Source: an uncultured virus (IMG/VR IMGVR_UViG_3300034071_000958) (lineage: Duplodnaviria; Heunggongvirae; Uroviricota; Caudoviricetes). Taken from it: a stretch of DNA of 64,000 nucleotides. The notes beneath the pieces were generated by a model, which was given only the letters and a program-made list of their open reading frames with translations, made no database searches and was not told the DNA's origin. Position numbers and translations under genes: made by a program. The first letter of the stretch is position 1. Each line of letters begins with the position of its first letter. This document shows, in pieces, positions 1-64,000 of this stretch. Where the stretch lies: IMG/VR virus record IMGVR_UViG_3300034071_000958. The stretch is one strand, 5' to 3'.

Positions 1-2
1 GA

Positions 3-593
3 TTCACTGGCATTCATGAGAGGAAAAAAGGAACTATACGAGTGGGTGCTTTAGATTGTTCTGTAGAGCCAGCAGATTCAAAGCAAGGATCTACTCCATA
101 TGCAATCAGGAGAGTTTGTTATTCTAACTCTGGTCCAATGATTAATGTTTGGGCACCTGCAGAAATGACCATGGCTGCAGGATATACATCCACATATGAA
201 GATTTTGCGAGACAGGATAATATAACTTTTTATGATACTTGGTTTAATGGCACCAGCTCTGCAGGACCAAATACTTGTTCAGCAATTGCTTTGTATCTTG
301 AATCAAATCGAAAAGCAACGCAAGCAGATGTACATGAGTGGTTAGATAGACATGGAAGTGTAGAAATCAATTTGTCAGATCCATATCCAGACCCAAATTC
401 TACGGGATATTGGTCACAGACTTATAATGCTACTTTTGATTCTGCATCTAGTACTAATGATTCTTATAATGTTCGTGGTAATGGTAGTTTGAGAGGTGCT
501 CCTAAGAAAGTCCTTCGAAACCCTTTTGCAACTAATCAGCAGAGTTCAATTTCTGGTGTCCAGATGTCTGGCATTTTATTCACCCAATCCTAA
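3..593 (+). CDS. Subtilisin-like (S8) serine protease, C-terminal part; 5'-truncated by window edge
   Basis: Frame is open from base 3 (FTGIHERKKGTIRVGALD). Contains SNSGPMINVWAPA and FNGTSSAGPNTCSAIAL, matching the subtilase SNxG..APG and catalytic-Ser GTS motifs. Confidence 0.75.
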   Translation, partial: FTGIHERKKGTIRVGALDCSVEPADSKQGSTPYAIRRVCYSNSGPMINVWAPAEMTMAAGYTSTYEDFARQDNITFYDTWFNGTSSAGPNTCSAIALYLESNRKATQADVHEWLDRHGSVEINLSDPYPDPNSTGYWSQTYNATFDSASSTNDSYNVRGNGSLRGAPKKVLRNPFATNQQSSISGVQMSGILFTQS

Positions 594-610
594 ATACTTA
601 AAAAAGAGAA

Positions 611-1768
611 ATGGCAGATAAGAAATTTGGAGTAAAACAGATAGATCTGATTGGTGCTTCTGGCACTCCAAACTTAACTAGTCCTAATAATTTAAATCTT
701 AATGCTGTCACTGTCGCAATCAGCACAGATGTAACCATTGGTGGTCAGGTAACCTCCAATATTATTGTTGGAACTGGAAAATCAATTGGTATAGGCACGA
801 CAGTTCCAACAGGGGACTTGGATGTTAGAGGACAGACAAATTTAAGTAATCTAAATGTTTCTGGTGTTTCTACATTTGCTGGAATCACTACAGTTACTGG
901 ATCTACTTTATTTTCTAAGCAACTGGATGTTGTTGGTGTTTCTACATTTAGAACTAATGTCGATATTTACAATGGAATTTTATCATTAAAAACACCTACT
1001 GATGAAAATGTTTTTTCACTCTCATATAGTGCTGCTAATGATGATGTAACTTTCAATTTTCAACAGACTGGTGGAACTGGAGGAAGTCGAGTTATATATC
1101 AATTACTTGATAATGCAGAATTTTATATTAGTAATGCTTCAACTGGTGGTGGTATTGCAAGATTTGTTGCGAATGGTGCCAACGAACTTTATTATGATGA
1201 TGTTAAAAAGTTTGAAACTCTCGGTGCTGGTGTAACAATCAATGGAACTACCTTTACCAACCAATTAAGTGTTTCTGGTGTTTCTACATTTGTTGGAATT
1301 GCCACTCATTCTGCGTCTTTATTTGGAACTCAAGCATCCTTTACTGGTGTAGTCACAGCAACATCATTCTCTGGATCTAATACTCTTAAATCAAGGACAA
1401 TAGTATCTGGAGTTACAACATCAATTCCAAATAATGGAATTGGCAATACTAATATTACTGGATTTAAGTCTTACTCATTAATGAAGGTTGGTCTTTCTAC
1501 TGCAGGTTGGTTGAGACTATATACTGATAGTGCATCTCGCTCTGCTGATGCCTCTCGTTCGATTGGTATTGATCCATCACCTGGAAGTGGAGTGATTGCT
1601 GAGGTTATCACCACAGGCATTTCAACAACGCAAATCATATCTCCTTTTGTAATGGGTGGTAATTTGAATAACCCTGCTGATACTACAGTTTATGCAGCAA
1701 TCACGAATCTTTCTGGAGTCACTTCAAGTATTTCTGTAAATCTAACACTTCTTCAACTGGAGGCATAA
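611..1768 (+). CDS. Virion structural / tail-fibre-like protein
   Basis: G/T/S-rich. Has IGIGTT, VSGVSTF and ELYYDxxKKFET motifs shared with the fibre at 11879. Late-promoter-like CTAAATA at 590-596. Confidence 0.65.
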   Translation: MADKKFGVKQIDLIGASGTPNLTSPNNLNLNAVTVAISTDVTIGGQVTSNIIVGTGKSIGIGTTVPTGDLDVRGQTNLSNLNVSGVSTFAGITTVTGSTLFSKQLDVVGVSTFRTNVDIYNGILSLKTPTDENVFSLSYSAANDDVTFNFQQTGGTGGSRVIYQLLDNAEFYISNASTGGGIARFVANGANELYYDDVKKFETLGAGVTINGTTFTNQLSVSGVSTFVGIATHSASLFGTQASFTGVVTATSFSGSNTLKSRTIVSGVTTSIPNNGIGNTNITGFKSYSLMKVGLSTAGWLRLYTDSASRSADASRSIGIDPSPGSGVIAEVITTGISTTQIISPFVMGGNLNNPADTTVYAAITNLSGVTSSISVNLTLLQLEA

Positions 1769-1775
1769 GTAACAA

Positions 1776-3323
1776 ATGGCTATTACGACTACAACATTTA
1801 CAAAATCAGTAGGATGGGCAAGAACTGATGTGATTGATCAGTTGGAGCAAGCATTCACTTGGTTAGAATTGCACGGAACTCAGATATCAGGACTTGTGAC
1901 CAGTATTAGTTCTTATAGTGGTGGTGGAACGGTTGGATCTTCTGGTACATATTATTATGATGTTCCTGTCGCAACTACAACTGGTATTGGGACAGGAGCA
2001 ACATTTGATATTAGTAGAACTAGTGGTTCAATATCTGCTGTTTATGTCAATCGTCCAGGAGAAAATTATGTTCAAGGAGAATATGTAACTCTATCTGCTG
2101 CTGATATTGGTGGCGGATCTGCGGTTGCGATAGGAATTACTGTAAATGTTGATGGTGGTGCATCTCCAGTTGGATATGGATCAACCAATCAATTTTTTGA
2201 TAAAAACTTCACACCTTCTAATGATAGCACTCGTCCTTGGGGAGTATTAAAACAGGACTTTGATACAAACAAAAGATTTGGAGTAACCTATAGGGGATTT
2301 AAGGTTTATAGTAACTATCAAATGACATTAGTTGCTGGATCATCATTTTTCCCATACAATGTAGATAACGTTAACAATAGAGGTGGATACTATAGAGATT
2401 CTTTTAGGGGAACAGAATTTTTAGATATCTCTAGAGAATCGCTAGGTACTCAGACATCATTGGATCGATCCAATGATGCTTATGCACAAATTTCTGCACA
2501 ATATGAAGATGTTTTTAGATTTGCAACATTAAACTCACCAACAACTCATGACCTTAATCTAAACATTTATCGTTCTGGTATTGATCCTAATTTTGCCGTT
2601 CTTTCCTATTCACAACCAACAGTCTCTGGAACACTGAACGATAGTACGTTTTCAACATTTATTGTCCATAATTTCACTTCAAGTTTATATAATTTTGATG
2701 AAGTATTTTCTGCTGGACTTACTGTTGTTATGCCTAGACCTTCTATTAATACAAATGGTGGAGATTCTGCTCATCTTGGATTTAGAACTTATCTAACTGG
2801 AATGAAGTATCTTACTGAACAGAATATAAGCTTAAGATCAGCAGAAGCAGGATGGTCTCAGATTTATAGTGAAAATAGTCGCTATGGACTGGCTGCTCAA
2901 AATTATTCAATAGCATCATCTCAAACGTCATATACAAATTCGACTGGAGGTGGAACTGCTGGTAATGACTATGAAGATCCTAGTTCTAATGAAGCAACAA
3001 TCTTTTCAAGGAATAGTAGTTTTAAAAATACAGGAACTTTAACCATTGAGAGTTCCACAAGAACTTATGGAAATAGATATCCAATTACAACATATGCATC
3101 TGTAATTAAAGGTATTCCTATTAATGGAAATCTAATTCCTTGTCCTTATTATATGCCTGATGATTTTGTATTGATTGATTTCAAACTAACTGCATCGGGA
3201 CAAGATATCAAACAGGGAGATACAATCACAATCAGTGGTTCTGAAGTTTATACTGTGATTACTGGTTCTTATAACAAGTCCAATGAGACCGCTGGAATTC
3301 TCTTCTGTGCGAGGAAGGTCTGA
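1776..3323 (+). CDS. Putative virion structural protein
   Basis: 515-aa ORF, G/S/T-rich beta motifs (TGIGTGATFDI...NRPGENY), co-oriented in a late operon. Confidence 0.55.
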   Translation: MAITTTTFTKSVGWARTDVIDQLEQAFTWLELHGTQISGLVTSISSYSGGGTVGSSGTYYYDVPVATTTGIGTGATFDISRTSGSISAVYVNRPGENYVQGEYVTLSAADIGGGSAVAIGITVNVDGGASPVGYGSTNQFFDKNFTPSNDSTRPWGVLKQDFDTNKRFGVTYRGFKVYSNYQMTLVAGSSFFPYNVDNVNNRGGYYRDSFRGTEFLDISRESLGTQTSLDRSNDAYAQISAQYEDVFRFATLNSPTTHDLNLNIYRSGIDPNFAVLSYSQPTVSGTLNDSTFSTFIVHNFTSSLYNFDEVFSAGLTVVMPRPSINTNGGDSAHLGFRTYLTGMKYLTEQNISLRSAEAGWSQIYSENSRYGLAAQNYSIASSQTSYTNSTGGGTAGNDYEDPSSNEATIFSRNSSFKNTGTLTIESSTRTYGNRYPITTYASVIKGIPINGNLIPCPYYMPDDFVLIDFKLTASGQDIKQGDTITISGSEVYTVITGSYNKSNETAGILFCARKV

Positions 3324-3535
3324 TGGCAGATTTTTCAATTCCTAATCTAGGAACTGCTGTTGTTGGATTTGCTTCAACTTCTCCAGTTGGAGTTCAGACA
3401 ACTTTTACCGTAAATAATAGTATTCCAGTTCAGGAAAATAGAGATATTAGTTTTAATGAAACAAGACCTGGATTCTTAACAGGAAGAAGACCTCAAACAG
3501 GACAAGTGTTCCCAAGAGGAGTCTATAGCAAGTAG
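3323..3535 (+). CDS. Hypothetical protein (C-terminal GRRPxxGQVFPRG)
   Basis: Start overlaps the upstream stop (TGATG coupling). Confidence 0.6.
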   Translation: MADFSIPNLGTAVVGFASTSPVGVQTTFTVNNSIPVQENRDISFNETRPGFLTGRRPQTGQVFPRGVYSK

Positions 3536-3553
3536 GACAATTCCAAAACTGGC

Positions 3554-3580
3554 ACACCCCCTTGACGGGGGTGTTTTTTT
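3554..3580 (+). terminator. Rho-independent terminator
   Basis: ACACCCCC-ttgac-GGGGGTGT followed by a T run. Confidence 0.85.
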
Positions 3581-3595
3581 GTGTTAATATAAATA
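3562..3595 (+). promoter_or_regulatory. psbA dual promoter: sigma70-type plus T4 late promoter
   Basis: TTGACG(3562)-17 nt-TAATAT(3585) with TG extension, overlapped by a perfect TATAAATA at 3588-3595. Confidence 0.75.
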
Positions 3596-3637
3596 CATCA
3601 ACACGTTAAAGAATGTAACAAATCCTTAATGTTTGCA

Positions 3638-3745
3638 ACACCCGCTAACCGAGACCTATGGGTGTATAAATTACGTCTCTCATATCCCCGCTAAGGGTGC
3701 GGGGAGCATAGTATCTCCACCATTTCCCTGATGGTCTTACTACCT
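3638..3745 (+). ncRNA. Structured psbA 5' leader, likely PhotoRC-II RNA motif
   Basis: ACACCC(3638)/GGGTGT(3660) stem, GAGAC(3651)/GTCTC(3675) pseudoknot pairing, TCCCCGC/GCGGGGA hairpin, ACCAT/ATGGT hairpin. Position directly upstream of a phage psbA fits the motif. Confidence 0.65.
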
Positions 3746-3756
3746 GTTTATTACAA

Positions 3757-4839
3757 ATGACTGCTACTCTTTCACGTCAAAAATCACAATCGAATATTTG
3801 GGAACAGTTCTGCAACTGGGTTACTTCAACCGATAACCGCCTCTATGTGGGTTGGTTTGGCGTTCTGATGATTCCCTGTCTGCTTGCTGCTACGACTTGC
3901 TTCATCATCGCATTCATCGGTGCTCCCCCTGTGGATATCGATGGTATCCGTGAACCCGTTGCTGGTTCACTCATGTACGGAAACAACATCATCTCTGGTG
4001 CTGTGATTCCTTCGTCCAATGCTATTGGACTGCACTTTTACCCCATCTGGGAAGCTGCTTCCCTAGATGAGTGGCTTTACAACGGTGGTCCTTTCCAACT
4101 GGTTGTGTTCCACTTCCTGATCGGTATCTATGCTTATATGGGTCGTGAGTGGGAACTTTCCTACCGTCTTGGTATGCGTCCATGGATCTGTGTTGCTTAT
4201 AGCGCACCTGTTGCTGCTGCGAGTGCAGTGTTCCTGGTCTATCCTTTCGGTCAAGGTTCGTTCTCTGATGCGATGCCTCTGGGTATCTCTGGTACTTTCA
4301 ACTACATGCTTGTGTTCCAGGCAGAGCACAACATCCTGATGCACCCCTTCCATATGCTTGGAGTTGCTGGTGTCTTCGGTGGTTCTCTGTTCAGTGCAAT
4401 GCACGGTTCTCTGGTTACTTCCTCGCTGGTTCGTGAAACCACTGAGAACGAGTCCCAGAACTATGGTTACAAGTTTGGTCAAGAAGAAGAGACCTATAAC
4501 ATCGTTGCTGCTCACGGTTACTTTGGACGCCTTATTTTCCAATATGCTTCGTTCAATAACTCACGTTCGCTGCACTTCTTCCTTGCTGCCTGGCCTGTTG
4601 TAGGCATCTGGTTCACCGCTCTTGGTGTTTCCACGATGGCTTTTAATCTCAACGGACTGAATTTCAATCAGAGTATCCTGGATAGTCAGGGTCGTGTGCT
4701 CAACACTTGGGCAGATGTCCTGAACCGTGCTGGACTCGGAATGGAAGTGATGCATGAGAGAAACGCCCATAACTTTCCTCTGGACCTCGCTGCTGCCGAA
4801 GCAACTCCTGTTGCCTTGACTGCTCCTGCGATTGGTTGA
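3757..4839 (+). CDS. psbA: Photosystem II D1 protein (intronless; Glu at canonical position 130)
   Basis: Unambiguous D1 sequence ([37 protein letters not shown]). Confidence 0.99.
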
Positions 4840-4860
4840 TAAGTTAGAATTTTCTAACGG

Positions 4861-4883
4861 AGACCCCGAAAGGGGTCTTTTTT
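4861..4883 (+). terminator. Rho-independent terminator after psbA
   Basis: AGACCCC-gaaa-GGGGTCT plus T run. Confidence 0.9.
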
Positions 4884-4884
4884 A

Positions 4885-4921
4885 TTGCTAAATACTTAAA
4901 GTTATGGTATAATAACTTTAA
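4885..4921 (+). promoter_or_regulatory. Endonuclease promoter(s) with palindrome over the -10 box
   Basis: TTGCTA(4885)-17-TATAAT(4908), late-like CTAAATA(4888), and 10-bp inverted repeat TTAAAGTTAT(4896)/ATAACTTTAA(4912). Confidence 0.6.
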
Positions 4922-4935
4922 CAAATAAACCGACT

Positions 4936-5373
4936 ATGAAAACTTGTAAAATCTGCAATCAGTTAAAACCACTTACAGACTTTTATCAAACTGTAAGAAA
5001 TGGTAGTCCATATGGGCATCACGGAAAATGTAAAAAATGTTATGTAAAAAAGCAACAAGAAAATTATGACCCAGTAAAAAAGAGGGATGAAAATTTGAAA
5101 AGAGTTTATGGTATTGGTATTGAGGAATATAATACTCTGTTAGAAAAGCAAGGGCATAAGTGTGCTATTTGCAATTCCACTGACCCGAAAGGTAGAAAAT
5201 CTGGTAGAGGTGGTGGAGTAGATGTTTTTTATGTTGACCACAATCATAAAACTGGTGAGGTTCGTGGACTTCTCTGCAATGTCTGCAACAGAACTATTGG
5301 TTATGTAAATGAAGATGTTGAATTAATTAGAAATATGATTGAGTATGTTAAACGGCATAGGGATGAGCACTAA
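4936..5373 (+). CDS. Free-standing homing endonuclease, Endonuclease VII / F-CphI-like
   Basis: N-terminal CxxC..CxxC, then CAIC and VDHNHKTGEVRGLLCNVCN (EndoVII His-Me motif). AT-rich and located directly after psbA, like F-CphI of S-PM2. Confidence 0.85.
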   Translation: MKTCKICNQLKPLTDFYQTVRNGSPYGHHGKCKKCYVKKQQENYDPVKKRDENLKRVYGIGIEEYNTLLEKQGHKCAICNSTDPKGRKSGRGGGVDVFYVDHNHKTGEVRGLLCNVCNRTIGYVNEDVELIRNMIEYVKRHRDEH

Positions 5374-5379
5374 TACTCA

Positions 5380-5413
5380 TTGACCTCTTTGTTAAAAAAT
5401 GTTAAGATAAATA
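5380..5413 (+). promoter_or_regulatory. psbD dual promoter (sigma70-type plus late)
   Basis: TTGACC(5380)-17-TAAGAT(5403) with TG extension; ATAAATA at 5407; RBS AGGAGG before the ATG. Confidence 0.65.
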
Positions 5414-5435
5414 TGAGAAATAACAAAAGGAGGCT

Positions 5436-6497
5436 ATGACTTCTTCTACACTTTCAAAACCAATTCAACAAAGGGGATGGTTCGATGTACTCGACGACTG
5501 GCTTAAGAGAGACCGTTTCGTTTTTGTTGGCTGGTCTGGACTTCTTCTTTTTCCCACTGCTTACCTTGCTCTTGGTGGTTGGCTTACTGGGACAACTTTC
5601 GTTACGAGTTGGTATACTCACGGGTTGGCAAGTTCCTATCTTGAGGGTGCAAACTTTCTTACTGCGGCAGTTAGTACTCCAGCAGACGCTATGGGTCATT
5701 CTCTTCTTCTGCTCTGGGGTCCTGAGGCTCAAGGGGATTTCGTCAGGTGGTGCCAACTTGGGGGACTCTGGCCTTTTGTGGCACTCCACGGAGCCTTCGC
5801 TCTTATAGGGTTTATGCTTCGTCAGTTTGAGATTGCCCGTCTTGTAGGTATCCGTCCTTATAACGCAATCGCATTCTCTGGTCCCATCGCAGTATTCGTT
5901 TCTGTATTCTTGATGTATCCTCTTGGTCAATCCAGTTGGTTCTTCGCACCTTCTTTTGGAGTTGCTGCTATCTTCAGGTTCCTTCTGTTTCTTCAGGGTT
6001 TCCACAACTGGACTCTCAACCCCTTCCATATGATGGGAGTTGCTGGTATTCTGGGTGGAGCACTACTCTGTGCGATTCATGGAGCAACAGTAGAAAACAC
6101 GTTATTTGAAGATAGTGATCAAGCAAACACTTTCAAAGCATTTGAACCAACTCAAGAGGAAGAGACGTATTCTATGGTTACTGCGAACCGATTCTGGTCT
6201 CAGATCTTCGGTATTGCTTTTAGTAATAAGCGTTGGTTGCACTTCTTTATGCTTTTCGTTCCAGTTATGGGTCTCTGGACTTCTTCTATCGGCATCATCG
6301 GTCTTGCTCTTAACCTCCGTGCTTACGACTTTGTATCTCAGGAGATTAGAGCGGCAGAGGATCCAGAGTTTGAGACGTTCTATACGAAGAATATCCTCCT
6401 TAATGAGGGACTTAGAGCGTGGATGGCACCAGTAGATCAACCTCATGAGAACTTTGTGTTCCCAGAGGAAGTTCTACCAAGAGGCAACGCACTGTGA
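5436..6497 (+). CDS. psbD: Photosystem II D2 protein
   Basis: Canonical D2 ([16 protein letters not shown] ... [10 protein letters not shown]). Confidence 0.99.
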
Positions 6498-6628
6498 CCG
6501 CACAGTATCTTCTATACTTGGTCATCTTCGCATTCGCACTTATCGTTATTTTTACTGAAGACCACGATGACGATGATGACCAAGATGGAGGAATCCTGCA
6601 ACCTGCATATTCACAAGGAGGGGCTTGA
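6494..6628 (+). CDS. Small single-TM protein with acidic tail (44 aa; not in ORF track)
   Basis: GTG overlaps psbD stop (GTGA). Translation [44 protein letters not shown]. Confidence 0.7.
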
Positions 6629-6641
6629 CTCCTCCTTTTTT
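6615..6641 (+). terminator. Rho-independent terminator
   Basis: AAGGAGG...CCTCCTT plus T run. Confidence 0.8.
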
Positions 6642-6730
6642 ATGTCCTTTTAAGTATTTTGTATTGATTTCCAGACAACCATTAAGTTATGTTTTAATAA
6701 ATAAAATTTCAAGGTTTTGTTCTATAAACT

Positions 6731-7396
6731 ATGATATTAGATCTGGCACATACGATTGCAGATTATACGATTTGTGGGGAAGGTAATGTATCTGAAAGAG
6801 TTGATAAAGATACTTTTTTAATTAAGGCAAGTGGTACAAGTCTTCATACACTCTCCGAAGAAGATTTGACCTTATGTAATACAAATGGAGCACAGATAGA
6901 ATTAAGTCATAAGAAACCAAGTATTGAGACACTGTTTCACGCTTGGATTATGAAAACTTTTCCAGAGATTAACTATATCGCTCATAGTCATCCACCATAT
7001 ACCACACAGATTCTTTGTTCTGATGCAGCAGATGATTTTGCGAATCATCGTTGGTTTCCAGATCAAATTGTAAGAAATGGTCCTAAGTCTTGTTTAGTTC
7101 CTTATGCTCCTCCTGGAGAAAGAATTCTTGCATTGGTTGAGGAATATGTAACCAAGTTTGTGAATGAGGAAGGATATTTTCCTAAACTAATTCTTCTCAA
7201 AAATCACGGCATCATTACAGCATCTCCTTATCAGAAAGATTGTGCATCTGCAAGTTTGATGTGTGAGAAGTCTGCTGAGATTTTTGTTGGTGCCAAACTT
7301 CTTGGTGGTGTTCATTTCTTACCACAAGAAGAAGTTGAACATATTGAAAACTGTCCTGGAGAAAACTATCGTCGTAATATGTACTTTGAAGAATGA
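6731..7396 (+). CDS. Class II aldolase/adducin family protein
   Basis: EGNVS, IKASG, KPSIE..FH, HSHP and LKNHG motifs. Confidence 0.9.
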   Translation: MILDLAHTIADYTICGEGNVSERVDKDTFLIKASGTSLHTLSEEDLTLCNTNGAQIELSHKKPSIETLFHAWIMKTFPEINYIAHSHPPYTTQILCSDAADDFANHRWFPDQIVRNGPKSCLVPYAPPGERILALVEEYVTKFVNEEGYFPKLILLKNHGIITASPYQKDCASASLMCEKSAEIFVGAKLLGGVHFLPQEEVEHIENCPGENYRRNMYFEE

Positions 7397-7518
7397 TAAC
7401 ATCAGAAACACCCTATAAACTCGCAGAGATTATTCGTGATACTTGGCCAGGTCTTTACAGAAAACCAGAACCATCTTATAATGAAGAAAAGGAAATAAAA
7501 GATGAACAAGTATCGTGA
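7393..7518 (+). CDS. Small hypothetical protein (41 aa; not in ORF track)
   Basis: ATGA overlap with aldolase stop; MITSETPYKLAEIIRDTWPGLYRKPEPSYNEEKEIKDEQVS. Confidence 0.6.
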   Translation: MITSETPYKLAEIIRDTWPGLYRKPEPSYNEEKEIKDEQVS

Positions 7519-7798
7519 TGAGTATTTTTCAGTGATTGATAAAAGAACTGGAAGAAAGATTCTGGACTGTGGCGAAGAGTCTGATGCTCTTGAAATGGTT
7601 TCCTTTGATCCACATAACAGAACTTATACTCGTAATAAGTTTCTGATGGGACCTGTTGTGGATGTTGAGATTCCAAAGGCATTACCAACTAATGAGATTG
7701 TTGTGAATATGGATGGTGGAGTTGGCGGTTCTTGGGAAGTGAAAGAACTGCCACAAATCAAACTTCCAGAAAGTCAAGCAGAACCAGTGGTTGTGTAA
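7502..7798 (+). CDS. Hypothetical protein
   Basis: 98-aa ORF in the operon with normal codon usage. Confidence 0.65.
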   Translation: MNKYRDEYFSVIDKRTGRKILDCGEESDALEMVSFDPHNRTYTRNKFLMGPVVDVEIPKALPTNEIVVNMDGGVGGSWEVKELPQIKLPESQAEPVVV

Positions 7799-7799
7799 A

Positions 7800-7922
7800 A
7801 TGCTAAAAAAGATACAACACTTTCTTGAAAGAGATCAAGACATTACTTATTACGATGAGATCCATTATATTTTTATAACACTGAAGGAACTTGTTTTTGT
7901 TATTGGATCAAAGAATAAATAA
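7800..7922 (+). CDS. Small hypothetical protein (40 aa; not in ORF track)
   Basis: Fills the gap exactly; MLKKIQHFLERDQDITYYDEIHYIFITLKELVFVIGSKNK. Confidence 0.45.
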   Translation: MLKKIQHFLERDQDITYYDEIHYIFITLKELVFVIGSKNK

Positions 7923-7943
7923 TTTTAAAGAGTCTGTATTCAG

Positions 7944-8531
7944 ATGGAAGAGATTTATAGTTTAAAACCAGCATCAATATTTGAAGTTGGTGATGAGGAA
8001 TTCTTCTTTGAAAGAGAAGAAGAAGGTCATAGTGATTATATCAATTCTGGGAGTCATTATGAACTCTTCTATGCTATTTCAAAATATTATGACCCAGATA
8101 GTATTTTAGAAATCGGAACAAGAAATGGATACAGTCTTTATTCTTTATCTTTGGGTTCGACCACTTTAAATAAAATTGTTGGATATGAACTGGATAGTGA
8201 ATCTGCTACTCGGACTGAAGAGAATTTGACAGAATCTCTTGCAGAAAATATTGATATAAGAGTCGAAACAATTAATAGTCAAGAACTAGAATCTTTAGAC
8301 GATAGTTATTATCTGATTCATATTGATGGCGATACAACTTTTGAAGGAAGATATCATGACCTTGAATTAACTAAAGGTAAGGCAAGAGTTGTATTGGTTA
8401 GTGACTTCTTTAGTGAAAGGAGTGGTAGAGATGCTGCCCAAAGATTTGTTTATGATAACCGCCACATTATTAAGAAGACCCACGTAATCGAATCTCTAAG
8501 GGGTCTTTACATTATTGAGTATGTTGGATAA
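7944..8531 (+). CDS. Class I SAM-dependent methyltransferase (Methyltransf_24-like)
   Basis: ILEIGTRNGYS motif I and IHIDGD motif. Confidence 0.8.
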   Translation: MEEIYSLKPASIFEVGDEEFFFEREEEGHSDYINSGSHYELFYAISKYYDPDSILEIGTRNGYSLYSLSLGSTTLNKIVGYELDSESATRTEENLTESLAENIDIRVETINSQELESLDDSYYLIHIDGDTTFEGRYHDLELTKGKARVVLVSDFFSERSGRDAAQRFVYDNRHIIKKTHVIESLRGLYIIEYVG

Positions 8532-8553
8532 ATAATTCAAATCGCAATCGCTT

Positions 8554-8925
8554 ATGGGACCTCTACACTCTCCAAAAGAATACTTGTTTCAGTTACACGC
8601 AACAAGTTCTGGGGAGGCGAAACGAATGTGGAGGCAACATATAAAAGAACAGTGGAATCATCAATGTGCTTATTGTGGGTCGGAGGAGAGACTCACAATT
8701 GATCACATTATCCCTCAATCAAAAGGTGGAGCAGACTTTACAAAAAACGTAGTCTGTTGCTGTCATGATTGTAACCAGTCGAAGGGACATGAGCACTGGA
8801 AATTATGGTTTGTTCAGCAAGACTTTTATAGTGAAGAAAGATTTAATAAAATAGAAGAATGGATGAAACCAGACCCTCCTCTTAATCTGTTTAAATACAG
8901 ACCAAGAAGAAATAATGCTTCGTAG
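8554..8925 (+). CDS. HNH endonuclease
   Basis: CAYCG..LTIDHIIPQSKGG..NVVCCCHDCNQSKG. Confidence 0.92.
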   Translation: MGPLHSPKEYLFQLHATSSGEAKRMWRQHIKEQWNHQCAYCGSEERLTIDHIIPQSKGGADFTKNVVCCCHDCNQSKGHEHWKLWFVQQDFYSEERFNKIEEWMKPDPPLNLFKYRPRRNNAS

Positions 8926-8987
8926 ATTTTTATAAATAAACCAGAATAGTAAATACTGTTCCTTCTGGTAGATACCGAATGTGTTAA

Positions 8988-11519
8988 ATGGCCGATCCAA
9001 TTATTAGGTTTAAAAGATCAGCAGTCCCTGGTAAGAAGCCAACTTTAGAGCAACTTCCTCTAGGTGAGCTAGCCATTAACACATATGACGGTAGAATTCT
9101 TTTAAAGCAGGATAGAAACGGGGTTGGGATTGGCACCAGAATTGTAGAAGCTGGTGCAGCAACAACCGCTGGTAAGACACTATTCGTTACAATGAATGGT
9201 TCGGATGATAATACTGGTCTGAACCAAATTGATTCAAAAAGGACAATTGGTGCCGCAGTTTCTGCTTCTGGTCCATATGATACGATAAGGATTTTCCCTG
9301 GAACATATGTTGAGAGTAATCCTATCAACATGTGTGATAACCTTGGAATCGAAGGTGCAGAACTTAGAAACTGTATAGTTACTCCATCTGACCCATCAAA
9401 AGATTTGTTTTATATGGGCAATGGTTGCCATATAACAAACATCAGTTTTATGGGGCAACCATCGACAAATGGTGCGGCGGTTGTTTCACTAAGACCACTA
9501 TTAGGAACTGCAGCAGACAGATATTTTGATGCTGCTCGAATGATTCGTAATAATATTGAATTTATTGCTAGAGAAACAGTAGGGTATATTACAAGCACAG
9601 ATTATAGAAATCCTGCATTCAATATCGGAATTGGAACAGTCAATAATTGTATCGAAGATATTCGTTCAATTTGGAATTGTGTTTGCCACGACATTACCAG
9701 AGGTGGCAACTCCAAGTGTGTAGGTGCAGGTAAGTCATATTACAATGGTGGTGCAATTCAACATATTGTTGGTGTAAAGACAGAAACGATTGATGCAATT
9801 CAATACTCTGCAGGCATTGTTAGATCGATTATCAATAACGCTACTTGGGGTAGTAAGTCTGCTGGTATTGGAAGTCTATCAGTTACTAATGCAACTTATG
9901 ATAGAACAACTGGTGTTACAACAATTACCGTAGCAAATCACGGACTTTTAAAGGATGATCCTGTAAAAATTATCGGTCTAGGATTTACTTGTAATTCTGG
10001 ACCTGGAACAGTCATTTATCCAGATGGTTCTTTCGGATATATTTTCCCAGTCAAGAGTGTTGTTGGAGTTAATACGTTTGAAGTTGTGGTTGGTGTATCC
10101 ACATTGGACCACTTCTATACGTCTGGTGGAACAGTTGAGAAATATACAAATTATCAGAATGAATTTACTCAGGTAAAGGATCTATCAATGCAAGCTGATC
10201 CTCTAACTGGATTTAATAATAGTGTGAATAGTTGTGCTAACGTTGTATCTGCAATTTATTCTTGCGTTGGGATTGTTACTACTATTATTGATGTCGGACT
10301 TTCTGCAAGTGGAATCAATACAAACTATCCTGGTAATAATGGTGCAATTAACTCAGGAATTCTAACATCTTCATTAAGTCCTCTGCAAGGAACTGGTCCA
10401 GTTACAAAAGGACCTTATGTTAGAAACTGCACCAACTTTATTCCTAATAGTATTGGAGCTAAAATTGATGGATTCAACTCTGAAGTAGGAGACCAAGGAG
10501 ACATTGGTATTCAGGGTGCATTCCACGTTGATTCCTATACACAATATAATCAAGGTGGAATTGGTGTTTCCATCACAAACGGTGCTTATGCTCAGTTGGT
10601 TTCTATCTTTACTATTTGTACTGACCGTGCAATTTATACTGGACAAGGCGGACAGTTAGACCTTACAAACTCTAACTCTTCATTTGGTAGAGAAGGTCTT
10701 GTATCTGAAGGTGTGGGTGATGAAACTACAAAATCAACTGATAGATATACCGCAGGACTTACAACCCTGACAACAAGGGGTGATAATGTTGTCGTTCTCT
10801 CTGGGGTTGGTACATTCAGACCTTATTCTGGACAATCAGTTTATTTTGATAAGAAGTATTACTCAGTTCAGTCCGCAACAGTTACAAATCCTGGAGCAGG
10901 ATATTCAACACCACCTTTGGTTACTGTTACTGCACCAACTGGTCCTGGTAACGCAATTCCTGCTCAGCTTACTGCAAATCTTAATTCTCTTGGTGGAGTT
11001 GATAGTATTAACATACTTACAACTGGATTCCAGTATGAGTTAGATAGTCCTCCAGTAATTACAATTGCTGCCCCTGTTGGTGGTGGAGTAACAGCAACTG
11101 CAGAACCAGTGCTATCTCCAATTTATTATTTGATTGATTCTGCAACTCTTCCATCATCTGGAATCACAACAGTCTCTCTGGTACAGAATCTAAATAATGA
11201 TGTTGGAGCAGGATTAACTGCATATTTTGCTAGACAAAGTTTGCAAATCGCTTCTTCACATTCTTTTGAGTATATTGGTGCTGGAAATGCAATTGAAACT
11301 GCAAGACCTTCTAAGGGTGGAGTGACAGTTCAAGAAAATGAAGTTGTAAAGATTGATGGTGGTGAGGTCATTTATACGAGCACTGACCAAGATGGTAACT
11401 TCAGAATTGGTGATGGTGTTATAATCGACCAAACTACAGGAACAATTTCTGGAGCAATTTATGTTAAGAGTTTGTTCAGTCAGGTTACCCCATTCATTCT
11501 AGCTCTAGGAGGAGATTAA
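8988..11519 (+). CDS. Virion structural protein with probable beta-helix (pectin-lyase-like) region
   Basis: N-terminal IRFKRS..GELAINTYDG fibre-type motif; LFVTMNGSDDNTG..RTIGAA; PYVRNCT; DSYTQYNQGGIG. Late promoter TATAAATA at 8931. Confidence 0.7.
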   Translation: MADPIIRFKRSAVPGKKPTLEQLPLGELAINTYDGRILLKQDRNGVGIGTRIVEAGAATTAGKTLFVTMNGSDDNTGLNQIDSKRTIGAAVSASGPYDTIRIFPGTYVESNPINMCDNLGIEGAELRNCIVTPSDPSKDLFYMGNGCHITNISFMGQPSTNGAAVVSLRPLLGTAADRYFDAARMIRNNIEFIARETVGYITSTDYRNPAFNIGIGTVNNCIEDIRSIWNCVCHDITRGGNSKCVGAGKSYYNGGAIQHIVGVKTETIDAIQYSAGIVRSIINNATWGSKSAGIGSLSVTNATYDRTTGVTTITVANHGLLKDDPVKIIGLGFTCNSGPGTVIYPDGSFGYIFPVKSVVGVNTFEVVVGVSTLDHFYTSGGTVEKYTNYQNEFTQVKDLSMQADPLTGFNNSVNSCANVVSAIYSCVGIVTTIIDVGLSASGINTNYPGNNGAINSGILTSSLSPLQGTGPVTKGPYVRNCTNFIPNSIGAKIDGFNSEVGDQGDIGIQGAFHVDSYTQYNQGGIGVSITNGAYAQLVSIFTICTDRAIYTGQGGQLDLTNSNSSFGREGLVSEGVGDETTKSTDRYTAGLTTLTTRGDNVVVLSGVGTFRPYSGQSVYFDKKYYSVQSATVTNPGAGYSTPPLVTVTAPTGPGNAIPAQLTANLNSLGGVDSINILTTGFQYELDSPPVITIAAPVGGGVTATAEPVLSPIYYLIDSATLPSSGITTVSLVQNLNNDVGAGLTAYFARQSLQIASSHSFEYIGAGNAIETARPSKGGVTVQENEVVKIDGGEVIYTSTDQDGNFRIGDGVIIDQTTGTISGAIYVKSLFSQVTPFILALGGD

Positions 11520-11523
11520 TTAA

Positions 11524-11865
11524 ATGGCAGCAGCATCGGCAGCAGTAAATACTTTTCAGACGGTAACACAAACCGTAGGAACTTCAAACGCAGTAGTTTA
11601 TACTGCTCCTGTTGGATACACAGGAGTAGTTCTTTTGGCTCAATGCACAAATATGGGAGCTACGACTTATACAATGACATTAAATTTCCGCAGAGATGGA
11701 TCTGACACTCCTTTAATTAAGGATATTCCTATTGCACCTAATGACACTGTTAATCTACTTGCAGGAAAATTAGTATTAGAAACTGGAGACTCTCTGGTTA
11801 CCTCTGGTAGTAATGCAACGAATTTGAAATTTTTAACTAGTATTCTAGAAACTTCTAACCTCTAA
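11524..11865 (+). CDS. Small structural protein, paralog of 55540-56202
   Basis: VYTAPVGYTGVVLLAQCTN...KDIPIAPND..GKLVLE..SILETS. Confidence 0.65.
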   Translation: MAAASAAVNTFQTVTQTVGTSNAVVYTAPVGYTGVVLLAQCTNMGATTYTMTLNFRRDGSDTPLIKDIPIAPNDTVNLLAGKLVLETGDSLVTSGSNATNLKFLTSILETSNL

Positions 11866-11878
11866 TTCGTAGAATAAA

Positions 11879-14800
11879 ATGGCAGGTCCAATAAGATATC
11901 TCAGCGGTAGAAACGAACTTGTACGCATTGGTATTCCTGATTATACCGAAAGTAGATCAGTATTACAAATAACTGGTAGAGTCGGTATTGGCACAACCAA
12001 TGCAACTAGTGACTTGTATGTTAAAGGTGGTGCAGAAATCACTGGTATTGTTACCGCTAGTTCTTTTGTTGGATCTTTTGAGGGTGAAGCAACAACTGCT
12101 GGATATGCAAAGACAGCAGGTGTCTCTACATATGCTTCTTCTGCTGGAATTGCAACTTATACTCCTACCGCAGGATTCTCAACGTATTCTGGTCAAGCAG
12201 GTTTCTCCACTTATTCTGAAGTTTCTGGAATCGCTACATTTTCTGATTATGCGACTTCTGCTGGTGTAGCAACTTATGCCGCTTCTGCTGGCGTAGCAAC
12301 TTATGCACCAAAGGCTGGATTCTCTACATATTCTGGTCAAGCTGGGTTTTCAACCTACGCACAAATTTCTGGAATCTCTACGTTTTCTGGTTATGCCACA
12401 AATGCAGGTGTGGCAACCTATGCTTTTGTAGCTGGTGTATCTACATATTCGGGCCAAGCAGGATTCTCAACGTATTCTGAAGTTGCTGGCATTGCAACAT
12501 ACGCTGAGGTTGCTGGTATTGCAACTTATGCTCCCCTATCTGGAATTTCAACTTCTGTTATTGGTGGAATTGCAGATCTGACAAGACTGTCAGTAAGTGG
12601 AGTATCCACTCTAGGTGGTGGTCTTACTGTAAGTAAGGCACTAGATGCACAGAATATTTTTGTATCTGGTCTAAGCACATTCTCTGGCAACGTATCATTT
12701 GGTGCCTCTGCATACTTTGGTGATAATGATAGATTGTATTTTGGAAACACTCCATCTTTGGATATTTATCATTCATCTGGTCAATCCTACATTAGGGATA
12801 TTGGTGCTGGTAATTTAAGATTGGAAACTAATGGTGCTGCAGTTGTTATTGCAACCACTGAGGGTGAAACTATGGGTTCATTCATAAGGAATGGATCAGT
12901 AGAACTCTATTACGATAATTCCAAAAAGTTAGAAACTGTTGCAACTGGTTCGACTGTTTATGGAACTCAGTTTGCCAATCAACTTTCAATTACTGGTGTT
13001 TCAACATTTGCTGATAATCTTGATATTGGTGATAACGAACTAAGATTTGACTATGGGGTAGCAACTCCTACTGGGTCAATCATTAGAACTTCTGTAGTAT
13101 CAAAGGATGTTGATATTTTCAGAGTCAATGGTCTTGCTAATGGTATAAGTGGAAATAGTGCAGACTATGGATTTAATATTAAGTATTTTGGAACAAGAGG
13201 TGGTAACAATAAGTCTTTATCTATTTTATCTGATAACCAAACTGGGGCTCAAGTAGAAGCAATTTCAATTCTTCAGGATGGAAAAGTTGGTATTGGCACA
13301 AGCCTTGCAACTACAGAACTTGATGTTTATGGAGAAGTAAGAACTCAAGATCTTACTGTTCTTTCTAATGCAACTTTTGCTGGAGTAAGTATTTCTGATG
13401 CCCTTGGAGGATCTCTTAATGTAACTGGTATTGCCACATTCGGAACAGACATCTATGTCGGTCAATACATTTATCGCTATCAAGATATTTCTGATGATAC
13501 TTTTATTAGATTAACGGAAGATAGAATCAGAATCAATGCTGGTGGAGTTCAATTAGTTGATATTTTTGAAGGAGCACAAGATTATGTAAAACTTGGAGAT
13601 GGATCTGATGTTGATATCAACTTAAATGATGATGTATTCGTTGAAGGTTTGACTGGTTATGTTGGTATTAATACAACATTACCATCTAGACATTTAGATG
13701 TTGCTGGTGCAATCAGACTTCAGGGAGCACTTTACGATAAGAATAATCAAGCTGGAACAAGTGGTCAGGTTCTTATCTCAACTGCAGATGGCATTGATTG
13801 GGTAGATGGTGCTCCTGCAAATGCAATCACAGGTATTACAATTCAAGATGAAGGTGTTCAGGTAGGAACTCTTGGAGCTGTAACGATTGTCAATTTCGTT
13901 GGTAGTGGAATTACTGCCAGCTCTTCTGGAAATATTTCAACAATCACTGTTCAGGCAACCACTGCTGCAGGTAGTAACCAGCAAGTCCAATATAATGATA
14001 ACGGAATTTTTGCTGGTGCTGCAACTCTTGTTTATGATTCTGCAGCAAATCGTGTTGGTGTTGGAACCAATGTGATGAACAGAACCCTCACCGTAAATGG
14101 TGAGGCTGGAATTTCAAGTAATGTTTATGGTTATCGTTTCTTTGCAACTGAGACCATTCCAAGTGCAACCAATGAACTTGTAACGAAGAACTATCTGGAC
14201 AACTTCCAGTCTGCGATTACAATTCAGAAGTCTGTGTCTGTTGCAACGACTTCAAATCTTTCTTCATATTATGATAATGGTTTTGCTGGAGTTGGAGCAA
14301 AGCTGTGGGGTGTTGGGATTGGAACACTTATAGTTGATGGTGTTACATCTATATTTGATGAAAGAATTCTTGTTAAAGATCAAACGAATTTATTTGAAAA
14401 TGGTATTTACAACATCACAAGAGCTGGTAGTGGATCTACTTCTTGGGAATTAGTCAGAGATGCAAATTATGATGAAGATGCTGAAATTGCTCCTGGTGAC
14501 TTTACATTCATTGGTGATGGTGTAATTAATGGCGGCACTGGTTGGGTTCATATCACAAGGGGTAATGTCGGTGTTGGTACATCGGCATTAGAATGGACAC
14601 AATTCACAGCTCCAACTCAAACTCTTGCTGGTGCTGGTCTTTATAATAGTCTTGTCACTGAACTGGCTGTCGGTACAGCAAGTACATCAAGAATTGTTGT
14701 TAATGCTGACGATATTGATTTAGCAACTGTTGCAACTTCTAAGTCTTCACTAACAAGCGGTGATACTTCTTTTGTTACTCAAATTAATGTTGATTCTTAT

Positions 14801-17800
14801 GGAAGAGTAACTGGCGTTATTACAAGCAATACTCATACATTTGCAACTGATACTACAAAAGGTATTGCTGCATTTGATGCAACTAATTTAACGGTTTCTT
14901 CGGGAATTGTATCTGTTGCTCAAACTCCAAAACTCACTGGAGTAAATGTCAGTGGAATCAGCACTCTTGGAATTACAACAACTACAGTATTACATGCTTC
15001 ACAGTTTAGTTCTGCTGGATTAATTACTGCCTTTAGTGGAGTTGCATTTAAGGGACCACTTTATGATACTGTTAATCAAGTTGGAACAACGACTTCAGTT
15101 CTTACCTCTACAGGAGTTGGAGTAACCTGGTCGCTGATTGAAGAAGTTGCTCTCCAAGGTCGCCAGGGTGTTCAAGGTGTCCAAGGCACTCAAGGTGTTC
15201 AGGGTGTTCAAGGCGTTCAAGGTCAGCAGGGTCTTCAAGGTCGTCAGGGTGTCCAAGGCACTCAAGGAACCCAAGGTACTCAGGGTGTTCAAGGTATTCA
15301 GGGTGAGCAAGGTACTCAAGGTGTTCAAGGTATTCAGGGTGAGCAAGGAACTCAGGGTATTACTGGCGCTCAAGGTGTTCAGGGCGTTCAAGGCACTCAA
15401 GGTCGTCAAGGTATCCAAGGTGTTCAAGGTACTCAAGGTACTCAAGGTACTCAAGGCATCCAAGGCGTTCAGGGTGAGCAAGGTACTCAGGGTATTCAGG
15501 GTACTCAAGGTATTCAAGGAACTCAGGGTCGTCAGGGAATCCAGGGTGTTCAAGGAACTCAAGGTGAGCAGGGTCTTCAAGGCGAACAAGGAACTCAAGG
15601 TCTTCAGGGTCGCCAAGGTATTCAGGGTCGCCAAGGTATTCAGGGTGATGTAGGTACTCAAGGAACTGATGGTGCTCAAGGTGTTCAGGGTCGTCAAGGT
15701 GTTCAGGGTGTTCAAGGTCGCCAAGGTACTCAAGGAACAGTAGGAGACCAAGGAACTCAAGGCATTCAGGGTGAGCAGGGAGTACAGGGGACACAAGGTA
15801 TTCAAGGATATCAAGGTATCCAAGGTATTTCTGGAAACAAGGGTGGTGTTAATTATCAATTTAGTACAACTACAACAAATTCTGACCCAGGCACTGGATT
15901 CATCAGGTATAACAGCGGAACAATTGGATCAGTAAATGCAATTTATATTGATAACCAAGATTATTATTCAAACTTACAAACTGGTTGGTATGGAATCTGG
16001 GATGATTCAACAAGTACTGTCAAGGGATACTTAGTAATTACATCAGCTTCTCCAACTGGAACAATAGTTAATGTATGGCAAATTGATTCAGTAACTAATA
16101 GTACTGGTTACTATACTATTGGTGTTACCTTTATTTCTGGAACTTTACCTTCTAACAATGAACTACTTTCTGTAGAATTTAGTAGAACAGGTGATCTTGG
16201 TCAGCAAGGAATTCAAGGTGTCCAAGGCACACAAGGTCGTCAAGGTATTCAGGGTATTCAAGGTAATTTTGGAGAACAAGGTGTTCAGGGAACTCAGGGG
16301 ACACAAGGTGAGCAAGGTATCCAGGGTGTTCAAGGAAGACAGGGGGCTCAAGGAATCCAAGGTGAGCAAGGCACTCAAGGTCGTCAAGGTATTCAAGGTG
16401 TTCAAGGTGTTCAGGGTCTATTAGGTACTCAAGGTACAGTAGGTCAGCAGGGAACACAAGGAACCACTGGTGGTCAGGGTATTCAGGGCATCCAAGGAAC
16501 GACTGGTCAGCAGGGTGCTCAAGGTATTAAAGGTGAGCAAGGTGTTCAGGGAATTACAGGTGCCCAAGGAACCACAGGAGCTCAAGGTATTCAAGGATTC
16601 CAAGGTGTAACAGGTTCTCAAGGAACAGTTGGAACTCAGGGTACAGTTGGTGGTCAGGGTATTCAAGGAACTCAAGGTGTTCAAGGTGTTCAAGGTGATC
16701 AAGGTATTCAGGGTCGCCAGGGTCTTCAGGGTATCACTGGAGATACTGGAGCTCAGGGTGTTCAAGGTCGCCAAGGTACTCAGGGAACTGATGGTTCTCA
16801 AGGATTCCAAGGTGTTCAAGGTCGTCAAGGCACACAAGGAACTACTGGTGAGCAGGGTGTTCAAGGTGTTCAGGGAACACTTGGAAATCAAGGTGTTCAG
16901 GGTATTCAAGGCGTCTTAGGTGCTCAAGGAACTGCTGGTGCAAATGGCACCCAAGGTTCTCAAGGATTACAAGGCAGACAGGGTATTGATGGTGCAACTG
17001 GTGCTCAGGGTGTTCAAGGTCGTCAAGGAATCCAGGGAGTTCAAGGAACTCAGGGTATTCAGGGACAGACTGGAACTCAAGGTACTCAGGGTATTCAGGG
17101 ACAGACTGGAACTCAAGGTACTCAGGGTATTCAGGGTATTTCTGGAACTTTGGGAACTCAGGGTGCTCAAGGTATTCAGGGTAGGCAAGGTATTCAAGGC
17201 ACAACTGGAACACAAGGAACCACTGGTTCTCAAGGAACGCAAGGAACCACTGGTTCTCAAGGAGTACAAGGTATTACTGGAACTCGTGGTGGTTCCGATT
17301 GGACTCCTGTTCTTGTTAATGTAACTCAATCTACTACAGACTCTTCAACATTCACAAAGACTGGTGGCACAAACGCTTCTTGGGATTCCTCAGTCTATTC
17401 TGTTCAGGGATATGTTCTTGGTGTCTATGCAACCGCAAGAATATCTTCAACAACTGGTTTTGCAATGTTTGGTCTTAACTCAGACCCAACAACTGATACT
17501 AGTTTCTCATCGATTGATTATGCTTTCTACTTTGATAATGGAACAGTCTCAATTTATGAGGGTGGAACTTCTGTTTATTCGTCAGGAACATACACTGCTA
17601 CGGATACTGCATACGTTCTTTATGATGGAACAACCGTTCGCTATTATCTGAATGGAACTCTACTGAGACAAGTTAATCGCTCTCCAGGAAGTGCTTTATT
17701 CCTTGATAGCTCAATTTATACTTCAAACCTTGCATTCAATAATCTTGCCTTTGGACCTATGGGTTCGCAAGGTATTCAAGGTGTTCAGGGTACTCAGGGT

Positions 17801-19000
17801 ATTACTGGTGCTCAAGGTATCCAAGGAATTACAGGTCCTCAAGGGACTCAAGGTATTCAGGGTCGGCAGGGAATTCAAGGTTTTCAGGGGACCACAGGAC
17901 CTCAGGGTATTCAAGGTAATAATGGAACTCAAGGAACTCAGGGCACTCAAGGTCTAATTGGACCTTCGAATGCAATTCTATCGATAGATGATACTTCGAC
18001 CACGACTCTATATCCTGTCATGGTCTCAACTCTTGGGTCTAATGCAACACCTAAGAGTAGATCAACTGCGACTGCATTTGCGTTTAATGCAAGCACTAAT
18101 GTTTTGAGTGTTGCTAACATTGCTGCATCAAACCACTATGACTTCACTGGAACTTACAATATTAACTTAGGTTCTGGTGGCACTGAAGGTCGTGGTCTTG
18201 TCGCTGGTTATTCTGGTGGTTCTTATGGTGGTATTGGTTATAACGTAAGGCATACTACAACTAGTGGATCTTATATTGCTCCAGGAACCGATACCTCCTC
18301 ATATTTACTATTCAACCAAGGATTTACATTCTATAATGCTGCTGCAGGATCTGCTGGTAGATCACTTTCTTACACAACACTTGGTTTATTAACTTCTTCT
18401 GGTAATTTTGGGCAACCTGTAGGTGGATCTTTCCATAGAGTCGCATATACTTCAGCGGATAATAGTTACTCTGGAACCTTCTGGTGGAATGGTATTGCTT
18501 TTGGAAATAATGGTGACAACTACCTTGTTGCTGGTAGAACAGCAGTTGGAGGTAGATTTAGATTCTATACAAACAACACAAGTGATATTACAAGCAATAC
18601 AACTCCAGGGGGAACTCTTGCAGTTACCATGGATAATGCTGGTGATACTATTATTGAACAAAATATCCAACTCAAGAATAGACTTCGTGATGGAACAAAC
18701 AGTGCAGGAACTTCAGGACAACTTCTATCCTCAACGGGAACGGGAACCGTTTGGGTAAATAATACGGGCACAAACGCCTATCATTATTTGGCTATAAATA
18801 CTGATAAGAATGATGTTTCTGATTATGGAAACCTCAGATTGACTGCAATTACAGGTTCTGATACTTATGAAGCAAATGACACTAACCCACTTGTTCGTGA
18901 TACAAGAGCACCAATCCTTGCCGATTTCTTTGCTCTTACAGCATCCATATCAATGTCCATCAGTTCGACTGGATACTTACAAGTAACGACAGCGGTATAA
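11879..19000 (+). CDS. Giant tail fibre with collagen-like Gly-X-Gln triple-helix segments
   Basis: 2373 aa. Three G-X-Q tracts, several VGIGT fibre motifs, 9-aa AGxxTY repeats, and an ERILVKDQT..ENGIY fibre domain. Confidence 0.85.
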   Translation: MAGPIRYLSGRNELVRIGIPDYTESRSVLQITGRVGIGTTNATSDLYVKGGAEITGIVTASSFVGSFEGEATTAGYAKTAGVSTYASSAGIATYTPTAGFSTYSGQAGFSTYSEVSGIATFSDYATSAGVATYAASAGVATYAPKAGFSTYSGQAGFSTYAQISGISTFSGYATNAGVATYAFVAGVSTYSGQAGFSTYSEVAGIATYAEVAGIATYAPLSGISTSVIGGIADLTRLSVSGVSTLGGGLTVSKALDAQNIFVSGLSTFSGNVSFGASAYFGDNDRLYFGNTPSLDIYHSSGQSYIRDIGAGNLRLETNGAAVVIATTEGETMGSFIRNGSVELYYDNSKKLETVATGSTVYGTQFANQLSITGVSTFADNLDIGDNELRFDYGVATPTGSIIRTSVVSKDVDIFRVNGLANGISGNSADYGFNIKYFGTRGGNNKSLSILSDNQTGAQVEAISILQDGKVGIGTSLATTELDVYGEVRTQDLTVLSNATFAGVSISDALGGSLNVTGIATFGTDIYVGQYIYRYQDISDDTFIRLTEDRIRINAGGVQLVDIFEGAQDYVKLGDGSDVDINLNDDVFVEGLTGYVGINTTLPSRHLDVAGAIRLQGALYDKNNQAGTSGQVLISTADGIDWVDGAPANAITGITIQDEGVQVGTLGAVTIVNFVGSGITASSSGNISTITVQATTAAGSNQQVQYNDNGIFAGAATLVYDSAANRVGVGTNVMNRTLTVNGEAGISSNVYGYRFFATETIPSATNELVTKNYLDNFQSAITIQKSVSVATTSNLSSYYDNGFAGVGAKLWGVGIGTLIVDGVTSIFDERILVKDQTNLFENGIYNITRAGSGSTSWELVRDANYDEDAEIAPGDFTFIGDGVINGGTGWVHITRGNVGVGTSALEWTQFTAPTQTLAGAGLYNSLVTELAVGTASTSRIVVNADDIDLATVATSKSSLTSGDTSFVTQINVDSYGRVTGVITSNTHTFATDTTKGIAAFDATNLTVSSGIVSVAQTPKLTGVNVSGISTLGITTTTVLHASQFSSAGLITAFSGVAFKGPLYDTVNQVGTTTSVLTSTGVGVTWSLIEEVALQGRQGVQGVQGTQGVQGVQGVQGQQGLQGRQGVQGTQGTQGTQGVQGIQGEQGTQGVQGIQGEQGTQGITGAQGVQGVQGTQGRQGIQGVQGTQGTQGTQGIQGVQGEQGTQGIQGTQGIQGTQGRQGIQGVQGTQGEQGLQGEQGTQGLQGRQGIQGRQGIQGDVGTQGTDGAQGVQGRQGVQGVQGRQGTQGTVGDQGTQGIQGEQGVQGTQGIQGYQGIQGISGNKGGVNYQFSTTTTNSDPGTGFIRYNSGTIGSVNAIYIDNQDYYSNLQTGWYGIWDDSTSTVKGYLVITSASPTGTIVNVWQIDSVTNSTGYYTIGVTFISGTLPSNNELLSVEFSRTGDLGQQGIQGVQGTQGRQGIQGIQGNFGEQGVQGTQGTQGEQGIQGVQGRQGAQGIQGEQGTQGRQGIQGVQGVQGLLGTQGTVGQQGTQGTTGGQGIQGIQGTTGQQGAQGIKGEQGVQGITGAQGTTGAQGIQGFQGVTGSQGTVGTQGTVGGQGIQGTQGVQGVQGDQGIQGRQGLQGITGDTGAQGVQGRQGTQGTDGSQGFQGVQGRQGTQGTTGEQGVQGVQGTLGNQGVQGIQGVLGAQGTAGANGTQGSQGLQGRQGIDGATGAQGVQGRQGIQGVQGTQGIQGQTGTQGTQGIQGQTGTQGTQGIQGISGTLGTQGAQGIQGRQGIQGTTGTQGTTGSQGTQGTTGSQGVQGITGTRGGSDWTPVLVNVTQSTTDSSTFTKTGGTNASWDSSVYSVQGYVLGVYATARISSTTGFAMFGLNSDPTTDTSFSSIDYAFYFDNGTVSIYEGGTSVYSSGTYTATDTAYVLYDGTTVRYYLNGTLLRQVNRSPGSALFLDSSIYTSNLAFNNLAFGPMGSQGIQGVQGTQGITGAQGIQGITGPQGTQGIQGRQGIQGFQGTTGPQGIQGNNGTQGTQGTQGLIGPSNAILSIDDTSTTTLYPVMVSTLGSNATPKSRSTATAFAFNASTNVLSVANIAASNHYDFTGTYNINLGSGGTEGRGLVAGYSGGSYGGIGYNVRHTTTSGSYIAPGTDTSSYLLFNQGFTFYNAAAGSAGRSLSYTTLGLLTSSGNFGQPVGGSFHRVAYTSADNSYSGTFWWNGIAFGNNGDNYLVAGRTAVGGRFRFYTNNTSDITSNTTPGGTLAVTMDNAGDTIIEQNIQLKNRLRDGTNSAGTSGQLLSSTGTGTVWVNNTGTNAYHYLAINTDKNDVSDYGNLRLTAITGSDTYEANDTNPLVRDTRAPILADFFALTASISMSISSTGYLQVTTAV
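12090..12560 (+). repeat. Degenerate 27-nt (9-aa) coding tandem repeat AG(I/V/F)(A/S)TYxxx
   Basis: e.g. AGVSTYASS AGIATYTPT AGFSTYSGQ AGFSTYSEV; boundaries approximate. Confidence 0.8.
15155..15840 (+). repeat. Collagen-like 9-nt-period repeat (CAA/CAG-GGN-NNN), tract 1
   Basis: Continuous QG(V/T/I/R/E) triplets. Confidence 0.95.
16199..17290 (+). repeat. Collagen-like repeat, tract 2
   Basis: Continuous G-X-Q/T triplets, including an exact 36-nt tandem duplication near 17047-17118. Confidence 0.95.
17762..17960 (+). repeat. Collagen-like repeat, tract 3
   Basis: GSQGIQGVQGTQ...GTQGLIG. Confidence 0.9.
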
Positions 19001-19004
19001 TAAT

Positions 19005-21503
19005 ATGGCAATTACAACAAGTATTATTGGAAAAGTTAGGTATAATGTTAGAGGTGAATATAATACCTCATCATCATATACCGTAGATGATATCGTAACT
19101 TATGTTGGTTCCCAATATCTTTGTAAGACAGCAAACTCTAGTGGTTCTCAAGTTCCAGGAGTTGCTTCTTCAGCAATTTGGGAAAAACTTTCTGGTTTGA
19201 CAAGAGAAAGGGGCGAATGGAATTCTGGAACGGCATATCAATTAAATGATATTGTAACTGTATATCCAGAATATGCATACAACTCTATATGGAAATACTA
19301 TGATACCTATACTTATATTTGTAAGCAAGCAAATACAAACTATAACCCACTGACAAACGATGGTACTCAATGGGCATTATTATCTGAAGGTGGAATGTAT
19401 CGAAAGAATGCATTCCTCGCGGGGATGAATGAGGGATATACTCCACCCTACAAGCCACTGTGGAATGCAAGAAGTCAGTCAGTTATTGGAACAATCAATA
19501 CCGTTTTCTACAACACTGCAGGGTCTTTAATTAGAGAAACAAATACTGTTAATGGTAGAACAGGAAGTCCAAGCACTGCTATGTTAAGATTGACTGCTTC
19601 TGGTGGTGGTGGAAGTGGGTTTGTTGGTGTTGCCCATGTTAATGCTGCAACTCTAGCTGTTTTTCAATGTGATATTATTGATCCTGGAAGTGGTTATACT
19701 TCAACTCCAACCATCAGTGTAGATACAACTGTTACAGGATACACTGGTGTTTATGGTGGTGGTGCATTACCAACATTTGGTTGTAACGTCACGACTAACT
19801 CAACTGATGGTGCAACAGGAAGAACAGTTTTAGTTGGAATGGGTGATAGTATTGGACCTGCTAAGGCGTATGGAACGCACCAGTGTAGATACAATATGCG
19901 ATATGTAAATCGCAGACATCAATTCGTAAATATTGGAGAAAGTGTTTATACATCTGGAGGCACTTCCACAGATGGTCAGAGTCCAACCGATAATATGTTG
20001 GCAATGGCTCAGTTTGTGAATCTTGATTATCTTGATGGTGTCTTACCAACTCCAGATGGTGAATATCCAAAAGTTATTCAAGTTGAAAGTGGTGGATATA
20101 ATACATTAGTTCTTTTTAATAATGGCGAAGTTCATTATATGGGATATAATGGTAATGGAAATAGTGGAGGTAACTATACTAATAATTTCACGCAACAACC
20201 AGTAAGATGTGGATATTTCAATATTAATATTTCTGGAACCACTGCTTTGAGGGGTAAGAGAGCAATTCGTATTGCTGCTGCATCTGGTGGAGATAACAAC
20301 GAATCCCATGCAATGTATGCACTGATTGAAAATCCCACTGACGGAAGTAGAGAAATCTGGTCATGGGGATACAATGGTTATGGTCAATTAGGTCTTAATG
20401 ATACCACTAACAGACAGGTTCCAACTCAGATTACTTTTAGTGCTGGTGTTTATGGTAGAGTTGTTTCAATCTGGGCAACTGGTGGAAACTATGGACAACT
20501 GTATGTTCTAACTGATCTGGGCCACTTGTATGCATGTGGATACAATGGATATGGACAAATTGGAAATGGAAACACAACAAACCAATCAGTTCTCGTTCGT
20601 GTTGATGCCAATGATATTGGAACATTAACTGGAACCAACGGTAGGGTTAGAAAGTTCAGTATAAACGGTGGTGGTTCTCATGGAACTTGTGCTCTACTCA
20701 AAGGTAATGGCACAGTCTTTACTTGGGGATATAATGGTTATGGGGGTCTAGGGCACAACCATACCTTCAATACATATGTTCCTGTTCAGGTAAGAACAAG
20801 TGGGTACTCTGGTGCATCAAACCCTGTTAGCACATCAGGAAACAAAGGTACAGGACAAGGAACTGCATTTACTGACTGTATTGATGTTTGGCAACTAGGT
20901 GGAAACAGTCACATGTTCATGTACCTCACAAGGGGAAGTTCGATTATCAACAATACTTTATACTCTTGTGGTTATAATGGATATTATAATTTAAGTATTT
21001 CTCAAAACAGTACAACCAATCAATCAACACTTCAAAACGTTCAAATTAATAATGGAAGTAACGCAACAAATGTAATGTCTGTGACTTCTAATCAAGGTCA
21101 TAGCAGTTCACACATTCAAGTTGCAATTTATCGTTATGACTCAACATTTGCTGCTAGAGCCAAGAACAATCTTGGTCAATGGTTCCATGGTGGATTTGAT
21201 AATGGTGTATCTGGCAACTGTCAAAATGATTCTTATAATGCAAGAGGTGACCAAGATCCAAACAGAATTGATGCCAACTTTCGACTAAAAAATAATATGT
21301 ATGAGCCTTATGCTGCATGGGGCAACTGGTTCTATGATGTATCTGGAACATCTGCTTCAAAGAATGGATTCTATGCAGACCTTAGAACTGGTCAAGTATT
21401 TGGGACACAAAATGGTAATACAGGTAATAATGGATATTGTGGAGGACTTGTATCACAAGGTGGTAGAGGCAATATAAATCACATTAGATATACACACATG
21501 TAA
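19005..21503 (+). CDS. RCC1/BLIP-II-like beta-propeller protein (putative receptor-binding)
   Basis: Repeated WGYNGYGQLG / CGYNGYGQIG blades; N-terminal RGEY..Y..DDIV repeats. Confidence 0.8.
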   Translation: MAITTSIIGKVRYNVRGEYNTSSSYTVDDIVTYVGSQYLCKTANSSGSQVPGVASSAIWEKLSGLTRERGEWNSGTAYQLNDIVTVYPEYAYNSIWKYYDTYTYICKQANTNYNPLTNDGTQWALLSEGGMYRKNAFLAGMNEGYTPPYKPLWNARSQSVIGTINTVFYNTAGSLIRETNTVNGRTGSPSTAMLRLTASGGGGSGFVGVAHVNAATLAVFQCDIIDPGSGYTSTPTISVDTTVTGYTGVYGGGALPTFGCNVTTNSTDGATGRTVLVGMGDSIGPAKAYGTHQCRYNMRYVNRRHQFVNIGESVYTSGGTSTDGQSPTDNMLAMAQFVNLDYLDGVLPTPDGEYPKVIQVESGGYNTLVLFNNGEVHYMGYNGNGNSGGNYTNNFTQQPVRCGYFNINISGTTALRGKRAIRIAAASGGDNNESHAMYALIENPTDGSREIWSWGYNGYGQLGLNDTTNRQVPTQITFSAGVYGRVVSIWATGGNYGQLYVLTDLGHLYACGYNGYGQIGNGNTTNQSVLVRVDANDIGTLTGTNGRVRKFSINGGGSHGTCALLKGNGTVFTWGYNGYGGLGHNHTFNTYVPVQVRTSGYSGASNPVSTSGNKGTGQGTAFTDCIDVWQLGGNSHMFMYLTRGSSIINNTLYSCGYNGYYNLSISQNSTTNQSTLQNVQINNGSNATNVMSVTSNQGHSSSHIQVAIYRYDSTFAARAKNNLGQWFHGGFDNGVSGNCQNDSYNARGDQDPNRIDANFRLKNNMYEPYAAWGNWFYDVSGTSASKNGFYADLRTGQVFGTQNGNTGNNGYCGGLVSQGGRGNINHIRYTHM

Positions 21504-21516
21504 GGAGGTATAAATC

Positions 21517-24021
21517 ATGGCCGTCGTAACACTAGGAAAAGTTAAATTTGTTCATAGAGGAGCATACGTTCCTGCTACAACTTATAGCAAAGGTGACATT
21601 GTAACCTTTGAAGATAGACTTTATATCTACAAAAATGATGTCCCCAAAGCACATGCTCCAATTGTACTTCCAACTTTAAATGGATCAATTGCTAGTTTGG
21701 GGATTCAAACAAGCATTGTTACTGTTACTTTTACAGGATTTAATCCTCAAACTCAAACAGCAGGAATTGTAACATCATATTATCCCGAGGCACCAAAAGG
21801 TCCATGGAATCAGTCTCCTAGAACAGGTTTAAGACTTTACTCAAAACACTTTGATACTTATGCTGGGATTACCTCAATTGGTACAGTTACCTCAACAACT
21901 GCTGTCCTATATCTAACGAGTGTTGGGCTCAATACTGCAGTTGTAACTAATGACCCAATTGTTCTTGGACCAAGAAGAATGATGGGTCAATATGAGATTG
22001 CAACCAATGAAGTTGATTGGGACTTATATTCTGATGGAACAGCTCATGTTGGAACATGGTCACAAAGAACCACATATTATCCTGGAGATATTGTTAAGAG
22101 AAGGAATTCATCTTACATTTGTGGTGTAGGACATTCAAACGTTGATCCCTTATTTGATCATCTTGGCGCATGGGAAGTATTTTCAAGAGGTGATGACTTA
22201 ATGCCATCAGACCGTTGCCTTGGATTTGTCAATAACCAACCTTTTGGATGGAAAGGTCATCCATATATTCTTGGACCACAATGGGGAACGGTTAATAGAT
22301 GGAATGGAAATATTCCTTGGAATACATCTTTAGGAATCGGATCAACTTCAGTCCATGCCTGGAGATGGAATCCAGGATGGAATAAAGGTCATATGTCATA
22401 TAGAAACTCTGAGCAGTTTATTAATGGCGAGGGCGTCATTATGGCTGAGAGTGGAACTAGTAATGCTTATATGCATAGTGATGGTGGTGCTCACATCGAG
22501 GCTCAAGAAAATGATGTACCATATCACATTGATTTTAACAGTGGTGAATGGGCAAACTTTGGAAATAACCCATTCCATATGACGAGAAGAACACCTAGAA
22601 TTATCCAATCTATGCAAGCTTGGAATGATAATAGGTGGCACCTAACTTCTGATGGCGGAGTTCATGTTTCAGGTCAGTCAAACCATGGTCGTGACGGTTA
22701 CTCCAACGATGATGGTCAGGCAACTCAAGCTGCATTTACAATTCCTAGAAAAGCATTCAAGAATCGTTCAATCGTAAAACTTGTAACTGGTGGACATCAA
22801 TCTAGAGACGGTGATGCCCATTGTATTGCTCTTGATGAATATGGTGAGATTCACTGCTGGGGTAGAAACGATACAGGTCAGTGTGGTATTTCTTCTGACT
22901 CTGGAACCACTTCTGGTAGTGGTAATTCTCCAGACATTTATTATTTTGAAGATAATGGTATGGGTGTGAACAACCGTGCCTGGTTGATTCATACAATGAA
23001 TAAAGATTTCTTCTTCGGTGGAAATAGAATCGTAGATATTTGGGCTGGACATAGAACTTCATACGCACTTGATGAAGCAGGAAACCTTTGGTCTTGGGGA
23101 TACAATCATCAAGGTCAATTGATGTATCCAACAAACAGTGGATTCAGGGATTCTGACCGCTCATATACTCCTCTCAAAGTTCCCGTCAATTGGAACACTT
23201 ATGGTGGTATTCAAAAACTTGTTGTTGCTTCTTCAGAAAATCTTTATACCATCGCACTTCTTGATGGTCAAGGATACGTTTGGACATGTGGATACAATGG
23301 ATATGGTCAATTGGGTGATGGCACTACAACGAATAACAGTAACTCTTCAACAATTACAAGAAGAACATCATGGACTGGTGCTGCACAAATTGTAAATGTA
23401 TGGGTAGATATTGATGATGGTGGATATGGGCATATTTGGTATAGAACTCAGAATGGAAATACTTATGGTGTTGGTTATGATGGTCATTACAATTTAACTA
23501 CAGGTTCTGCACCATCTTCTAGAACATCTCCAAACATTATTCTTGGTCCAGGAAATACTTCAACACAAGCACTTACAAATATTGTTTGTATGTCTTCTGC
23601 TGGTAGATCGGGTGGCACGACACAACACTTCCTTGATCAAAAGGGTTATGTCTATGCAACAGGTTGGAATGGATATGGTGTTGGTGGAATTGGTAGAGAT
23701 TCTACAATCGCAAACAATAATGCAAGGCACCAACAAAATGGACAATCACAATACGCTGTTGCAAGAAAAATCCATGCTCCATATTATATGGCAAATCCAA
23801 TGACAGCATATGATTCTCATCCTTGGGGTGGGTCCGCTTGTATAGATATAAGTAGCACAGGAGATTATGAGGGAACTCTTGGAGTGAATCATAATGTTAG
23901 AAGTCAAACCTTATTTGATAATGGAGAAGTAATGCAAACAGGACGTAACTATGACTGGGGATTCGCTTCTTATCGTGGAACCGTTTATGGGACAGTTCCA
24001 TCATTGAATTGGGCAGGTTAA
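21517..24021 (+). CDS. RCC1-like beta-propeller protein
   Basis: WGRNDTGQCG, WGYNHQGQL, CGYNGYGQLGDG; N-terminal RGAY..YSKGDIV; RBS AGGAGG. Confidence 0.8.
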   Translation: MAVVTLGKVKFVHRGAYVPATTYSKGDIVTFEDRLYIYKNDVPKAHAPIVLPTLNGSIASLGIQTSIVTVTFTGFNPQTQTAGIVTSYYPEAPKGPWNQSPRTGLRLYSKHFDTYAGITSIGTVTSTTAVLYLTSVGLNTAVVTNDPIVLGPRRMMGQYEIATNEVDWDLYSDGTAHVGTWSQRTTYYPGDIVKRRNSSYICGVGHSNVDPLFDHLGAWEVFSRGDDLMPSDRCLGFVNNQPFGWKGHPYILGPQWGTVNRWNGNIPWNTSLGIGSTSVHAWRWNPGWNKGHMSYRNSEQFINGEGVIMAESGTSNAYMHSDGGAHIEAQENDVPYHIDFNSGEWANFGNNPFHMTRRTPRIIQSMQAWNDNRWHLTSDGGVHVSGQSNHGRDGYSNDDGQATQAAFTIPRKAFKNRSIVKLVTGGHQSRDGDAHCIALDEYGEIHCWGRNDTGQCGISSDSGTTSGSGNSPDIYYFEDNGMGVNNRAWLIHTMNKDFFFGGNRIVDIWAGHRTSYALDEAGNLWSWGYNHQGQLMYPTNSGFRDSDRSYTPLKVPVNWNTYGGIQKLVVASSENLYTIALLDGQGYVWTCGYNGYGQLGDGTTTNNSNSSTITRRTSWTGAAQIVNVWVDIDDGGYGHIWYRTQNGNTYGVGYDGHYNLTTGSAPSSRTSPNIILGPGNTSTQALTNIVCMSSAGRSGGTTQHFLDQKGYVYATGWNGYGVGGIGRDSTIANNNARHQQNGQSQYAVARKIHAPYYMANPMTAYDSHPWGGSACIDISSTGDYEGTLGVNHNVRSQTLFDNGEVMQTGRNYDWGFASYRGTVYGTVPSLNWAG

Positions 24022-24033
24022 GGAGGAAACAAA

Positions 24034-24762
24034 ATGGCTATCAATACTGAAAGAAAAATTATATCCATTAATTCAGCATATGATGCAATGAACTGGCCCG
24101 ATATTGGTCTTCCAAAGGAACCTCCTATTATTGGTATCAGAACCGATTATGTATGTTGTTATATTTTTGATGAGGGTGGTGAAAAGATTGGAGAAGAAAT
24201 GCAAAAAACTGAAATTGAAGTCAGAGACCCAGATTTTCAGATTGAGCCTGAGGTTATTTTATTACTTAGATCTGGCAACATGATTGGAGTTGCTAATACA
24301 ACAATCGTTGCACAAACATCTCCAAATACAGAACAAAGGAGTTATTATTCGATTCATCCAAACTATACAATGGATATTTTGAAAACCGCATTTTATATTC
24401 CAGATGTGGATGCGATTATGGATCCAGATAATCCAGAACAAGAAAGATATAGTGGTGATTTGGAAATACTTTCTAATACAACTGAAGAAGAATTATTTGA
24501 TATAAGATTTGAAACTTCAGAGTCACTATCTGAATCTTTAGGTGATGATTATTGTCGTAGAATACTACAGCGTAATCCTAATATTAGGGATAAATACTTT
24601 GAAGACCCAGAATATCTAAACTACTTGGGTATATCAACAACTCCTTCCAGTGAAGAGCAAACTATTTTACAAATAACAAAAGTAGAAGATATACCACCAC
24701 CATCTGATCCTAATGATATGATTAACTTTACTAGATGGTCTCCAACTTCATCTCCAGAATAA
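24034..24762 (+). CDS. Acidic hypothetical protein
   Basis: Strong RBS AGGAGG; 242 aa; lies within the RCC1 operon. Confidence 0.7.
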   Translation: MAINTERKIISINSAYDAMNWPDIGLPKEPPIIGIRTDYVCCYIFDEGGEKIGEEMQKTEIEVRDPDFQIEPEVILLLRSGNMIGVANTTIVAQTSPNTEQRSYYSIHPNYTMDILKTAFYIPDVDAIMDPDNPEQERYSGDLEILSNTTEEELFDIRFETSESLSESLGDDYCRRILQRNPNIRDKYFEDPEYLNYLGISTTPSSEEQTILQITKVEDIPPPSDPNDMINFTRWSPTSSPE

Positions 24763-24771
24763 CAATAATCT

Positions 24772-26946
24772 ATGGAAAAGCTAACTAGTCTTGCTAATAA
24801 TTTAACTCTAAATTACCGTGGAGAGTGGAGAGAAGGAGTTTCTTATACTAAAAATGATGTTATAAGAGTTAATGGTGCCGCTTATATTTGTAAAACCGAT
24901 AAGTATGCTGAAAATAATTTATATGGTGAAAAATATAAACCAGAAAATGATACGCAGGGATGGGATAGATATTCCTCTGGTTATATGTGGACTGGTCAGT
25001 GGATGGAGAATGGAACTTACTATCCAGGAGATGTAGTAAATTATAATGGCGATCGTTATGTTTGTATGAAGCATGGTAGGATGATTCATCCTATCTACGA
25101 AAGAACATCAGCAACAACATATTGGCAAAGAATTAGTGCTAGTTCAAATCAGAATAAAGAAAATAGAATCCTACAATTTAATAATCGCAACCCTATGGGT
25201 TGGAATGATAGAAATATGGGGCATATTCCTGGAAGAATAGATAATGGTGCTTTATCTAACCAGGGATATTCGTTTATTAATGGTGAGTTTGAAGCAGTTC
25301 ATATAGGTCGCCATAGTAGCTATGGATATGGTGGGTCTGAATATGGAGTTGGTGCGTCTCAACATAATCCAGCTGAATCAACATTCCAGTGGTGGGACCA
25401 CTATGATAATTATAGAAACTCTAGTGTAACTCAGGGTACAACTTGGTCAAGACCAAGATGTATTCAAATCGTTGGTGATGACCAACACATGTATGGATTC
25501 TTATTTGATAATGGAGAAGTTTTCTGGGCTGGTTGGATGGGTTCAGGGGAGCATGGTGATGGTGGAACAACTAACAGATATTATTCGAGAAGAGTTGGTC
25601 GAACAAACAATACTGGTGGTGGTTTCGATTATAACCAACAAATTCAACAGTATCAGGCTTCTCAAGGGAGTAGAGGTCAGGGATTTTTAAGGGATATTCA
25701 GGCAATTAAGATTGGAACAAGTTCTTCGTCTAATGCTAACAACTCAAGTAGTGTTAATGGTGCTCTGGATATTGATGGTCGGCTATGGACTTGGGGATAT
25801 AACGGATACTCTGGACTAGGTAGAAACTTTAGGTATAATAATAACTGGTTTAATAGCTATGTTCCAGCTAGAATTCCTCAGCAATATTTTGATAACCGAA
25901 AACTTTTAGATTTTTGGTTAGCTGGTGGTAACTATCAGTATGGGTTTGCTCAAGATGAAGATGGCAATCTATGGGGTTGGGGATGGAATGGTAATGACCA
26001 ACTTGGTGTTGGTAATGACCAATACACTGGTGCTCCAAGAAAAGTTTTATATAATTGGGAAAAGCATGGCGGAATTAAAAAAATAGCAACTGCTGGATAT
26101 AATACTTACTATACTACAGTTGTCCTTACAAATGATGGTGTTTTGCACATGGCTGGACTTCTTAATTGGATTGGTTCCAACCTTTATAGTTCTGGTTCAT
26201 ACGATGGGGATGAGCCAAATGGTGGAACAGGATTTTCTCCAATGCAAAAAGTTTGGTGGGATAGAGCTAGATCTCTTGAGGTGTCAGGATCTGGTCTTAG
26301 GAGCTTATGGAATATTACAGACTTATACAATGATGTTGAAGATTTTTGGCTAAGTAATGACCAGAATAATCCAAGATTGTTTATTAAACAGAGAAGTACG
26401 GGAATGATTTATGGTGTTGGTGTGCAATCTTACCATAGATTTACTTCACTTGATCAACTCCTGGCAGAAAACCAAAATACTGGTGATTTTCCATGGTCAA
26501 ACACAAATCTTCAATACCCAGTTCCAGTTTATAGTGGTTCTAATGATGTTATTGATATTAGTAGAGTTGGTACTGGAAATGATGAATGGAGACTTGGATT
26601 ATTCCTAACTTCTAACCAAAGATGTCTTACTATCGGTGGTAATACCACAACAGATCCAGGTAGAGCAAAGGGTGTCAGTTTTAGAAGTGGCCGTCAAACA
26701 ATGGATAACCGAAACAAACTTCCATGGGAATTTGATGCTACTCAGTCCGCAGGCAACTTGCAAGCAAACTGGTTCTCAGCCATTGCATCAATACAAGGAT
26801 CTCAGGGTGATGGATGGTGGGCAATTTGTCAGGATGATAGACTATTTTATGTTGGTAACCAAACTTGGCCTGCTTCATTCGATCCTGGAAGATACTCCAC
26901 TCAATCGTCCGTACATTCTTATAACTTATCCAGGGTTGCAACCTGA
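24772..26946 (+). CDS. RCC1-like beta-propeller protein
   Basis: WTWGYNGYSGLG, WGWGWNGNDQLG; N-terminal YRGEW..YTKNDVI repeats. Confidence 0.8.
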   Translation: MEKLTSLANNLTLNYRGEWREGVSYTKNDVIRVNGAAYICKTDKYAENNLYGEKYKPENDTQGWDRYSSGYMWTGQWMENGTYYPGDVVNYNGDRYVCMKHGRMIHPIYERTSATTYWQRISASSNQNKENRILQFNNRNPMGWNDRNMGHIPGRIDNGALSNQGYSFINGEFEAVHIGRHSSYGYGGSEYGVGASQHNPAESTFQWWDHYDNYRNSSVTQGTTWSRPRCIQIVGDDQHMYGFLFDNGEVFWAGWMGSGEHGDGGTTNRYYSRRVGRTNNTGGGFDYNQQIQQYQASQGSRGQGFLRDIQAIKIGTSSSSNANNSSSVNGALDIDGRLWTWGYNGYSGLGRNFRYNNNWFNSYVPARIPQQYFDNRKLLDFWLAGGNYQYGFAQDEDGNLWGWGWNGNDQLGVGNDQYTGAPRKVLYNWEKHGGIKKIATAGYNTYYTTVVLTNDGVLHMAGLLNWIGSNLYSSGSYDGDEPNGGTGFSPMQKVWWDRARSLEVSGSGLRSLWNITDLYNDVEDFWLSNDQNNPRLFIKQRSTGMIYGVGVQSYHRFTSLDQLLAENQNTGDFPWSNTNLQYPVPVYSGSNDVIDISRVGTGNDEWRLGLFLTSNQRCLTIGGNTTTDPGRAKGVSFRSGRQTMDNRNKLPWEFDATQSAGNLQANWFSAIASIQGSQGDGWWAICQDDRLFYVGNQTWPASFDPGRYSTQSSVHSYNLSRVAT

Positions 26947-26949
26947 TAC

Positions 26950-26978
26950 TTGTAAAACCCATATATATTTGGTATAAT
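26950..26978 (+). promoter_or_regulatory. Sigma70-type promoter for the glycan-modification cluster
   Basis: TTGTAA(26950)-17-TATAAT(26973) with TG extension. Confidence 0.6.
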
Positions 26979-27002
26979 TGATAATAACCTTAGTTGAAGT
27001 GT

Positions 27003-27995
27003 ATGCATTTTGCAAAAATTGCTTTAGATAATGGTGGTAGTATTCATCCTTTAATCATTCCTTCTTATCTTACAAATGGCACGGGATTAATGAATCCTTC
27101 CATTTACAATGATAATGGTAAGTTAATGGTAAATCTTCGCCATGTGAACTATACATTCTACCACTCTGAAAAGAAAACTTTTCAGCATCAGTGGGGTCCT
27201 TTGACTTATGTGCATCCTGAAAATGATATGCACCTAAGGACTACGAATTATTATTTGGAGTTGGATGATAGTTTAAAAATAACGAGAGTCAATAAGATTG
27301 ATACTTCTGAGTTAGATAAAGAACCTCTTTGGGATTTTGTTGGTCTAGAAGATGCTAGACTTTTCCGTTGGGGAGGAGACTTGTATATTTCTGGTGTAAG
27401 AAGGGATACAACAACAAATGGTCAGGGAAGAATGGAACTGTCCAAGATTGTTGTTGGAGAAGATTATGTCAAAGAGGTTTCAAGAGTTCGTATTGAACCA
27501 CCCAAAGATCCTAATTCTTATTGTGAAAAGAATTGGATGCCCATTCCCGATATGGATTGGCACTATGTAAAGTGGTCAAATCCTACCGAAGTTGTCAAGG
27601 TTAATCCTACTGCAGGGACTTCTGAGACTATTGCTCTCACTCAAATGGTGGATATCCCCAGAGATGTACGTGGTGGTTCTCATGTGCTTCCCCTTGGAGA
27701 CAATTATTACTTCGCTCTTACACACGAAGTTGATTTGTTTAAGAGTGAAGTTGGTAGAAAGGATGGATTGTATCGTCACAGATTTCTTGTATGGGATAAA
27801 AATTGGCAGATACAAGGATTCTCTAAAGACTTTTCTTTCATGGATGCCCATGTTGAATTTTGTACGGGCATGTGCTACTATAAAGGTGACTTACTAATGA
27901 CTTTTGGATTCCAAGATAATGCCGCTTATGTGCTGAGAGTTTCTCCTCAGGTTGTAGAAGATTTTATTGCTGGAAAGTACGATGAAGAGAACTGA
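27003..27995 (+). CDS. Five-bladed beta-propeller glycoside hydrolase/phosphorylase-like protein (GH43/GH130-like)
   Basis: MNPSI, GLEDARL, EKNWMP, RGGS and VEFCTG motifs. ATG at 27003 preferred over TTG at 26994. Confidence 0.7.
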   Translation: MHFAKIALDNGGSIHPLIIPSYLTNGTGLMNPSIYNDNGKLMVNLRHVNYTFYHSEKKTFQHQWGPLTYVHPENDMHLRTTNYYLELDDSLKITRVNKIDTSELDKEPLWDFVGLEDARLFRWGGDLYISGVRRDTTTNGQGRMELSKIVVGEDYVKEVSRVRIEPPKDPNSYCEKNWMPIPDMDWHYVKWSNPTEVVKVNPTAGTSETIALTQMVDIPRDVRGGSHVLPLGDNYYFALTHEVDLFKSEVGRKDGLYRHRFLVWDKNWQIQGFSKDFSFMDAHVEFCTGMCYYKGDLLMTFGFQDNAAYVLRVSPQVVEDFIAGKYDEEN

Positions 27996-29859
27996 TATTA
28001 TTCAATCCCTAATTGATAAAGTTAAAGCAAAAAAGTATCTTGAGATTGGTGTCTCTGCAGGAGAGAATTTCAGGGAAATCAAATGCGATTATAAGGTTGG
28101 TGTCGATCCTGAACTGACTTCTCCAGCTACAATTTTTGCAACTTCAGATGATTTCTTTGAAAAAAATACTGAGAACTTTGATGTAATTTTTATCGATGGA
28201 TTGCATCATGCTGACCAAGTATATCGTGACATAATAAATTCACTAAAGATTTTGAATCCTGGTGGATACATTGTCTGCCACGATATGAACCCAGAACTGG
28301 AAGAGCATCAGGTTATTCCCTTCCGTGGTGGGATTTGGAACGGAGATTGTTGGAAAGCATTTGTAACTCTGAGACAAGAAAGAGATGATCTTTCTATGTG
28401 CGTTGTGGATGCTGATTATGGATGTGGAGTCATTCAAGTTGGCAAACAAGAAAAGTTAGTTTTTGATAATGCATTTCAGAAATTAGACTTTGCTAATTTT
28501 TCTAGAAATAGAAAGAAGTGGTTGAATTTAATTACTCCTGACCAGTTTGCATCGAAAGTATTAATGAAAAACACAGAAAACGATATTGTTGATGAGTCAT
28601 ATCTAATCAATCTTCTGGAAACTTATATTCAAAATCCAGATGATCCTGAGATTAACTATGAGTTGGCTATTTTCTATGATGAAATTGGGCAGACTGCTGC
28701 TGCAATGTCATATTATCTGAGAACTACTGAAAGGTCTGATGATAAACTACTTCAGTATGAGTGCCTTATTCGTGCTTCGATGTGTTATGACAAACAAGGA
28801 ACTCGTAAATTTACTGTTAAGGGTTTGATTCAGAATGCAATCACAGTTATCCCATCTCGCCCTGAAGGTCATTTTCTTCTTGCGAGATACTATGAACGCT
28901 CTGATCAGGATGGAAGTTGGAAAGATTGTTATCTAACTGCTTGTGTTGCTGAAGAGTTTTGTGATAGGAATCCACCACCACTACGCACTAAGGTAGATTA
29001 TCCAGGATTTTATGGAATTCTATTTGAGAAAGCCATATCATCTTGGTGGTGTGGTCTATGTGATGAGTCTCGTGATATGTTGCAGGACTTGCTTGACAAC
29101 TATGAACTTGATGAAGTGCATCGCCAAGCAGTTATTTCTAATCTTGAAAAACTCACTGGTGATAAATCATCTGGATTACCAAAGTTGAATTGGTATTCTA
29201 AAAAGAATCATGGTAAATTAAGATTTAAGTTTAAAGGTTCTAAAGAGGTTGAAAAGAACTATGCAGAATCTTATCAGGATATGTTTGTTCTTTCCATGCT
29301 CAATGGTAAGAAGAATGGAACATACCTTGAAATTGGAGCAGGCAATGCTTTCTATGGAAACAATACTGCATTATTAGAAACAAAATATGGATGGAACGGT
29401 GTTGCCCTTGATATTGATGAAAACTTTGTTAATGCCCATAATCAGGAGAGAAAGCATACATGCTTACTCAAAGATGCCCTCAAAGTCAATTACGAGCGGT
29501 TCCTGAATGGGTTAGACATGCCAACCGATATCGACTACCTACAACTTGATTGCGACCCTCCTGAGGTCACCTACAAGATACTCCTGACGATGCCTTTTGA
29601 GACTCATCGCTTTGCTGTCATTACTTATGAGCATGACTACTATTGTGATGAGACAAAATCTTTCAGAGATAAGTCTCGAAAGTACCTTGAGTCTTTTGGT
29701 TATAAATTAGTTGTAGATAATATTTCACCCGATGATAATAGACCTTATGAAGACTGGTGGGTGCATCCAGAATTGGTTGATGAAAAAATCATTCAGAAAA
29801 TGATTTGCGTTGATGGTGAAACTAAAAAAGCTGAAAAGTACATGTTAAATTCTCTGTAA
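27982..29859 (+). CDS. Fusion: methyltransferase + TPR region + second (FkbM-like) methyltransferase domain
   Basis: YLEIGV..FIDGLH..GGYIVCHD; helical TPR-like middle; SYQDMFV..YLEIGA..NNTALLE..IDYLQLDCD..EDWWV. ATG at 27982. Confidence 0.8.
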   Translation: MKRTDIIQSLIDKVKAKKYLEIGVSAGENFREIKCDYKVGVDPELTSPATIFATSDDFFEKNTENFDVIFIDGLHHADQVYRDIINSLKILNPGGYIVCHDMNPELEEHQVIPFRGGIWNGDCWKAFVTLRQERDDLSMCVVDADYGCGVIQVGKQEKLVFDNAFQKLDFANFSRNRKKWLNLITPDQFASKVLMKNTENDIVDESYLINLLETYIQNPDDPEINYELAIFYDEIGQTAAAMSYYLRTTERSDDKLLQYECLIRASMCYDKQGTRKFTVKGLIQNAITVIPSRPEGHFLLARYYERSDQDGSWKDCYLTACVAEEFCDRNPPPLRTKVDYPGFYGILFEKAISSWWCGLCDESRDMLQDLLDNYELDEVHRQAVISNLEKLTGDKSSGLPKLNWYSKKNHGKLRFKFKGSKEVEKNYAESYQDMFVLSMLNGKKNGTYLEIGAGNAFYGNNTALLETKYGWNGVALDIDENFVNAHNQERKHTCLLKDALKVNYERFLNGLDMPTDIDYLQLDCDPPEVTYKILLTMPFETHRFAVITYEHDYYCDETKSFRDKSRKYLESFGYKLVVDNISPDDNRPYEDWWVHPELVDEKIIQKMICVDGETKKAEKYMLNSL

Positions 29860-29863
29860 TCTT

Positions 29864-30646
29864 ATGTCTATACCTGTAATTGGAGTACCTGTTGTTAATA
29901 GTACATTCTGGGTTAGTCGTTTACTCATGAGCATCGACTATCCTGTCGATGAAGTATTCATTGTTAATAATAATGGTCGAGGAGAACTTGATGAAGACTT
30001 GGATAAACTGGCAAGTATCAAGCATAAGTATGTGAAAAAAGTTAAGGTTGCCCACCTTCCTGGCAATCTTGGAGTTGCTGGATCTTGGAACTTGATTATC
30101 AAGTGTTATCTGATGTCCCCCTACTGGATTATCTGCAATGATGACGTATCCTTTGGTCCAGGATTCTTAGAAGAGATGGTGAATACTGTCAATTCTGATG
30201 AAATGATCGGAATGGTTCATGGTAACAAAGGTGACTATGGTGTTGGTAGTTGGGATTTATTCCTGATTAGAGAAAATATCATTAGGGCATTTGGTCTTTT
30301 TGATGAAAATCTATATCCTGCCTATTGTGAAGATGCTGATATGATTATGCGTTTCATGCATCGACCAATTCGTAAAGTTATGGAATTGAATAGTATGTAC
30401 TATCATGGGTTTGGTGAGAAGCAAGAGTATTACACCCATGGAAGTCAAACTAAAAAGAATGATCCATCTCTGAAAGAAAAACTTGAAGCATCTAATGCAA
30501 TGAATATTGATTACCTTACTGAAAAGTGGGGTAAAGATTGGAGGATTTGTGGTCCAACTGAATTGCCATTTGAGGGTAAAGAACAATTTATTTCTGCAAC
30601 AACATTTGATTTGGATTTTGTTCGTAGTAAGCACCTAGGATTCTAA
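29864..30646 (+). CDS. Glycosyltransferase family 2
   Basis: NLGVAGSWN, ICNDDV (DxD-like), GLFDENLYPAYCEDAD. Confidence 0.85.
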   Translation: MSIPVIGVPVVNSTFWVSRLLMSIDYPVDEVFIVNNNGRGELDEDLDKLASIKHKYVKKVKVAHLPGNLGVAGSWNLIIKCYLMSPYWIICNDDVSFGPGFLEEMVNTVNSDEMIGMVHGNKGDYGVGSWDLFLIRENIIRAFGLFDENLYPAYCEDADMIMRFMHRPIRKVMELNSMYYHGFGEKQEYYTHGSQTKKNDPSLKEKLEASNAMNIDYLTEKWGKDWRICGPTELPFEGKEQFISATTFDLDFVRSKHLGF

Positions 30647-30647
30647 T

Positions 30648-31247
30648 ATGAATCAACTATTAAGTGTTAATCCTGAATATAGAAAATCTCAGAGAGTAAT
30701 CATTGTTGATAATTTCTATAGAGATCCAGATGCTGTAAGAAAATTTGCTCTAGAGCAAGATTTCTTTGATGATGCTGGATACATTGGCAGGAGAACTCGT
30801 AAGCAATTTTTCATTCCTGGAACAAAAGAAGCATTTGAAGATCTTCTTGGACAACCAATTATCAAGTGGGAAGACCATGGAATGAATGGTCGCTTTCAGC
30901 ATAATTGGTCTGGGGAAAAACTTGTTTATCACTGCGATGACCAGACTTGGGCTGGTATGGTTTATCTAACACCCGATGCTCCACCACAATGTGGAACTAC
31001 CATGTGGAGGCATAAAGAAACTAAGATTCACCATAATTCTCAAATTGATTGGGCAGCAGGTCAAGGTCTTAAAGTCTTTAATCAAAGAACATTTCTTGAT
31101 AGAACTCCATATGAACCAGTAGATGTTGCAGGAAATGTCTATAACAGATTAGTTCTTTTTAGTGGTGGAAATATTCACTCAGCATCTGAATATTTTGGAG
31201 ACTGCCTTCAAAACTGCCGCTTGTGGCACATGTTCTTTTTTGATTAA
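30648..31247 (+). CDS. 2OG-Fe(II) oxygenase-like protein (DUF6445-like)
   Basis: IVDNFY.DPD.VR, YHCD (HxD), AGMVYLTP..GT, NRLVLF...IHSA..R. Confidence 0.8.
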   Translation: MNQLLSVNPEYRKSQRVIIVDNFYRDPDAVRKFALEQDFFDDAGYIGRRTRKQFFIPGTKEAFEDLLGQPIIKWEDHGMNGRFQHNWSGEKLVYHCDDQTWAGMVYLTPDAPPQCGTTMWRHKETKIHHNSQIDWAAGQGLKVFNQRTFLDRTPYEPVDVAGNVYNRLVLFSGGNIHSASEYFGDCLQNCRLWHMFFFD

Positions 31248-31274
31248 ATACTTATACAAAAATTATAAAGAAAT

Positions 31275-31511
31275 ATGAACTTTACAATCTATTCAAAACC
31301 AGGTTGTCCATATTGTGACAAAATTAAAAGCGTAATGAAGTTGACAAAGATGACACATGTGGTGTATACTCTTGACAAGGACTTTACCGCAGAGGAATTT
31401 TACTCCGAGTTTGGTGAGGGGAGTACATTTCCCCAAATTGTTGTTGATGATAAAAAATTAGGAGGATGTACTGATACAGTTAAGTTTTTACAAGAGCAAA
31501 AAATTGTTTGA
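31275..31511 (+). CDS. nrdC: Glutaredoxin
   Basis: CPYC, TFPQI, GGCTD. Confidence 0.92.
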   Translation: MNFTIYSKPGCPYCDKIKSVMKLTKMTHVVYTLDKDFTAEEFYSEFGEGSTFPQIVVDDKKLGGCTDTVKFLQEQKIV

Positions 31512-31684
31512 TGGCGGACATAAATAAAGACATCCACATTAATCGTGGAGTTGAATTTATTCTTAATGGAGGAAAAAGAAAGCAACCCAAAGATTTTCAT
31601 ATTATATTCGAGAAGTTGGTTTGCTTTCTGAGACGGGAAGTAACCATCTACTTTGAGTTTTCCATTAAAGTAAGGAAAAAGTAG
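31511..31684 (+). CDS. Small hypothetical protein (57 aa; not in ORF track)
   Basis: TGATG coupling; MADINKDIHINRGVEFILNGGKRKQPKDFHIIFEKLVCFLRREVTIYFEFSIKVRKK. Confidence 0.65.
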   Translation: MADINKDIHINRGVEFILNGGKRKQPKDFHIIFEKLVCFLRREVTIYFEFSIKVRKK

Positions 31685-31706
31685 TAGTTCCCGAGGGAGA
31701 AAAACT

Positions 31707-31934
31707 ATGTTAGCAACTAGTTTAGTTTTCGGTTCTTTTTTAACCGTATTATTTTTTATAGTTGGAATAATGGGAGGATGGGTTGCAAGAGAATATATGA
31801 TGAACTATCGGGAAATTCCACGACCTCACCCCGAAATGTTTGATGGACAAGGAAATCTAATTCCAGATGAGGTGATTGCATTTAACTTTGAGAACTATCA
31901 TGACTACGAAGACAACGGCGACGAAGAAGACTGA
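31707..31934 (+). CDS. Small membrane protein
   Basis: N-terminal TM helix, HPEMFD.QGNLIPDE motif, acidic tail; RBS GAGGGAG. Confidence 0.75.
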   Translation: MLATSLVFGSFLTVLFFIVGIMGGWVAREYMMNYREIPRPHPEMFDGQGNLIPDEVIAFNFENYHDYEDNGDEED

Positions 31935-32499
31935 ATCAAAATTTACGGTTAAGAAGGAATCTCCTATTCCCGATCTTCCTTCAAATCCATTTATTTTTGA
32001 GATTTTAAGTCTTGCATGTAAGCAAAAAAGTACAGCAAAAAAGGTAGAAGTACTTCAAAAGTATTCTCATCCTGCTCTGAAGACTCTTTTTATTTGGAAC
32101 TTTGATGAGACGGTTGTTTCTATTCTTCCCCCAGGAGATGTACCTTATGCAGGTACTGATGAACAAACTTCATTCAGCGGAACTCTGTCTGGAAAGATTA
32201 CAGATGCTGTTTCTAAGATGGGTGAGTTGGGAAGTAGTTCTTTAGGTTCTCAGGACCAGGGACGCTCATCAATTCGTAAGGAATATAATAAGTTTTATAA
32301 TTTTGTAAAGGGTGGTAACGATGGATTGAGTTCTCTTCGTAGAGAAACAATGTTTATTAACATTCTTCAAGGTCTTCATCCTCTTGAAGCAGAAATTGTT
32401 ATTCTTACTAAGGATAAAAAACTGACAGACAAATACAAACTCACCAGGGAAGTAGTTTCACAAGCTTATCCTGATATTAAGTGGGGAGGTCGTTCGTGA
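31900..32499 (+). CDS. Cyanomyophage-type hypothetical protein
   Basis: LPPGDVPY, RRETMFINILQGLHPLEAE, AYPDIKWGGR. ATG at 31900. Confidence 0.75.
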   Translation: MTTKTTATKKTESKFTVKKESPIPDLPSNPFIFEILSLACKQKSTAKKVEVLQKYSHPALKTLFIWNFDETVVSILPPGDVPYAGTDEQTSFSGTLSGKITDAVSKMGELGSSSLGSQDQGRSSIRKEYNKFYNFVKGGNDGLSSLRRETMFINILQGLHPLEAEIVILTKDKKLTDKYKLTREVVSQAYPDIKWGGRS

Positions 32500-32849
32500 G
32501 TCAGGTTCGTGATGTAGTTGAAGAAACCCACAATACGGAAAAGCATATGGACTATTGGACACCAGCAGAAAAAGAAACCTGTAAGTCACGCTATGGTTGT
32601 GATATTTTAATTGAAAATGGTTCATATGCTGATGTCTGTACTAAAGAAGCACCGAATGATGCTTACATCGTAAAGTATATTGTTGATGAGGAAATTTGTT
32701 TTGATTTAACTAGAGGATCACGAATTCGTTTGTTTGATATGTACTGGGACAAGTTTCGTGAAAATCTAAAGAGTATTGACTTTGGGTATGGAAGAATCAA
32801 TCCAAAGTTATGGGGTTATCAAGCACCCAAAACCAAAAAGCGAAAGTGA
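32496..32849 (+). CDS. Hypothetical protein
   Basis: GTGA overlap with upstream stop; FDMYWD..G.INPKLWGY. Confidence 0.7.
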   Translation: MSQVRDVVEETHNTEKHMDYWTPAEKETCKSRYGCDILIENGSYADVCTKEAPNDAYIVKYIVDEEICFDLTRGSRIRLFDMYWDKFRENLKSIDFGYGRINPKLWGYQAPKTKKRK

Positions 32850-32945
32850 TTTTCTTTTTGGGGTAAAAAATTTCCGCCAAAATTTTTCTTGCGCGAAGGT
32901 TTTCATAAATCTTCACGCCTTTTAGTATAATAGAGATACATTTTT

Positions 32946-32959
32946 GTATCTATTGTTAC
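32946..32959. promoter_or_regulatory. Putative NtcA-binding site
   Basis: GTAtctattgtTAC = GTA-N8-TAC, centred about 60 nt upstream of the predicted transcription start. Confidence 0.55.
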
Positions 32960-32975
32960 TATTTCAAAATAAAAC

Positions 32976-33005
32976 TTGACTATATAGTGTGAATAGGGGT
33001 ATAAT
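32976..33005 (+). promoter_or_regulatory. Sigma70-type promoter
   Basis: TTGACT(32976)-18-TATAAT(33000); predicted start about 33012, just before the first aptamer. Confidence 0.7.
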
Positions 33006-33015
33006 AATCCCCTAA

Positions 33016-33266
33016 CGTTCATCCTATGACTAAAGCACTTTTGCTTTTAGCATGGGTTCCACTTCTTTCTATTTCTACGCCTCAACTTGCCAAATCTAAT
33101 CAAGTGACTATAAGTTGCGACGCAGCGTGGGAACTAATGGACATCGTTAAAAACGACGATGTAGTAGACCAAAGAAAAGAAGACCGATTGCTATCAGAAC
33201 TCCGAAAGGACGTTATAAGACTTAAGTGCTAAACTGAATAGGACGGAAGTAAGCCGACTCGGAACG
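33016..33266 (+). ncRNA. glnA-class (glutamine riboswitch)-like aptamer 1 with ORF-containing P2 loop
   Basis: P1 CGTTC(33016)/GAACG(33262); P2 TCCTAT(33022)/ATAGGA(33238); junction CGGAAGTAAG. Confidence 0.65.
33026..33232 (+). CDS. Small two-Cys protein with signal-peptide-like N-terminus, nested in aptamer 1
   Basis: MTKALLLLAWVPLL...SCDAAWELM...ELRKDVIRLKC. Confidence 0.7.
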   Translation: MTKALLLLAWVPLLSISTPQLAKSNQVTISCDAAWELMDIVKNDDVVDQRKEDRLLSELRKDVIRLKC

Positions 33267-33269
33267 GAT

Positions 33270-33438
33270 CGTTCATCTATGGAAACAATTCTCTGGACTT
33301 GCATTGAGGCTCAAAGACTTATTAGTAATGTAAAACTAAAAATGGATGAGCCTGCAAGATCTGAACTTATTCAGATCTTTAAAGAAGGATCTCCAAGAAC
33401 TTGTAAATTCATAGACGCAAAAGCCGACTGAAGGAACG
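33270..33438 (+). ncRNA. glnA-class-like aptamer 2 with ORF-containing P2 loop
   Basis: P1 CGTTC(33270)/GAACG(33434); P2 TCTATG(33276)/CATAGA(33410); 3' segment CGCAAAAGCCGACTGAAGGAACG. Confidence 0.65.
33279..33431 (+). CDS. Small two-Cys protein (50 aa; not in ORF track), nested in aptamer 2
   Basis: METILWTCIEAQRLISNVKLKMDEPARSELIQIFKEGSPRTCKFIDAKAD. Confidence 0.7.
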   Translation: METILWTCIEAQRLISNVKLKMDEPARSELIQIFKEGSPRTCKFIDAKAD

Positions 33439-33470
33439 CTCTTTAGCCTCAAAATTAAGGAGAAAACCTA

Positions 33471-33635
33471 ATGTCTAAAGTCGTATATCGTGGTGTCGAA
33501 TATGATACCGCAGAACGTCCAAATCAAACGTTTAAAATTGAACCCCACGTAGAAATTTATCGTGGTACTATGTTTTACGTTGATGAAAATGGAAACAAAC
33601 TCTCTATGTCTAAAACTAAGGGAGGTGCAAAATGA
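33471..33635 (+). CDS. DUF4278-like small protein (two YRG motifs; 54 aa; not in ORF track)
   Basis: MSKVVYRGVEYDT...EIYRGTMFY...; RBS AAGGAG. Confidence 0.8.
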   Translation: MSKVVYRGVEYDTAERPNQTFKIEPHVEIYRGTMFYVDENGNKLSMSKTKGGAK

Positions 33636-33733
33636 ACACTTACTTCGTTCGCTATCTCAAACTCAAAGCAAAAAAGGAAAAACTCCTTCATAACGCACAA
33701 CTGAATATGGCGAAGCAACCACAAGTTGCTTGA
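33632..33733 (+). CDS. Small basic protein (33 aa; not in ORF track)
   Basis: RBS GGAGG, ATGA coupling; MNTYFVRYLKLKAKKEKLLHNAQLNMAKQPQVA. Confidence 0.65.
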   Translation: MNTYFVRYLKLKAKKEKLLHNAQLNMAKQPQVA

Positions 33734-33736
33734 AGT

Positions 33737-33774
33737 AAAGGAGGGTTGATTCCCTCCTTTTTTTATGTTAAAAT
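33737..33774 (+). terminator. Terminator overlapping a sigma70-type promoter
   Basis: AAAGGAGGG-ttgatt-CCCTCCTTT plus T run; TTGATT(33746)-17-TAAAAT(33769) with TG extension. Confidence 0.8.
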
Positions 33775-33795
33775 ATTGAAAGAGAATAGTATCTT

Positions 33796-33969
33796 ATGGA
33801 TAAAGACAAACTAAAACTTATTGTCCGTAATCTAGAACTCTTGGTTGATTCTCTGAAAGCAGAAGTTTATTCTGATGTATCTGCATATTCTTATACAAAT
33901 CCAGAAGTCAGAAAAAGACCAATGTTAGATTACGACGAAATTTTTGAGGATTCTGATTTAGATGACTAA
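33796..33969 (+). CDS. Small hypothetical protein (57 aa; not in ORF track)
   Basis: MDKDKLKLIVRNLELLVDSLKAEVYSDVSAY...DYDEIFEDSDLDD. Confidence 0.75.
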   Translation: MDKDKLKLIVRNLELLVDSLKAEVYSDVSAYSYTNPEVRKRPMLDYDEIFEDSDLDD

Positions 33970-34129
33970 TAGGGCAAGAAAAATGATGAAATTGCTCCGT
34001 AGATTGATTAAACAAGAGCATTTATATTCTGCTGAGCAATTGATTGAAATGAAATCACAATTAAGGATTCTGGAAGAAGAACTTTCAGAACTCGAAGCAA
34101 AAACATCAAAAGGATTTGGAAAGAAATGA
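33962..34129 (+). CDS. Small coiled-coil protein ending KGFG (55 aa; not in ORF track)
   Basis: MTNRARKMMKLLRRLIKQEHLYSAEQL...TSKGFGKK; ATGA overlap with thyX. Confidence 0.7.
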   Translation: MTNRARKMMKLLRRLIKQEHLYSAEQLIEMKSQLRILEEELSELEAKTSKGFGKK

Positions 34130-34764
34130 CAGTAAAACTCATTAGCGTGACCCCAGATGCAGAAAAAACAATGGCATATGTTGCTAGAGTTAGCAACCCT
34201 GCGAATCAAGACAACGAAAACTATGCCAAGTTGCTTGCTTATTGCATTAAGCATAATCATTGGTCTGTTTTTGAGCAGTCTTTTATGACTCTTGAGATCG
34301 AAACAAATCGTGGTATCGCAGCTCAAATTTTGAGGCACCGTTCTTTCACATATCAAGAATTTTCGCAGCGTTATGCAGATTCTTCTTTGTTGAGCGATTA
34401 TATTCCTGTACCTGAACTTCGTCGTCAAGATACCAAGAATCGTCAGAACTCTATTGACGACATTTCTGAGTATGAGAAACTGACTCTACAGAGTAAGATT
34501 CAAGACCATTTTGCACACTCTATGCAACTCTATAAGGAACTTCTTGCTCATGGAGTAGCAAAGGAGTGTGCAAGGTTTGTACTGCCCTTAGCGACGCCTA
34601 CACGCATTTATATGTCGGGATCATGCAGGTCATGGATTCATTATATCAATCTTCGTTCTGCAAATGGAACTCAGAAAGAACACATGGATATTGCTCTTGA
34701 GTGTAAGAAAATATTTACCGAACAATTTCCATCAGTCTCAGAAGCGTTAGAGTGGAATAAATAA
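34126..34764 (+). CDS. thyX: FAD-dependent thymidylate synthase
   Basis: HWSVFE, QILRHRSFTYQEFSQRY (RHRX7S), KECARFVLP. Confidence 0.97.
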   Translation: MTVKLISVTPDAEKTMAYVARVSNPANQDNENYAKLLAYCIKHNHWSVFEQSFMTLEIETNRGIAAQILRHRSFTYQEFSQRYADSSLLSDYIPVPELRRQDTKNRQNSIDDISEYEKLTLQSKIQDHFAHSMQLYKELLAHGVAKECARFVLPLATPTRIYMSGSCRSWIHYINLRSANGTQKEHMDIALECKKIFTEQFPSVSEALEWNK

Positions 34765-34786
34765 TTTTACTCTTAAATGTTCAAAG

Positions 34787-35161
34787 ATGTCTGTCAAATA
34801 TTCTTGGAAAATTCATGCATTGAATTATAATACTGCAGGATTATCTGGTGCAGTTAGTTCTGTAGAATGGATTTACACTGCTACAGAAAAAGTGAATGAA
34901 ACTACTTTTACTGCTGATGAAAGAGGTACTCTAGAATTGCCTTCAGCTGCTGAAGATGATTTTACTGAGTATTCTGATTTAACTGAGGAACAAATTATTT
35001 CTTGGGTTGAGACTTTAATTGGGGAAGAAGAGATTGCGAATAAGCAATTCAGATTATCTTCTATAATTGATGCTCAAAAATCAGCATCAACAACCGAAAA
35101 GTATGATACTTTACCTTGGGAATCTCAAGAAGTTGTTGATGTGGAAACAGTAGAAGAGTAA
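34787..35161 (+). CDS. Acidic hypothetical protein with own late promoter
   Basis: FTEYSDLTEEQIISWVE..LPW; ATAAATA at 34757. Confidence 0.7.
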   Translation: MSVKYSWKIHALNYNTAGLSGAVSSVEWIYTATEKVNETTFTADERGTLELPSAAEDDFTEYSDLTEEQIISWVETLIGEEEIANKQFRLSSIIDAQKSASTTEKYDTLPWESQEVVDVETVEE

Positions 35162-35201
35162 AACTTTCATTCTAAATAAATTATCTTGATTTCGTAACTT
35201 T

Positions 35202-35450
35202 ATGGCGACTTATCCTGTTATTAACAAAACCACTGGCGAACAGAAAGAAGTGGAAATGAGTATCCACGCCTGGGACCAGTGGAAAAAAGATAATCCAGAT
35301 TGGGACAGAGATTGGTCTGACCCATCAACTTGTCCTGGCGCTGGAGAAGTTGGTGAGTGGAGGGACAAACTTATCAATCGCAATCCTGGATGGAATGATG
35401 TGCTTGCAAAAGCAGCAAAAGCTCCTGGTTCTACTGTAAAGAAACTCTAA
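35202..35450 (+). CDS. Cyanomyophage-type hypothetical protein
   Basis: MATYPVINKTTGEQKEV...GWNDVL.K..KAPGS. Confidence 0.8.
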   Translation: MATYPVINKTTGEQKEVEMSIHAWDQWKKDNPDWDRDWSDPSTCPGAGEVGEWRDKLINRNPGWNDVLAKAAKAPGSTVKKL

Positions 35451-36208
35451 TGGCAAGAAGAAAAAGAGGCAATGACATCCAACCTATTGGTGTTGGTTTG
35501 ACTGCAAAGCAAATGAAGAGGAGAAAGCCTCTAAGTTCTGATTACTTGGTCGATATTGAACCAATTACAGATAATCAGAAAAAGTTTTTTGATTCCTATC
35601 AAGATGAAAAGCATTTAGTTGCTTATGGATGTGCTGGAACTGGTAAAACTTTTATTACTCTTTATAATGCTTTAATGGATGTTCTTGATGAAAGAACCCC
35701 TTATGAAAAAGTTTATATCGTTCGTTCTCTTGTAGCAACTCGTGAGATTGGATTCCTTCCTGGATCTCATGAAGATAAAGCAGACATTTACCAGATTCCT
35801 TATAAGAATATGGTGAAGTATATGTTCCAGATGCCTTCTGATGCTGACTTTGAAATGCTCTATGGCAATTTGAAGTCACAAGAAACTATTAAGTTCTGGA
35901 GCACTTCATTCCTCCGTGGAACAACTCTTGATAATGCTATCGTCATTGTTGATGAATTCCAAAATCTAAACTTCCACGAACTCGATTCTATTATTACTCG
36001 TGTGGGTGAAAATACCAAAATTTGTTTCTGTGGTGATGCTACTCAATCAGACTTGCAAAAAACAAATGAACGTAATGGTATTGTAGATTTTATGAACATC
36101 TTGCGTAAAATGCCTTCTTTTGATATAATTGAATTTGGTGTAGAAGATATTGTTCGTTCTGGACTTGTTAAAGAATACATCATCGCAAAAATGGAAGCAG
36201 GTATGTAA
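35450..36208 (+). CDS. phoH: PhoH family ATPase
   Basis: GCAGTGKT, IGFLPG, RGTTL, IVDEFQN, GDATQSD, DIVRSGLV. Confidence 0.96.
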   Translation: MARRKRGNDIQPIGVGLTAKQMKRRKPLSSDYLVDIEPITDNQKKFFDSYQDEKHLVAYGCAGTGKTFITLYNALMDVLDERTPYEKVYIVRSLVATREIGFLPGSHEDKADIYQIPYKNMVKYMFQMPSDADFEMLYGNLKSQETIKFWSTSFLRGTTLDNAIVIVDEFQNLNFHELDSIITRVGENTKICFCGDATQSDLQKTNERNGIVDFMNILRKMPSFDIIEFGVEDIVRSGLVKEYIIAKMEAGM

Positions 36209-36888
36209 TGTTCAAACATGTTGATGTGACGCTCCCTGAACTTGAAAGGGAGACTATAGATGGTGTTCGTTATTATAAAGTTCCTGACGAAGAAGAACTT
36301 GTACGACTGGTCTCCATCACTTCGGTGACCAGTCATTTTAATAAAGAAATCTTTATTAAGTGGCGTAAAAAAGTTGGTGAAGAAGAAGCAGAGCGTGTCA
36401 CAAAAGCGGCAACAAGTCGTGGAACTGATATGCACCTTCTTGTGGAACATCATCTCAAAAATGAAGAACTACCAGAAGTTCAACCAATCTCTGATTTTCT
36501 TTTTAAGATTGCAAAAACTGATTTAAATCGTATAAATAATATTTACGCCCTTGAAGGGTCCCTATATAGTAAGCAACTAGGCATTGCTGGGACAGTTGAT
36601 TGTATTGCCGAATATGACGGCGAGTTAGCGATAATCGACTTTAAGACTTCTAAAAAACCAAAACCACGCGAGTGGATTGAACATTATTTTGTTCAGTGTA
36701 TGGCATATGGTTGTATGCTCTACGAACTGACTGGTATTTCAGTCAAAAAACTTGTAATCATTATGGCTTGTGAAAATGGAGAATGCGTCGTCTATGAAGA
36801 ACGAGACAAATCAAAATACATCAAACTTCTCACAGAATACATTAGAAAGTTTGTTAGAGATAAACTGGAACTCTATGGAACCAAATAA
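36208..36888 (+). CDS. PD-(D/E)XK exonuclease (Cas4-like fold)
   Basis: SITSV, RGTDMH, AGTVDCI..IIDFKTS, Q..AY. Confidence 0.9.
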   Translation: MFKHVDVTLPELERETIDGVRYYKVPDEEELVRLVSITSVTSHFNKEIFIKWRKKVGEEEAERVTKAATSRGTDMHLLVEHHLKNEELPEVQPISDFLFKIAKTDLNRINNIYALEGSLYSKQLGIAGTVDCIAEYDGELAIIDFKTSKKPKPREWIEHYFVQCMAYGCMLYELTGISVKKLVIIMACENGECVVYEERDKSKYIKLLTEYIRKFVRDKLELYGTK

Positions 36889-37135
36889 AGAATTAGAACA
36901 GGCAATAGAAAGTAAATTTTTAACCCCTTCCAAGTTTGCTCTTGAGATTGAGAAAATTGTTGCTGAAGAAAATCTGAATTATATTGATGCTATTTGTCAC
37001 TATTGCGAAGTCAATAGTCTTGAGGTAGAATCAGTTACGAAACTCATTTCAAAACCTTTAAAAGAAAGACTCAAGTGGGATGCCACTCGTCTTAACTTTA
37101 TGAAGAAAACATCAAGAGCAAGATTGCCTTTATGA
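36875..37135 (+). CDS. gp33: Late-promoter transcription co-activator
   Basis: FALEIEKIV..YIDAI..LISKPLKERLK.DA..LNF; ATG at 36875; upstream of gp59 as in T4-likes. Confidence 0.88.
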   Translation: MEPNKELEQAIESKFLTPSKFALEIEKIVAEENLNYIDAICHYCEVNSLEVESVTKLISKPLKERLKWDATRLNFMKKTSRARLPL

Positions 37136-37725
37136 TCGTGACACCCTTTGAAACTTATCAACATTATTTGTCACTTAAAAATCATTTCACAAACCCAAAA
37201 TACGATTTCTTTAAATATGGTGCGAAGACCCGTGCCAGTATGACATCCTTCAACAAACGCAAGGACAAATACTGGTTCGAGAAGACAAGTCGCAAATATT
37301 CTGATAAAGAAGTCGTAGATTTCTTAGTATCAAACTTTGTAGAAGCAGACAACCCGAGTAATTTATGGATTGGTTCTTTAATAAACGAAGGAGAAAGAAC
37401 ATATCAAGAATGGATGAGACGACAGCAGAGTTTGACTTACTTGTTCAAAGAGCAAAGCAACGAATTGTTCTCGGAAACAAAATTAGAGGATGCGTTGAAT
37501 TGTTCCAAAGGACATCCACCCGTTCTAAAAAAATTCCTGAGCGGGAAGATTAGCCTTGAAACACTGGTCATATATGATAAAATATTCCTGTTCGGGAAGA
37601 CGTTTGATGAAAAACTTTTGGACCCAGTGTGGGAGTGTGTTTCTCTTAAAATTAAAAAATATTCACCATTTCTTCAAATAGATATTTTTAACTATAAAAA
37701 AATTCTTAGAGAAATAATTTCATAG
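37132..37725 (+). CDS. gp59: Helicase loader
   Basis: YLSLKNHF..YDFFKY..FNKRKDKYWFEK..ISLETL. Confidence 0.9.
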   Translation: MIVTPFETYQHYLSLKNHFTNPKYDFFKYGAKTRASMTSFNKRKDKYWFEKTSRKYSDKEVVDFLVSNFVEADNPSNLWIGSLINEGERTYQEWMRRQQSLTYLFKEQSNELFSETKLEDALNCSKGHPPVLKKFLSGKISLETLVIYDKIFLFGKTFDEKLLDPVWECVSLKIKKYSPFLQIDIFNYKKILREIIS

Positions 37726-38110
37726 AGTGCGGGCAGCAAAGTCGGGTAGGGGTATTTGACTTGCGTAAGTCCCGCCTAAATAATATTACCCCTACTAAAA
37801 GAATATGTTAAATGTATCGAGTATTAATCTTGCTCTTAATATTGATGGTCCTGATTTTATAGAAGATATAAAGGACGAAAATTGGGAAAATTTTCCATCT
37901 AGAGAGGTTCAAAAAGAACAATCTAGAAAAAAGTGGAGAGATAAAAATCCAGATTATGAAAAGAAGAGATGGGCAAAAGGTTTGACTGAGGAGCAAGTTT
38001 TAGCTAGACGAGCTAGGGAGAAAAAGAGATATTGGGAAAATCAAAAAGATAGGGAAAACCGTAAGGAACGGGCAAGAGAAAGAAAAAGAGCATTAAAGAA
38101 TAATTCATAA
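37726..38110 (+). mobile_element. Putative inserted element (structured leader plus basic ORF) at the gp59 3' end
   Basis: Flanked by two versions of the gp59 C-terminal coding sequence; AT-rich, AGA-rich ORF; true left boundary probably lies inside gp59 (about 37640-37670). Confidence 0.6.
37805..38110 (+). CDS. Basic R/K/E-rich hypothetical protein, possibly derived from a homing-endonuclease DNA-binding region
   Basis: 101 aa; no nuclease motif visible; late promoter CTAAATA at 37776. Confidence 0.6.
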   Translation: MLNVSSINLALNIDGPDFIEDIKDENWENFPSREVQKEQSRKKWRDKNPDYEKKRWAKGLTEEQVLARRAREKKRYWENQKDRENRKERARERKRALKNNS

Positions 38111-38163
38111 ATATTGACGTATTCCAGTACAAGAAGATTTTAAGGGAAATCATAGATGAGTAA
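38104..38163 (+). pseudogene. Orphaned original 3' end of gp59
   Basis: Translates FINIDVFQYKKILREIIDE*, versus the current gp59 end FLQIDIFNYKKILREIIS*. Confidence 0.8.
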
Positions 38164-38488
38164 CTTTTTTGACTCCGATATTATTCAAGATGAACTGAAA
38201 GAAATCAATAAGTTACAAGAGGAGATATACGGAAGTATTCTCACTTTTGGTATGATGCCCCGTGAGACCAAACTGGAACACATTGAAAAGTTAGAACTCT
38301 TGCTAGAAAAGCAGAGAGTGATGTATACTAGACTGTCTCTTTCAGATGATCCACAAGCGGTTGAGATGAAAGAGAACCTACGCAAATCAGTCGCATTGAT
38401 GGGTTTTCCACCAGAGACTGATATGCAAGTACTGTTCAGTAGTATGAATAAGACCATTGAATCCCTCAAACAATTCATTGACAGGTGA
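38156..38488 (+). CDS. DUF1825-like conserved protein
   Basis: FFDSDIIQDEL...LLEKQRVMYTRLSLSDDP.A..MK. Confidence 0.8.
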   Translation: MSNFFDSDIIQDELKEINKLQEEIYGSILTFGMMPRETKLEHIEKLELLLEKQRVMYTRLSLSDDPQAVEMKENLRKSVALMGFPPETDMQVLFSSMNKTIESLKQFIDR

Positions 38489-38506
38489 TTCAATCTTCGC
38501 TATAAT
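38478..38506 (+). promoter_or_regulatory. Consensus sigma70 promoter for gp32
   Basis: TTGACA(38478)-17-TATAAT(38501). Confidence 0.85.
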
Positions 38507-38550
38507 ATCCAAGTAAATCCCCCGAATCCAAACTATCCGAGGTAATCCAA

Positions 38551-39474
38551 ATGTCTTTTGCTGACCTTAAGAAGCAATCTAAATTGGGCTCTCTGACCGC
38601 TAAACTGGTCAAAGAAGTTGAAAAAATGAATACTGGTAGCGGTTCTAGTGATGACCGCATCTGGAAACTGGATGTAGATAAGAGCGGCAATGGTTATGCC
38701 GTAATCCGTTTCCTCCCTGCTCCGAACGGTGAGGACCTTCCGTTCGTGAAACTCTACAGTCACGCATTCCAAGGTCCTGGTGGTTGGTATATTGAGAACT
38801 CTCTGACTACTCTGGGTCAGAAGGATCCAGTGTCTGAGTACAACTCTGAACTGTGGAACAATGGTACTGATGCTGGTAAGGAACTGGCACGTAAGCAGAA
38901 GCGCAAACTGACTTATGTGAGCAACATTTACGTTGTGAAAGATCCTGCCAACCCTGCGAACGAAGGTAAGGTCTTCCTGTTCAAGTTCGGTAAAAAGATC
39001 TTCGACAAACTGACTGCTGCGATGCAACCCGAGTTTGAAGATGAGGAAGCAATCGATCCGTTTGACTTCTGGCAAGGTGCCAACTTCAAACTGAAGGCGA
39101 AGAACGTTGCTGGTTATCGTAACTATGATTCTAGTGAGTTTGCTGCTGCTGCTCCTCTGCTGGACGATGATGATGCAATGGAAGCAGTGTGGAAGAAGCA
39201 GTATTCGCTTGCCGAACTCGTTGCTGCCGACCAATTCAAGACCTATGATGAACTGAAGAAGCGTCTTGACTATGTGCTTGGTTCCAAAGGTACTCCTCGT
39301 TATCAGGACCCCGAAGATCTTGATGAGGACAACACCCGTGGTTCGACCCGCGAACTAACTGAGGATCTTCGTACTGAACTCAACAATCTTCAACCCACCC
39401 GTCGTGCTGCTGCGGTTGAAGAAGATGAGGATGATGATGCTCTGTCCTACTTCGCCCGTCTTGCCGAAGACTGA
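38551..39474 (+). CDS. gp32: Single-stranded DNA-binding protein
   Basis: DDRIWK..DKSGNGYAVIRFLP, WYIENSLTT, FDFWQGANFKLK, acidic C-terminus. Confidence 0.97.
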   Translation: MSFADLKKQSKLGSLTAKLVKEVEKMNTGSGSSDDRIWKLDVDKSGNGYAVIRFLPAPNGEDLPFVKLYSHAFQGPGGWYIENSLTTLGQKDPVSEYNSELWNNGTDAGKELARKQKRKLTYVSNIYVVKDPANPANEGKVFLFKFGKKIFDKLTAAMQPEFEDEEAIDPFDFWQGANFKLKAKNVAGYRNYDSSEFAAAAPLLDDDDAMEAVWKKQYSLAELVAADQFKTYDELKKRLDYVLGSKGTPRYQDPEDLDEDNTRGSTRELTEDLRTELNNLQPTRRAAAVEEDEDDDALSYFARLAED

Positions 39475-39480
39475 TACACT

Positions 39481-39502
39481 GGGGGCATATGCCCCCTTTT
39501 TT
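39481..39502 (+). terminator. Terminator between convergent gp32 and gp53
   Basis: GGGGGC-atat-GCCCCC plus T run. Confidence 0.85.
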
Positions 39503-40157
39503 ATGGTGACTTGATTCTAGTATTAGATGCCTTAATTAACTTAGAATCAATAAATTGAGATGATTCTGTATATGTCATAATCTTTCTAATATCAGTTAAG
39601 AAACTTGGTAAGTATTCTGATTTTAATACATAAATGTTTCTTTTTGCCTCATTCTTACGAACTTCATATTCATAATTATTAATTGCTACAACAACTTTAG
39701 ATTGTTGTAAATTTTGAACTTTATTCGCTGGGTCTGGAATTGTAAAGTTAGCATCAACAACTTTTCCAGCAGGGAGAATTAATCTTCCATTAGGATCTCT
39801 GACTTCTATTGTTTCATAAAATTTAGTGTCATTGAGATTATCTCCATATTTTTCATAACTGTAATTGTACAAATCATAGTTTGAGAGTGGCCACTCATCT
39901 CTTACATTAACTATCCCAGCACTGATGAGTACAACCCAGTCAAATTCTGACTTTCCATATAGTGCCTCTGCAACTGTATCAGGTCTTGCACCATCAGAAA
40001 TGGTATATTTGTTGAATATTGTAAAAACTTTCTGTAAGTCGTCTCTGATTTTTACTCTTCTAAAGATATTTTTTGCCCTTACATAATCTAATGAAGAGTT
40101 TCTATCCGAGAATGGTGATTGATATTCTAAATCTGGTAGTTCTCTAAAGTATGCCAT
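39501..40157 (-). CDS. gp53: Baseplate wedge subunit
   Basis: YFRELP..Y, RPDTVAEALYG..DWVVL..EWP, NYEYE..NEAKRNI. Confidence 0.88.
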   Translation of the reverse strand: MAYFRELPDLEYQSPFSDRNSSLDYVRAKNIFRRVKIRDDLQKVFTIFNKYTISDGARPDTVAEALYGKSEFDWVVLISAGIVNVRDEWPLSNYDLYNYSYEKYGDNLNDTKFYETIEVRDPNGRLILPAGKVVDANFTIPDPANKVQNLQQSKVVVAINNYEYEVRKNEAKRNIYVLKSEYLPSFLTDIRKIMTYTESSQFIDSKLIKASNTRIKSP

Positions 40158-40158
40158 C

Positions 40159-41181
40159 TTAGTATCCTACTCCATCTTTTCCTTCTTTTGTATCATAATC
40201 TTCAGCATAAATTGGTGTAAGTTCGCTCATATTAAGTGTTAATTGCATATGAACTGGTGTTGAATCACCATATGTTGCATAAGTTCCAGATCCTGTATAA
40301 TTAACTGACATCCCAGTTAATGCCATTGGTTTGAACTGGTTCAAAAATGCATGTGGTTTTTGACCTGTCATGTAAGTTAATTGGAATACACTTGGAGACC
40401 CAATAAAGAATCCACCACCTGGTTGAGCCTGAGCACCTTTTCTTGCAGACATGTAGGATTTAAATATTCTTATTATATTTTTTACTTCATCCGATTCCTT
40501 TTTAGACCTTGGAACTAAGTCCCAACTAAATCCAAAAGATCTTTGAGCCACACTGTTAAATAAGAGTTGGCTATTTGGGTTTAATGTTGCACCAAGTGCT
40601 CTATTAATTAGTCCCTGGGCGTTAGCATTTCCTGTTATCGCTGCGGCTGCTTTAGCAGACATTGATGCCATAAATGCCTTTCCTCCTTCTGCAGATAGTG
40701 CTAAAGCAGATCCAGAACCAGCAAGATTTTTAGCCATGTCACCAAAAGCACCTGGAAGATTTCCCCCAGCAGATTGTCCCAAAAATTGATTGAATGCTCC
40801 AATCAAAGTAGCATCAAATGGATTTACGTTACTATTTGACCAGTCTGCATTATTGGTATCTCCAACACCTTCTGGAATAGGTAAAATAATTCGACTAAGT
40901 ACTTTTTGCTTGTTTTTTGCTAGAGTTTGATCTGTTGTAACTAATGCTAAAGACTCGGCACCTTGTCTTTGTAATCCACCAGGAACAAAATCAATAACTT
41001 CTATTAATAAGTAGTCATCACCATCATCAATTCTATCAAATGGATATCTATATGCTGTCTTCTTATTGGATTTTTGAGCTTGCTGTTTATCTGGCTTAGC
41101 TGGGGCAGATGACCCAGCAGAAGAAGATGGTGGGTTACTTGTTGTTGAGCTTCGTTGGACTTCCCAGGGCTTAACTACCAT
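40159..41181 (-). CDS. gp48: Baseplate tail-tube cap
   Basis: YRYP, IILPIP, NPN..LLF..RSFGFSW.L.P.S..E, L....VNYT, L...ELTPI. Confidence 0.8.
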   Translation of the reverse strand: MVVKPWEVQRSSTTSNPPSSSAGSSAPAKPDKQQAQKSNKKTAYRYPFDRIDDGDDYLLIEVIDFVPGGLQRQGAESLALVTTDQTLAKNKQKVLSRIILPIPEGVGDTNNADWSNSNVNPFDATLIGAFNQFLGQSAGGNLPGAFGDMAKNLAGSGSALALSAEGGKAFMASMSAKAAAAITGNANAQGLINRALGATLNPNSQLLFNSVAQRSFGFSWDLVPRSKKESDEVKNIIRIFKSYMSARKGAQAQPGGGFFIGSPSVFQLTYMTGQKPHAFLNQFKPMALTGMSVNYTGSGTYATYGDSTPVHMQLTLNMSELTPIYAEDYDTKEGKDGVGY

Positions 41182-41195
41182 TTATCTTTTTCTAA

Positions 41196-41606
41196 CTATT
41201 TAGATCGTATTTTTCCAAAAGGTATCTTTCGTACATCAGTTATTTCTTCATCTAGAATATTATACACACCACCAATGATTTCTTTCCAGGTATATTGCCT
41301 TCCATCATTCCAGTGAAAATTAAATCCTTTGAATCCCCATTTTAAAACTTCAGTTACTGCAACCAAAGGATATTCATCATAAGTAATTCCAGATGTTTTT
41401 GGCGAATAAACAAAAGTATAGTATTTACCTACTTGTGGTGCAGTGCTTGACTCAGATAAAAGTCCCATGAGTTCCTGCATCAAATCATCAGGGTCTTCAG
41501 TGCCATTAATACTTTCTACAAGTGGCAAAACCCTATTTTTGACTGCTTTATTTTGTTGAAGTTTTTGTTGCTTCTCTTGTTTGTCTTTAAGAGTTTTTCT
41601 CGGCAT
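41196..41606 (-). CDS. DNA end protector-like protein (gp2-like)
   Basis: GKYYTFVYSPKT..YDEYPLV..GFKGFNFHW; adjacent to gp4. Confidence 0.6.
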   Translation of the reverse strand: MPRKTLKDKQEKQQKLQQNKAVKNRVLPLVESINGTEDPDDLMQELMGLLSESSTAPQVGKYYTFVYSPKTSGITYDEYPLVAVTEVLKWGFKGFNFHWNDGRQYTWKEIIGGVYNILDEEITDVRKIPFGKIRSK

Positions 41607-42043
41607 TATTTAATACCTAACTCATCTTCTGTTATAATTTTAAAACTCCACCCACGGTCAGCACAGAATTCTTTTGCAGCAGCCCACTTTGATTGATTTT
41701 TTGCATACTCATATGCTTCACGGATGTATGTTTTAGTTTGTCTGCCTGGATTTTGTGGGGGAATAGTCTGTCTTTTGGGTTTTATTTCAATCAAATATTT
41801 TTTAATAACATTATTTGATTCTTTTACTTTAATATAAAAATCTGGAAAATATCTATGAATGCGGCGGTCAATTGGGGAACGATATGGAAGGGCAATTTCT
41901 TCACTTCCCCACTCTAAAATATTTTCATTGAGATCGCAGTATTTCATAAATTTTCTTTCCCAGAGGGAACGATAAATGATATTTGTTGGATCTCCTTTGT
42001 ATTTTTCAGGATAAGATGGTTGATATTTTCCCTTATAAGACAT
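41606..42043 (-). CDS. gp4: Head completion nuclease
   Basis: YKGKY.P.YPEKYKGD..IIYRSLWE, WGSEE, YFPDF, IEIKP, KWAAA. Confidence 0.93.
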   Translation of the reverse strand: MSYKGKYQPSYPEKYKGDPTNIIYRSLWERKFMKYCDLNENILEWGSEEIALPYRSPIDRRIHRYFPDFYIKVKESNNVIKKYLIEIKPKRQTIPPQNPGRQTKTYIREAYEYAKNQSKWAAAKEFCADRGWSFKIITEDELGIK

Positions 42044-42044
42044 C

Positions 42045-42080
42045 TAAATAACTAAAAGACTCATAATATAGGTATTTAGA
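42045..42080. promoter_or_regulatory. Divergent pair of late promoters
   Basis: CTAAATA on + (about 42044-42050) and TATTTAG (CTAAATA on -, about 42073-42079) between gp4 and the tube-like gene. Confidence 0.65.
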
Positions 42081-42950
42081 GTGCCAGCACCTAGACCAAG
42101 AAAAATATCAGAATTTAAAAGAGTATTAACAAATCTAGCTCAAACCTCACATTATGAAGTCAAGTTTGGAGCACCACCAAAAGATGGTGCGTTATCATCT
42201 TATTTGGCTAACAGAGGTGTTGATTCTAGATTTATAAGCGGTGATGTTGGATTGTTATGTTACTCTGCAGAACTTCCATATGGAAGTTTGGCAACTGCAA
42301 ATATTGCAGGAAACTACATGGGCATTCAAGAAAAGATTGCCCATAGTAGAATTTATGGGCAAGTTAATTTAGGGTTCTATATTGATAGTGATTATAAAGT
42401 ATTGAAATTTCTAGAGCACTGGGCAGAATTTATTGCAAGCGGATCTCATAATCCAGTTGGAACAAATGCTGATGCTGTCAGTCAAGGAAGAAAGAATTAT
42501 TTTATCAGAATGCAATACCCCGAATACTATAAGATGGAATCGACAAAAATCGTTAAGTTTGATAGAGACTATCGTAAAAATATTGAATACACATTTTTTG
42601 GAATGTTCCCCTCTAATGTTGGTAATATTAATGTTTCATATGATAGCTCTAGAACTTTGACTGCATCTGCAACTTTTGAATTCACTCGCTATGTTTGTGG
42701 GCCAATTTCTGCCATTGACCAAAAAAGAGGAGTTGATAATAATAAAACTGGAGAATCATCTTTACTGTATGCATCTGGTAAAGTCGCACCACTGAGTGCG
42801 GATGAAGCGAACGCTATTAGATTATCACAATCTTATCCAATTTATGGAGGAGAGGGTGCGGCAACTACTGGGAGTAGTATTGATTGGAATCAAAAACCTG
42901 ACTTTGTTGCTGGAGAAATTGGACAATATCCACCAGGATTTGGTTCATAA
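42081..42950 (+). CDS. Tail-tube-related baseplate protein (gp54/gp19-like)
   Basis: LAQTSHYEV, LLC.SAELP, F...FP..V..I.VSY; GTG start. Confidence 0.7.
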   Translation: MPAPRPRKISEFKRVLTNLAQTSHYEVKFGAPPKDGALSSYLANRGVDSRFISGDVGLLCYSAELPYGSLATANIAGNYMGIQEKIAHSRIYGQVNLGFYIDSDYKVLKFLEHWAEFIASGSHNPVGTNADAVSQGRKNYFIRMQYPEYYKMESTKIVKFDRDYRKNIEYTFFGMFPSNVGNINVSYDSSRTLTASATFEFTRYVCGPISAIDQKRGVDNNKTGESSLLYASGKVAPLSADEANAIRLSQSYPIYGGEGAATTGSSIDWNQKPDFVAGEIGQYPPGFGS

Positions 42951-42979
42951 ATAAATTACTGACAATATTATAGGTTATT

Positions 42980-43696
42980 ATGCCTTTACCAACAATTGCA
43001 ACTCCGACTTATGAGTTGACATTACCATCTTCTAAAAAAACAATTAAATATAGACCATTTCTTGTTAAAGAAGAAAAAATTCTTATCATCGCAATGGAAA
43101 GTCAAGATGATAAGCAAATCACAAATGCAATTAAAACAGTTATCTCAAATTGCATTTTGACAAAAGGTGTAAAAGTAGAAGACCTGGCTACTTTTGATAT
43201 TGAGTATCTGTTCCTTAACATCAGAGGAAAGTCAGTAGGTGAGACAGTAGATGTTCTAATCACCTGCCCTGATGATGAAGTTACTCAAGTTCCAGTGTCA
43301 ATTAACTTGGACGAAATCCAAGTTCAAACCAATCCAAATCATACCAGAGATATTAAGTTAGATGATAATCTAACAATGAGGATGAGATATCCTTCATTGA
43401 GTCAGTTTATTAAAAACAACTTTAATATTACTGATGTAACGGTTGATGATACTTTTGAGTTGATTAGTGGATGTATTGAGCAAGTCTATTCTGAAGAAGA
43501 ATCTTGGTCTGCTTCTGATTGTACTAAGAAAGAATTATTTGAATTTGTTGATCAATTGAGTTCGAAACAATTCAAAGAGATTGAGACTTTCTTTGAAACA
43601 ATGCCCAAACTTTCTCATACAATCAAAATCAAAAATCCAGAAACAAAAGTTGAAAGTGAAGTTGTTTTGGAGGGTCTAACAAGTTTTTTCGCGTAG
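42980..43696 (+). CDS. gp26: Baseplate hub assembly protein
   Basis: MPLP.I.TPTYEL.LPS..YRPFLVKEEK, FDIEYLFLNIRGKSVGE, FFETMPKL, LEGLTSFF. Confidence 0.9.
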   Translation: MPLPTIATPTYELTLPSSKKTIKYRPFLVKEEKILIIAMESQDDKQITNAIKTVISNCILTKGVKVEDLATFDIEYLFLNIRGKSVGETVDVLITCPDDEVTQVPVSINLDEIQVQTNPNHTRDIKLDDNLTMRMRYPSLSQFIKNNFNITDVTVDDTFELISGCIEQVYSEEESWSASDCTKKELFEFVDQLSSKQFKEIETFFETMPKLSHTIKIKNPETKVESEVVLEGLTSFFA

Positions 43697-43698
43697 GG

Positions 43699-43875
43699 AT
43701 GGCTCATGATTCCCTTGAGTCATACTACAAAACAAATTTTGCCCTCATACAGCATCATAAATATTCATTGACAGAGTTAGAAAATATGATACCTTGGGAG
43801 AGAGAAATTTATATCTCTCTTCTTCAGCAGTTTATAGAAGAAGAAAATCTTAAAAACGGCATAACGAATGGCTGA
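43699..43875 (+). CDS. gp51: Baseplate hub assembly catalyst (58 aa; not in ORF track)
   Basis: LESYYKTNFALIQHHKYSLTELENMIPWEREIYISLL. Confidence 0.88.
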   Translation: MAHDSLESYYKTNFALIQHHKYSLTELENMIPWEREIYISLLQQFIEEENLKNGITNG

Positions 43876-45478
43876 TGCAATAACCATAGCACAAACAGGT
43901 GTAGATCCTAGAACAGGATCTTACCTGTCTGCTGAAGCCAGAAAAGCACTATTCCGTAGAGCAACTGTTTCCAGTTCTGTGTTTCGTGGTCGTGGTGGTG
44001 CTTTAGTTAGGCAAGATGGAAATGATTTAGCAAGCACTCAAAGTTTAGCAATTGTAAAGGCAAATCAATCTTCTCTTGGAACAATTTCAAAGCAGATTGA
44101 ATTTGTTCGTGTAGAAGTTTTAAATTTAACCAATGGTGTTAGAGATATTGCTAGACTTCTCAGAGGAGAAACTATTGCTGAGCAAAAAAGAATTCAAACA
44201 GAACAAGATAATGAGCAAAAGATAGTTGATAGAGATATAAAAAGAGGTCGTGAAAACGAATTAGAAAAGAAAATACAAAATGCTCTTATCAGTCCAGTAA
44301 AAAAAGTTATTGAGCAGACTGAGGGTATATTTGATAGGATTAAGAGCGCAATATTCACTCTTCTTGGTGGGTGGTTCACACTTCAAGGAATAGAATTATT
44401 AAGGGCATACAAGGATAAAAATTTTAAAGTTTTTGATGAGATTAAGAATAGTATCCTCAAGAACTTACTTTATGCTGGTGCTGGTTTATTAGCGATTAAT
44501 GTTGGATTTGCTGTTTTCCTAAGATTACTCAATGGTGTAGTTTTTAAAGTTGGTGGTTTAATTGCTAAACTGATTTTACTGCCATTCAGAGGTCTGGGTG
44601 CTTTAGGTAGAGGTGTTGCTGGATTATTCAGTAGAGGAGCACCTGCCGCTGCCAATGCCGCTGCCAGAGGTGCAAGACCTACTGTAACAGGTAGCACGAA
44701 CTTAATGACTAAGTTCTTTAATTTTATGAAAGGTGGCGGTGCTGCAGCAGCTGGAGGTGGGAGAGTTGCTGGTGGTTTTACCCCTGGTCTTGGAACTGCT
44801 CTTGGTGCAGTCTCGACAGGTTATGATTTGAGTCAAGGAGATTTGCCAGGAGCAGCTCTTAGTGCGTTATCTATGTTTCCAGTAATCGGAGGATTTGCAG
44901 CCGCTGGAAGAGTTGGACTTGAATTATCTAGAATGGCAGGTGGGGGACAAGAACAAAAACAAACTCCAACTTCTTCAACTCCACAGCAACAATTAAAGCC
45001 AAATAAACCAAATATTCCACCACCAGGTTCAACTTCACAAACACCAGAAGCTCCAGCAGCAACACCTATGCTTCCAATGACTCCAGGGGTAAATGGAGAT
45101 CTTAATATGAATGTTGGAACCGCTGCACCAGAAGTAACTCCAACAGAAGAAGAAAAAGGATACTTAGACTTATATAAAAATATACCAACAATGAGACCTT
45201 TACTTCCAGGAGAAACTGCTGAAGAAAGAGCTCTTTCTGTTACTCCAGTGTCTCCAGAAGCAAAAATATCACAAAAGCAAACAGAAAATGCACCATTAGG
45301 ACCTTTAACTAAACCAGCTCCTCAGGTTATTTTGACACAACCAGAGATGAAGCAAAAACCACCAGCACCATCATTAAGAAAAGGAAATTCTTCTAACAAT
45401 GTTCCCCATATATCTTCGAGTAATCCTAATAATTTTTACACTATGTACTCTCAATTAAGTTATAATGTGGTGATGTAA
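43868..45478 (+). CDS. Putative tape-measure / baseplate hub protein
   Basis: Coiled-coil N-terminus, hydrophobic G/A-rich middle, P-rich C-terminus; follows gp26/gp51. Confidence 0.55.
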   Translation: MADAITIAQTGVDPRTGSYLSAEARKALFRRATVSSSVFRGRGGALVRQDGNDLASTQSLAIVKANQSSLGTISKQIEFVRVEVLNLTNGVRDIARLLRGETIAEQKRIQTEQDNEQKIVDRDIKRGRENELEKKIQNALISPVKKVIEQTEGIFDRIKSAIFTLLGGWFTLQGIELLRAYKDKNFKVFDEIKNSILKNLLYAGAGLLAINVGFAVFLRLLNGVVFKVGGLIAKLILLPFRGLGALGRGVAGLFSRGAPAAANAAARGARPTVTGSTNLMTKFFNFMKGGGAAAAGGGRVAGGFTPGLGTALGAVSTGYDLSQGDLPGAALSALSMFPVIGGFAAAGRVGLELSRMAGGGQEQKQTPTSSTPQQQLKPNKPNIPPPGSTSQTPEAPAATPMLPMTPGVNGDLNMNVGTAAPEVTPTEEEKGYLDLYKNIPTMRPLLPGETAEERALSVTPVSPEAKISQKQTENAPLGPLTKPAPQVILTQPEMKQKPPAPSLRKGNSSNNVPHISSSNPNNFYTMYSQLSYNVVM

Positions 45479-45479
45479 G

Positions 45480-47360
45480 ATGGCAGTTTTAAGTTTATCT
45501 GCTGGAACTAGTTCAATCAATAAGATTTCTTCCACGTTTATAAACATGAGAAGAAGTCTTTCTAATACAAGAACAGTAATTAGTGATACTAAAAGAGTTA
45601 TTTTAAATAGAACTAAGATAAAAAGTGAAGCAGTATTCAGAAGTAAAGGTCTCTTTCAAAAAAGACAGGATAATTTAAGAAAGAAAGAAGCAGAAGATCA
45701 ACTTGAAGCATCAAGTCTAGGTTCTATCCTTTCTCCAGGATTTGCTACTGAGAAATCTATCCTCAACAGTGGTAAAGGATTTTTGGGAAGGATTTTATCT
45801 GCGATTGCATATTTGGGAGTGGGATGGTTACTAAGAAACTTACCAACTTGGATTGGAATGGCAAAAGAATTTGTTGCCAGAATTTATAAGGGAGTGGCAA
45901 TTATTAAACAGTTTTTTATGGGTGCAATTGGATTTGTTGGTAATATGTTCAATCTTCTTGGTGCCGTTGCCCAAAACATTATGTCATTTGATTTCTTTGA
46001 CACATCGAATAGAGTAAAAGATACATTTGGACAACTCAATCAAAATCTATCTGATATGTCATCATCAATCGATGACGCATTGAGATTGATGACAACATCT
46101 CTCAATGAAGGGATTGCAAGTGGTCAAAATGCACCACCATTGGGCACTCAGGGAGAATCTCAATTCTCAGAACGCGAATCTCAATTTCCAGGAGCTGGAG
46201 AAACATTATCCACTGAACAATTAGTTGCTGTTGCAAAACAAGCTGGATTTAGTCAACAAAATGCAGTTACTGCAGCAGCAGTTGCAAAAGCAGAGTCTGG
46301 TGGAAGATCTGGTGTAGTAAATGACAATCCAAGGACTCGTGACTTATCTTATGGTTTATGGCAAATTAATATGATTGGGTCCCTTGGCCCAGAAAGATTG
46401 AAAAAATTTGGAATAACATCCTATGAGCAATTAAAAGACCCTCTAACTAATGCAAGGGCAGCATTCATTCTGTCTGGTGGTTCTAATTTTAATCCTTGGA
46501 GTGTTTATAAGTCTGGAAAATATAGGTCATTTTTACCAGAAGCACAAAAAGCAGCAAATGTATCTCCAGCAGCATATGCATCTGGGCAGCAATCTGCAAA
46601 TCTACAACAAGCACCTGCAGTATCAACTGGAACAATGAGTTTAATACCACAAGTTGGACCAGGGGGATTTATTCAGGGTGGATCTGGTAGAGGGGAGGCT
46701 AGTTATGCGACTCACTTCCACTTAGATTATAAAGGAGCAAATCCAACGGCAGAGCAACTTGCAAGTATTCGTGAAGTTGCTTTCCATGCAACAAAAGCAA
46801 TGCTTGCAAGAGGTTCAACTGTATTTTATGGAAATATAAAACAATATGCATCTGGTAGTGATGATAATATCAGAAGATTAATTGCTGCAGAGCAGAGAGC
46901 CCATGGTGGAAGAAGTAGTGCCGCTGTTGATATGCAAGAAATCAATTCTAAAGTAAAACAAACATTCCCATCTCAAGTAGGATCGGCAACTAAGTTTCCT
47001 TTTGCAGTTGGTGCAGTGTATTATCGTGGTGGATATGGTAGAGAAGCAGAAATTATTGGAACGGGGGGAGTTACTGTTTCTCATGGTGCAGCAGGTTCAA
47101 CAGCAAGTTCTGTATCTGGTGTTCCATCAATGGATGTTGCATCTGGAATTACACCAAGTATGTCTCCAGATGTTGTAAGCGTGGTTGATACACGACCACA
47201 AATGGATTTGAGTGGATTAGCACAATTATTGAATTCTGCCGCTGCATCGTTTGGATCTCGTTCTCTTGAACAAGAATCACAAACCACACAAAGCCCACCA
47301 TCAAGTGTGTTAAATAATTTTATCAAACAAAAGTTCTTAACTGATTTAGCGTATCTATAA
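45480..47360 (+). CDS. Tape-measure-like protein with lytic transglycosylase (SLT) domain
   Basis: AVAKAESGG...SYGLWQINM...DPLTNARAA..F.PWSVY. Confidence 0.75.
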   Translation: MAVLSLSAGTSSINKISSTFINMRRSLSNTRTVISDTKRVILNRTKIKSEAVFRSKGLFQKRQDNLRKKEAEDQLEASSLGSILSPGFATEKSILNSGKGFLGRILSAIAYLGVGWLLRNLPTWIGMAKEFVARIYKGVAIIKQFFMGAIGFVGNMFNLLGAVAQNIMSFDFFDTSNRVKDTFGQLNQNLSDMSSSIDDALRLMTTSLNEGIASGQNAPPLGTQGESQFSERESQFPGAGETLSTEQLVAVAKQAGFSQQNAVTAAAVAKAESGGRSGVVNDNPRTRDLSYGLWQINMIGSLGPERLKKFGITSYEQLKDPLTNARAAFILSGGSNFNPWSVYKSGKYRSFLPEAQKAANVSPAAYASGQQSANLQQAPAVSTGTMSLIPQVGPGGFIQGGSGRGEASYATHFHLDYKGANPTAEQLASIREVAFHATKAMLARGSTVFYGNIKQYASGSDDNIRRLIAAEQRAHGGRSSAAVDMQEINSKVKQTFPSQVGSATKFPFAVGAVYYRGGYGREAEIIGTGGVTVSHGAAGSTASSVSGVPSMDVASGITPSMSPDVVSVVDTRPQMDLSGLAQLLNSAAASFGSRSLEQESQTTQSPPSSVLNNFIKQKFLTDLAYL

Positions 47361-48730
47361 TGGCACAAGTAGTAGCACAATCCCCATCCAAGTTTGAAGA
47401 AGCAATTCTAGAATCAAATGATCAGCAAAGAACAGTTGATATCACGCCTTCAATAGTTTCTTTTGACTATTATGAAGATATCTTTTCGCCAACAATCACT
47501 GCGACTTTGAAGATGATTAATACTGGTGATAGCATACCTTCTGCTAACCCTGATGGGAGCACAGATAAGAATCCCCAGTCTGTTTATAATGGTCTTCCTC
47601 TTAGGGGTGGGGAGAGACTTAGATTGAAAATTTCTCCTAACACCGAGTCTAATATTGCCATTGATTTTTCCAAGTCATCAAAAGATTACTTGTATGTCTC
47701 AAGTATTACTGATGTGATTGCAGAATCTCAAAGAGAAGCTTTTACTTTACATCTTACTTCAAGAGAAGCAATCACAAATGAAACAGTAAGAGTAGGAAAA
47801 AAGTTTGCCCCAGACAATAGTATTGATACTTCTGTAAAACAAATTCTTAAAAATATCCTTAAGACTGACAAATTTACTAATGATTCAATAGAGAGGACAA
47901 CAAATAAGTATGGATTTATTGGTAATATGCGTAAGCCATTTACTGTCTTAATCTGGCTAGCATCAAAAGGTGTTCCTGCTACTTCAGGTGATGCTACCGC
48001 TGGATTTGTATTCTATCAAACCAAGGATGGTTTTAATTTCAGGTCAATTGATAATTTGATTAAACAAAAACCAAAAGCAGTTTATCTTTATAGTCAAAGC
48101 ATTGAAACATATGATGAAAAGGGTGACGCTGTAAAGAACGACTTTAAAATCTTGAAATATACTACAGAGAAGAATCAAAACTTAATTGAGAAACTTAAGT
48201 TAGGCACATATTCAAGTTACAGAATATTTTTTAATCCATTAACGTTTGAATTTACAAATCCCCAAAAGGGATTATTTAAGTTAAATGACTATGTTAATAA
48301 GACAAGTAATCTTGGCGAAAAAATAAAACTTCCTAAAATAACTTCTGGTAGTTCAAAAGATCTTGGTGAAACTCCAACTAGAATCTTCACAATGTGTCTT
48401 GATGTTGGTACTCTGAATAAAGAACCATCTAAAGAAGTGAATGCAAGTCCAGAAAAGTATCAATCTCAGTCTATTATGAGGTATAATATACTTTTCACTC
48501 AAACTTTAAGTATGGTTGTTCCTCTGAATACAAATCTAAGTGCAGGGGATGTCATTAAATGCAATTTTCCAAAGATATCTTCTCAAGATGGAAACGAATT
48601 GGACGAGGAAACAAGCGGTCTATATATGATTAAAGAACTGTGTCATCACTTTGATACAGAATCATCTTATACTTCTATGAAATTAGTTAGAGATACATTT
48701 GGTATAAATCCAGAGGCTAATAAGTCATGA
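47360..48730 (+). CDS. Baseplate hub protein (gp27-like)
   Basis: YYEDIFSP, F.FYQTKDGFNFRSIDNL, SGLYMIKELCH.F..T.MKLVRD. Confidence 0.65.
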   Translation: MAQVVAQSPSKFEEAILESNDQQRTVDITPSIVSFDYYEDIFSPTITATLKMINTGDSIPSANPDGSTDKNPQSVYNGLPLRGGERLRLKISPNTESNIAIDFSKSSKDYLYVSSITDVIAESQREAFTLHLTSREAITNETVRVGKKFAPDNSIDTSVKQILKNILKTDKFTNDSIERTTNKYGFIGNMRKPFTVLIWLASKGVPATSGDATAGFVFYQTKDGFNFRSIDNLIKQKPKAVYLYSQSIETYDEKGDAVKNDFKILKYTTEKNQNLIEKLKLGTYSSYRIFFNPLTFEFTNPQKGLFKLNDYVNKTSNLGEKIKLPKITSGSSKDLGETPTRIFTMCLDVGTLNKEPSKEVNASPEKYQSQSIMRYNILFTQTLSMVVPLNTNLSAGDVIKCNFPKISSQDGNELDEETSGLYMIKELCHHFDTESSYTSMKLVRDTFGINPEANKS

Positions 48731-50706
48731 TAGATGAATCATTACTTAAAAGTAATTTTCTAGGTAGAGACGGATTCCGTTGGTGGATTGGTCAGATTCC
48801 CCCTGCTCCTTATCATAGACAAGGTGCTGAAGGTTGGGGTAATAGATACCGTGTTCGTATTATGGGGTATCATCCATTCTATGAATCTGAATTAAAAAAT
48901 GAAGACCTTCCATGGGCTCAAGTTCTGATACCAACCACGTCTGGAAGTGGCGCAGCAAATCAATCTACAGATGTTGCACTTCAACCTAGTGATGTGGTTT
49001 TCGGGTTCTTTATGGATGGTGATAATGCACAAATCCCCGTCATATTAGCAACATTTGGTAAAACATCGGACGTAGTAAGCAAAGATTATAAAGGACCATT
49101 TCAACCATTCACGGGATATACTGAGAATATTCCTAAACCAGATGGAACTCTTGTTCCGAATGAATCAAATGAATCTGGCAATCCTAAATCTCAAGTTTCT
49201 CCTGTTGCTAGAACAGATGATACATCTTCTTCAACTGGAGATGTTTCAGTAAGTTCTGTTATTGGTGACAAAATTGTTATGGCAAATCCCTGTAAGAATA
49301 CTACAGTGGATAAAATAACTGCCAGAATTGAAAACCTACTTAAAAAGATTAGAAAGTTACAGAATAATATACAGAAGAAAAAAGCAAAAATCAAAGAGGC
49401 AATTAATGGAATTCTAAAAGACTGCAACGAAATGATTGGCAATGCGGTCAAATGGTTGGGTGATGAGATGGTCAAATTGATGAAGGCTGGTTTAGACTTT
49501 TTATATAAAGATGTATTTGGAAAAATTTTAGCGATAACTGGCAACCCCGTAGCAGCTCACTTGGGTGGGGTTGCAGCTCAGACTGCAATGGTAAAACCAG
49601 TGAAAGCATTCCAAAAAGCACTAGGGTGTGTTGTTGGAAAAGTAATTGAAGGATTGAAGGGTGTTATTGAGCAGATGGTTAATTCTGCAGTAGATAATAT
49701 TAAAAACTTTGTTTCTTGTGCTGCTAATCAATTTGTTGGAGCACTTTTGAATAATATTGTTGATGGCATTGCTGATGCACTAAGTGCTGCCATTGGTGGA
49801 GTTGCTAAGATTTTAACTGCAGGTCTTAATATTGCCAATTTAATTCGAAGTTCAATTGATGCAATTAAAGGTATTGGTTCTATTTTTGGATGTAATCAAA
49901 ATAAAGACAAATGTACAAATCTTGCAACAACATATGTGATTGGTGGTGGTCCAATGATGTCTGGGGCAGATCCATTTACTCAGATTTCTAATATTATGAA
50001 CACTGCCAATTCTACCTTGCAAGATATGACAGGTAGTTTCACAGATGCTTATGATATCTTTAAATCAACTACAGGTCAAGTTATTGACGCTGTAAGTAAT
50101 CCATTGAGTGCTTTGGGTGGTTGTTATACTGGACCGCCATTAGTTTGTGGTGCTCCTACTATCAATATTTTTGGTGGTGGTGGGACTGGCGCAGCAGCTA
50201 CGCCACTTATGGGAACAATTGTTGGACTTGGCGCAGAAGCAACTGGAAGTTGCATTGGAGTGCAAATCACTAATCCTGGATCGGGATATCAATTCCCACC
50301 ATTTGTTACCATTCAAGATAATTGTAATCAGGGATATGGTGCAGTTGCTAGAGCATTAATTAATGATGCTGGAGAAGTGAGTGCCATTTATCTTGTATCT
50401 GAGGGTGAAAATTATCCTGTTGGTGATATTGCAAATTATGCAGTAACTAATACAGTTATTGATAATCCTGGAACTGGATATCGAGTTGGTGATATAGCAA
50501 CTGATAATTTCGGCACAGAATATGATCTAGTAATTGATAAGGGAGGAATTGTTCAGGCTACTCCGATAAATACCAATATAACTACCGACTTACCAATTAT
50601 AAGAGTTATTAGTGATACAGGATCGGGAGCATTAATACGACCAATCCTGGGCATTCCTGAATATCAAGATGAAGTTAAACAGCAAATAGATTGTATTACG
50701 AAATAA
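48727..50706 (+). CDS. gp5: Baseplate hub/spike protein, gp5 N-terminal OB domain
   Basis: GRDGFRWWIGQI, RYRVRIMGYH, LPWA, VFGFFMDGDNAQIPVI; no lysozyme motif seen. Confidence 0.8.
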   Translation: MIDESLLKSNFLGRDGFRWWIGQIPPAPYHRQGAEGWGNRYRVRIMGYHPFYESELKNEDLPWAQVLIPTTSGSGAANQSTDVALQPSDVVFGFFMDGDNAQIPVILATFGKTSDVVSKDYKGPFQPFTGYTENIPKPDGTLVPNESNESGNPKSQVSPVARTDDTSSSTGDVSVSSVIGDKIVMANPCKNTTVDKITARIENLLKKIRKLQNNIQKKKAKIKEAINGILKDCNEMIGNAVKWLGDEMVKLMKAGLDFLYKDVFGKILAITGNPVAAHLGGVAAQTAMVKPVKAFQKALGCVVGKVIEGLKGVIEQMVNSAVDNIKNFVSCAANQFVGALLNNIVDGIADALSAAIGGVAKILTAGLNIANLIRSSIDAIKGIGSIFGCNQNKDKCTNLATTYVIGGGPMMSGADPFTQISNIMNTANSTLQDMTGSFTDAYDIFKSTTGQVIDAVSNPLSALGGCYTGPPLVCGAPTINIFGGGGTGAAATPLMGTIVGLGAEATGSCIGVQITNPGSGYQFPPFVTIQDNCNQGYGAVARALINDAGEVSAIYLVSEGENYPVGDIANYAVTNTVIDNPGTGYRVGDIATDNFGTEYDLVIDKGGIVQATPINTNITTDLPIIRVISDTGSGALIRPILGIPEYQDEVKQQIDCITK

Positions 50707-50707
50707 C

Positions 50708-51304
50708 ATGGCAGAAAGACCCGCCCAAAAGTGTAACTGGGAAGCAAGAAGACACATTAGTCTTGGACCAAAGTTTAGGATTGACGCAAACAATCCTAGA
50801 ATGGGAAATAAGGGAAATTTAAGTTATCTAATTTACTCTACAACAGATAATAAAGATAAGTCTTCTATTTCCCTTGCACAGGATGGCACGTTTTCAATTT
50901 ATAATGATAGAACGATTGAAATAGTTGGTGGAGATGGTAATGAAAGTTCTAAAGGTCAAGACGTTTTAATTGCATCTAAAACTGGTGAAGTTGTAATTCA
51001 AGCAGATGGAAATGGTGCGGTAAGAATTAAAGCAACAAATATAACTCTTGAAGCAACCGAAGATATTGACATTAAAGCGGGAAGAAACCTAACACTAAAA
51101 TCAGTTGGTGGTCAAACACTGCTTGATGGTAATGAAGTTAATCTGAATGCAAAACAGGGAAATCTTGCTGAAGGATTGAAAATTGATTTTTGTAATCAAG
51201 TCTTCGCTGGTAGTTTCGTTGGGGCAGATGTTTTAGCAGGAATTCTTGGTGGGGCAGCAGTATTTCTTTTTAATGCTGCAAAAGACTCTTTCAATGGAAA
51301 TTGA
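50708..51304 (+). CDS. gp5 C-terminal beta-helix-like spike protein
   Basis: Short repeating beta-strand pattern (IRIKATNITLEATEDIDIKAGRNLTLKS-type) directly after the gp5 N-terminal gene. Confidence 0.55.
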   Translation: MAERPAQKCNWEARRHISLGPKFRIDANNPRMGNKGNLSYLIYSTTDNKDKSSISLAQDGTFSIYNDRTIEIVGGDGNESSKGQDVLIASKTGEVVIQADGNGAVRIKATNITLEATEDIDIKAGRNLTLKSVGGQTLLDGNEVNLNAKQGNLAEGLKIDFCNQVFAGSFVGADVLAGILGGAAVFLFNAAKDSFNGN

Positions 51305-51314
51305 GGTAAAGTAG

Positions 51315-54300
51315 ATGGAAGGAGAAGATTTTTCAATTATTGGAAAACCATCTATCTTTAATGAAGATGTCAAGATGTATAAGGACTTATACGTCTATGG
51401 CAAAATTTATTATGATTTTGAAGCAGGAGCAACAGAAACTTTCGGTGACATTTCAATTACTGGAAATGCATTTTTCTCTGGCATAACAACTTTTGCTGGT
51501 CCTGTTGATATTCAACAAGAACTAGAACAACTTCAAGTTGGAATTCTAACAGTTACTGAAGAATTTTATATTGGAAATAATCCAGGAGATAATGTTTTTA
51601 ATGTTGTAACTTATGGACCCTATGCTGGTTGGGTTGGAATAGGCACAACAGCCCCAACTCAAAATCTAGATATTATTGGTAATGCTAGAATTGATGGAAA
51701 TCTTTATGATGCTTCTAATAGTCCTGGTGTTATTGGTGGATTCTTATCAAAAGATGCTGAAGGAATTAAATGGGTAGAATTTGAACCATCTTTTACTGAA
51801 GGTATCTTTGTTTATAATGAAGGCGTTCTAGTTGGACCATCATCATTCCGTGGATTAAACTTTATCACTAATTCTGGTGGAAGTCTTTTTGAATTGGTAG
51901 AGGGTAAAGTTAATGTAGATAACCCCAATATTGCTGATATTGTTATTAAAGATTTTTGGGAAAAGAGACCTGCTGGACTTAATACTTCAGCATATGTTGG
52001 CATAGGTCTTACCAACCCACAAAATCAATTAGAAGTAACTGGTGATACTAAATTAAATGGTAGATTAACTGTATCTGGAGTTTCTACTTTCTTTGAAAGA
52101 AGTGTATTTTATGATGGATTTGATGTTATAGGTTCTGGATCTACTATCTTAAGTCCATTAAGTGTAGTTGGAGTAGCAACATTTGAACAAATTGTTACAT
52201 TTAAAGATGATGTAACTTTTGAAAAAAATGTTCTTGTAGAAGAAAACTTAGAAATTGATAATCAATTATACGTTGGTGCTGCTGCCACGATGGCAGGTAG
52301 TTTTAGAGTTATTGGAGTCTCGACGTTCCAAAATAATGTTTTTGTTGGAGCTGGAGTATCCATACAAAAATTCTTATTTGTTGGTGCTGGTACAACTTTA
52401 TTTGGAACTTTACAAGTTGGTGCAGCAGCAACTTTACTCAGCACATTGGACGTGCTTCAGTCTGTTGAATTGTTTGATACCTTAGAAGTAACTGGTGCAA
52501 CTAATTTATTAGACACATTAGATGTAACAGGTGCAACAGATCTGCAATCTACTTTAGATGTTGTTGATGCAGTTCAGTTTGATTCAACACTAAATGTAGA
52601 TGATGCAACAACTTTACAGACAACGTTAGGTGTTGGTGCTGGTGGAACAGTATTTACAACAACTGGAATCGGTTCAATTGGTATAGGAACTGCAGATCCA
52701 TCACGCGATGTCGATCTTTTTAGAAAAGACATATACTTCAATCAAGGTGCAATATATGATGCAAATAATCAAGTAGGATTCACATCTGAAAATACAACTG
52801 ATGAATACAGAGTCTTCAGAAGTGTATTAACACAAGTTGGTGTTGGAACTACAGGGCAAGTTATTCCTGCTAGATTCTTTGATGCTGCGAATATGATTCG
52901 CTTGAATCTAGAGTATCTTGCTGGAGAAGCAGTTGGATTCATAACAAGCACTTCATACAAAGACCCCCCATTTTCACTATCAACTTCTAATTATAGTTCT
53001 TGTCGAGATGACATCAAAGATATTCTAAGGTCCATTTGTTTTGACATTACTAGAGGTGGTAATTCTAGATCGGTTGGTGCTGGATTATCATATTATAATG
53101 GCAATACATTAATTCATATCACTGGGACTGATGTGAATGGATATTCAATTAAAGAAGCATCTATTACTGCAATTCAAAAAGCAGCGGAAATTTCTAGATA
53201 TGTCATTAATAATTCCTTGTATCCTCTATCTTATCAGATGGAGCCCATCAATGGAACATATGCCGATGCTTCTCGTTTGATTTTCTTAAACAAAGATTTT
53301 ATTGCGGCAGAAGCAGTTGATAGAGTTTTAAATAATTATCCTCTGTTTAGCATACCAAATAGTAATCAAAGTTGCATTGATGATATCAAGTTAATTTTAG
53401 ATGCTATTGCATATAACTTGTCATATGGTGGTAATGAAAGAGTTTATGACGCAACCAAATACTATATTGATAATGCAGGATTATTAGCAGGTGAGCAAGA
53501 GCAATCAATCTATGCTTATCAACAAGCAAGAGATGTTGCTATTCAGGTAATGAGAAATCAAGTTGTTACCAAAATATCTGGCATAAGAAATACATTTACT
53601 CAGTATATTGATGGTTCCGTATTACCAGATCCAATATCACCAACTTGTGCAAGTCAGGCATCTGCTATTACATCATTTATTGGAATAGTTACAACTGGTA
53701 TTGGAAATACTCAACTACCAGCAACAAGAACCCTTTCTTATACAATACCTTTTCCACAAATCAGGGACTTCTCTCTTCTACCAGATTCTCAAAGAGGTAG
53801 TAATAGTGATCCTGATGGGTGTGCAAACGTTGTTTCTGCAATTAATGTTTGTGCTGGAATCGTTACAACAATTATTGGTGTTGGTCCTGCTGCTTCTCCA
53901 AAAGTTACTTATCCAAATGGTAGAGTCTTTTGGGCTCCTAGAGGTGCAGATTCGAAGAATATTGTATATGTTTCGAAGTATGGTAATGATGAAAATAGCG
54001 GAAGAACCGAGGGTGATGCCAAACTAACCATTGGTGCTGCAGCAGCAGTAGCAAACCCAGGAGATACAATTTATATTCGTTCTGGAGTTTATGCTGAGAA
54101 CAATCCTATTGGTCTTAGAACAGATGTAAGTGTTAGTGGGCAGGATTTACGTCTTGTTACCATCTATCCACAACATGATGATGATGTTTTCTATGTAAGA
54201 AGAGGATGTTTAATTGAGAACATCAACTTTGCTTATGCTCCAGATCCTTTTGATGATAATGCTCCATTGACAATTAGAGGTGCTGCTGTAGCATTCCCAC

Positions 54301-55538
54301 CACCAGCAGGTATTGCAAGTGCAAGGTCTGGATTCTTAGATCCAGGACCATGTAACGAAGGTCCAAGCGGAAGATGGAGGTCCCCATATATCCGTAACTG
54401 CACTAACTTCATGACCGATAGTATTGGCATGAAGATTGATGGGAAGCATGTTGGTGCAGCATTTACTGGAGTCAATAATCCAGGACAAGACCTCAAGTGT
54501 ATGGTTTGTGACTCCTTTACGCAATATAATGAAAATGGTATTGGAGTTTCAATCACTAATAATGGATATGCACAGTTGGTTTCCATCTTTACAATTAACT
54601 GTAAGATTGCAATTTATGCAGCAAGTGGCGGTGCATGTGACCTTACAAACTCTAACTCATCATTTGGTATATACGGACTTTATGCGGATGGTGTCGGTTC
54701 ATTAGATTTCGTTGGAGTTACAACAGTATCAACAATTGGTGGAGATACTGACCAATTTGTAGTCGCTGGTATTGCTGATACCTTAGGAAATACTAGAAGA
54801 CCATATAATGGACAAGCAATTTTCTTCAAGATTAATCTTGATGATTATAACGATACCCCTGCAACTGGAATTATTACTGCGCCATTAAGAACACTTTCTC
54901 GAATTGGTATTCTCAATGGAGGAAGTGGATACACTCCAGCTTCTCCACCAGCTATTACGATTTCTTCGCCTCTTGGTCCAGAAGGAATTACTGCTGAAGG
55001 TAGTGCAAACGTAAGTGCTGCAGGTACAATAACTTCAATTGATGTTACAAACAGTGGTAGAAATTATCTACCAAATCAAGAAATTGTAATTACAATTGGT
55101 GGTGGAGGAGGAGCAATTGCAACTGCAATTAGTGAACCAATTTTCTATGATGTTGCCGAAGCAACAGAACCAATACCAGTTAGTGGGATTACAACAATTA
55201 CTTTGAGTCAGTTTGTTCCCTACAGTATTGGTGCTGGCACTTCAATTGAAACTTTTAGAATTAGCAGAATTTTAACAAGTACTCACTCATTTGAATATAT
55301 TGGTACAGGTGTTAACATAAATAGAGCGAACCCATTCCAAGGTGGAATTCCAATACCTGAGAATGAAATCGTAGCTATTAATGGTGCAAGAATACCATTT
55401 ACGAGTACTGACCAGGCAGGAAACTTTAAAATTGGTGAAGGAATCACAATTGACCAAACAACATCAACAATTAGAGGTCGAGATTTTAGTAGAGCAATTC
55501 AAGCAGAAGTTACCCCACTCATTCTAGCGTTAAGATAA
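51315..55538 (+). CDS. Large virion structural protein, paralog of 8988-11519 with fibre-like N-terminal extension
   Basis: Shared RFFDAA.MIR.N, DITRGGNS, SPYIRNCTNF, DSFTQYN, HSFEYIG and C-terminal VTPLILAL; 12-aa TLDVTGAT repeats. Confidence 0.75.
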   Translation: MEGEDFSIIGKPSIFNEDVKMYKDLYVYGKIYYDFEAGATETFGDISITGNAFFSGITTFAGPVDIQQELEQLQVGILTVTEEFYIGNNPGDNVFNVVTYGPYAGWVGIGTTAPTQNLDIIGNARIDGNLYDASNSPGVIGGFLSKDAEGIKWVEFEPSFTEGIFVYNEGVLVGPSSFRGLNFITNSGGSLFELVEGKVNVDNPNIADIVIKDFWEKRPAGLNTSAYVGIGLTNPQNQLEVTGDTKLNGRLTVSGVSTFFERSVFYDGFDVIGSGSTILSPLSVVGVATFEQIVTFKDDVTFEKNVLVEENLEIDNQLYVGAAATMAGSFRVIGVSTFQNNVFVGAGVSIQKFLFVGAGTTLFGTLQVGAAATLLSTLDVLQSVELFDTLEVTGATNLLDTLDVTGATDLQSTLDVVDAVQFDSTLNVDDATTLQTTLGVGAGGTVFTTTGIGSIGIGTADPSRDVDLFRKDIYFNQGAIYDANNQVGFTSENTTDEYRVFRSVLTQVGVGTTGQVIPARFFDAANMIRLNLEYLAGEAVGFITSTSYKDPPFSLSTSNYSSCRDDIKDILRSICFDITRGGNSRSVGAGLSYYNGNTLIHITGTDVNGYSIKEASITAIQKAAEISRYVINNSLYPLSYQMEPINGTYADASRLIFLNKDFIAAEAVDRVLNNYPLFSIPNSNQSCIDDIKLILDAIAYNLSYGGNERVYDATKYYIDNAGLLAGEQEQSIYAYQQARDVAIQVMRNQVVTKISGIRNTFTQYIDGSVLPDPISPTCASQASAITSFIGIVTTGIGNTQLPATRTLSYTIPFPQIRDFSLLPDSQRGSNSDPDGCANVVSAINVCAGIVTTIIGVGPAASPKVTYPNGRVFWAPRGADSKNIVYVSKYGNDENSGRTEGDAKLTIGAAAAVANPGDTIYIRSGVYAENNPIGLRTDVSVSGQDLRLVTIYPQHDDDVFYVRRGCLIENINFAYAPDPFDDNAPLTIRGAAVAFPPPAGIASARSGFLDPGPCNEGPSGRWRSPYIRNCTNFMTDSIGMKIDGKHVGAAFTGVNNPGQDLKCMVCDSFTQYNENGIGVSITNNGYAQLVSIFTINCKIAIYAASGGACDLTNSNSSFGIYGLYADGVGSLDFVGVTTVSTIGGDTDQFVVAGIADTLGNTRRPYNGQAIFFKINLDDYNDTPATGIITAPLRTLSRIGILNGGSGYTPASPPAITISSPLGPEGITAEGSANVSAAGTITSIDVTNSGRNYLPNQEIVITIGGGGGAIATAISEPIFYDVAEATEPIPVSGITTITLSQFVPYSIGAGTSIETFRISRILTSTHSFEYIGTGVNINRANPFQGGIPIPENEIVAINGARIPFTSTDQAGNFKIGEGITIDQTTSTIRGRDFSRAIQAEVTPLILALR

Positions 55539-55539
55539 T

Positions 55540-56202
55540 ATGGCAGTCGCACCAGTCAATAAGTTTTTAACAGTTGCAGTTCCTGTTGCTCCAGGGACTC
55601 AAAAGTTATATGAAGTTCCAACTGGAGTTTCTTCCATTCTTTTGTTTGCTCAAGTTTCGAATGTTGGTATTGGTGCAACATATCCAACCGTAACTTTCTG
55701 GCATCGTCGAGAATCAAGAAGCACAGGTAACACGAGAGATATTCGTATCATTAAAGATATTCAAATTCCTCCAAATGATGCAGTTGTTTTGGTTGATGGT
55801 CGTCTAGTTTTAGAAAAAGACGCAATTAAACTAGATTCACTTTACATTAATGCAGTTCAAACTGGAATTGTAACAATTACAAATGTTCAGTACTACGAAC
55901 CTACAGGAGTTGCAACGGTTACTACACTAACTCCTCATGGGTTCTCTCCAAATGACCCAATTACCATGTCAGGTATTGCTATGACATGCCCTTCAGGGTC
56001 TGGAATCACTACAACAATTTTCCCATCCCCCCAATCATCATTTGTCGTTGATAGTATTGTGAATAGTGTTGGTACTTCTAGAACATTTACCACTACAGTA
56101 GGAAGTGCTAATGGAATCGTACATACATATGTTAGTGGTGGATTGGTTGCCCCACTTCAAATGGAATTTATTGCAAGTATCCTAGAGAATAGTACATCAT
56201 AA
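55540..56202 (+). CDS. Structural protein, paralog of 11524-11865
   Basis: LYEVPTGVSSILLFAQVSN..KDIQIPPND..GRLVLE..SILENS. Confidence 0.7.
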   Translation: MAVAPVNKFLTVAVPVAPGTQKLYEVPTGVSSILLFAQVSNVGIGATYPTVTFWHRRESRSTGNTRDIRIIKDIQIPPNDAVVLVDGRLVLEKDAIKLDSLYINAVQTGIVTITNVQYYEPTGVATVTTLTPHGFSPNDPITMSGIAMTCPSGSGITTTIFPSPQSSFVVDSIVNSVGTSRTFTTTVGSANGIVHTYVSGGLVAPLQMEFIASILENSTS

Positions 56203-56204
56203 TT

Positions 56205-58820
56205 ATGGGGAATAAGCAAAGATATTTAAGCGGGAAGCAAAAATTAACACCCTTCTCTGGATTAAGTACAGATAGACACGTATTTCTTAGTCCAGAAGAG
56301 GCAGAACCCAATCTTGGATATCCAGGTGAGAGGGCTTTGCCTGTAAAGGATTACTATTATAATCTTGTAACTTTTGAAAATGGCGGTCAATATGATAGAT
56401 ATTGGCAAGTTCCTCCTGCTGGAATTGTTACAGGTATTTCAGTTTTTGAAGAAGGATCGATTGTTGGTACAGGAAATAGTATTAATAAGTTAAATTTTGT
56501 CGGAAATATTGTCAATGTAACTGCAAATAACTTCGGGACAATTTCTACAATTACAATTAGTCCTCCAGGGAATGATAATGAGATAATCTTTAATAATGAT
56601 GGATCCTTTGCTGCTTCTCCATATTTGCTTTTTGACAATGTAACTGGAATAATGACCATCGGGCATTACTTCCATGTTGGTATTGGTGGAACAATCATTA
56701 AGACAACTGCCGAGGGATATGTTGGAATTAATACTCCCAGCCCATCACAGGAGTTGCACGTTCAAGGTGATGTAAGAGTTTCTGGAACAATTTATGACTC
56801 AACCAATGACCCAGGAAATCCAGGAGAGGTTTTAATTAGGACAATCACTGGTATTGAATGGCAATCTCAATCTGCAACACTATCTGGTGCTGGTGGTACA
56901 ATCGGACAAATTCAGTTTCATGGAACTGCTGGATTAGTAGATGGTGCAACTAATTTTTGGTATGATTATACAAATCAAAGAGTTGGTCTAGGTTCAACAA
57001 CTCCAAGATTTGTTTTTGACGTTGTAGGTAGTTCTGGATTTGCTGGACCAGTTACAATCAAAGAATTGTTAGTAACAGGTGTTTCTACATTCCTTGGAAT
57101 TTCAACCTTCCGCAAAGTTGGTATTGGAACTTCAACCTTAGGAGTTGGAGCAGACTTTTCCATCTATGGAAACACATTTTCTTCTGGAATTATTACGGCG
57201 ACTTTGTTTGATGGAAGAGTAAGTAAAAAAGCAATTACTGAGCAACAACTCATTACTGGTGCTGATGGACTTCAAGATTTATTACTAGTTTATGATTTTT
57301 CTGCGGATGATGTAAAGAAAATCAGTATTAATGATGCATCTTTCCAGGGTGTCCAAGGTATTCAAGGAAACCAAGGTGTTCAGGGTTCTCAGGGTCGTCA
57401 AGGAACTCAGGGAACAGCGGGACCACAAGGATTCCAAGGATTCCAAGGATTCCAAGGTCTTCAAGGTATTGGTGGTGGTCCAGGAACTCAAGGTGCTCAA
57501 GGACCTCAAGGAAACCAAGGTCTTCAAGGTTTCCAAGGTAACCAAGGTAACCAAGGTATTCAAGGTCGTCAAGGTATTCAGGGTAATGACGGTGCTCAAG
57601 GCGCTCAAGGTATTCAAGGCATCAGCGGACAGATAGGTGGTGCTGGTAATCAAGGTATTCAAGGTATCCAGGGTATTCAAGGTATTCAGGGATATCAAGG
57701 TGTTCAGGGTCGTCAGGGAATCCAGGGTGTTCAAGGTATCCAGGGTGAGCAAGGTATTCAAGGACGCCAAGGTGTTCAAGGTGAAACTGGAGCGCAGGGT
57801 AACCAAGGAAGACAAGGTATTCAAGGTTTCCAGGGAACTGGAGGTGCTACTGGTGGAACTGGTGGGCAAGGTTTGCAGGGTATTCAGGGAGACTTTGGAC
57901 CACAAGGTAACCAGGGTCTTCAGGGAGTCCAGGGGGAACAAGGTCTCCAGGGTGTTCAGGGTGTTCAGGGTCTCCAAGGTATTCAAGGTATTCAAGGTCG
58001 TCAGGGTATCCAAGGTAATAATGGAAATCAAGGGGCTCAAGGACTTCAAGGTGAGCAAGGTATTCAAGGTCGCCAAGGTATTCAAGGTGACAATGGTGTA
58101 GGATCTCAGGGAACTCAGGGTATTCAAGGTCGTCAAGGTGTCCAAGGAATTAGAGGTGACCTAGGTTCTCAAGGTATCCAGGGAATTCAAGGTATCCAGG
58201 GTGAGCAAGGCATCCAGGGTATTAATGGAACTGGAAACCAAGGTATTCAGGGTAATATTGGACCTCAGGGTGTTCAGGGTTTGCAAGGAAACCAGGGAAT
58301 TAGTGGATTCGTTGGTGGTCAAGGTATTCAAGGTATCCAGGGCATTCAAGGTATTCAAGGTACAGAAGCTGGGTCTGGAACAGTCGCCGCTGGAGTTGTT
58401 CTTTGGTTTGCAAAAAACACTGCTCCAAGTGGATATTTGGAGTGTGACGGATCTGCTGTTTCTAGAGGACTTTATAATGTTCTCTTTACTGCTATTGGAA
58501 CAACCTGGGGTGCGGGAAACGGAGTGAGCACTTTTAATATTCCAGATTTAAGAGGAAATTTCATCAGAGGTTGGGCAAATACTTCATCTGTTGATACTGG
58601 TCGTACTTTTGCTAGTTTCCAAGATCACCAATATCAAACTCACACTCATAATATTCCAACGTATAGCAATAGTGGAACTAATGCTATTCCAAGAACTGCG
58701 ACATTGACAGGAACACTAACAAATATTGAGAGTGGATCTCCCAATGCTACAAATGGCGGTAACTTTGGTAATGAAACAAGACCAAGAAACTATGCGTTAC
58801 TACCCTGTATAAAGACATAA
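56205..58820 (+). CDS. Collagen-like tail fibre with C-terminal tail collar domain
   Basis: G-X-Q tract, then GVVLWFA..APSGYLECDG..LF.AIGTTWG.G.G..TFNIPDLRG.FIRG...ETRPRN.ALL.CIK. Confidence 0.9.
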   Translation: MGNKQRYLSGKQKLTPFSGLSTDRHVFLSPEEAEPNLGYPGERALPVKDYYYNLVTFENGGQYDRYWQVPPAGIVTGISVFEEGSIVGTGNSINKLNFVGNIVNVTANNFGTISTITISPPGNDNEIIFNNDGSFAASPYLLFDNVTGIMTIGHYFHVGIGGTIIKTTAEGYVGINTPSPSQELHVQGDVRVSGTIYDSTNDPGNPGEVLIRTITGIEWQSQSATLSGAGGTIGQIQFHGTAGLVDGATNFWYDYTNQRVGLGSTTPRFVFDVVGSSGFAGPVTIKELLVTGVSTFLGISTFRKVGIGTSTLGVGADFSIYGNTFSSGIITATLFDGRVSKKAITEQQLITGADGLQDLLLVYDFSADDVKKISINDASFQGVQGIQGNQGVQGSQGRQGTQGTAGPQGFQGFQGFQGLQGIGGGPGTQGAQGPQGNQGLQGFQGNQGNQGIQGRQGIQGNDGAQGAQGIQGISGQIGGAGNQGIQGIQGIQGIQGYQGVQGRQGIQGVQGIQGEQGIQGRQGVQGETGAQGNQGRQGIQGFQGTGGATGGTGGQGLQGIQGDFGPQGNQGLQGVQGEQGLQGVQGVQGLQGIQGIQGRQGIQGNNGNQGAQGLQGEQGIQGRQGIQGDNGVGSQGTQGIQGRQGVQGIRGDLGSQGIQGIQGIQGEQGIQGINGTGNQGIQGNIGPQGVQGLQGNQGISGFVGGQGIQGIQGIQGIQGTEAGSGTVAAGVVLWFAKNTAPSGYLECDGSAVSRGLYNVLFTAIGTTWGAGNGVSTFNIPDLRGNFIRGWANTSSVDTGRTFASFQDHQYQTHTHNIPTYSNSGTNAIPRTATLTGTLTNIESGSPNATNGGNFGNETRPRNYALLPCIKT
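57344..58363 (+). repeat. Collagen-like Gly-X-Gln repeat
   Basis: Continuous CAA/CAG-GGN-NNN periodicity with a few interruptions. Confidence 0.95.
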
Positions 58821-58851
58821 ATAATCGTAAAGATACTATTTTATATTAAAG

Positions 58852-59397
58852 ATGTCTTATACTGTCACATGTAGAACCGCAGATGGTGTTGAGCATATTT
58901 TTGATTTGCCCTATGCAAACAGTTGCCCAATTTATAATTATGATGCTGATTTTAAATTTTTCATATCAAAAACTGAAGCTAAAAAGGACCCACTAGAGCA
59001 TAATATGTATCTTGCTCCAGCACATTCCACATGTATTGAAGCTCCTGAACCAGAATTGGGTAAAGTTCGAGTTTTTGATGAAGAAAATCAAGTCTGGAAT
59101 CAGGTTGATGACCTGAGTGGAATGTATTATTCAACAAATCCAGATACTCTGGGAACAGTTATCGCCAATCCAAATCCAGTAGTTGCTCCAGAAAATGCAA
59201 CTAGAACTCCACCACCATTTCATACAGAAAATTATACTTTAGTTTGGAATGCTGAAACTGGAGATACTATTTCTGCAGCATCAGAAAGTTCTGAGTCTGG
59301 TTGGTCTGTTGTTGAAGCAAATCCAGTTACTCCTCAAGAAAAACTGAGAAATCTTGGTCTGACTGTAGAAGATTTAAGAGTTCTTTTAGATCTGTAA
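58852..59397 (+). CDS. Tail fibre assembly chaperone (Tfa-like)
   Basis: IYNYD..F..EA..DP..YL.PAHST..AP..W..V.D..G; directly follows the collar-domain fibre. Confidence 0.75.
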   Translation: MSYTVTCRTADGVEHIFDLPYANSCPIYNYDADFKFFISKTEAKKDPLEHNMYLAPAHSTCIEAPEPELGKVRVFDEENQVWNQVDDLSGMYYSTNPDTLGTVIANPNPVVAPENATRTPPPFHTENYTLVWNAETGDTISAASESSESGWSVVEANPVTPQEKLRNLGLTVEDLRVLLDL

Positions 59398-59407
59398 CCA
59401 CTTTTTA

Positions 59408-59447
59408 AACTGGCACACTTGACACCCGCCCCCATCTGCCCTATAAT
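59408..59447 (+). promoter_or_regulatory. Consensus sigma70 promoter with upstream AAACTGGCACAC motif
   Basis: TTGACA(59419)-17-TATAAT(59442). Confidence 0.85.
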
Positions 59448-59472
59448 ATGGGGGTAATCAACGGAACACCAA

Positions 59473-59682
59473 ATGAGCATTGCACAAGAGACCGTTCAAG
59501 GCATTGTGATTGATGTCTGCACCCGCACCTTCCTTCTTCTCAGCGACCAGGGTAGTGAGCGTCTGGTGGAGTGTGAGACTGTTCAAGAGTTTATGAACGT
59601 GTTGGAAGTTGTCACCGCTCAACTTGACCCTGAGCAGATTGAGTATGCTGACCTGGCAATTTATGGTCAGGATAACAACTAA
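59473..59682 (+). CDS. Hypothetical protein
   Basis: 69 aa; first gene after the strong promoter. Confidence 0.75.
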   Translation: MSIAQETVQGIVIDVCTRTFLLLSDQGSERLVECETVQEFMNVLEVVTAQLDPEQIEYADLAIYGQDNN

Positions 59683-59696
59683 ATAAAAACACAAAA

Positions 59697-59870
59697 ATGG
59701 AAGTTTTCACTGTGGAAGAGTTTCAAGAGAGGTTTGATGAACTGATGGAACGAGTTGAAAATGGAGAGCATTTAGGTATAATTAACGAGAATGGGCAAGC
59801 AGCGGTTATGATACCTGTGGATGATGACCTCATACGAATACACACTGAGTTAAACAACGAGGCATCATAA
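59697..59870 (+). CDS. Phd/YefM antitoxin-like small protein (57 aa; not in ORF track)
   Basis: MEVFTVEEFQERFDELMERVENGEHLGIINENGQAAVMIPVDDDLIRIHTELNNEAS. Confidence 0.6.
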   Translation: MEVFTVEEFQERFDELMERVENGEHLGIINENGQAAVMIPVDDDLIRIHTELNNEAS

Positions 59871-59878
59871 ACGCAGAA

Positions 59879-59966
59879 GCGAGTGAGACTTGGTAGTCAG
59901 AGGAGTCTTATAAACTCTTTCCGCCAGATTAGCGGCTTTGACCTGGTTCGAATCCAGGCACTCGTA
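59879..59966 (+). tRNA. tRNA with UAU anticodon (Ile), atypical long variable arm
   Basis: Acceptor GCGAGTG/CACTCGT; anticodon arm GGAGT-CTTATAA-ACTCT; V-arm CCGC/GCGG; T-arm CCTGG-TTCGAAT-CCAGG. Confidence 0.75.
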
Positions 59967-59970
59967 TCGT

Positions 59971-60043
59971 GCAGGTTTACCAATCTGGTGAATGGACCGT
60001 TCTCATAAAGCGGCGAAGGCGAGTTCAATCCTCGCAACCTGCA
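59971..60043 (+). tRNA. tRNA with CAU anticodon (Met, or Ile2 if lysidine-modified)
   Basis: Acceptor GCAGGTT/AACCTGC; anticodon loop CTCATAA; T-arm GCGAG-TTCAATC-CTCGC. Confidence 0.88.
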
Positions 60044-60045
60044 CT

Positions 60046-60125
60046 TGTCGTGGTTCAAAACTTATGATAGAATCCAGTGGGGCATCTATCAAACGGTTTT
60101 GATTTAGTCTCACAAACACACGGCA
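60046..60125 (+). ncRNA. Unidentified tRNA-sized structured RNA in the tRNA array
   Basis: Three nested 7-bp helices: TGTCGTG/CACGGCA, TCAAAAC/GTTTTGA, TGATAGA/TCTATCA. Confidence 0.55.
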
Positions 60126-60142
60126 TCAAACAAAAAATACAC

Positions 60143-60215
60143 GCCCGTGTAGCCCAGCGGAAGAGGCAGAACACTTAAAATGTTCCAAGCGGTGGTTCGA
60201 ATCCACTCACGGGTA
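60143..60215 (+). tRNA. tRNA-Leu(UAA) with short variable loop
   Basis: Acceptor GCCCGTG/CACGGGT; anticodon arm GAACA-CTTAAAA-TGTTC; T-arm GGTGG-TTCGAAT-CCACT. Confidence 0.88.
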
Positions 60216-60246
60216 TAAAAATAAATATAAGATATGGGAAAACCCA

Positions 60247-60552
60247 ATGTCTTATCGTATCGATCACGCATACTGCTGGTACAATAATGGCAGTATGATC
60301 GTGAAGATGTACTTTATTAATCACGTTCCATTTACATTCGACGAACTTCCAGACGGACATTTATATGACCAAGATCTTTGTAGATTAGCAGATAAAGAAA
60401 GGTCTTTTGAGCCAGAAGACTTGTACAGGAACTCTTTCTATCTAATTGATGAAGAGGTACATCCTTGCTTCTTCGCAGTGGATTTAGAAAACCCAGAAGA
60501 CTTACCAGATGATTTAGAATATGAACATGATGAGGAGGATTTGACCAGCTAA
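60247..60552 (+). CDS. Cyanomyophage-type hypothetical protein
   Basis: IVKMYFINHVPFTFDELP..SFYLIDEEVHPC; late promoter ATAAATA about 60221. Confidence 0.8.
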   Translation: MSYRIDHAYCWYNNGSMIVKMYFINHVPFTFDELPDGHLYDQDLCRLADKERSFEPEDLYRNSFYLIDEEVHPCFFAVDLENPEDLPDDLEYEHDEEDLTS

Positions 60553-60587
60553 ATAGAACATAGAAATATTCTGGTCGTAATAATCCA

Positions 60588-63500
60588 ATGCCTCTTAATA
60601 AATTAGATAATTTTATTAAAAATACTGAAGGTCGTATTCTATATGTAAATCCAAACGATCTTGAAGCAACGGATAGCATCGAGAATCAAGGAAATTCTCT
60701 TGCTAAGCCATTTAAAACAATACAAAGGGCGTTACTAGAGTCTGCAAGATTCTCATACTTAAAAGGTAATAATAATGATGCGATTGAAAAAACTACAATT
60801 TTACTTTTTCCAGGTGAGCATTTAATTGATAATAGACCAGGATTTGCGATTTATAATGACCCCGCACTTGGTGTAAAAGTTAAGTCACCTTCGGGTACAA
60901 TCTCAACTCCATCCGAACAGATTGCACTCAATTTAGATTCTAACTTTGACCTTAACCAAGTTGGAAATATTCTCTACAAATTTAACAGCGTTAATGGTGG
61001 AGTTATTATACCAAGAGGTACATCATTAGTTGGTTTAGACCTAAGAAAAACAAAAATAAGACCAAAGTATGTACCAAATCCCACAGATTCAAATGTTCCT
61101 CGATCTGCTATTTTTAGGCTAACTGGTACTTGTTATCTTTGGCAATTTACAATTTTTGATGGTAGTGAGACTGGAACTGTTTATACCGATAATATAGATT
61201 TTTCTGAAAATAATCGTTCAGTCCCAACATTTTCTCACCATAAACTAACTTGCTTTGAGTATGCTGATGGTGTAAATGAAGTGGTCGGTTATGATTTAAC
61301 CGATCTTGACATGTATTATAGCAAATTGTCAAATGCATTCAATTCGGTAAGAGATATTCCAGAAAAATATCCAGATGACGCAGGCGGATTCGCTAAGCAA
61401 AGAGCAGAATGGGAGATTGTTGGTGCGTTCGCTGCTGATACATTAACGATTGCAAGAATTGAATCTGGTAGTGGTGGAACTGCTGGTCCTATCATTACAG
61501 TAACTACTGTTTTAGAACATAAGTTCAATGAAGGAACACCAATTAAGATTAAGGGTGTTGGTCTTGCTGATGGAGTAAATGATTACAATATTTCTACAAA
61601 GGTACAAAGTGTAATTAATGCAAATACCTTTACATATGTTCTCCCATATGTTCAACCAAATCTACTAACACTTCCAGATGTTAGTGGTGCAACAGTTACG
61701 ATTGAAACGGATACTGTTTCTGGTGCTTCTCCTTATGTCTTCAACTGTTCGCTAAGATCAGTTTATGGCATGAATGGAATGTACGCTGATGGTAGCAAAG
61801 CATCAGGTTTCCGTTCAATGGTTGTTGCACAATTTACAGGTGTTTCTCTACAAAAAGATGATAGGGCATTTGTAAAATATGATGAAGTAGATAGAAACTA
61901 CGAATCAATAACTATTACTAAAAAGACGGGAGCAGAATTATCGGCAGGTGCTTCTTCTTTAGATAAGGATAAAGTCTATCACTTAGATTCAAGCGCAGTC
62001 TATAGAACAGGTTGGGAAACCAATCATATTAAAATGTCGAATGATTCAATCATTCAGATTGTATCTGTGTTTGCTATTGGATTTACTAACCATTTTAATA
62101 CCGAGTCTGGTGGTGACGCATCGATTACCAACTCAAACTCAAACTTTGGTCAATTCTCTCTAACTTCTGATGGATTTAGAGCAGAAGCATTTGACAAGGA
62201 TAATAAGGCTTATATTTCTGCAATTGTTGGTCCAAGAGCAGTTAAATCTGATGAGGCAGACATTGATTGGCAATCCCTAGACGTTGGACTTACAACTTCT
62301 GTTGGAATCTCAAGTCATCTTTATCTTTATGGATTTAATAACCAAGATGATTCCCCACCTATTCTTACTCAAGGATATCGAGTTGGTGCTAGAAGAGATG
62401 ACAAACTTTATGTTAATTTAGGAAGTGGTATTGGCACATTTGGTGCTAATATCTGCATGGTTAATAATGTTATTGGCATTGGAACCACTGCTTTAGGAAC
62501 AAACGTAGCTTATAAGGAATATAGAGTAACCTCAGGTCCTACTAGTAATGTTTTCACTATCGGAGCACATGACATCTTAACTGGTGAAAGTATTTACATT
62601 ACAAGTGATGATGGAGATCTCCCAGAAAATATTGTTTCGCATAGAGTTTATTATGCGATTCGTTCGTCCAGCACAACAATTAAAGTAGCTTCATCAAAAG
62701 CAAATGCTGATAATAATGTAGAAGTTACAGTATATGGTGGATCAAAACTCAAGATTCAGAGTAGAGTTTCTGACAAAGCATCTGGAGATGTAGGACATCC
62801 AGTACAGTGGGACTCTTTCCGCTCAAACTGGTATATCCACAGTACGCATAACAACCCAATTTACAATGCATTTGCAACTTATGGTATTGGAATTCTGGGT
62901 GAGAAAACTGATAACACTTTCGTAAAAAGATTTGATGATTCCAGAAGTCTAGATGAGAAACTCTATAAGATAAGAATTGTTGTACCTAAAGACGCAGAGA
63001 ATGCTAAGGCACCTGCAGAAACATTTATTGTTCAAGAATCAAGTTCTACTGGATATAGAAATGATGGAGATCCTGGTAGAGTAAGTATTGGTGCAACTGA
63101 CTATGATTATCATAGAAATCCAAGATTTATTAGTACATGTATTACTGGTACTACAGGAATCGTAACTGTAACAACTGAATTACCACATAACTTACAAGTT
63201 GGAAACCTAGTTAATATTAAGAGTGTTAGAAGTAGCACGAATACTGGCGGACTATCAAATGAGGGATATAATGGTAAGTTTGCAATTACTGGTATCGTTG
63301 ATGACCATACATTTAGATATTCGACAGTTGATGTTACTGGAGTAACTCACAGTCCAGGTACATTTACAAGTAATACTGCAACCAGAAATACAAATCTACC
63401 CAGATTCGAAAGAAGTGATGTAAATAAAAATTATTTTGTATATCGTTCAGAAATCATTCGTCCATACATTAAGGACGTACAAGATGGTATCTATCATGCA

Positions 63501-64000
63501 TACCTCTTAAACGCAAATAATAGCGTACCTGAAGAATTTACAAATTTAAAATATGCACAAAATGTAACAGATTTATATCCACAACTTGATAAAGATAATG
63601 TAGATGACAATCCTTTTGCTGCAAATACTTACGCAAAGAGAAGTCCAATTGGTGATGTTGTAACTGATGACCTTAAAAAGAGTATTACTAAAGAATCTCT
63701 AGATTTATTTACACAAGATTTTGGAATTGGACTACCAATTGTTGCAGTTTCCACTTCTTTTGCTTCCGTAAATTCTGGTACTGCAACGATTACACTTGGA
63801 CGTGAGCATGGATTTGCAGGTGTTACGACTTATAGTTCATTCTCTGGTGGTAGTGGTTACAATGCTGGAACACATTATAACGTAAAACTCTTTAACAATG
63901 GTACTTCTACTTGGGATGGAGCAACTGCTAAGGTTATTGTATCCAGTGGTGGAACAATCACCGATGTTAAGATTCTTTCCAGAGGATCTGGATATACTGA
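60588..64000 (+). CDS. Very large virion structural protein (beta-helix/fibre-like), 3'-truncated by window edge; absent from ORF track
   Basis: ATG at 60588: MPLNKLDNFIKNTEGRILYVNPNDLEATDSIENQGNSLAKPFKTIQRALLESARFSY...SPYVFNCSLRSVYGMNG... No + strand ORF in the track here, consistent with a frame running off the end. Late promoter CTAAATA at 60549. Confidence 0.85.
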   Translation, partial: MPLNKLDNFIKNTEGRILYVNPNDLEATDSIENQGNSLAKPFKTIQRALLESARFSYLKGNNNDAIEKTTILLFPGEHLIDNRPGFAIYNDPALGVKVKSPSGTISTPSEQIALNLDSNFDLNQVGNILYKFNSVNGGVIIPRGTSLVGLDLRKTKIRPKYVPNPTDSNVPRSAIFRLTGTCYLWQFTIFDGSETGTVYTDNIDFSENNRSVPTFSHHKLTCFEYADGVNEVVGYDLTDLDMYYSKLSNAFNSVRDIPEKYPDDAGGFAKQRAEWEIVGAFAADTLTIARIESGSGGTAGPIITVTTVLEHKFNEGTPIKIKGVGLADGVNDYNISTKVQSVINANTFTYVLPYVQPNLLTLPDVSGATVTIETDTVSGASPYVFNCSLRSVYGMNGMYADGSKASGFRSMVVAQFTGVSLQKDDRAFVKYDEVDRNYESITITKKTGAELSAGASSLDKDKVYHLDSSAVYRTGWETNHIKMSNDSIIQIVSVFAIGFTNHFNTESGGDASITNSNSNFGQFSLTSDGFRAEAFDKDNKAYISAIVGPRAVKSDEADIDWQSLDVGLTTSVGISSHLYLYGFNNQDDSPPILTQGYRVGARRDDKLYVNLGSGIGTFGANICMVNNVIGIGTTALGTNVAYKEYRVTSGPTSNVFTIGAHDILTGESIYITSDDGDLPENIVSHRVYYAIRSSSTTIKVASSKANADNNVEVTVYGGSKLKIQSRVSDKASGDVGHPVQWDSFRSNWYIHSTHNNPIYNAFATYGIGILGEKTDNTFVKRFDDSRSLDEKLYKIRIVVPKDAENAKAPAETFIVQESSSTGYRNDGDPGRVSIGATDYDYHRNPRFISTCITGTTGIVTVTTELPHNLQVGNLVNIKSVRSSTNTGGLSNEGYNGKFAITGIVDDHTFRYSTVDVTGVTHSPGTFTSNTATRNTNLPRFERSDVNKNYFVYRSEIIRPYIKDVQDGIYHAYLLNANNSVPEEFTNLKYAQNVTDLYPQLDKDNVDDNPFAANTYAKRSPIGDVVTDDLKKSITKESLDLFTQDFGIGLPIVAVSTSFASVNSGTATITLGREHGFAGVTTYSSFSGGSGYNAGTHYNVKLFNNGTSTWDGATAKVIVSSGGTITDVKILSRGSGYT

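Follow-up and report, generated by a model that had tools for sequence, protein, structure and literature searches.

The aptamers of riboswitches are usually regarded as compact leaders that encode no protein. In group I and group II introns, protein genes sit in peripheral loops, with the closing helix kept and the ORF ends reaching structured parts; those carried in this way by group I introns are endonuclease genes. Long-distance pairing that closes a start codon is seen in the MS2 maturation gene and in hok mRNA, where translation starts only on nascent RNA. We found no description in the literature of genes inside a riboswitch.

The window analyzed here, a stretch of 64,000 nt from an uncultured virus (Caudoviricetes; IMG/VR record IMGVR_UViG_3300034071_000958), contains at 33016-33438 what reads from the sequence as a gene-bearing sensor of 423 nt. 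With the glutamine-I riboswitch (RF01739), as outlined for the Synechocystis gifB/IF17 leader (PMC6212724), it shares P1, the junction A, P2, the strand CG(G/C)AAGUA, P3, GAAG and the C after P1; common to it and the gifB/IF17 leader are also an anti-Shine-Dalgarno (anti-SD) sequence directly past P1, a DUF4278-type gene downstream and a cyanobacterial or cyanophage setting. Unlike glutamine-I, it would need the 5′ part of one unit and the 3′ part of a second to make up the consensus, with a second, degenerate core within P3; two of its hairpins enclose genes of 68 and 50 codons, its length is 423 nt against ~55, and it goes undetected by Rfam in the window.

Two glnA-like units, 3 nt apart and serving one gene, are also the arrangement of tandem glutamine riboswitches as presented by Weinberg 2010 (PMC2864571) and Sherlock 2022 (PMC9481103), and the tandems counted there evidently include compact alleles of our locus. 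Unlike the members of a tandem doublet, the units here would be complementary halves joined by a covarying helix and not two complete switches. By the method given in PMC9481103, units are set aside when an ORF intervenes or the gap exceeds 300 nt, so gene-bearing forms would escape that survey; Rfam scans and published tandem surveys generally would miss or set aside forms with ORFs between the parts. The second unit resembles glutamine-II (the Downstream-peptide motif, RF01704) in its order CGUUCA-hairpin-CGCA..-linker-GGAACG without AAGUA, and short ORFs and DUF4278 genes occur with both; however, the ORF of RF01704 lies downstream of the motif and here it lies inside, and neither window nor genome has an RF01704 match. 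Judging from rows of the 2010 alignment, the Downstream-peptide motif is not a circularly permuted glnA. The 2010 alignment of glnA has some 130 insert columns within P2.

Features of the locus, with positions counted from the first nucleotide of the window
Feature	Position	Strand	Details
Sigma-70-type promoter	32976..33005	+	TTGACT, 18 nt, TATAAT; 11/12 consensus matches
P1 5′ strand CGUUC and junction A, unit 1	33016..33021	+	CGTTC 33016-33020, A 33021
P2a 5′ arm UCCUAU (TCCTAT)	33022..33027	+	includes AU of ORF1 AUG
ORF1, 68 aa	33026..33232	+	inside hairpin P2a
P2a second tier, 5′ strand AGCACUU	33034..33040	+	pairs with AAGUGCU 33224-33230
P2a second tier, 3′ strand AAGUGCU	33224..33230	+	overlaps last two codons and first stop-codon base of ORF1
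P2a 3′ arm AUAGGA (ATAGGA)	33238..33243	+	
Junction CGGAAGUA (DNA CGGAAGTA), E-loop-type strand of glutamine-I consensus	33244..33251	+	unit 1 only
Inter-unit helix, 5′ strand AGCCGACU (DNA AGCCGACT)	33252..33259	+	Rfam P3 position
GGAACG-GAU-CGUUCA	33261..33275	+	GGAACG 33261-33266 after one C; GAT spacer 33267-33269; CGTTCA 33270-33275
P2b 5′ arm UCUAUGGA (DNA TCTATGGA)	33276..33283	+	includes ORF2 AUG
ORF2, 50 aa	33279..33431	+	Cys8 and Cys42 invariant; ATG inside P2b arm
P2b 3′ arm UUCAUAGA (DNA TTCATAGA)	33408..33415	+	
Unit 2 junction CGCAAA	33416..33421	+	without AAGUA
Inter-unit helix, 3′ strand AGCCGACU (DNA AGCCGACT)	33422..33429	+	
GAAG junction and P1 3′ strand GAACG	33430..33438	+	GAAG 33430-33433, GAACG 33434-33438
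Expression platform (predicted)	33439..33462	+	C33439 + CUCUUUAG (33439-33446) pairs with UUAAGGAG (33455-33462)
Downstream gene, DUF4278-like (IF17-like), 54 aa	33471..33635	+	phrog_5049 E 9e-9; homologue in S-CREM1
33-aa ORF	33632..33733	+	overlaps preceding stop (ATGA)
Intrinsic terminator, end of operon	33737..33760	+	

In our best explanation, which we consider likely as judged from sequence comparison, the promoter and terminator listed in the table bound one short phage operon that opens directly with a glutamine-I sensor; this sensor, composite in its fold and with genes housed in both hairpins, would control the DUF4278/IF17-like gene, which is small and nitrogen-regulator-like, by masking the Shine-Dalgarno sequence of that gene. 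The predicted transcript start (~33012) lies 4 nt 5′ of the sensor. A −10-like hexamer was present within 12 nt 5′ of CGTTCA in 77 out of 111 related loci, and in 72 of those 77 it ended 7-10 nt upstream of CGTTCA. On the other side of the sensor, the Shine-Dalgarno sequence AAGGAG of the downstream gene sits within UUAAGGAG; the conserved C after P1 and the pairing of the adjoining sequence with the ribosome site, both features of glutamine-I, are present, and Synechococcus phage S-CREM1 is predicted to form the same platform hairpin. This anti-SD design is the one described for gifB in PMC6212724. We call the downstream gene DUF4278-like only, as its score against PF14105 (19.6 bits, E 0.0012) is under the 25.3-bit cut-off of Pfam. 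The 33-aa ORF that follows resembles, in a comparison by eye, the C-terminal helix of the single S-CREM1 protein.

The original prediction described two units separated by 3 nt, and we found this layout at the coordinates given in the table and again in other IMG/VR loci. Of 120 IMG/VR cyanophage loci fetched for the same junction, 114 were true loci. Given as unit 1/unit 2, the combination was compact/compact in 37 of these, compact/long in 34, long/compact in 17 and long/long in 11, and another 15 were only partly parsed; at least 70 of the 114 had one or more gene-bearing hairpins. In the 80 loci found via the ORF1 protein, CGTTCA stood 4 nt 5′ of the ATG without exception, and a 3′ half with a 6-bp P2 followed in 79; the spacer between units was GAT in 67 of these 80 loci, GAA in 7, GAG in 2 and longer in 2. 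Since the layout recurs in 80/80 ORF1-protein loci and the P2 pairing of unit 2 exceeds all 2000 shuffles, it is more than chance. The window has a single GAAGGAACG, at the end of unit 2; two further CGGAAGTA sites (20342 and 38230) are chance occurrences with the partner motifs absent. A search of genome contigs with a 15-mer of the junction gave at least 120 matches; among those listed almost all were due to chance, only L207 had the element, and L127 had passed the filter by chance.

Family membership could not be read from Rfam directly. At the gathering thresholds (35 bits for RF01739, a model of 53 positions; 33 bits for RF01704), or at E ≤ 10, no glutamine-family match was found on 32950-33500, and the whole 100.6-kb record gave no match to RF01739 or, at E ≤ 10, to RF01704. 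With inserts of 210 and 128 nt the element is far longer than the 53-position model. As Rfam finds nothing in the window itself, its membership rests on homology to compact alleles. The homologue of 33016-33438 in S-CREM1 is a compact element of 93 nt, with the same unit motifs, GAT spacer, CTCTTTA..AAGGAG platform and MS..YRG..YDT gene; in the window both P2 loops are replaced by the inserts, with ORFs of 68 and 50 codons. CGUUCA of unit 1 is identical to that of S-CREM1 and to consensus positions 3-8 of RF01739.

In a sample of 20 related loci scanned with Rfam models, compact units reached or approached 35 bits: RF01739 gave 43.6 bits for L010, 40.3 for L011, 40.2 for L061 and 37.2 for L003, and RF01704 gave 21-33.2 bits, with L080 at the top. 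In S-CREM1, RF01739 scored the two units at 33.5 and 20.4 bits. The authors of the S-CREM1 genome list this element as glnA with 44.0 bits (their Table 4). The homology supports a glutamine-riboswitch-type leader in the window. Thus, the first half of the claim of tandem glutamine-riboswitch-like aptamers stands, through homology to the compact element scored by Rfam; the second half, two independent aptamers, is probably not the right fold.

Each unit alone carries half of the E-loop-type consensus, as the original prediction had noticed: CGGAAGUA is in unit 1 only and GAAG in unit 2 only. The P1 feature of glutamine-I, CGUUC/GAACG with a junction A leading into P2, is present twice. Among 31 distinct combinations of unit 1 and unit 2 tails, we saw none with GAA before GGAACG in unit 1 or with AAGUA in unit 2. 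The two glutamine-I junctions, CGGAAGUA and GAAG, flank the inter-unit helix, and only a composite aptamer brings them together. In 33 compact tandems, the pair of this helix at alignment columns 39-105 was GC in 11, UA in 8 and AU in 3, and never unpaired; the covariation score was 0.277 versus 0.097 in shuffles, none of 500 reaching the observed value. Two mismatches, C.A and A.C, are conserved in the helix (P3), which does not appear in the minimum-free-energy fold. Rfam aligned L010 and L061 each as a single aptamer extending over the two units, the inner part being taken as a local insertion. Because the inter-unit helix covaries and Rfam aligns compact homologues, at scores over the threshold, as one aptamer that begins at the 5′ end of unit 1 and closes at the 3′ end of unit 2, pairing across the copies, mentioned as an alternative in the original prediction, fits better; the two ‘aptamers’ are probably one composite that takes CGGAAGUA from unit 1 and GAAGGAACG from unit 2.

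Alternatively, two aptamers could stand side by side, each with its own P1 (33016-20/33262-66 and 33270-74/33434-38) and with AGCCGACU/AGCCGACU as an interlocking pseudoknot; each unit may then be close to an E-loop-less glutamine-II type and bind its own glutamine. The Weinberg 2010 glnA alignment (PMC2864571, supplement 5) does list both unit types as separate members, 157 glutamine doublets figure among the tandem systems of the review PMC9481103, single units were scored (37.2 bits by RF01739 for unit 2 of L003; 33.2 bits by RF01704 for L080), and local helices would form earlier in transcription. We nevertheless consider this arrangement unlikely: neither unit alone shows the glutamine-I consensus in any of the 31 tail combinations, whereas the composite does; the composite scores highest where Infernal reports it (43.6 and 40.2 bits); and the inter-unit helix occupies precisely the place of P3, with AAGUA on one side and GAAG on the other, and needs no pseudoknot in the composite. 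As the P1 strands are invariant in the loci examined, which was partly fixed by the search pattern and the parser, covariation does not separate the composite from the interlocked side-by-side fold. Two arrangements are conceivable for the segment 33261-33275: GAACG could pair with CGUUC as an inner hairpin with a loop of 3 nt, or the segment could supply both the 3′ P1 strand of unit 1 and the 5′ P1 strand of unit 2.

The gene-closing helices covary and reach well into coding sequence. Complementary P2 arms that differ between copies had been proposed to covary, with loops of about 210 and 130 nt; we measured 210 and 128 nt with the arms taken as 6-mers, and the covariation is borne out. Between CGUUCA and CG(G/C)AAGUA, where glutamine-I has its P2, helices of 6 bp (P2a) and 8 bp (P2b) are found. 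Compact tandems had covarying pairs at 4/4 positions of P2a and 6/7 of P2b. In 48 distinct units, P2b positions 1-5 were paired in 94-100%, and the pair types at position 4 included AT (23), CG (15) and TA (8); the mean stem was 6.19 versus 3.76 ± 0.25 in shuffles, with 0 of 2000 shuffles reaching the observed value. For P2a, a helix with little variation in the window’s family, the mean stem was 5.50 against 4.76 in shuffles (maximum 5.50). The 30-nt ends of the inserts pair at −16.4 kcal/mol, compared with −11.3 or −12.7 for an insert end against the arm of another locus and −7.7 against its own mid-ORF segment; in the minimum-free-energy fold P2b runs on for ~20 pairs into both ends of ORF2.

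The nested ORFs show a coding substitution pattern and form one two-cysteine family. All 83 long units (33 of unit 1 and 50 of unit 2, window included) had an intact ORF of 49-92 aa with its ATG 3-7 nt past CGTTCA, and pairwise differences by codon position followed the order 3 > 1 > 2 in all four ORF sets. Both cysteines are invariant within the unit 1 and the unit 2 families, which match each other by profile (hhalign 93.4%, E 2.4e-7). The ORF1 product has a signal-peptide-like N-terminus, and its Cys31 and Cys68 are the invariant ones. The comparative evidence is in favor of real genes with start codons in closing helices, as the picture of hairpins closing around genes had it. Overlap of both ATGs with the 5′ arms of P2 was confirmed, as was the absence of a Shine-Dalgarno sequence 5′ of ORF1 and of ORF2. 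The expected stop positions also held: ORF1 ends within its loop (33232), 5 nt 5′ of the 3′ arm, and ORF2 within the aptamer 3′ segment (33431), its TGA starting on the final base of AGCCGACT and taking its GA from GAAGG. The conserved sensor 3′ strand encodes both the C-terminus DAKAD and the stop of ORF2; in 46/50 ORFs of unit 2 the stop was T[GA]A within GAC-TGA-AGGAACG. In gene-bearing alleles, one set of letters acts as sensor strand, codons and stop codon alike.

There are 245 clusters of proteins homologous to ORF1, and in the isolates P-SSM4 and S-SSM7 such genes are annotated as T4-GC 429/430. Neither ORF1 nor ORF2 had a tblastn match in 50,697 phage records; as to function, Pfam, PHROGs and the protein atlas yielded no match except phrog_504 for ORF2 (E 0.017). 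AlphaFold gave just a two-helix hairpin for ORF1 (pLDDT 71.5).

Contigs of four RNA-library runs cover 33020-33291 and 33394-33530, single ones reaching across all of unit 2 (X1, 33258-33438; X3, 33237-33445); they are uninformative on transcription, transcript ends and strand. No contig of the four runs covers 32850-32951, which has no bearing on the transcript start. Compact alleles occur in the same libraries beside gene-bearing ones, with hairpin-loop letters replacing the gene. We rejected an interpretation of the contig ‘joints’ as splicing, as other letters, for example those of the compact hairpin loop of DNA contigs, stand in place of what is skipped.

The nested genes might be passengers that ride on the riboswitch promoter with no regulatory coupling, the closing helices merely keeping the sensor foldable and the conserved flanks serving as recombination sites for cassette shuffling; P2 loops would tolerate insertions as they make no ligand contact. 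In line with this, all four combinations of presence and absence were found, one and the same ORF subfamily can sit in unit 1 or in unit 2, as can the compact hairpin TTCGCTATT..AATAGCGAA, and compact and gene-bearing alleles share RNA libraries; the nested ORF of L035, with its own GGAGG well within the loop, also suits a passenger. Still, we hold uncoupled passengers to be somewhat unlikely. In 83/83 units, despite very different arms, the ATG follows CGTTCA at 3-7 nt and is placed in or beside the closing helix of 5-8 pairs; the frame that stops at the junction is kept by 46/50 unit 2 ORFs at unit lengths from 167 to 217 nt; and all 80 sampled genes of the ORF1 family are nested, none being free-standing, and the source genome has no other copy.

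It is also conceivable that the sensor no longer works, being a decayed remnant of duplicated aptamers that now provides gene boundaries or a promoter-proximal leader for an array of small genes. The lack of an Rfam match in the window and the incomplete consensus of each unit would agree with decay. We regard this as very improbable, as the sensor motifs are nearly constant across 31 distinct tail combinations while the ORFs drop to 25-45% identity, three helices show compensatory changes, and the anti-SD platform with the DUF4278-like gene is conserved as in validated glutamine riboswitches.

Homology, gene conservation and covarying helices are established in this analysis. In the composite sensor that we prefer, CGUUC (33016-20) would pair with GAACG (33434-38) as P1; hairpin P2a would be P2, followed by CGGAAGUA as the first junction; and AGCCGACU (33252-59) would pair with AGCCGACU (33422-29) as P3, followed by GAAG as the second. 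The P3 stem would hold a degenerate inner core composed of the hairpin GAACG-GAU-CGUUC and hairpin P2b. P2a and P2b appear enlarged to house two paralogous genes for small two-cysteine proteins, each helix closing on a start codon, and ORF2 would be read through the 3′ strand of the sensor to stop at the junction. The folded sensor would bury both AUGs, so that the nested genes would start mainly on nascent RNA, before the 3′ arms are transcribed. Ribosomes translating either gene would, in turn, hold the sensor unfolded; as two hairpins of one RNA enclose complete genes, sensor folding and nested-gene translation would compete. A ribosome at the UGA of ORF2 would cover P1 and the anti-SD and thus could open the downstream ribosome site. 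We infer that, like the gifB leader, the element turns on its DUF4278-like gene upon binding glutamine.

One could speculate further on an mRNA with two inputs and two outputs, in which the glutamine sensor and the ribosomes on the buried genes contend for the same nucleotides. The two-cysteine proteins would be made in a burst from the nascent transcript or at low glutamine, and the IF17-like protein after sensor closure with glutamine, or via a ribosome at the ORF2 stop; the flanks would act as recombination sites that swap cassettes across cyanophage populations. This is a tentative suggestion, to which we give somewhat less than an even chance. If the coupling is true, it would be a natural case of ribosome traffic as input to a metabolite sensor, with reciprocal gene expression from one leader during phage takeover of host nitrogen metabolism.

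The arrangement has parallels outside the riboswitches. Like the MS2 maturation gene and hok, the nested genes would have an AUG sequestered by a segment transcribed >100 nt later, leaving a short window for co-transcriptional initiation; unlike there, the closing helix would double as a stem of a metabolite sensor. Unlike group I and group II introns, which are self-splicing and whose ORFs promote mobility or splicing, the host RNA here is a predicted ligand sensor in an mRNA leader, and the nested ORFs encode small two-cysteine proteins without known activity.

In the majority of alleles sampled, this widespread glutamine sensor of cyanophages holds real genes in its stems, and cultured phages represent several of the allele types: both hairpins are compact in S-PM2 and S-CREM1, the second bears a gene in P-SSM2 and S-SSM7, and both bear genes in P-SSM4. 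These five phages make a ready experimental series.

A blastn search for distant relatives of positions 32850-33750 among phage records showed that the widely conserved part is a stretch of ~48 nt around the junction of the two units (33238-33285; 93-96% identity). Its counterpart in Synechococcus phage S-CREM1 lies within an annotated 'riboswitch, glnA'. The element is compact there, CGTTCA-TCC-GAAA-GGA-CGGAAGTAAGCCGACGCGGAACG-GAT-CGTTCA-hairpin-CGCAAACGCCGACTGAAGGAACG, and its two units score 33.5 and 20.4 bits with the Rfam glutamine-I model, RF01739 (Table 4 of the S-CREM1 paper gives 44.0 bits for the 99-nt glnA feature). S-CREM1 and the window share the CTCTTTAA..AAGGAG platform 3′ of the element, followed by a homologous MS..YRG..YDT gene. 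For the element in the window Rfam gave no match even at E ≤ 10, as expected, since the 53-position model meets inserts of 210 and 128 nt. Read directly, the sequence carries every motif exactly where the original prediction had placed it; the nested genes, ORF1 and ORF2, do begin within the 5′ arms of their own hairpins, P2a (unit 1) and P2b (unit 2).

Positions of the element's parts and of other features in the window
Feature	Position	Strand	Basis
Glutaredoxin	31275-31511	+	PF00462, E 4e-13
DUF6433	31876-32499	+	E 4e-37
Promoter, close to consensus (3′ end)	33005		
Unit 1 P1 5′ strand CGTTC	33016-33020	+	sequence
Unit 1 junction A	33021	+	sequence
P2a 5′ arm TCCTAT	33022-33027	+	sequence
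ORF1, 68 aa	33026-33232	+	ORF reading
P2a 3′ arm ATAGGA	33238-33243	+	sequence
Unit 1 CGGAAGTA	33244-33251	+	sequence
Unit 1 AGCCGACT (followed by one C)	33252-33259	+	sequence
Unit 1 GGAACG	33261-33266	+	sequence
Spacer GAT between units	33267-33269	+	sequence
Unit 2 CGTTCA	33270-33275	+	sequence
P2b 5′ arm TCTATGGA	33276-33283	+	sequence
ORF2, 50 aa	33279-33431	+	ORF reading
P2b 3′ arm TTCATAGA	33408-33415	+	sequence
Unit 2 CGCAAA	33416-33421	+	sequence
Unit 2 AGCCGACT	33422-33429	+	sequence
Unit 2 GAAG	33430-33433	+	sequence
Unit 2 GAACG	33434-33438	+	sequence
Terminator	33737-33760	+	prediction
ThyX	34126-34764	+	PF02511, E 2e-49
DUF7936	34787-35161	+	E 2e-16
PhotoRC-II RNA	3626-3719	+	RF01717, 79.5 bits (threshold 39)
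tRNA gene	59971-60043	+	Rfam, 49.2 bits
tRNA gene	60143-60215	+	Rfam, 56.6 bits

Scanning IMG/VR for the 15-nt junction gave at least 120 loci; six of the 120 listed (L002, L019, L039, L048, L065 and L095) were chance matches. The 114 true loci among the matches listed were divided, by the hairpins of unit 1/unit 2, into compact/compact (37), compact/long, i.e. gene-bearing in unit 2 (34), long/compact (17), long/long like the window (11) and partly parsed (15); at least 70 of these 114 had one or more gene-bearing hairpins. An ORF start was visible in unit 2 of five further loci (L013, L030, L035, L069 and L118). The whole compact-to-long series is represented among cultured phages: S-PM2 (compact/compact), P-SSM2 (compact/long, nested ORF without RefSeq annotation), S-SSM7 (compact/long, nested gene SSSM7_289, T4-GC 430) and P-SSM4 (long/long, nested genes PSSM4_169.2 and PSSM4_169.3, T4-GC 429 and 430). 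A second search started from the ORF1 protein; in the best 80 of 247 relatives CGTTCA was always 4 nt 5′ of the ATG, in 79 the 3′ half was present and P2 had 6 bp (the lone exception ends at a contig edge), and the spacer was GAT in 67, GAA in 7, GAG in 2 and longer in 2. The spacers of 21 nt in L289 and 5 nt in L299 (both IMG/VR) are natural tests of tolerance in the inner hairpin loop or linker. One related contig, L006, carries a manA RNA (RF01745, 182.6 bits; 131-327, minus strand) ~380 nt from the glutamine element.

In each of the 83 long units that could be parsed, the window's among them (33 in unit 1, 50 in unit 2), CGTTCA was followed 3-7 nt later by an ATG that opened an intact ORF (49-92 aa). 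Unit 2 ORFs kept their reading frame despite unit lengths of 167 to 217 nt, and 46 of 50 stopped at T[GA]A within GAC-TGA-AGGAACG; the sensor's 3′ strand therefore doubles as the codons for the C-terminal residues ..DAKAD. In unit 1, 11 of 33 stopped at TAA within CGCAAGTAA. Pairwise differences ranked by codon position as 3 > 1 > 2 in all four ORF sets (0.237/0.160/0.113 at positions 3/1/2 in the window's ORF1 family). The unit 1 and unit 2 families, each with two cysteines, both invariant, are related (hhalign probability 93.4%, E 2.4e-7). These sequence patterns mark the nested ORFs as genes. Public data hold 245 protein clusters homologous to ORF1, unnamed or 'hypothetical' save one that JGI labelled 'site-specific recombinase XerC'; no explanatory family for the nested proteins was found in Pfam, PHROG or atlas. 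AlphaFold models ORF1 (pLDDT 71.5) as a hairpin of two helices (residues 31-42 and 49-64), and the cysteines sit at the outer ends of this hairpin; the N-terminus looks like a secretion signal. L035 (IMG/VR) is a natural variant with the AUG unburied: its unit 2 nested ORF has its own GGAGG ribosome site, an ATG ~21 nt into the loop, outside the stem, and a TAG stop within the P2 3′ arm.

Hairpin arms, anchored on CGTTCA and CG[CG]A, were compared between loci, with 3′ arms permuted between loci as shuffle control. Among 48 distinct gene-bearing unit 2 sequences, P2b positions 1-5 were paired in 100, 100, 100, 98 and 94%, and variable positions each show several Watson-Crick pair types (position 3: TA 26, CG 16, TG 6; position 4: AT 23, CG 15, TA 8; position 5: TA 22, AT 18). 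The mean contiguous stem was 6.19, a value attained by 0 of 2000 shuffles (3.76 ± 0.25). P2a was less variable (5.50 against 4.76 ± 0.21; shuffle maximum 5.50). Covariation over related loci, which the original prediction suggested as a check for P1 and P2, held for P2b and was weaker for P2a; the P1 strands are invariant, search pattern and parser having fixed them. Closing-helix pairing is predicted to extend past the arms: duplexes of the insert ends (first and last 30 nt) averaged -16.4 kcal/mol; with the 3′ arm swapped for that of another locus the value was -11.3 (unit 2) or -12.7 kcal/mol (unit 1), and with the own mid-ORF segment it was -7.7 kcal/mol. The minimum-free-energy fold of the window had P2a with a second tier (33034-33040 with 33224-33230), P2b lengthened to ~20 pairs, and the Shine-Dalgarno sequence paired to CUCUUUAG.

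In all 31 distinct tail combinations unit 1 has CG[GC]AAGUA and lacks GAA before GGAACG, and in all 31 unit 2 has [GA]AAGGAACG and lacks AAGUA. The unit 1 segment 3′ of AAGUA complements the unit 2 segment 5′ of GAAG (AGCCGACU with AGCCGACU, GGACGACG with CGCCGCCC, AGUCG with CGACU, AGUCA with UGACU). This inter-unit helix covaries clearly in 33 distinct compact tandems (alignment columns 39-105: GC 11, UA 8, AU 3, unpaired 0; columns 32-113: AU 25, GU 4, GC 3, other 1; columns 36-108: GC 28, GU 4, AU 1) and has two conserved mismatches. Over the whole structure of compact tandems, paired cells (94.2% against 83.7% in shuffles) and covariation score (0.277 against 0.097) were each attained by 0 of 500 shuffles. 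Since the helix occupies the site of P3 in the Rfam model, and Infernal laid one aptamer across both units in L010 (43.6 bits) and in L061 (40.2 bits), from the unit 1 5′ end to the unit 2 3′ end (inner ~38 nt treated as a local insertion), we favour a composite sensor whose P3 carries an inner hairpin (GAACG-GAU-CGUUC) and P2b. Inter-unit covariation and composite alignments fit the cross-copy pairing, offered originally as an alternative, better than two independent tandem aptamers. The same helix could interlock side-by-side aptamers as a pseudoknot; this fold stays a candidate because the P1 strands are invariant and were fixed by search pattern and parser, and the 2010 glnA alignment (supplement 5), as far as accessible, enters the unit types as separate members, though we consider it rather improbable.

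For the gifB leader, the Synechocystis glutamine riboswitch controlling IF17, the accessible text of PMC6212724 proposes that glutamine binding captures the C after P1 and that pairing over the ribosome site melts, turning IF17 on. The window shares this C and the anti-SD design. Each nested AUG would be accessible only until transcription reaches its 3′ arm, 210 or 128 nt downstream; translation of either ORF would block P2a, P2b and P3, leaving the sensor unfolded, and a ribosome terminating at the ORF2 stop (33429-33431) would sit over GAACG and some of the anti-SD sequence. Nested and downstream genes may be expressed reciprocally or sequentially; the nested genes may also be mere passengers. 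Downstream, a 54-aa ORF and an overlapping (ATGA) 33-aa ORF (33471-33733) correspond to a single 48-aa riboswitch-controlled ORF in S-CREM1; the 33-aa ORF resembles the C-terminal helix of the S-CREM1 protein, and the pair may be a split gene or coupled genes.

A -10-like hexamer was present ≤12 nt 5′ of CGTTCA in 77 of 111 loci, ending 7-10 nt 5′ of it in 72 of the 77; the sensor would therefore start at the transcript 5′ end, with an ORF1 leader of only ~14 nt. RNA-library contigs (four runs, X1-X4, from four studies) cover 33020-33291 and 33394-33530, and some of them individually contain unit 2 in full, ORF2 included; being contigs, they are no proof of transcription. Compact alleles of both hairpins occur in the same libraries. 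In one contig of run X2, letters that we take to be Illumina adapter lie directly against 33012, the predicted start, a single weak hint for the transcript start. RNA-library runs in which pieces of this stretch occur carry the label aquatic, freshwater, lake or riverine metagenome; the share of sampled words was ≤0.27.

Full-text literature searches, with Ames and Breaker (2011) outside their scope, turned up no account of a riboswitch aptamer that encloses an ORF, nor do the accessible parts of PMC2864571, PMC6212724, PMC9481103, PMC9964418 and PMC12379486 contain one. The tandem review (PMC9481103), in its accessible text, excludes layouts whose parts are separated by ORFs or by long gaps. 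The accessible part of the 2010 glnA alignment has ~130 insert columns in P2 and ~115 in P3, so some member has a long insert; that member was not located there, and six nested-ORF start motifs had no match.

The neighbouring genes form a typical auxiliary-gene region of cyanomyophages. PhotoRC-II is a cis-regulatory, photosystem-associated motif of cyanophages. Weak ROSE_3-like matches (threshold 43 bits) were seen in S-CREM1 (L001 606-662, minus strand, 19 bits), directly 5′ of a small heat-shock protein gene, and in L018 (29.8 bits).
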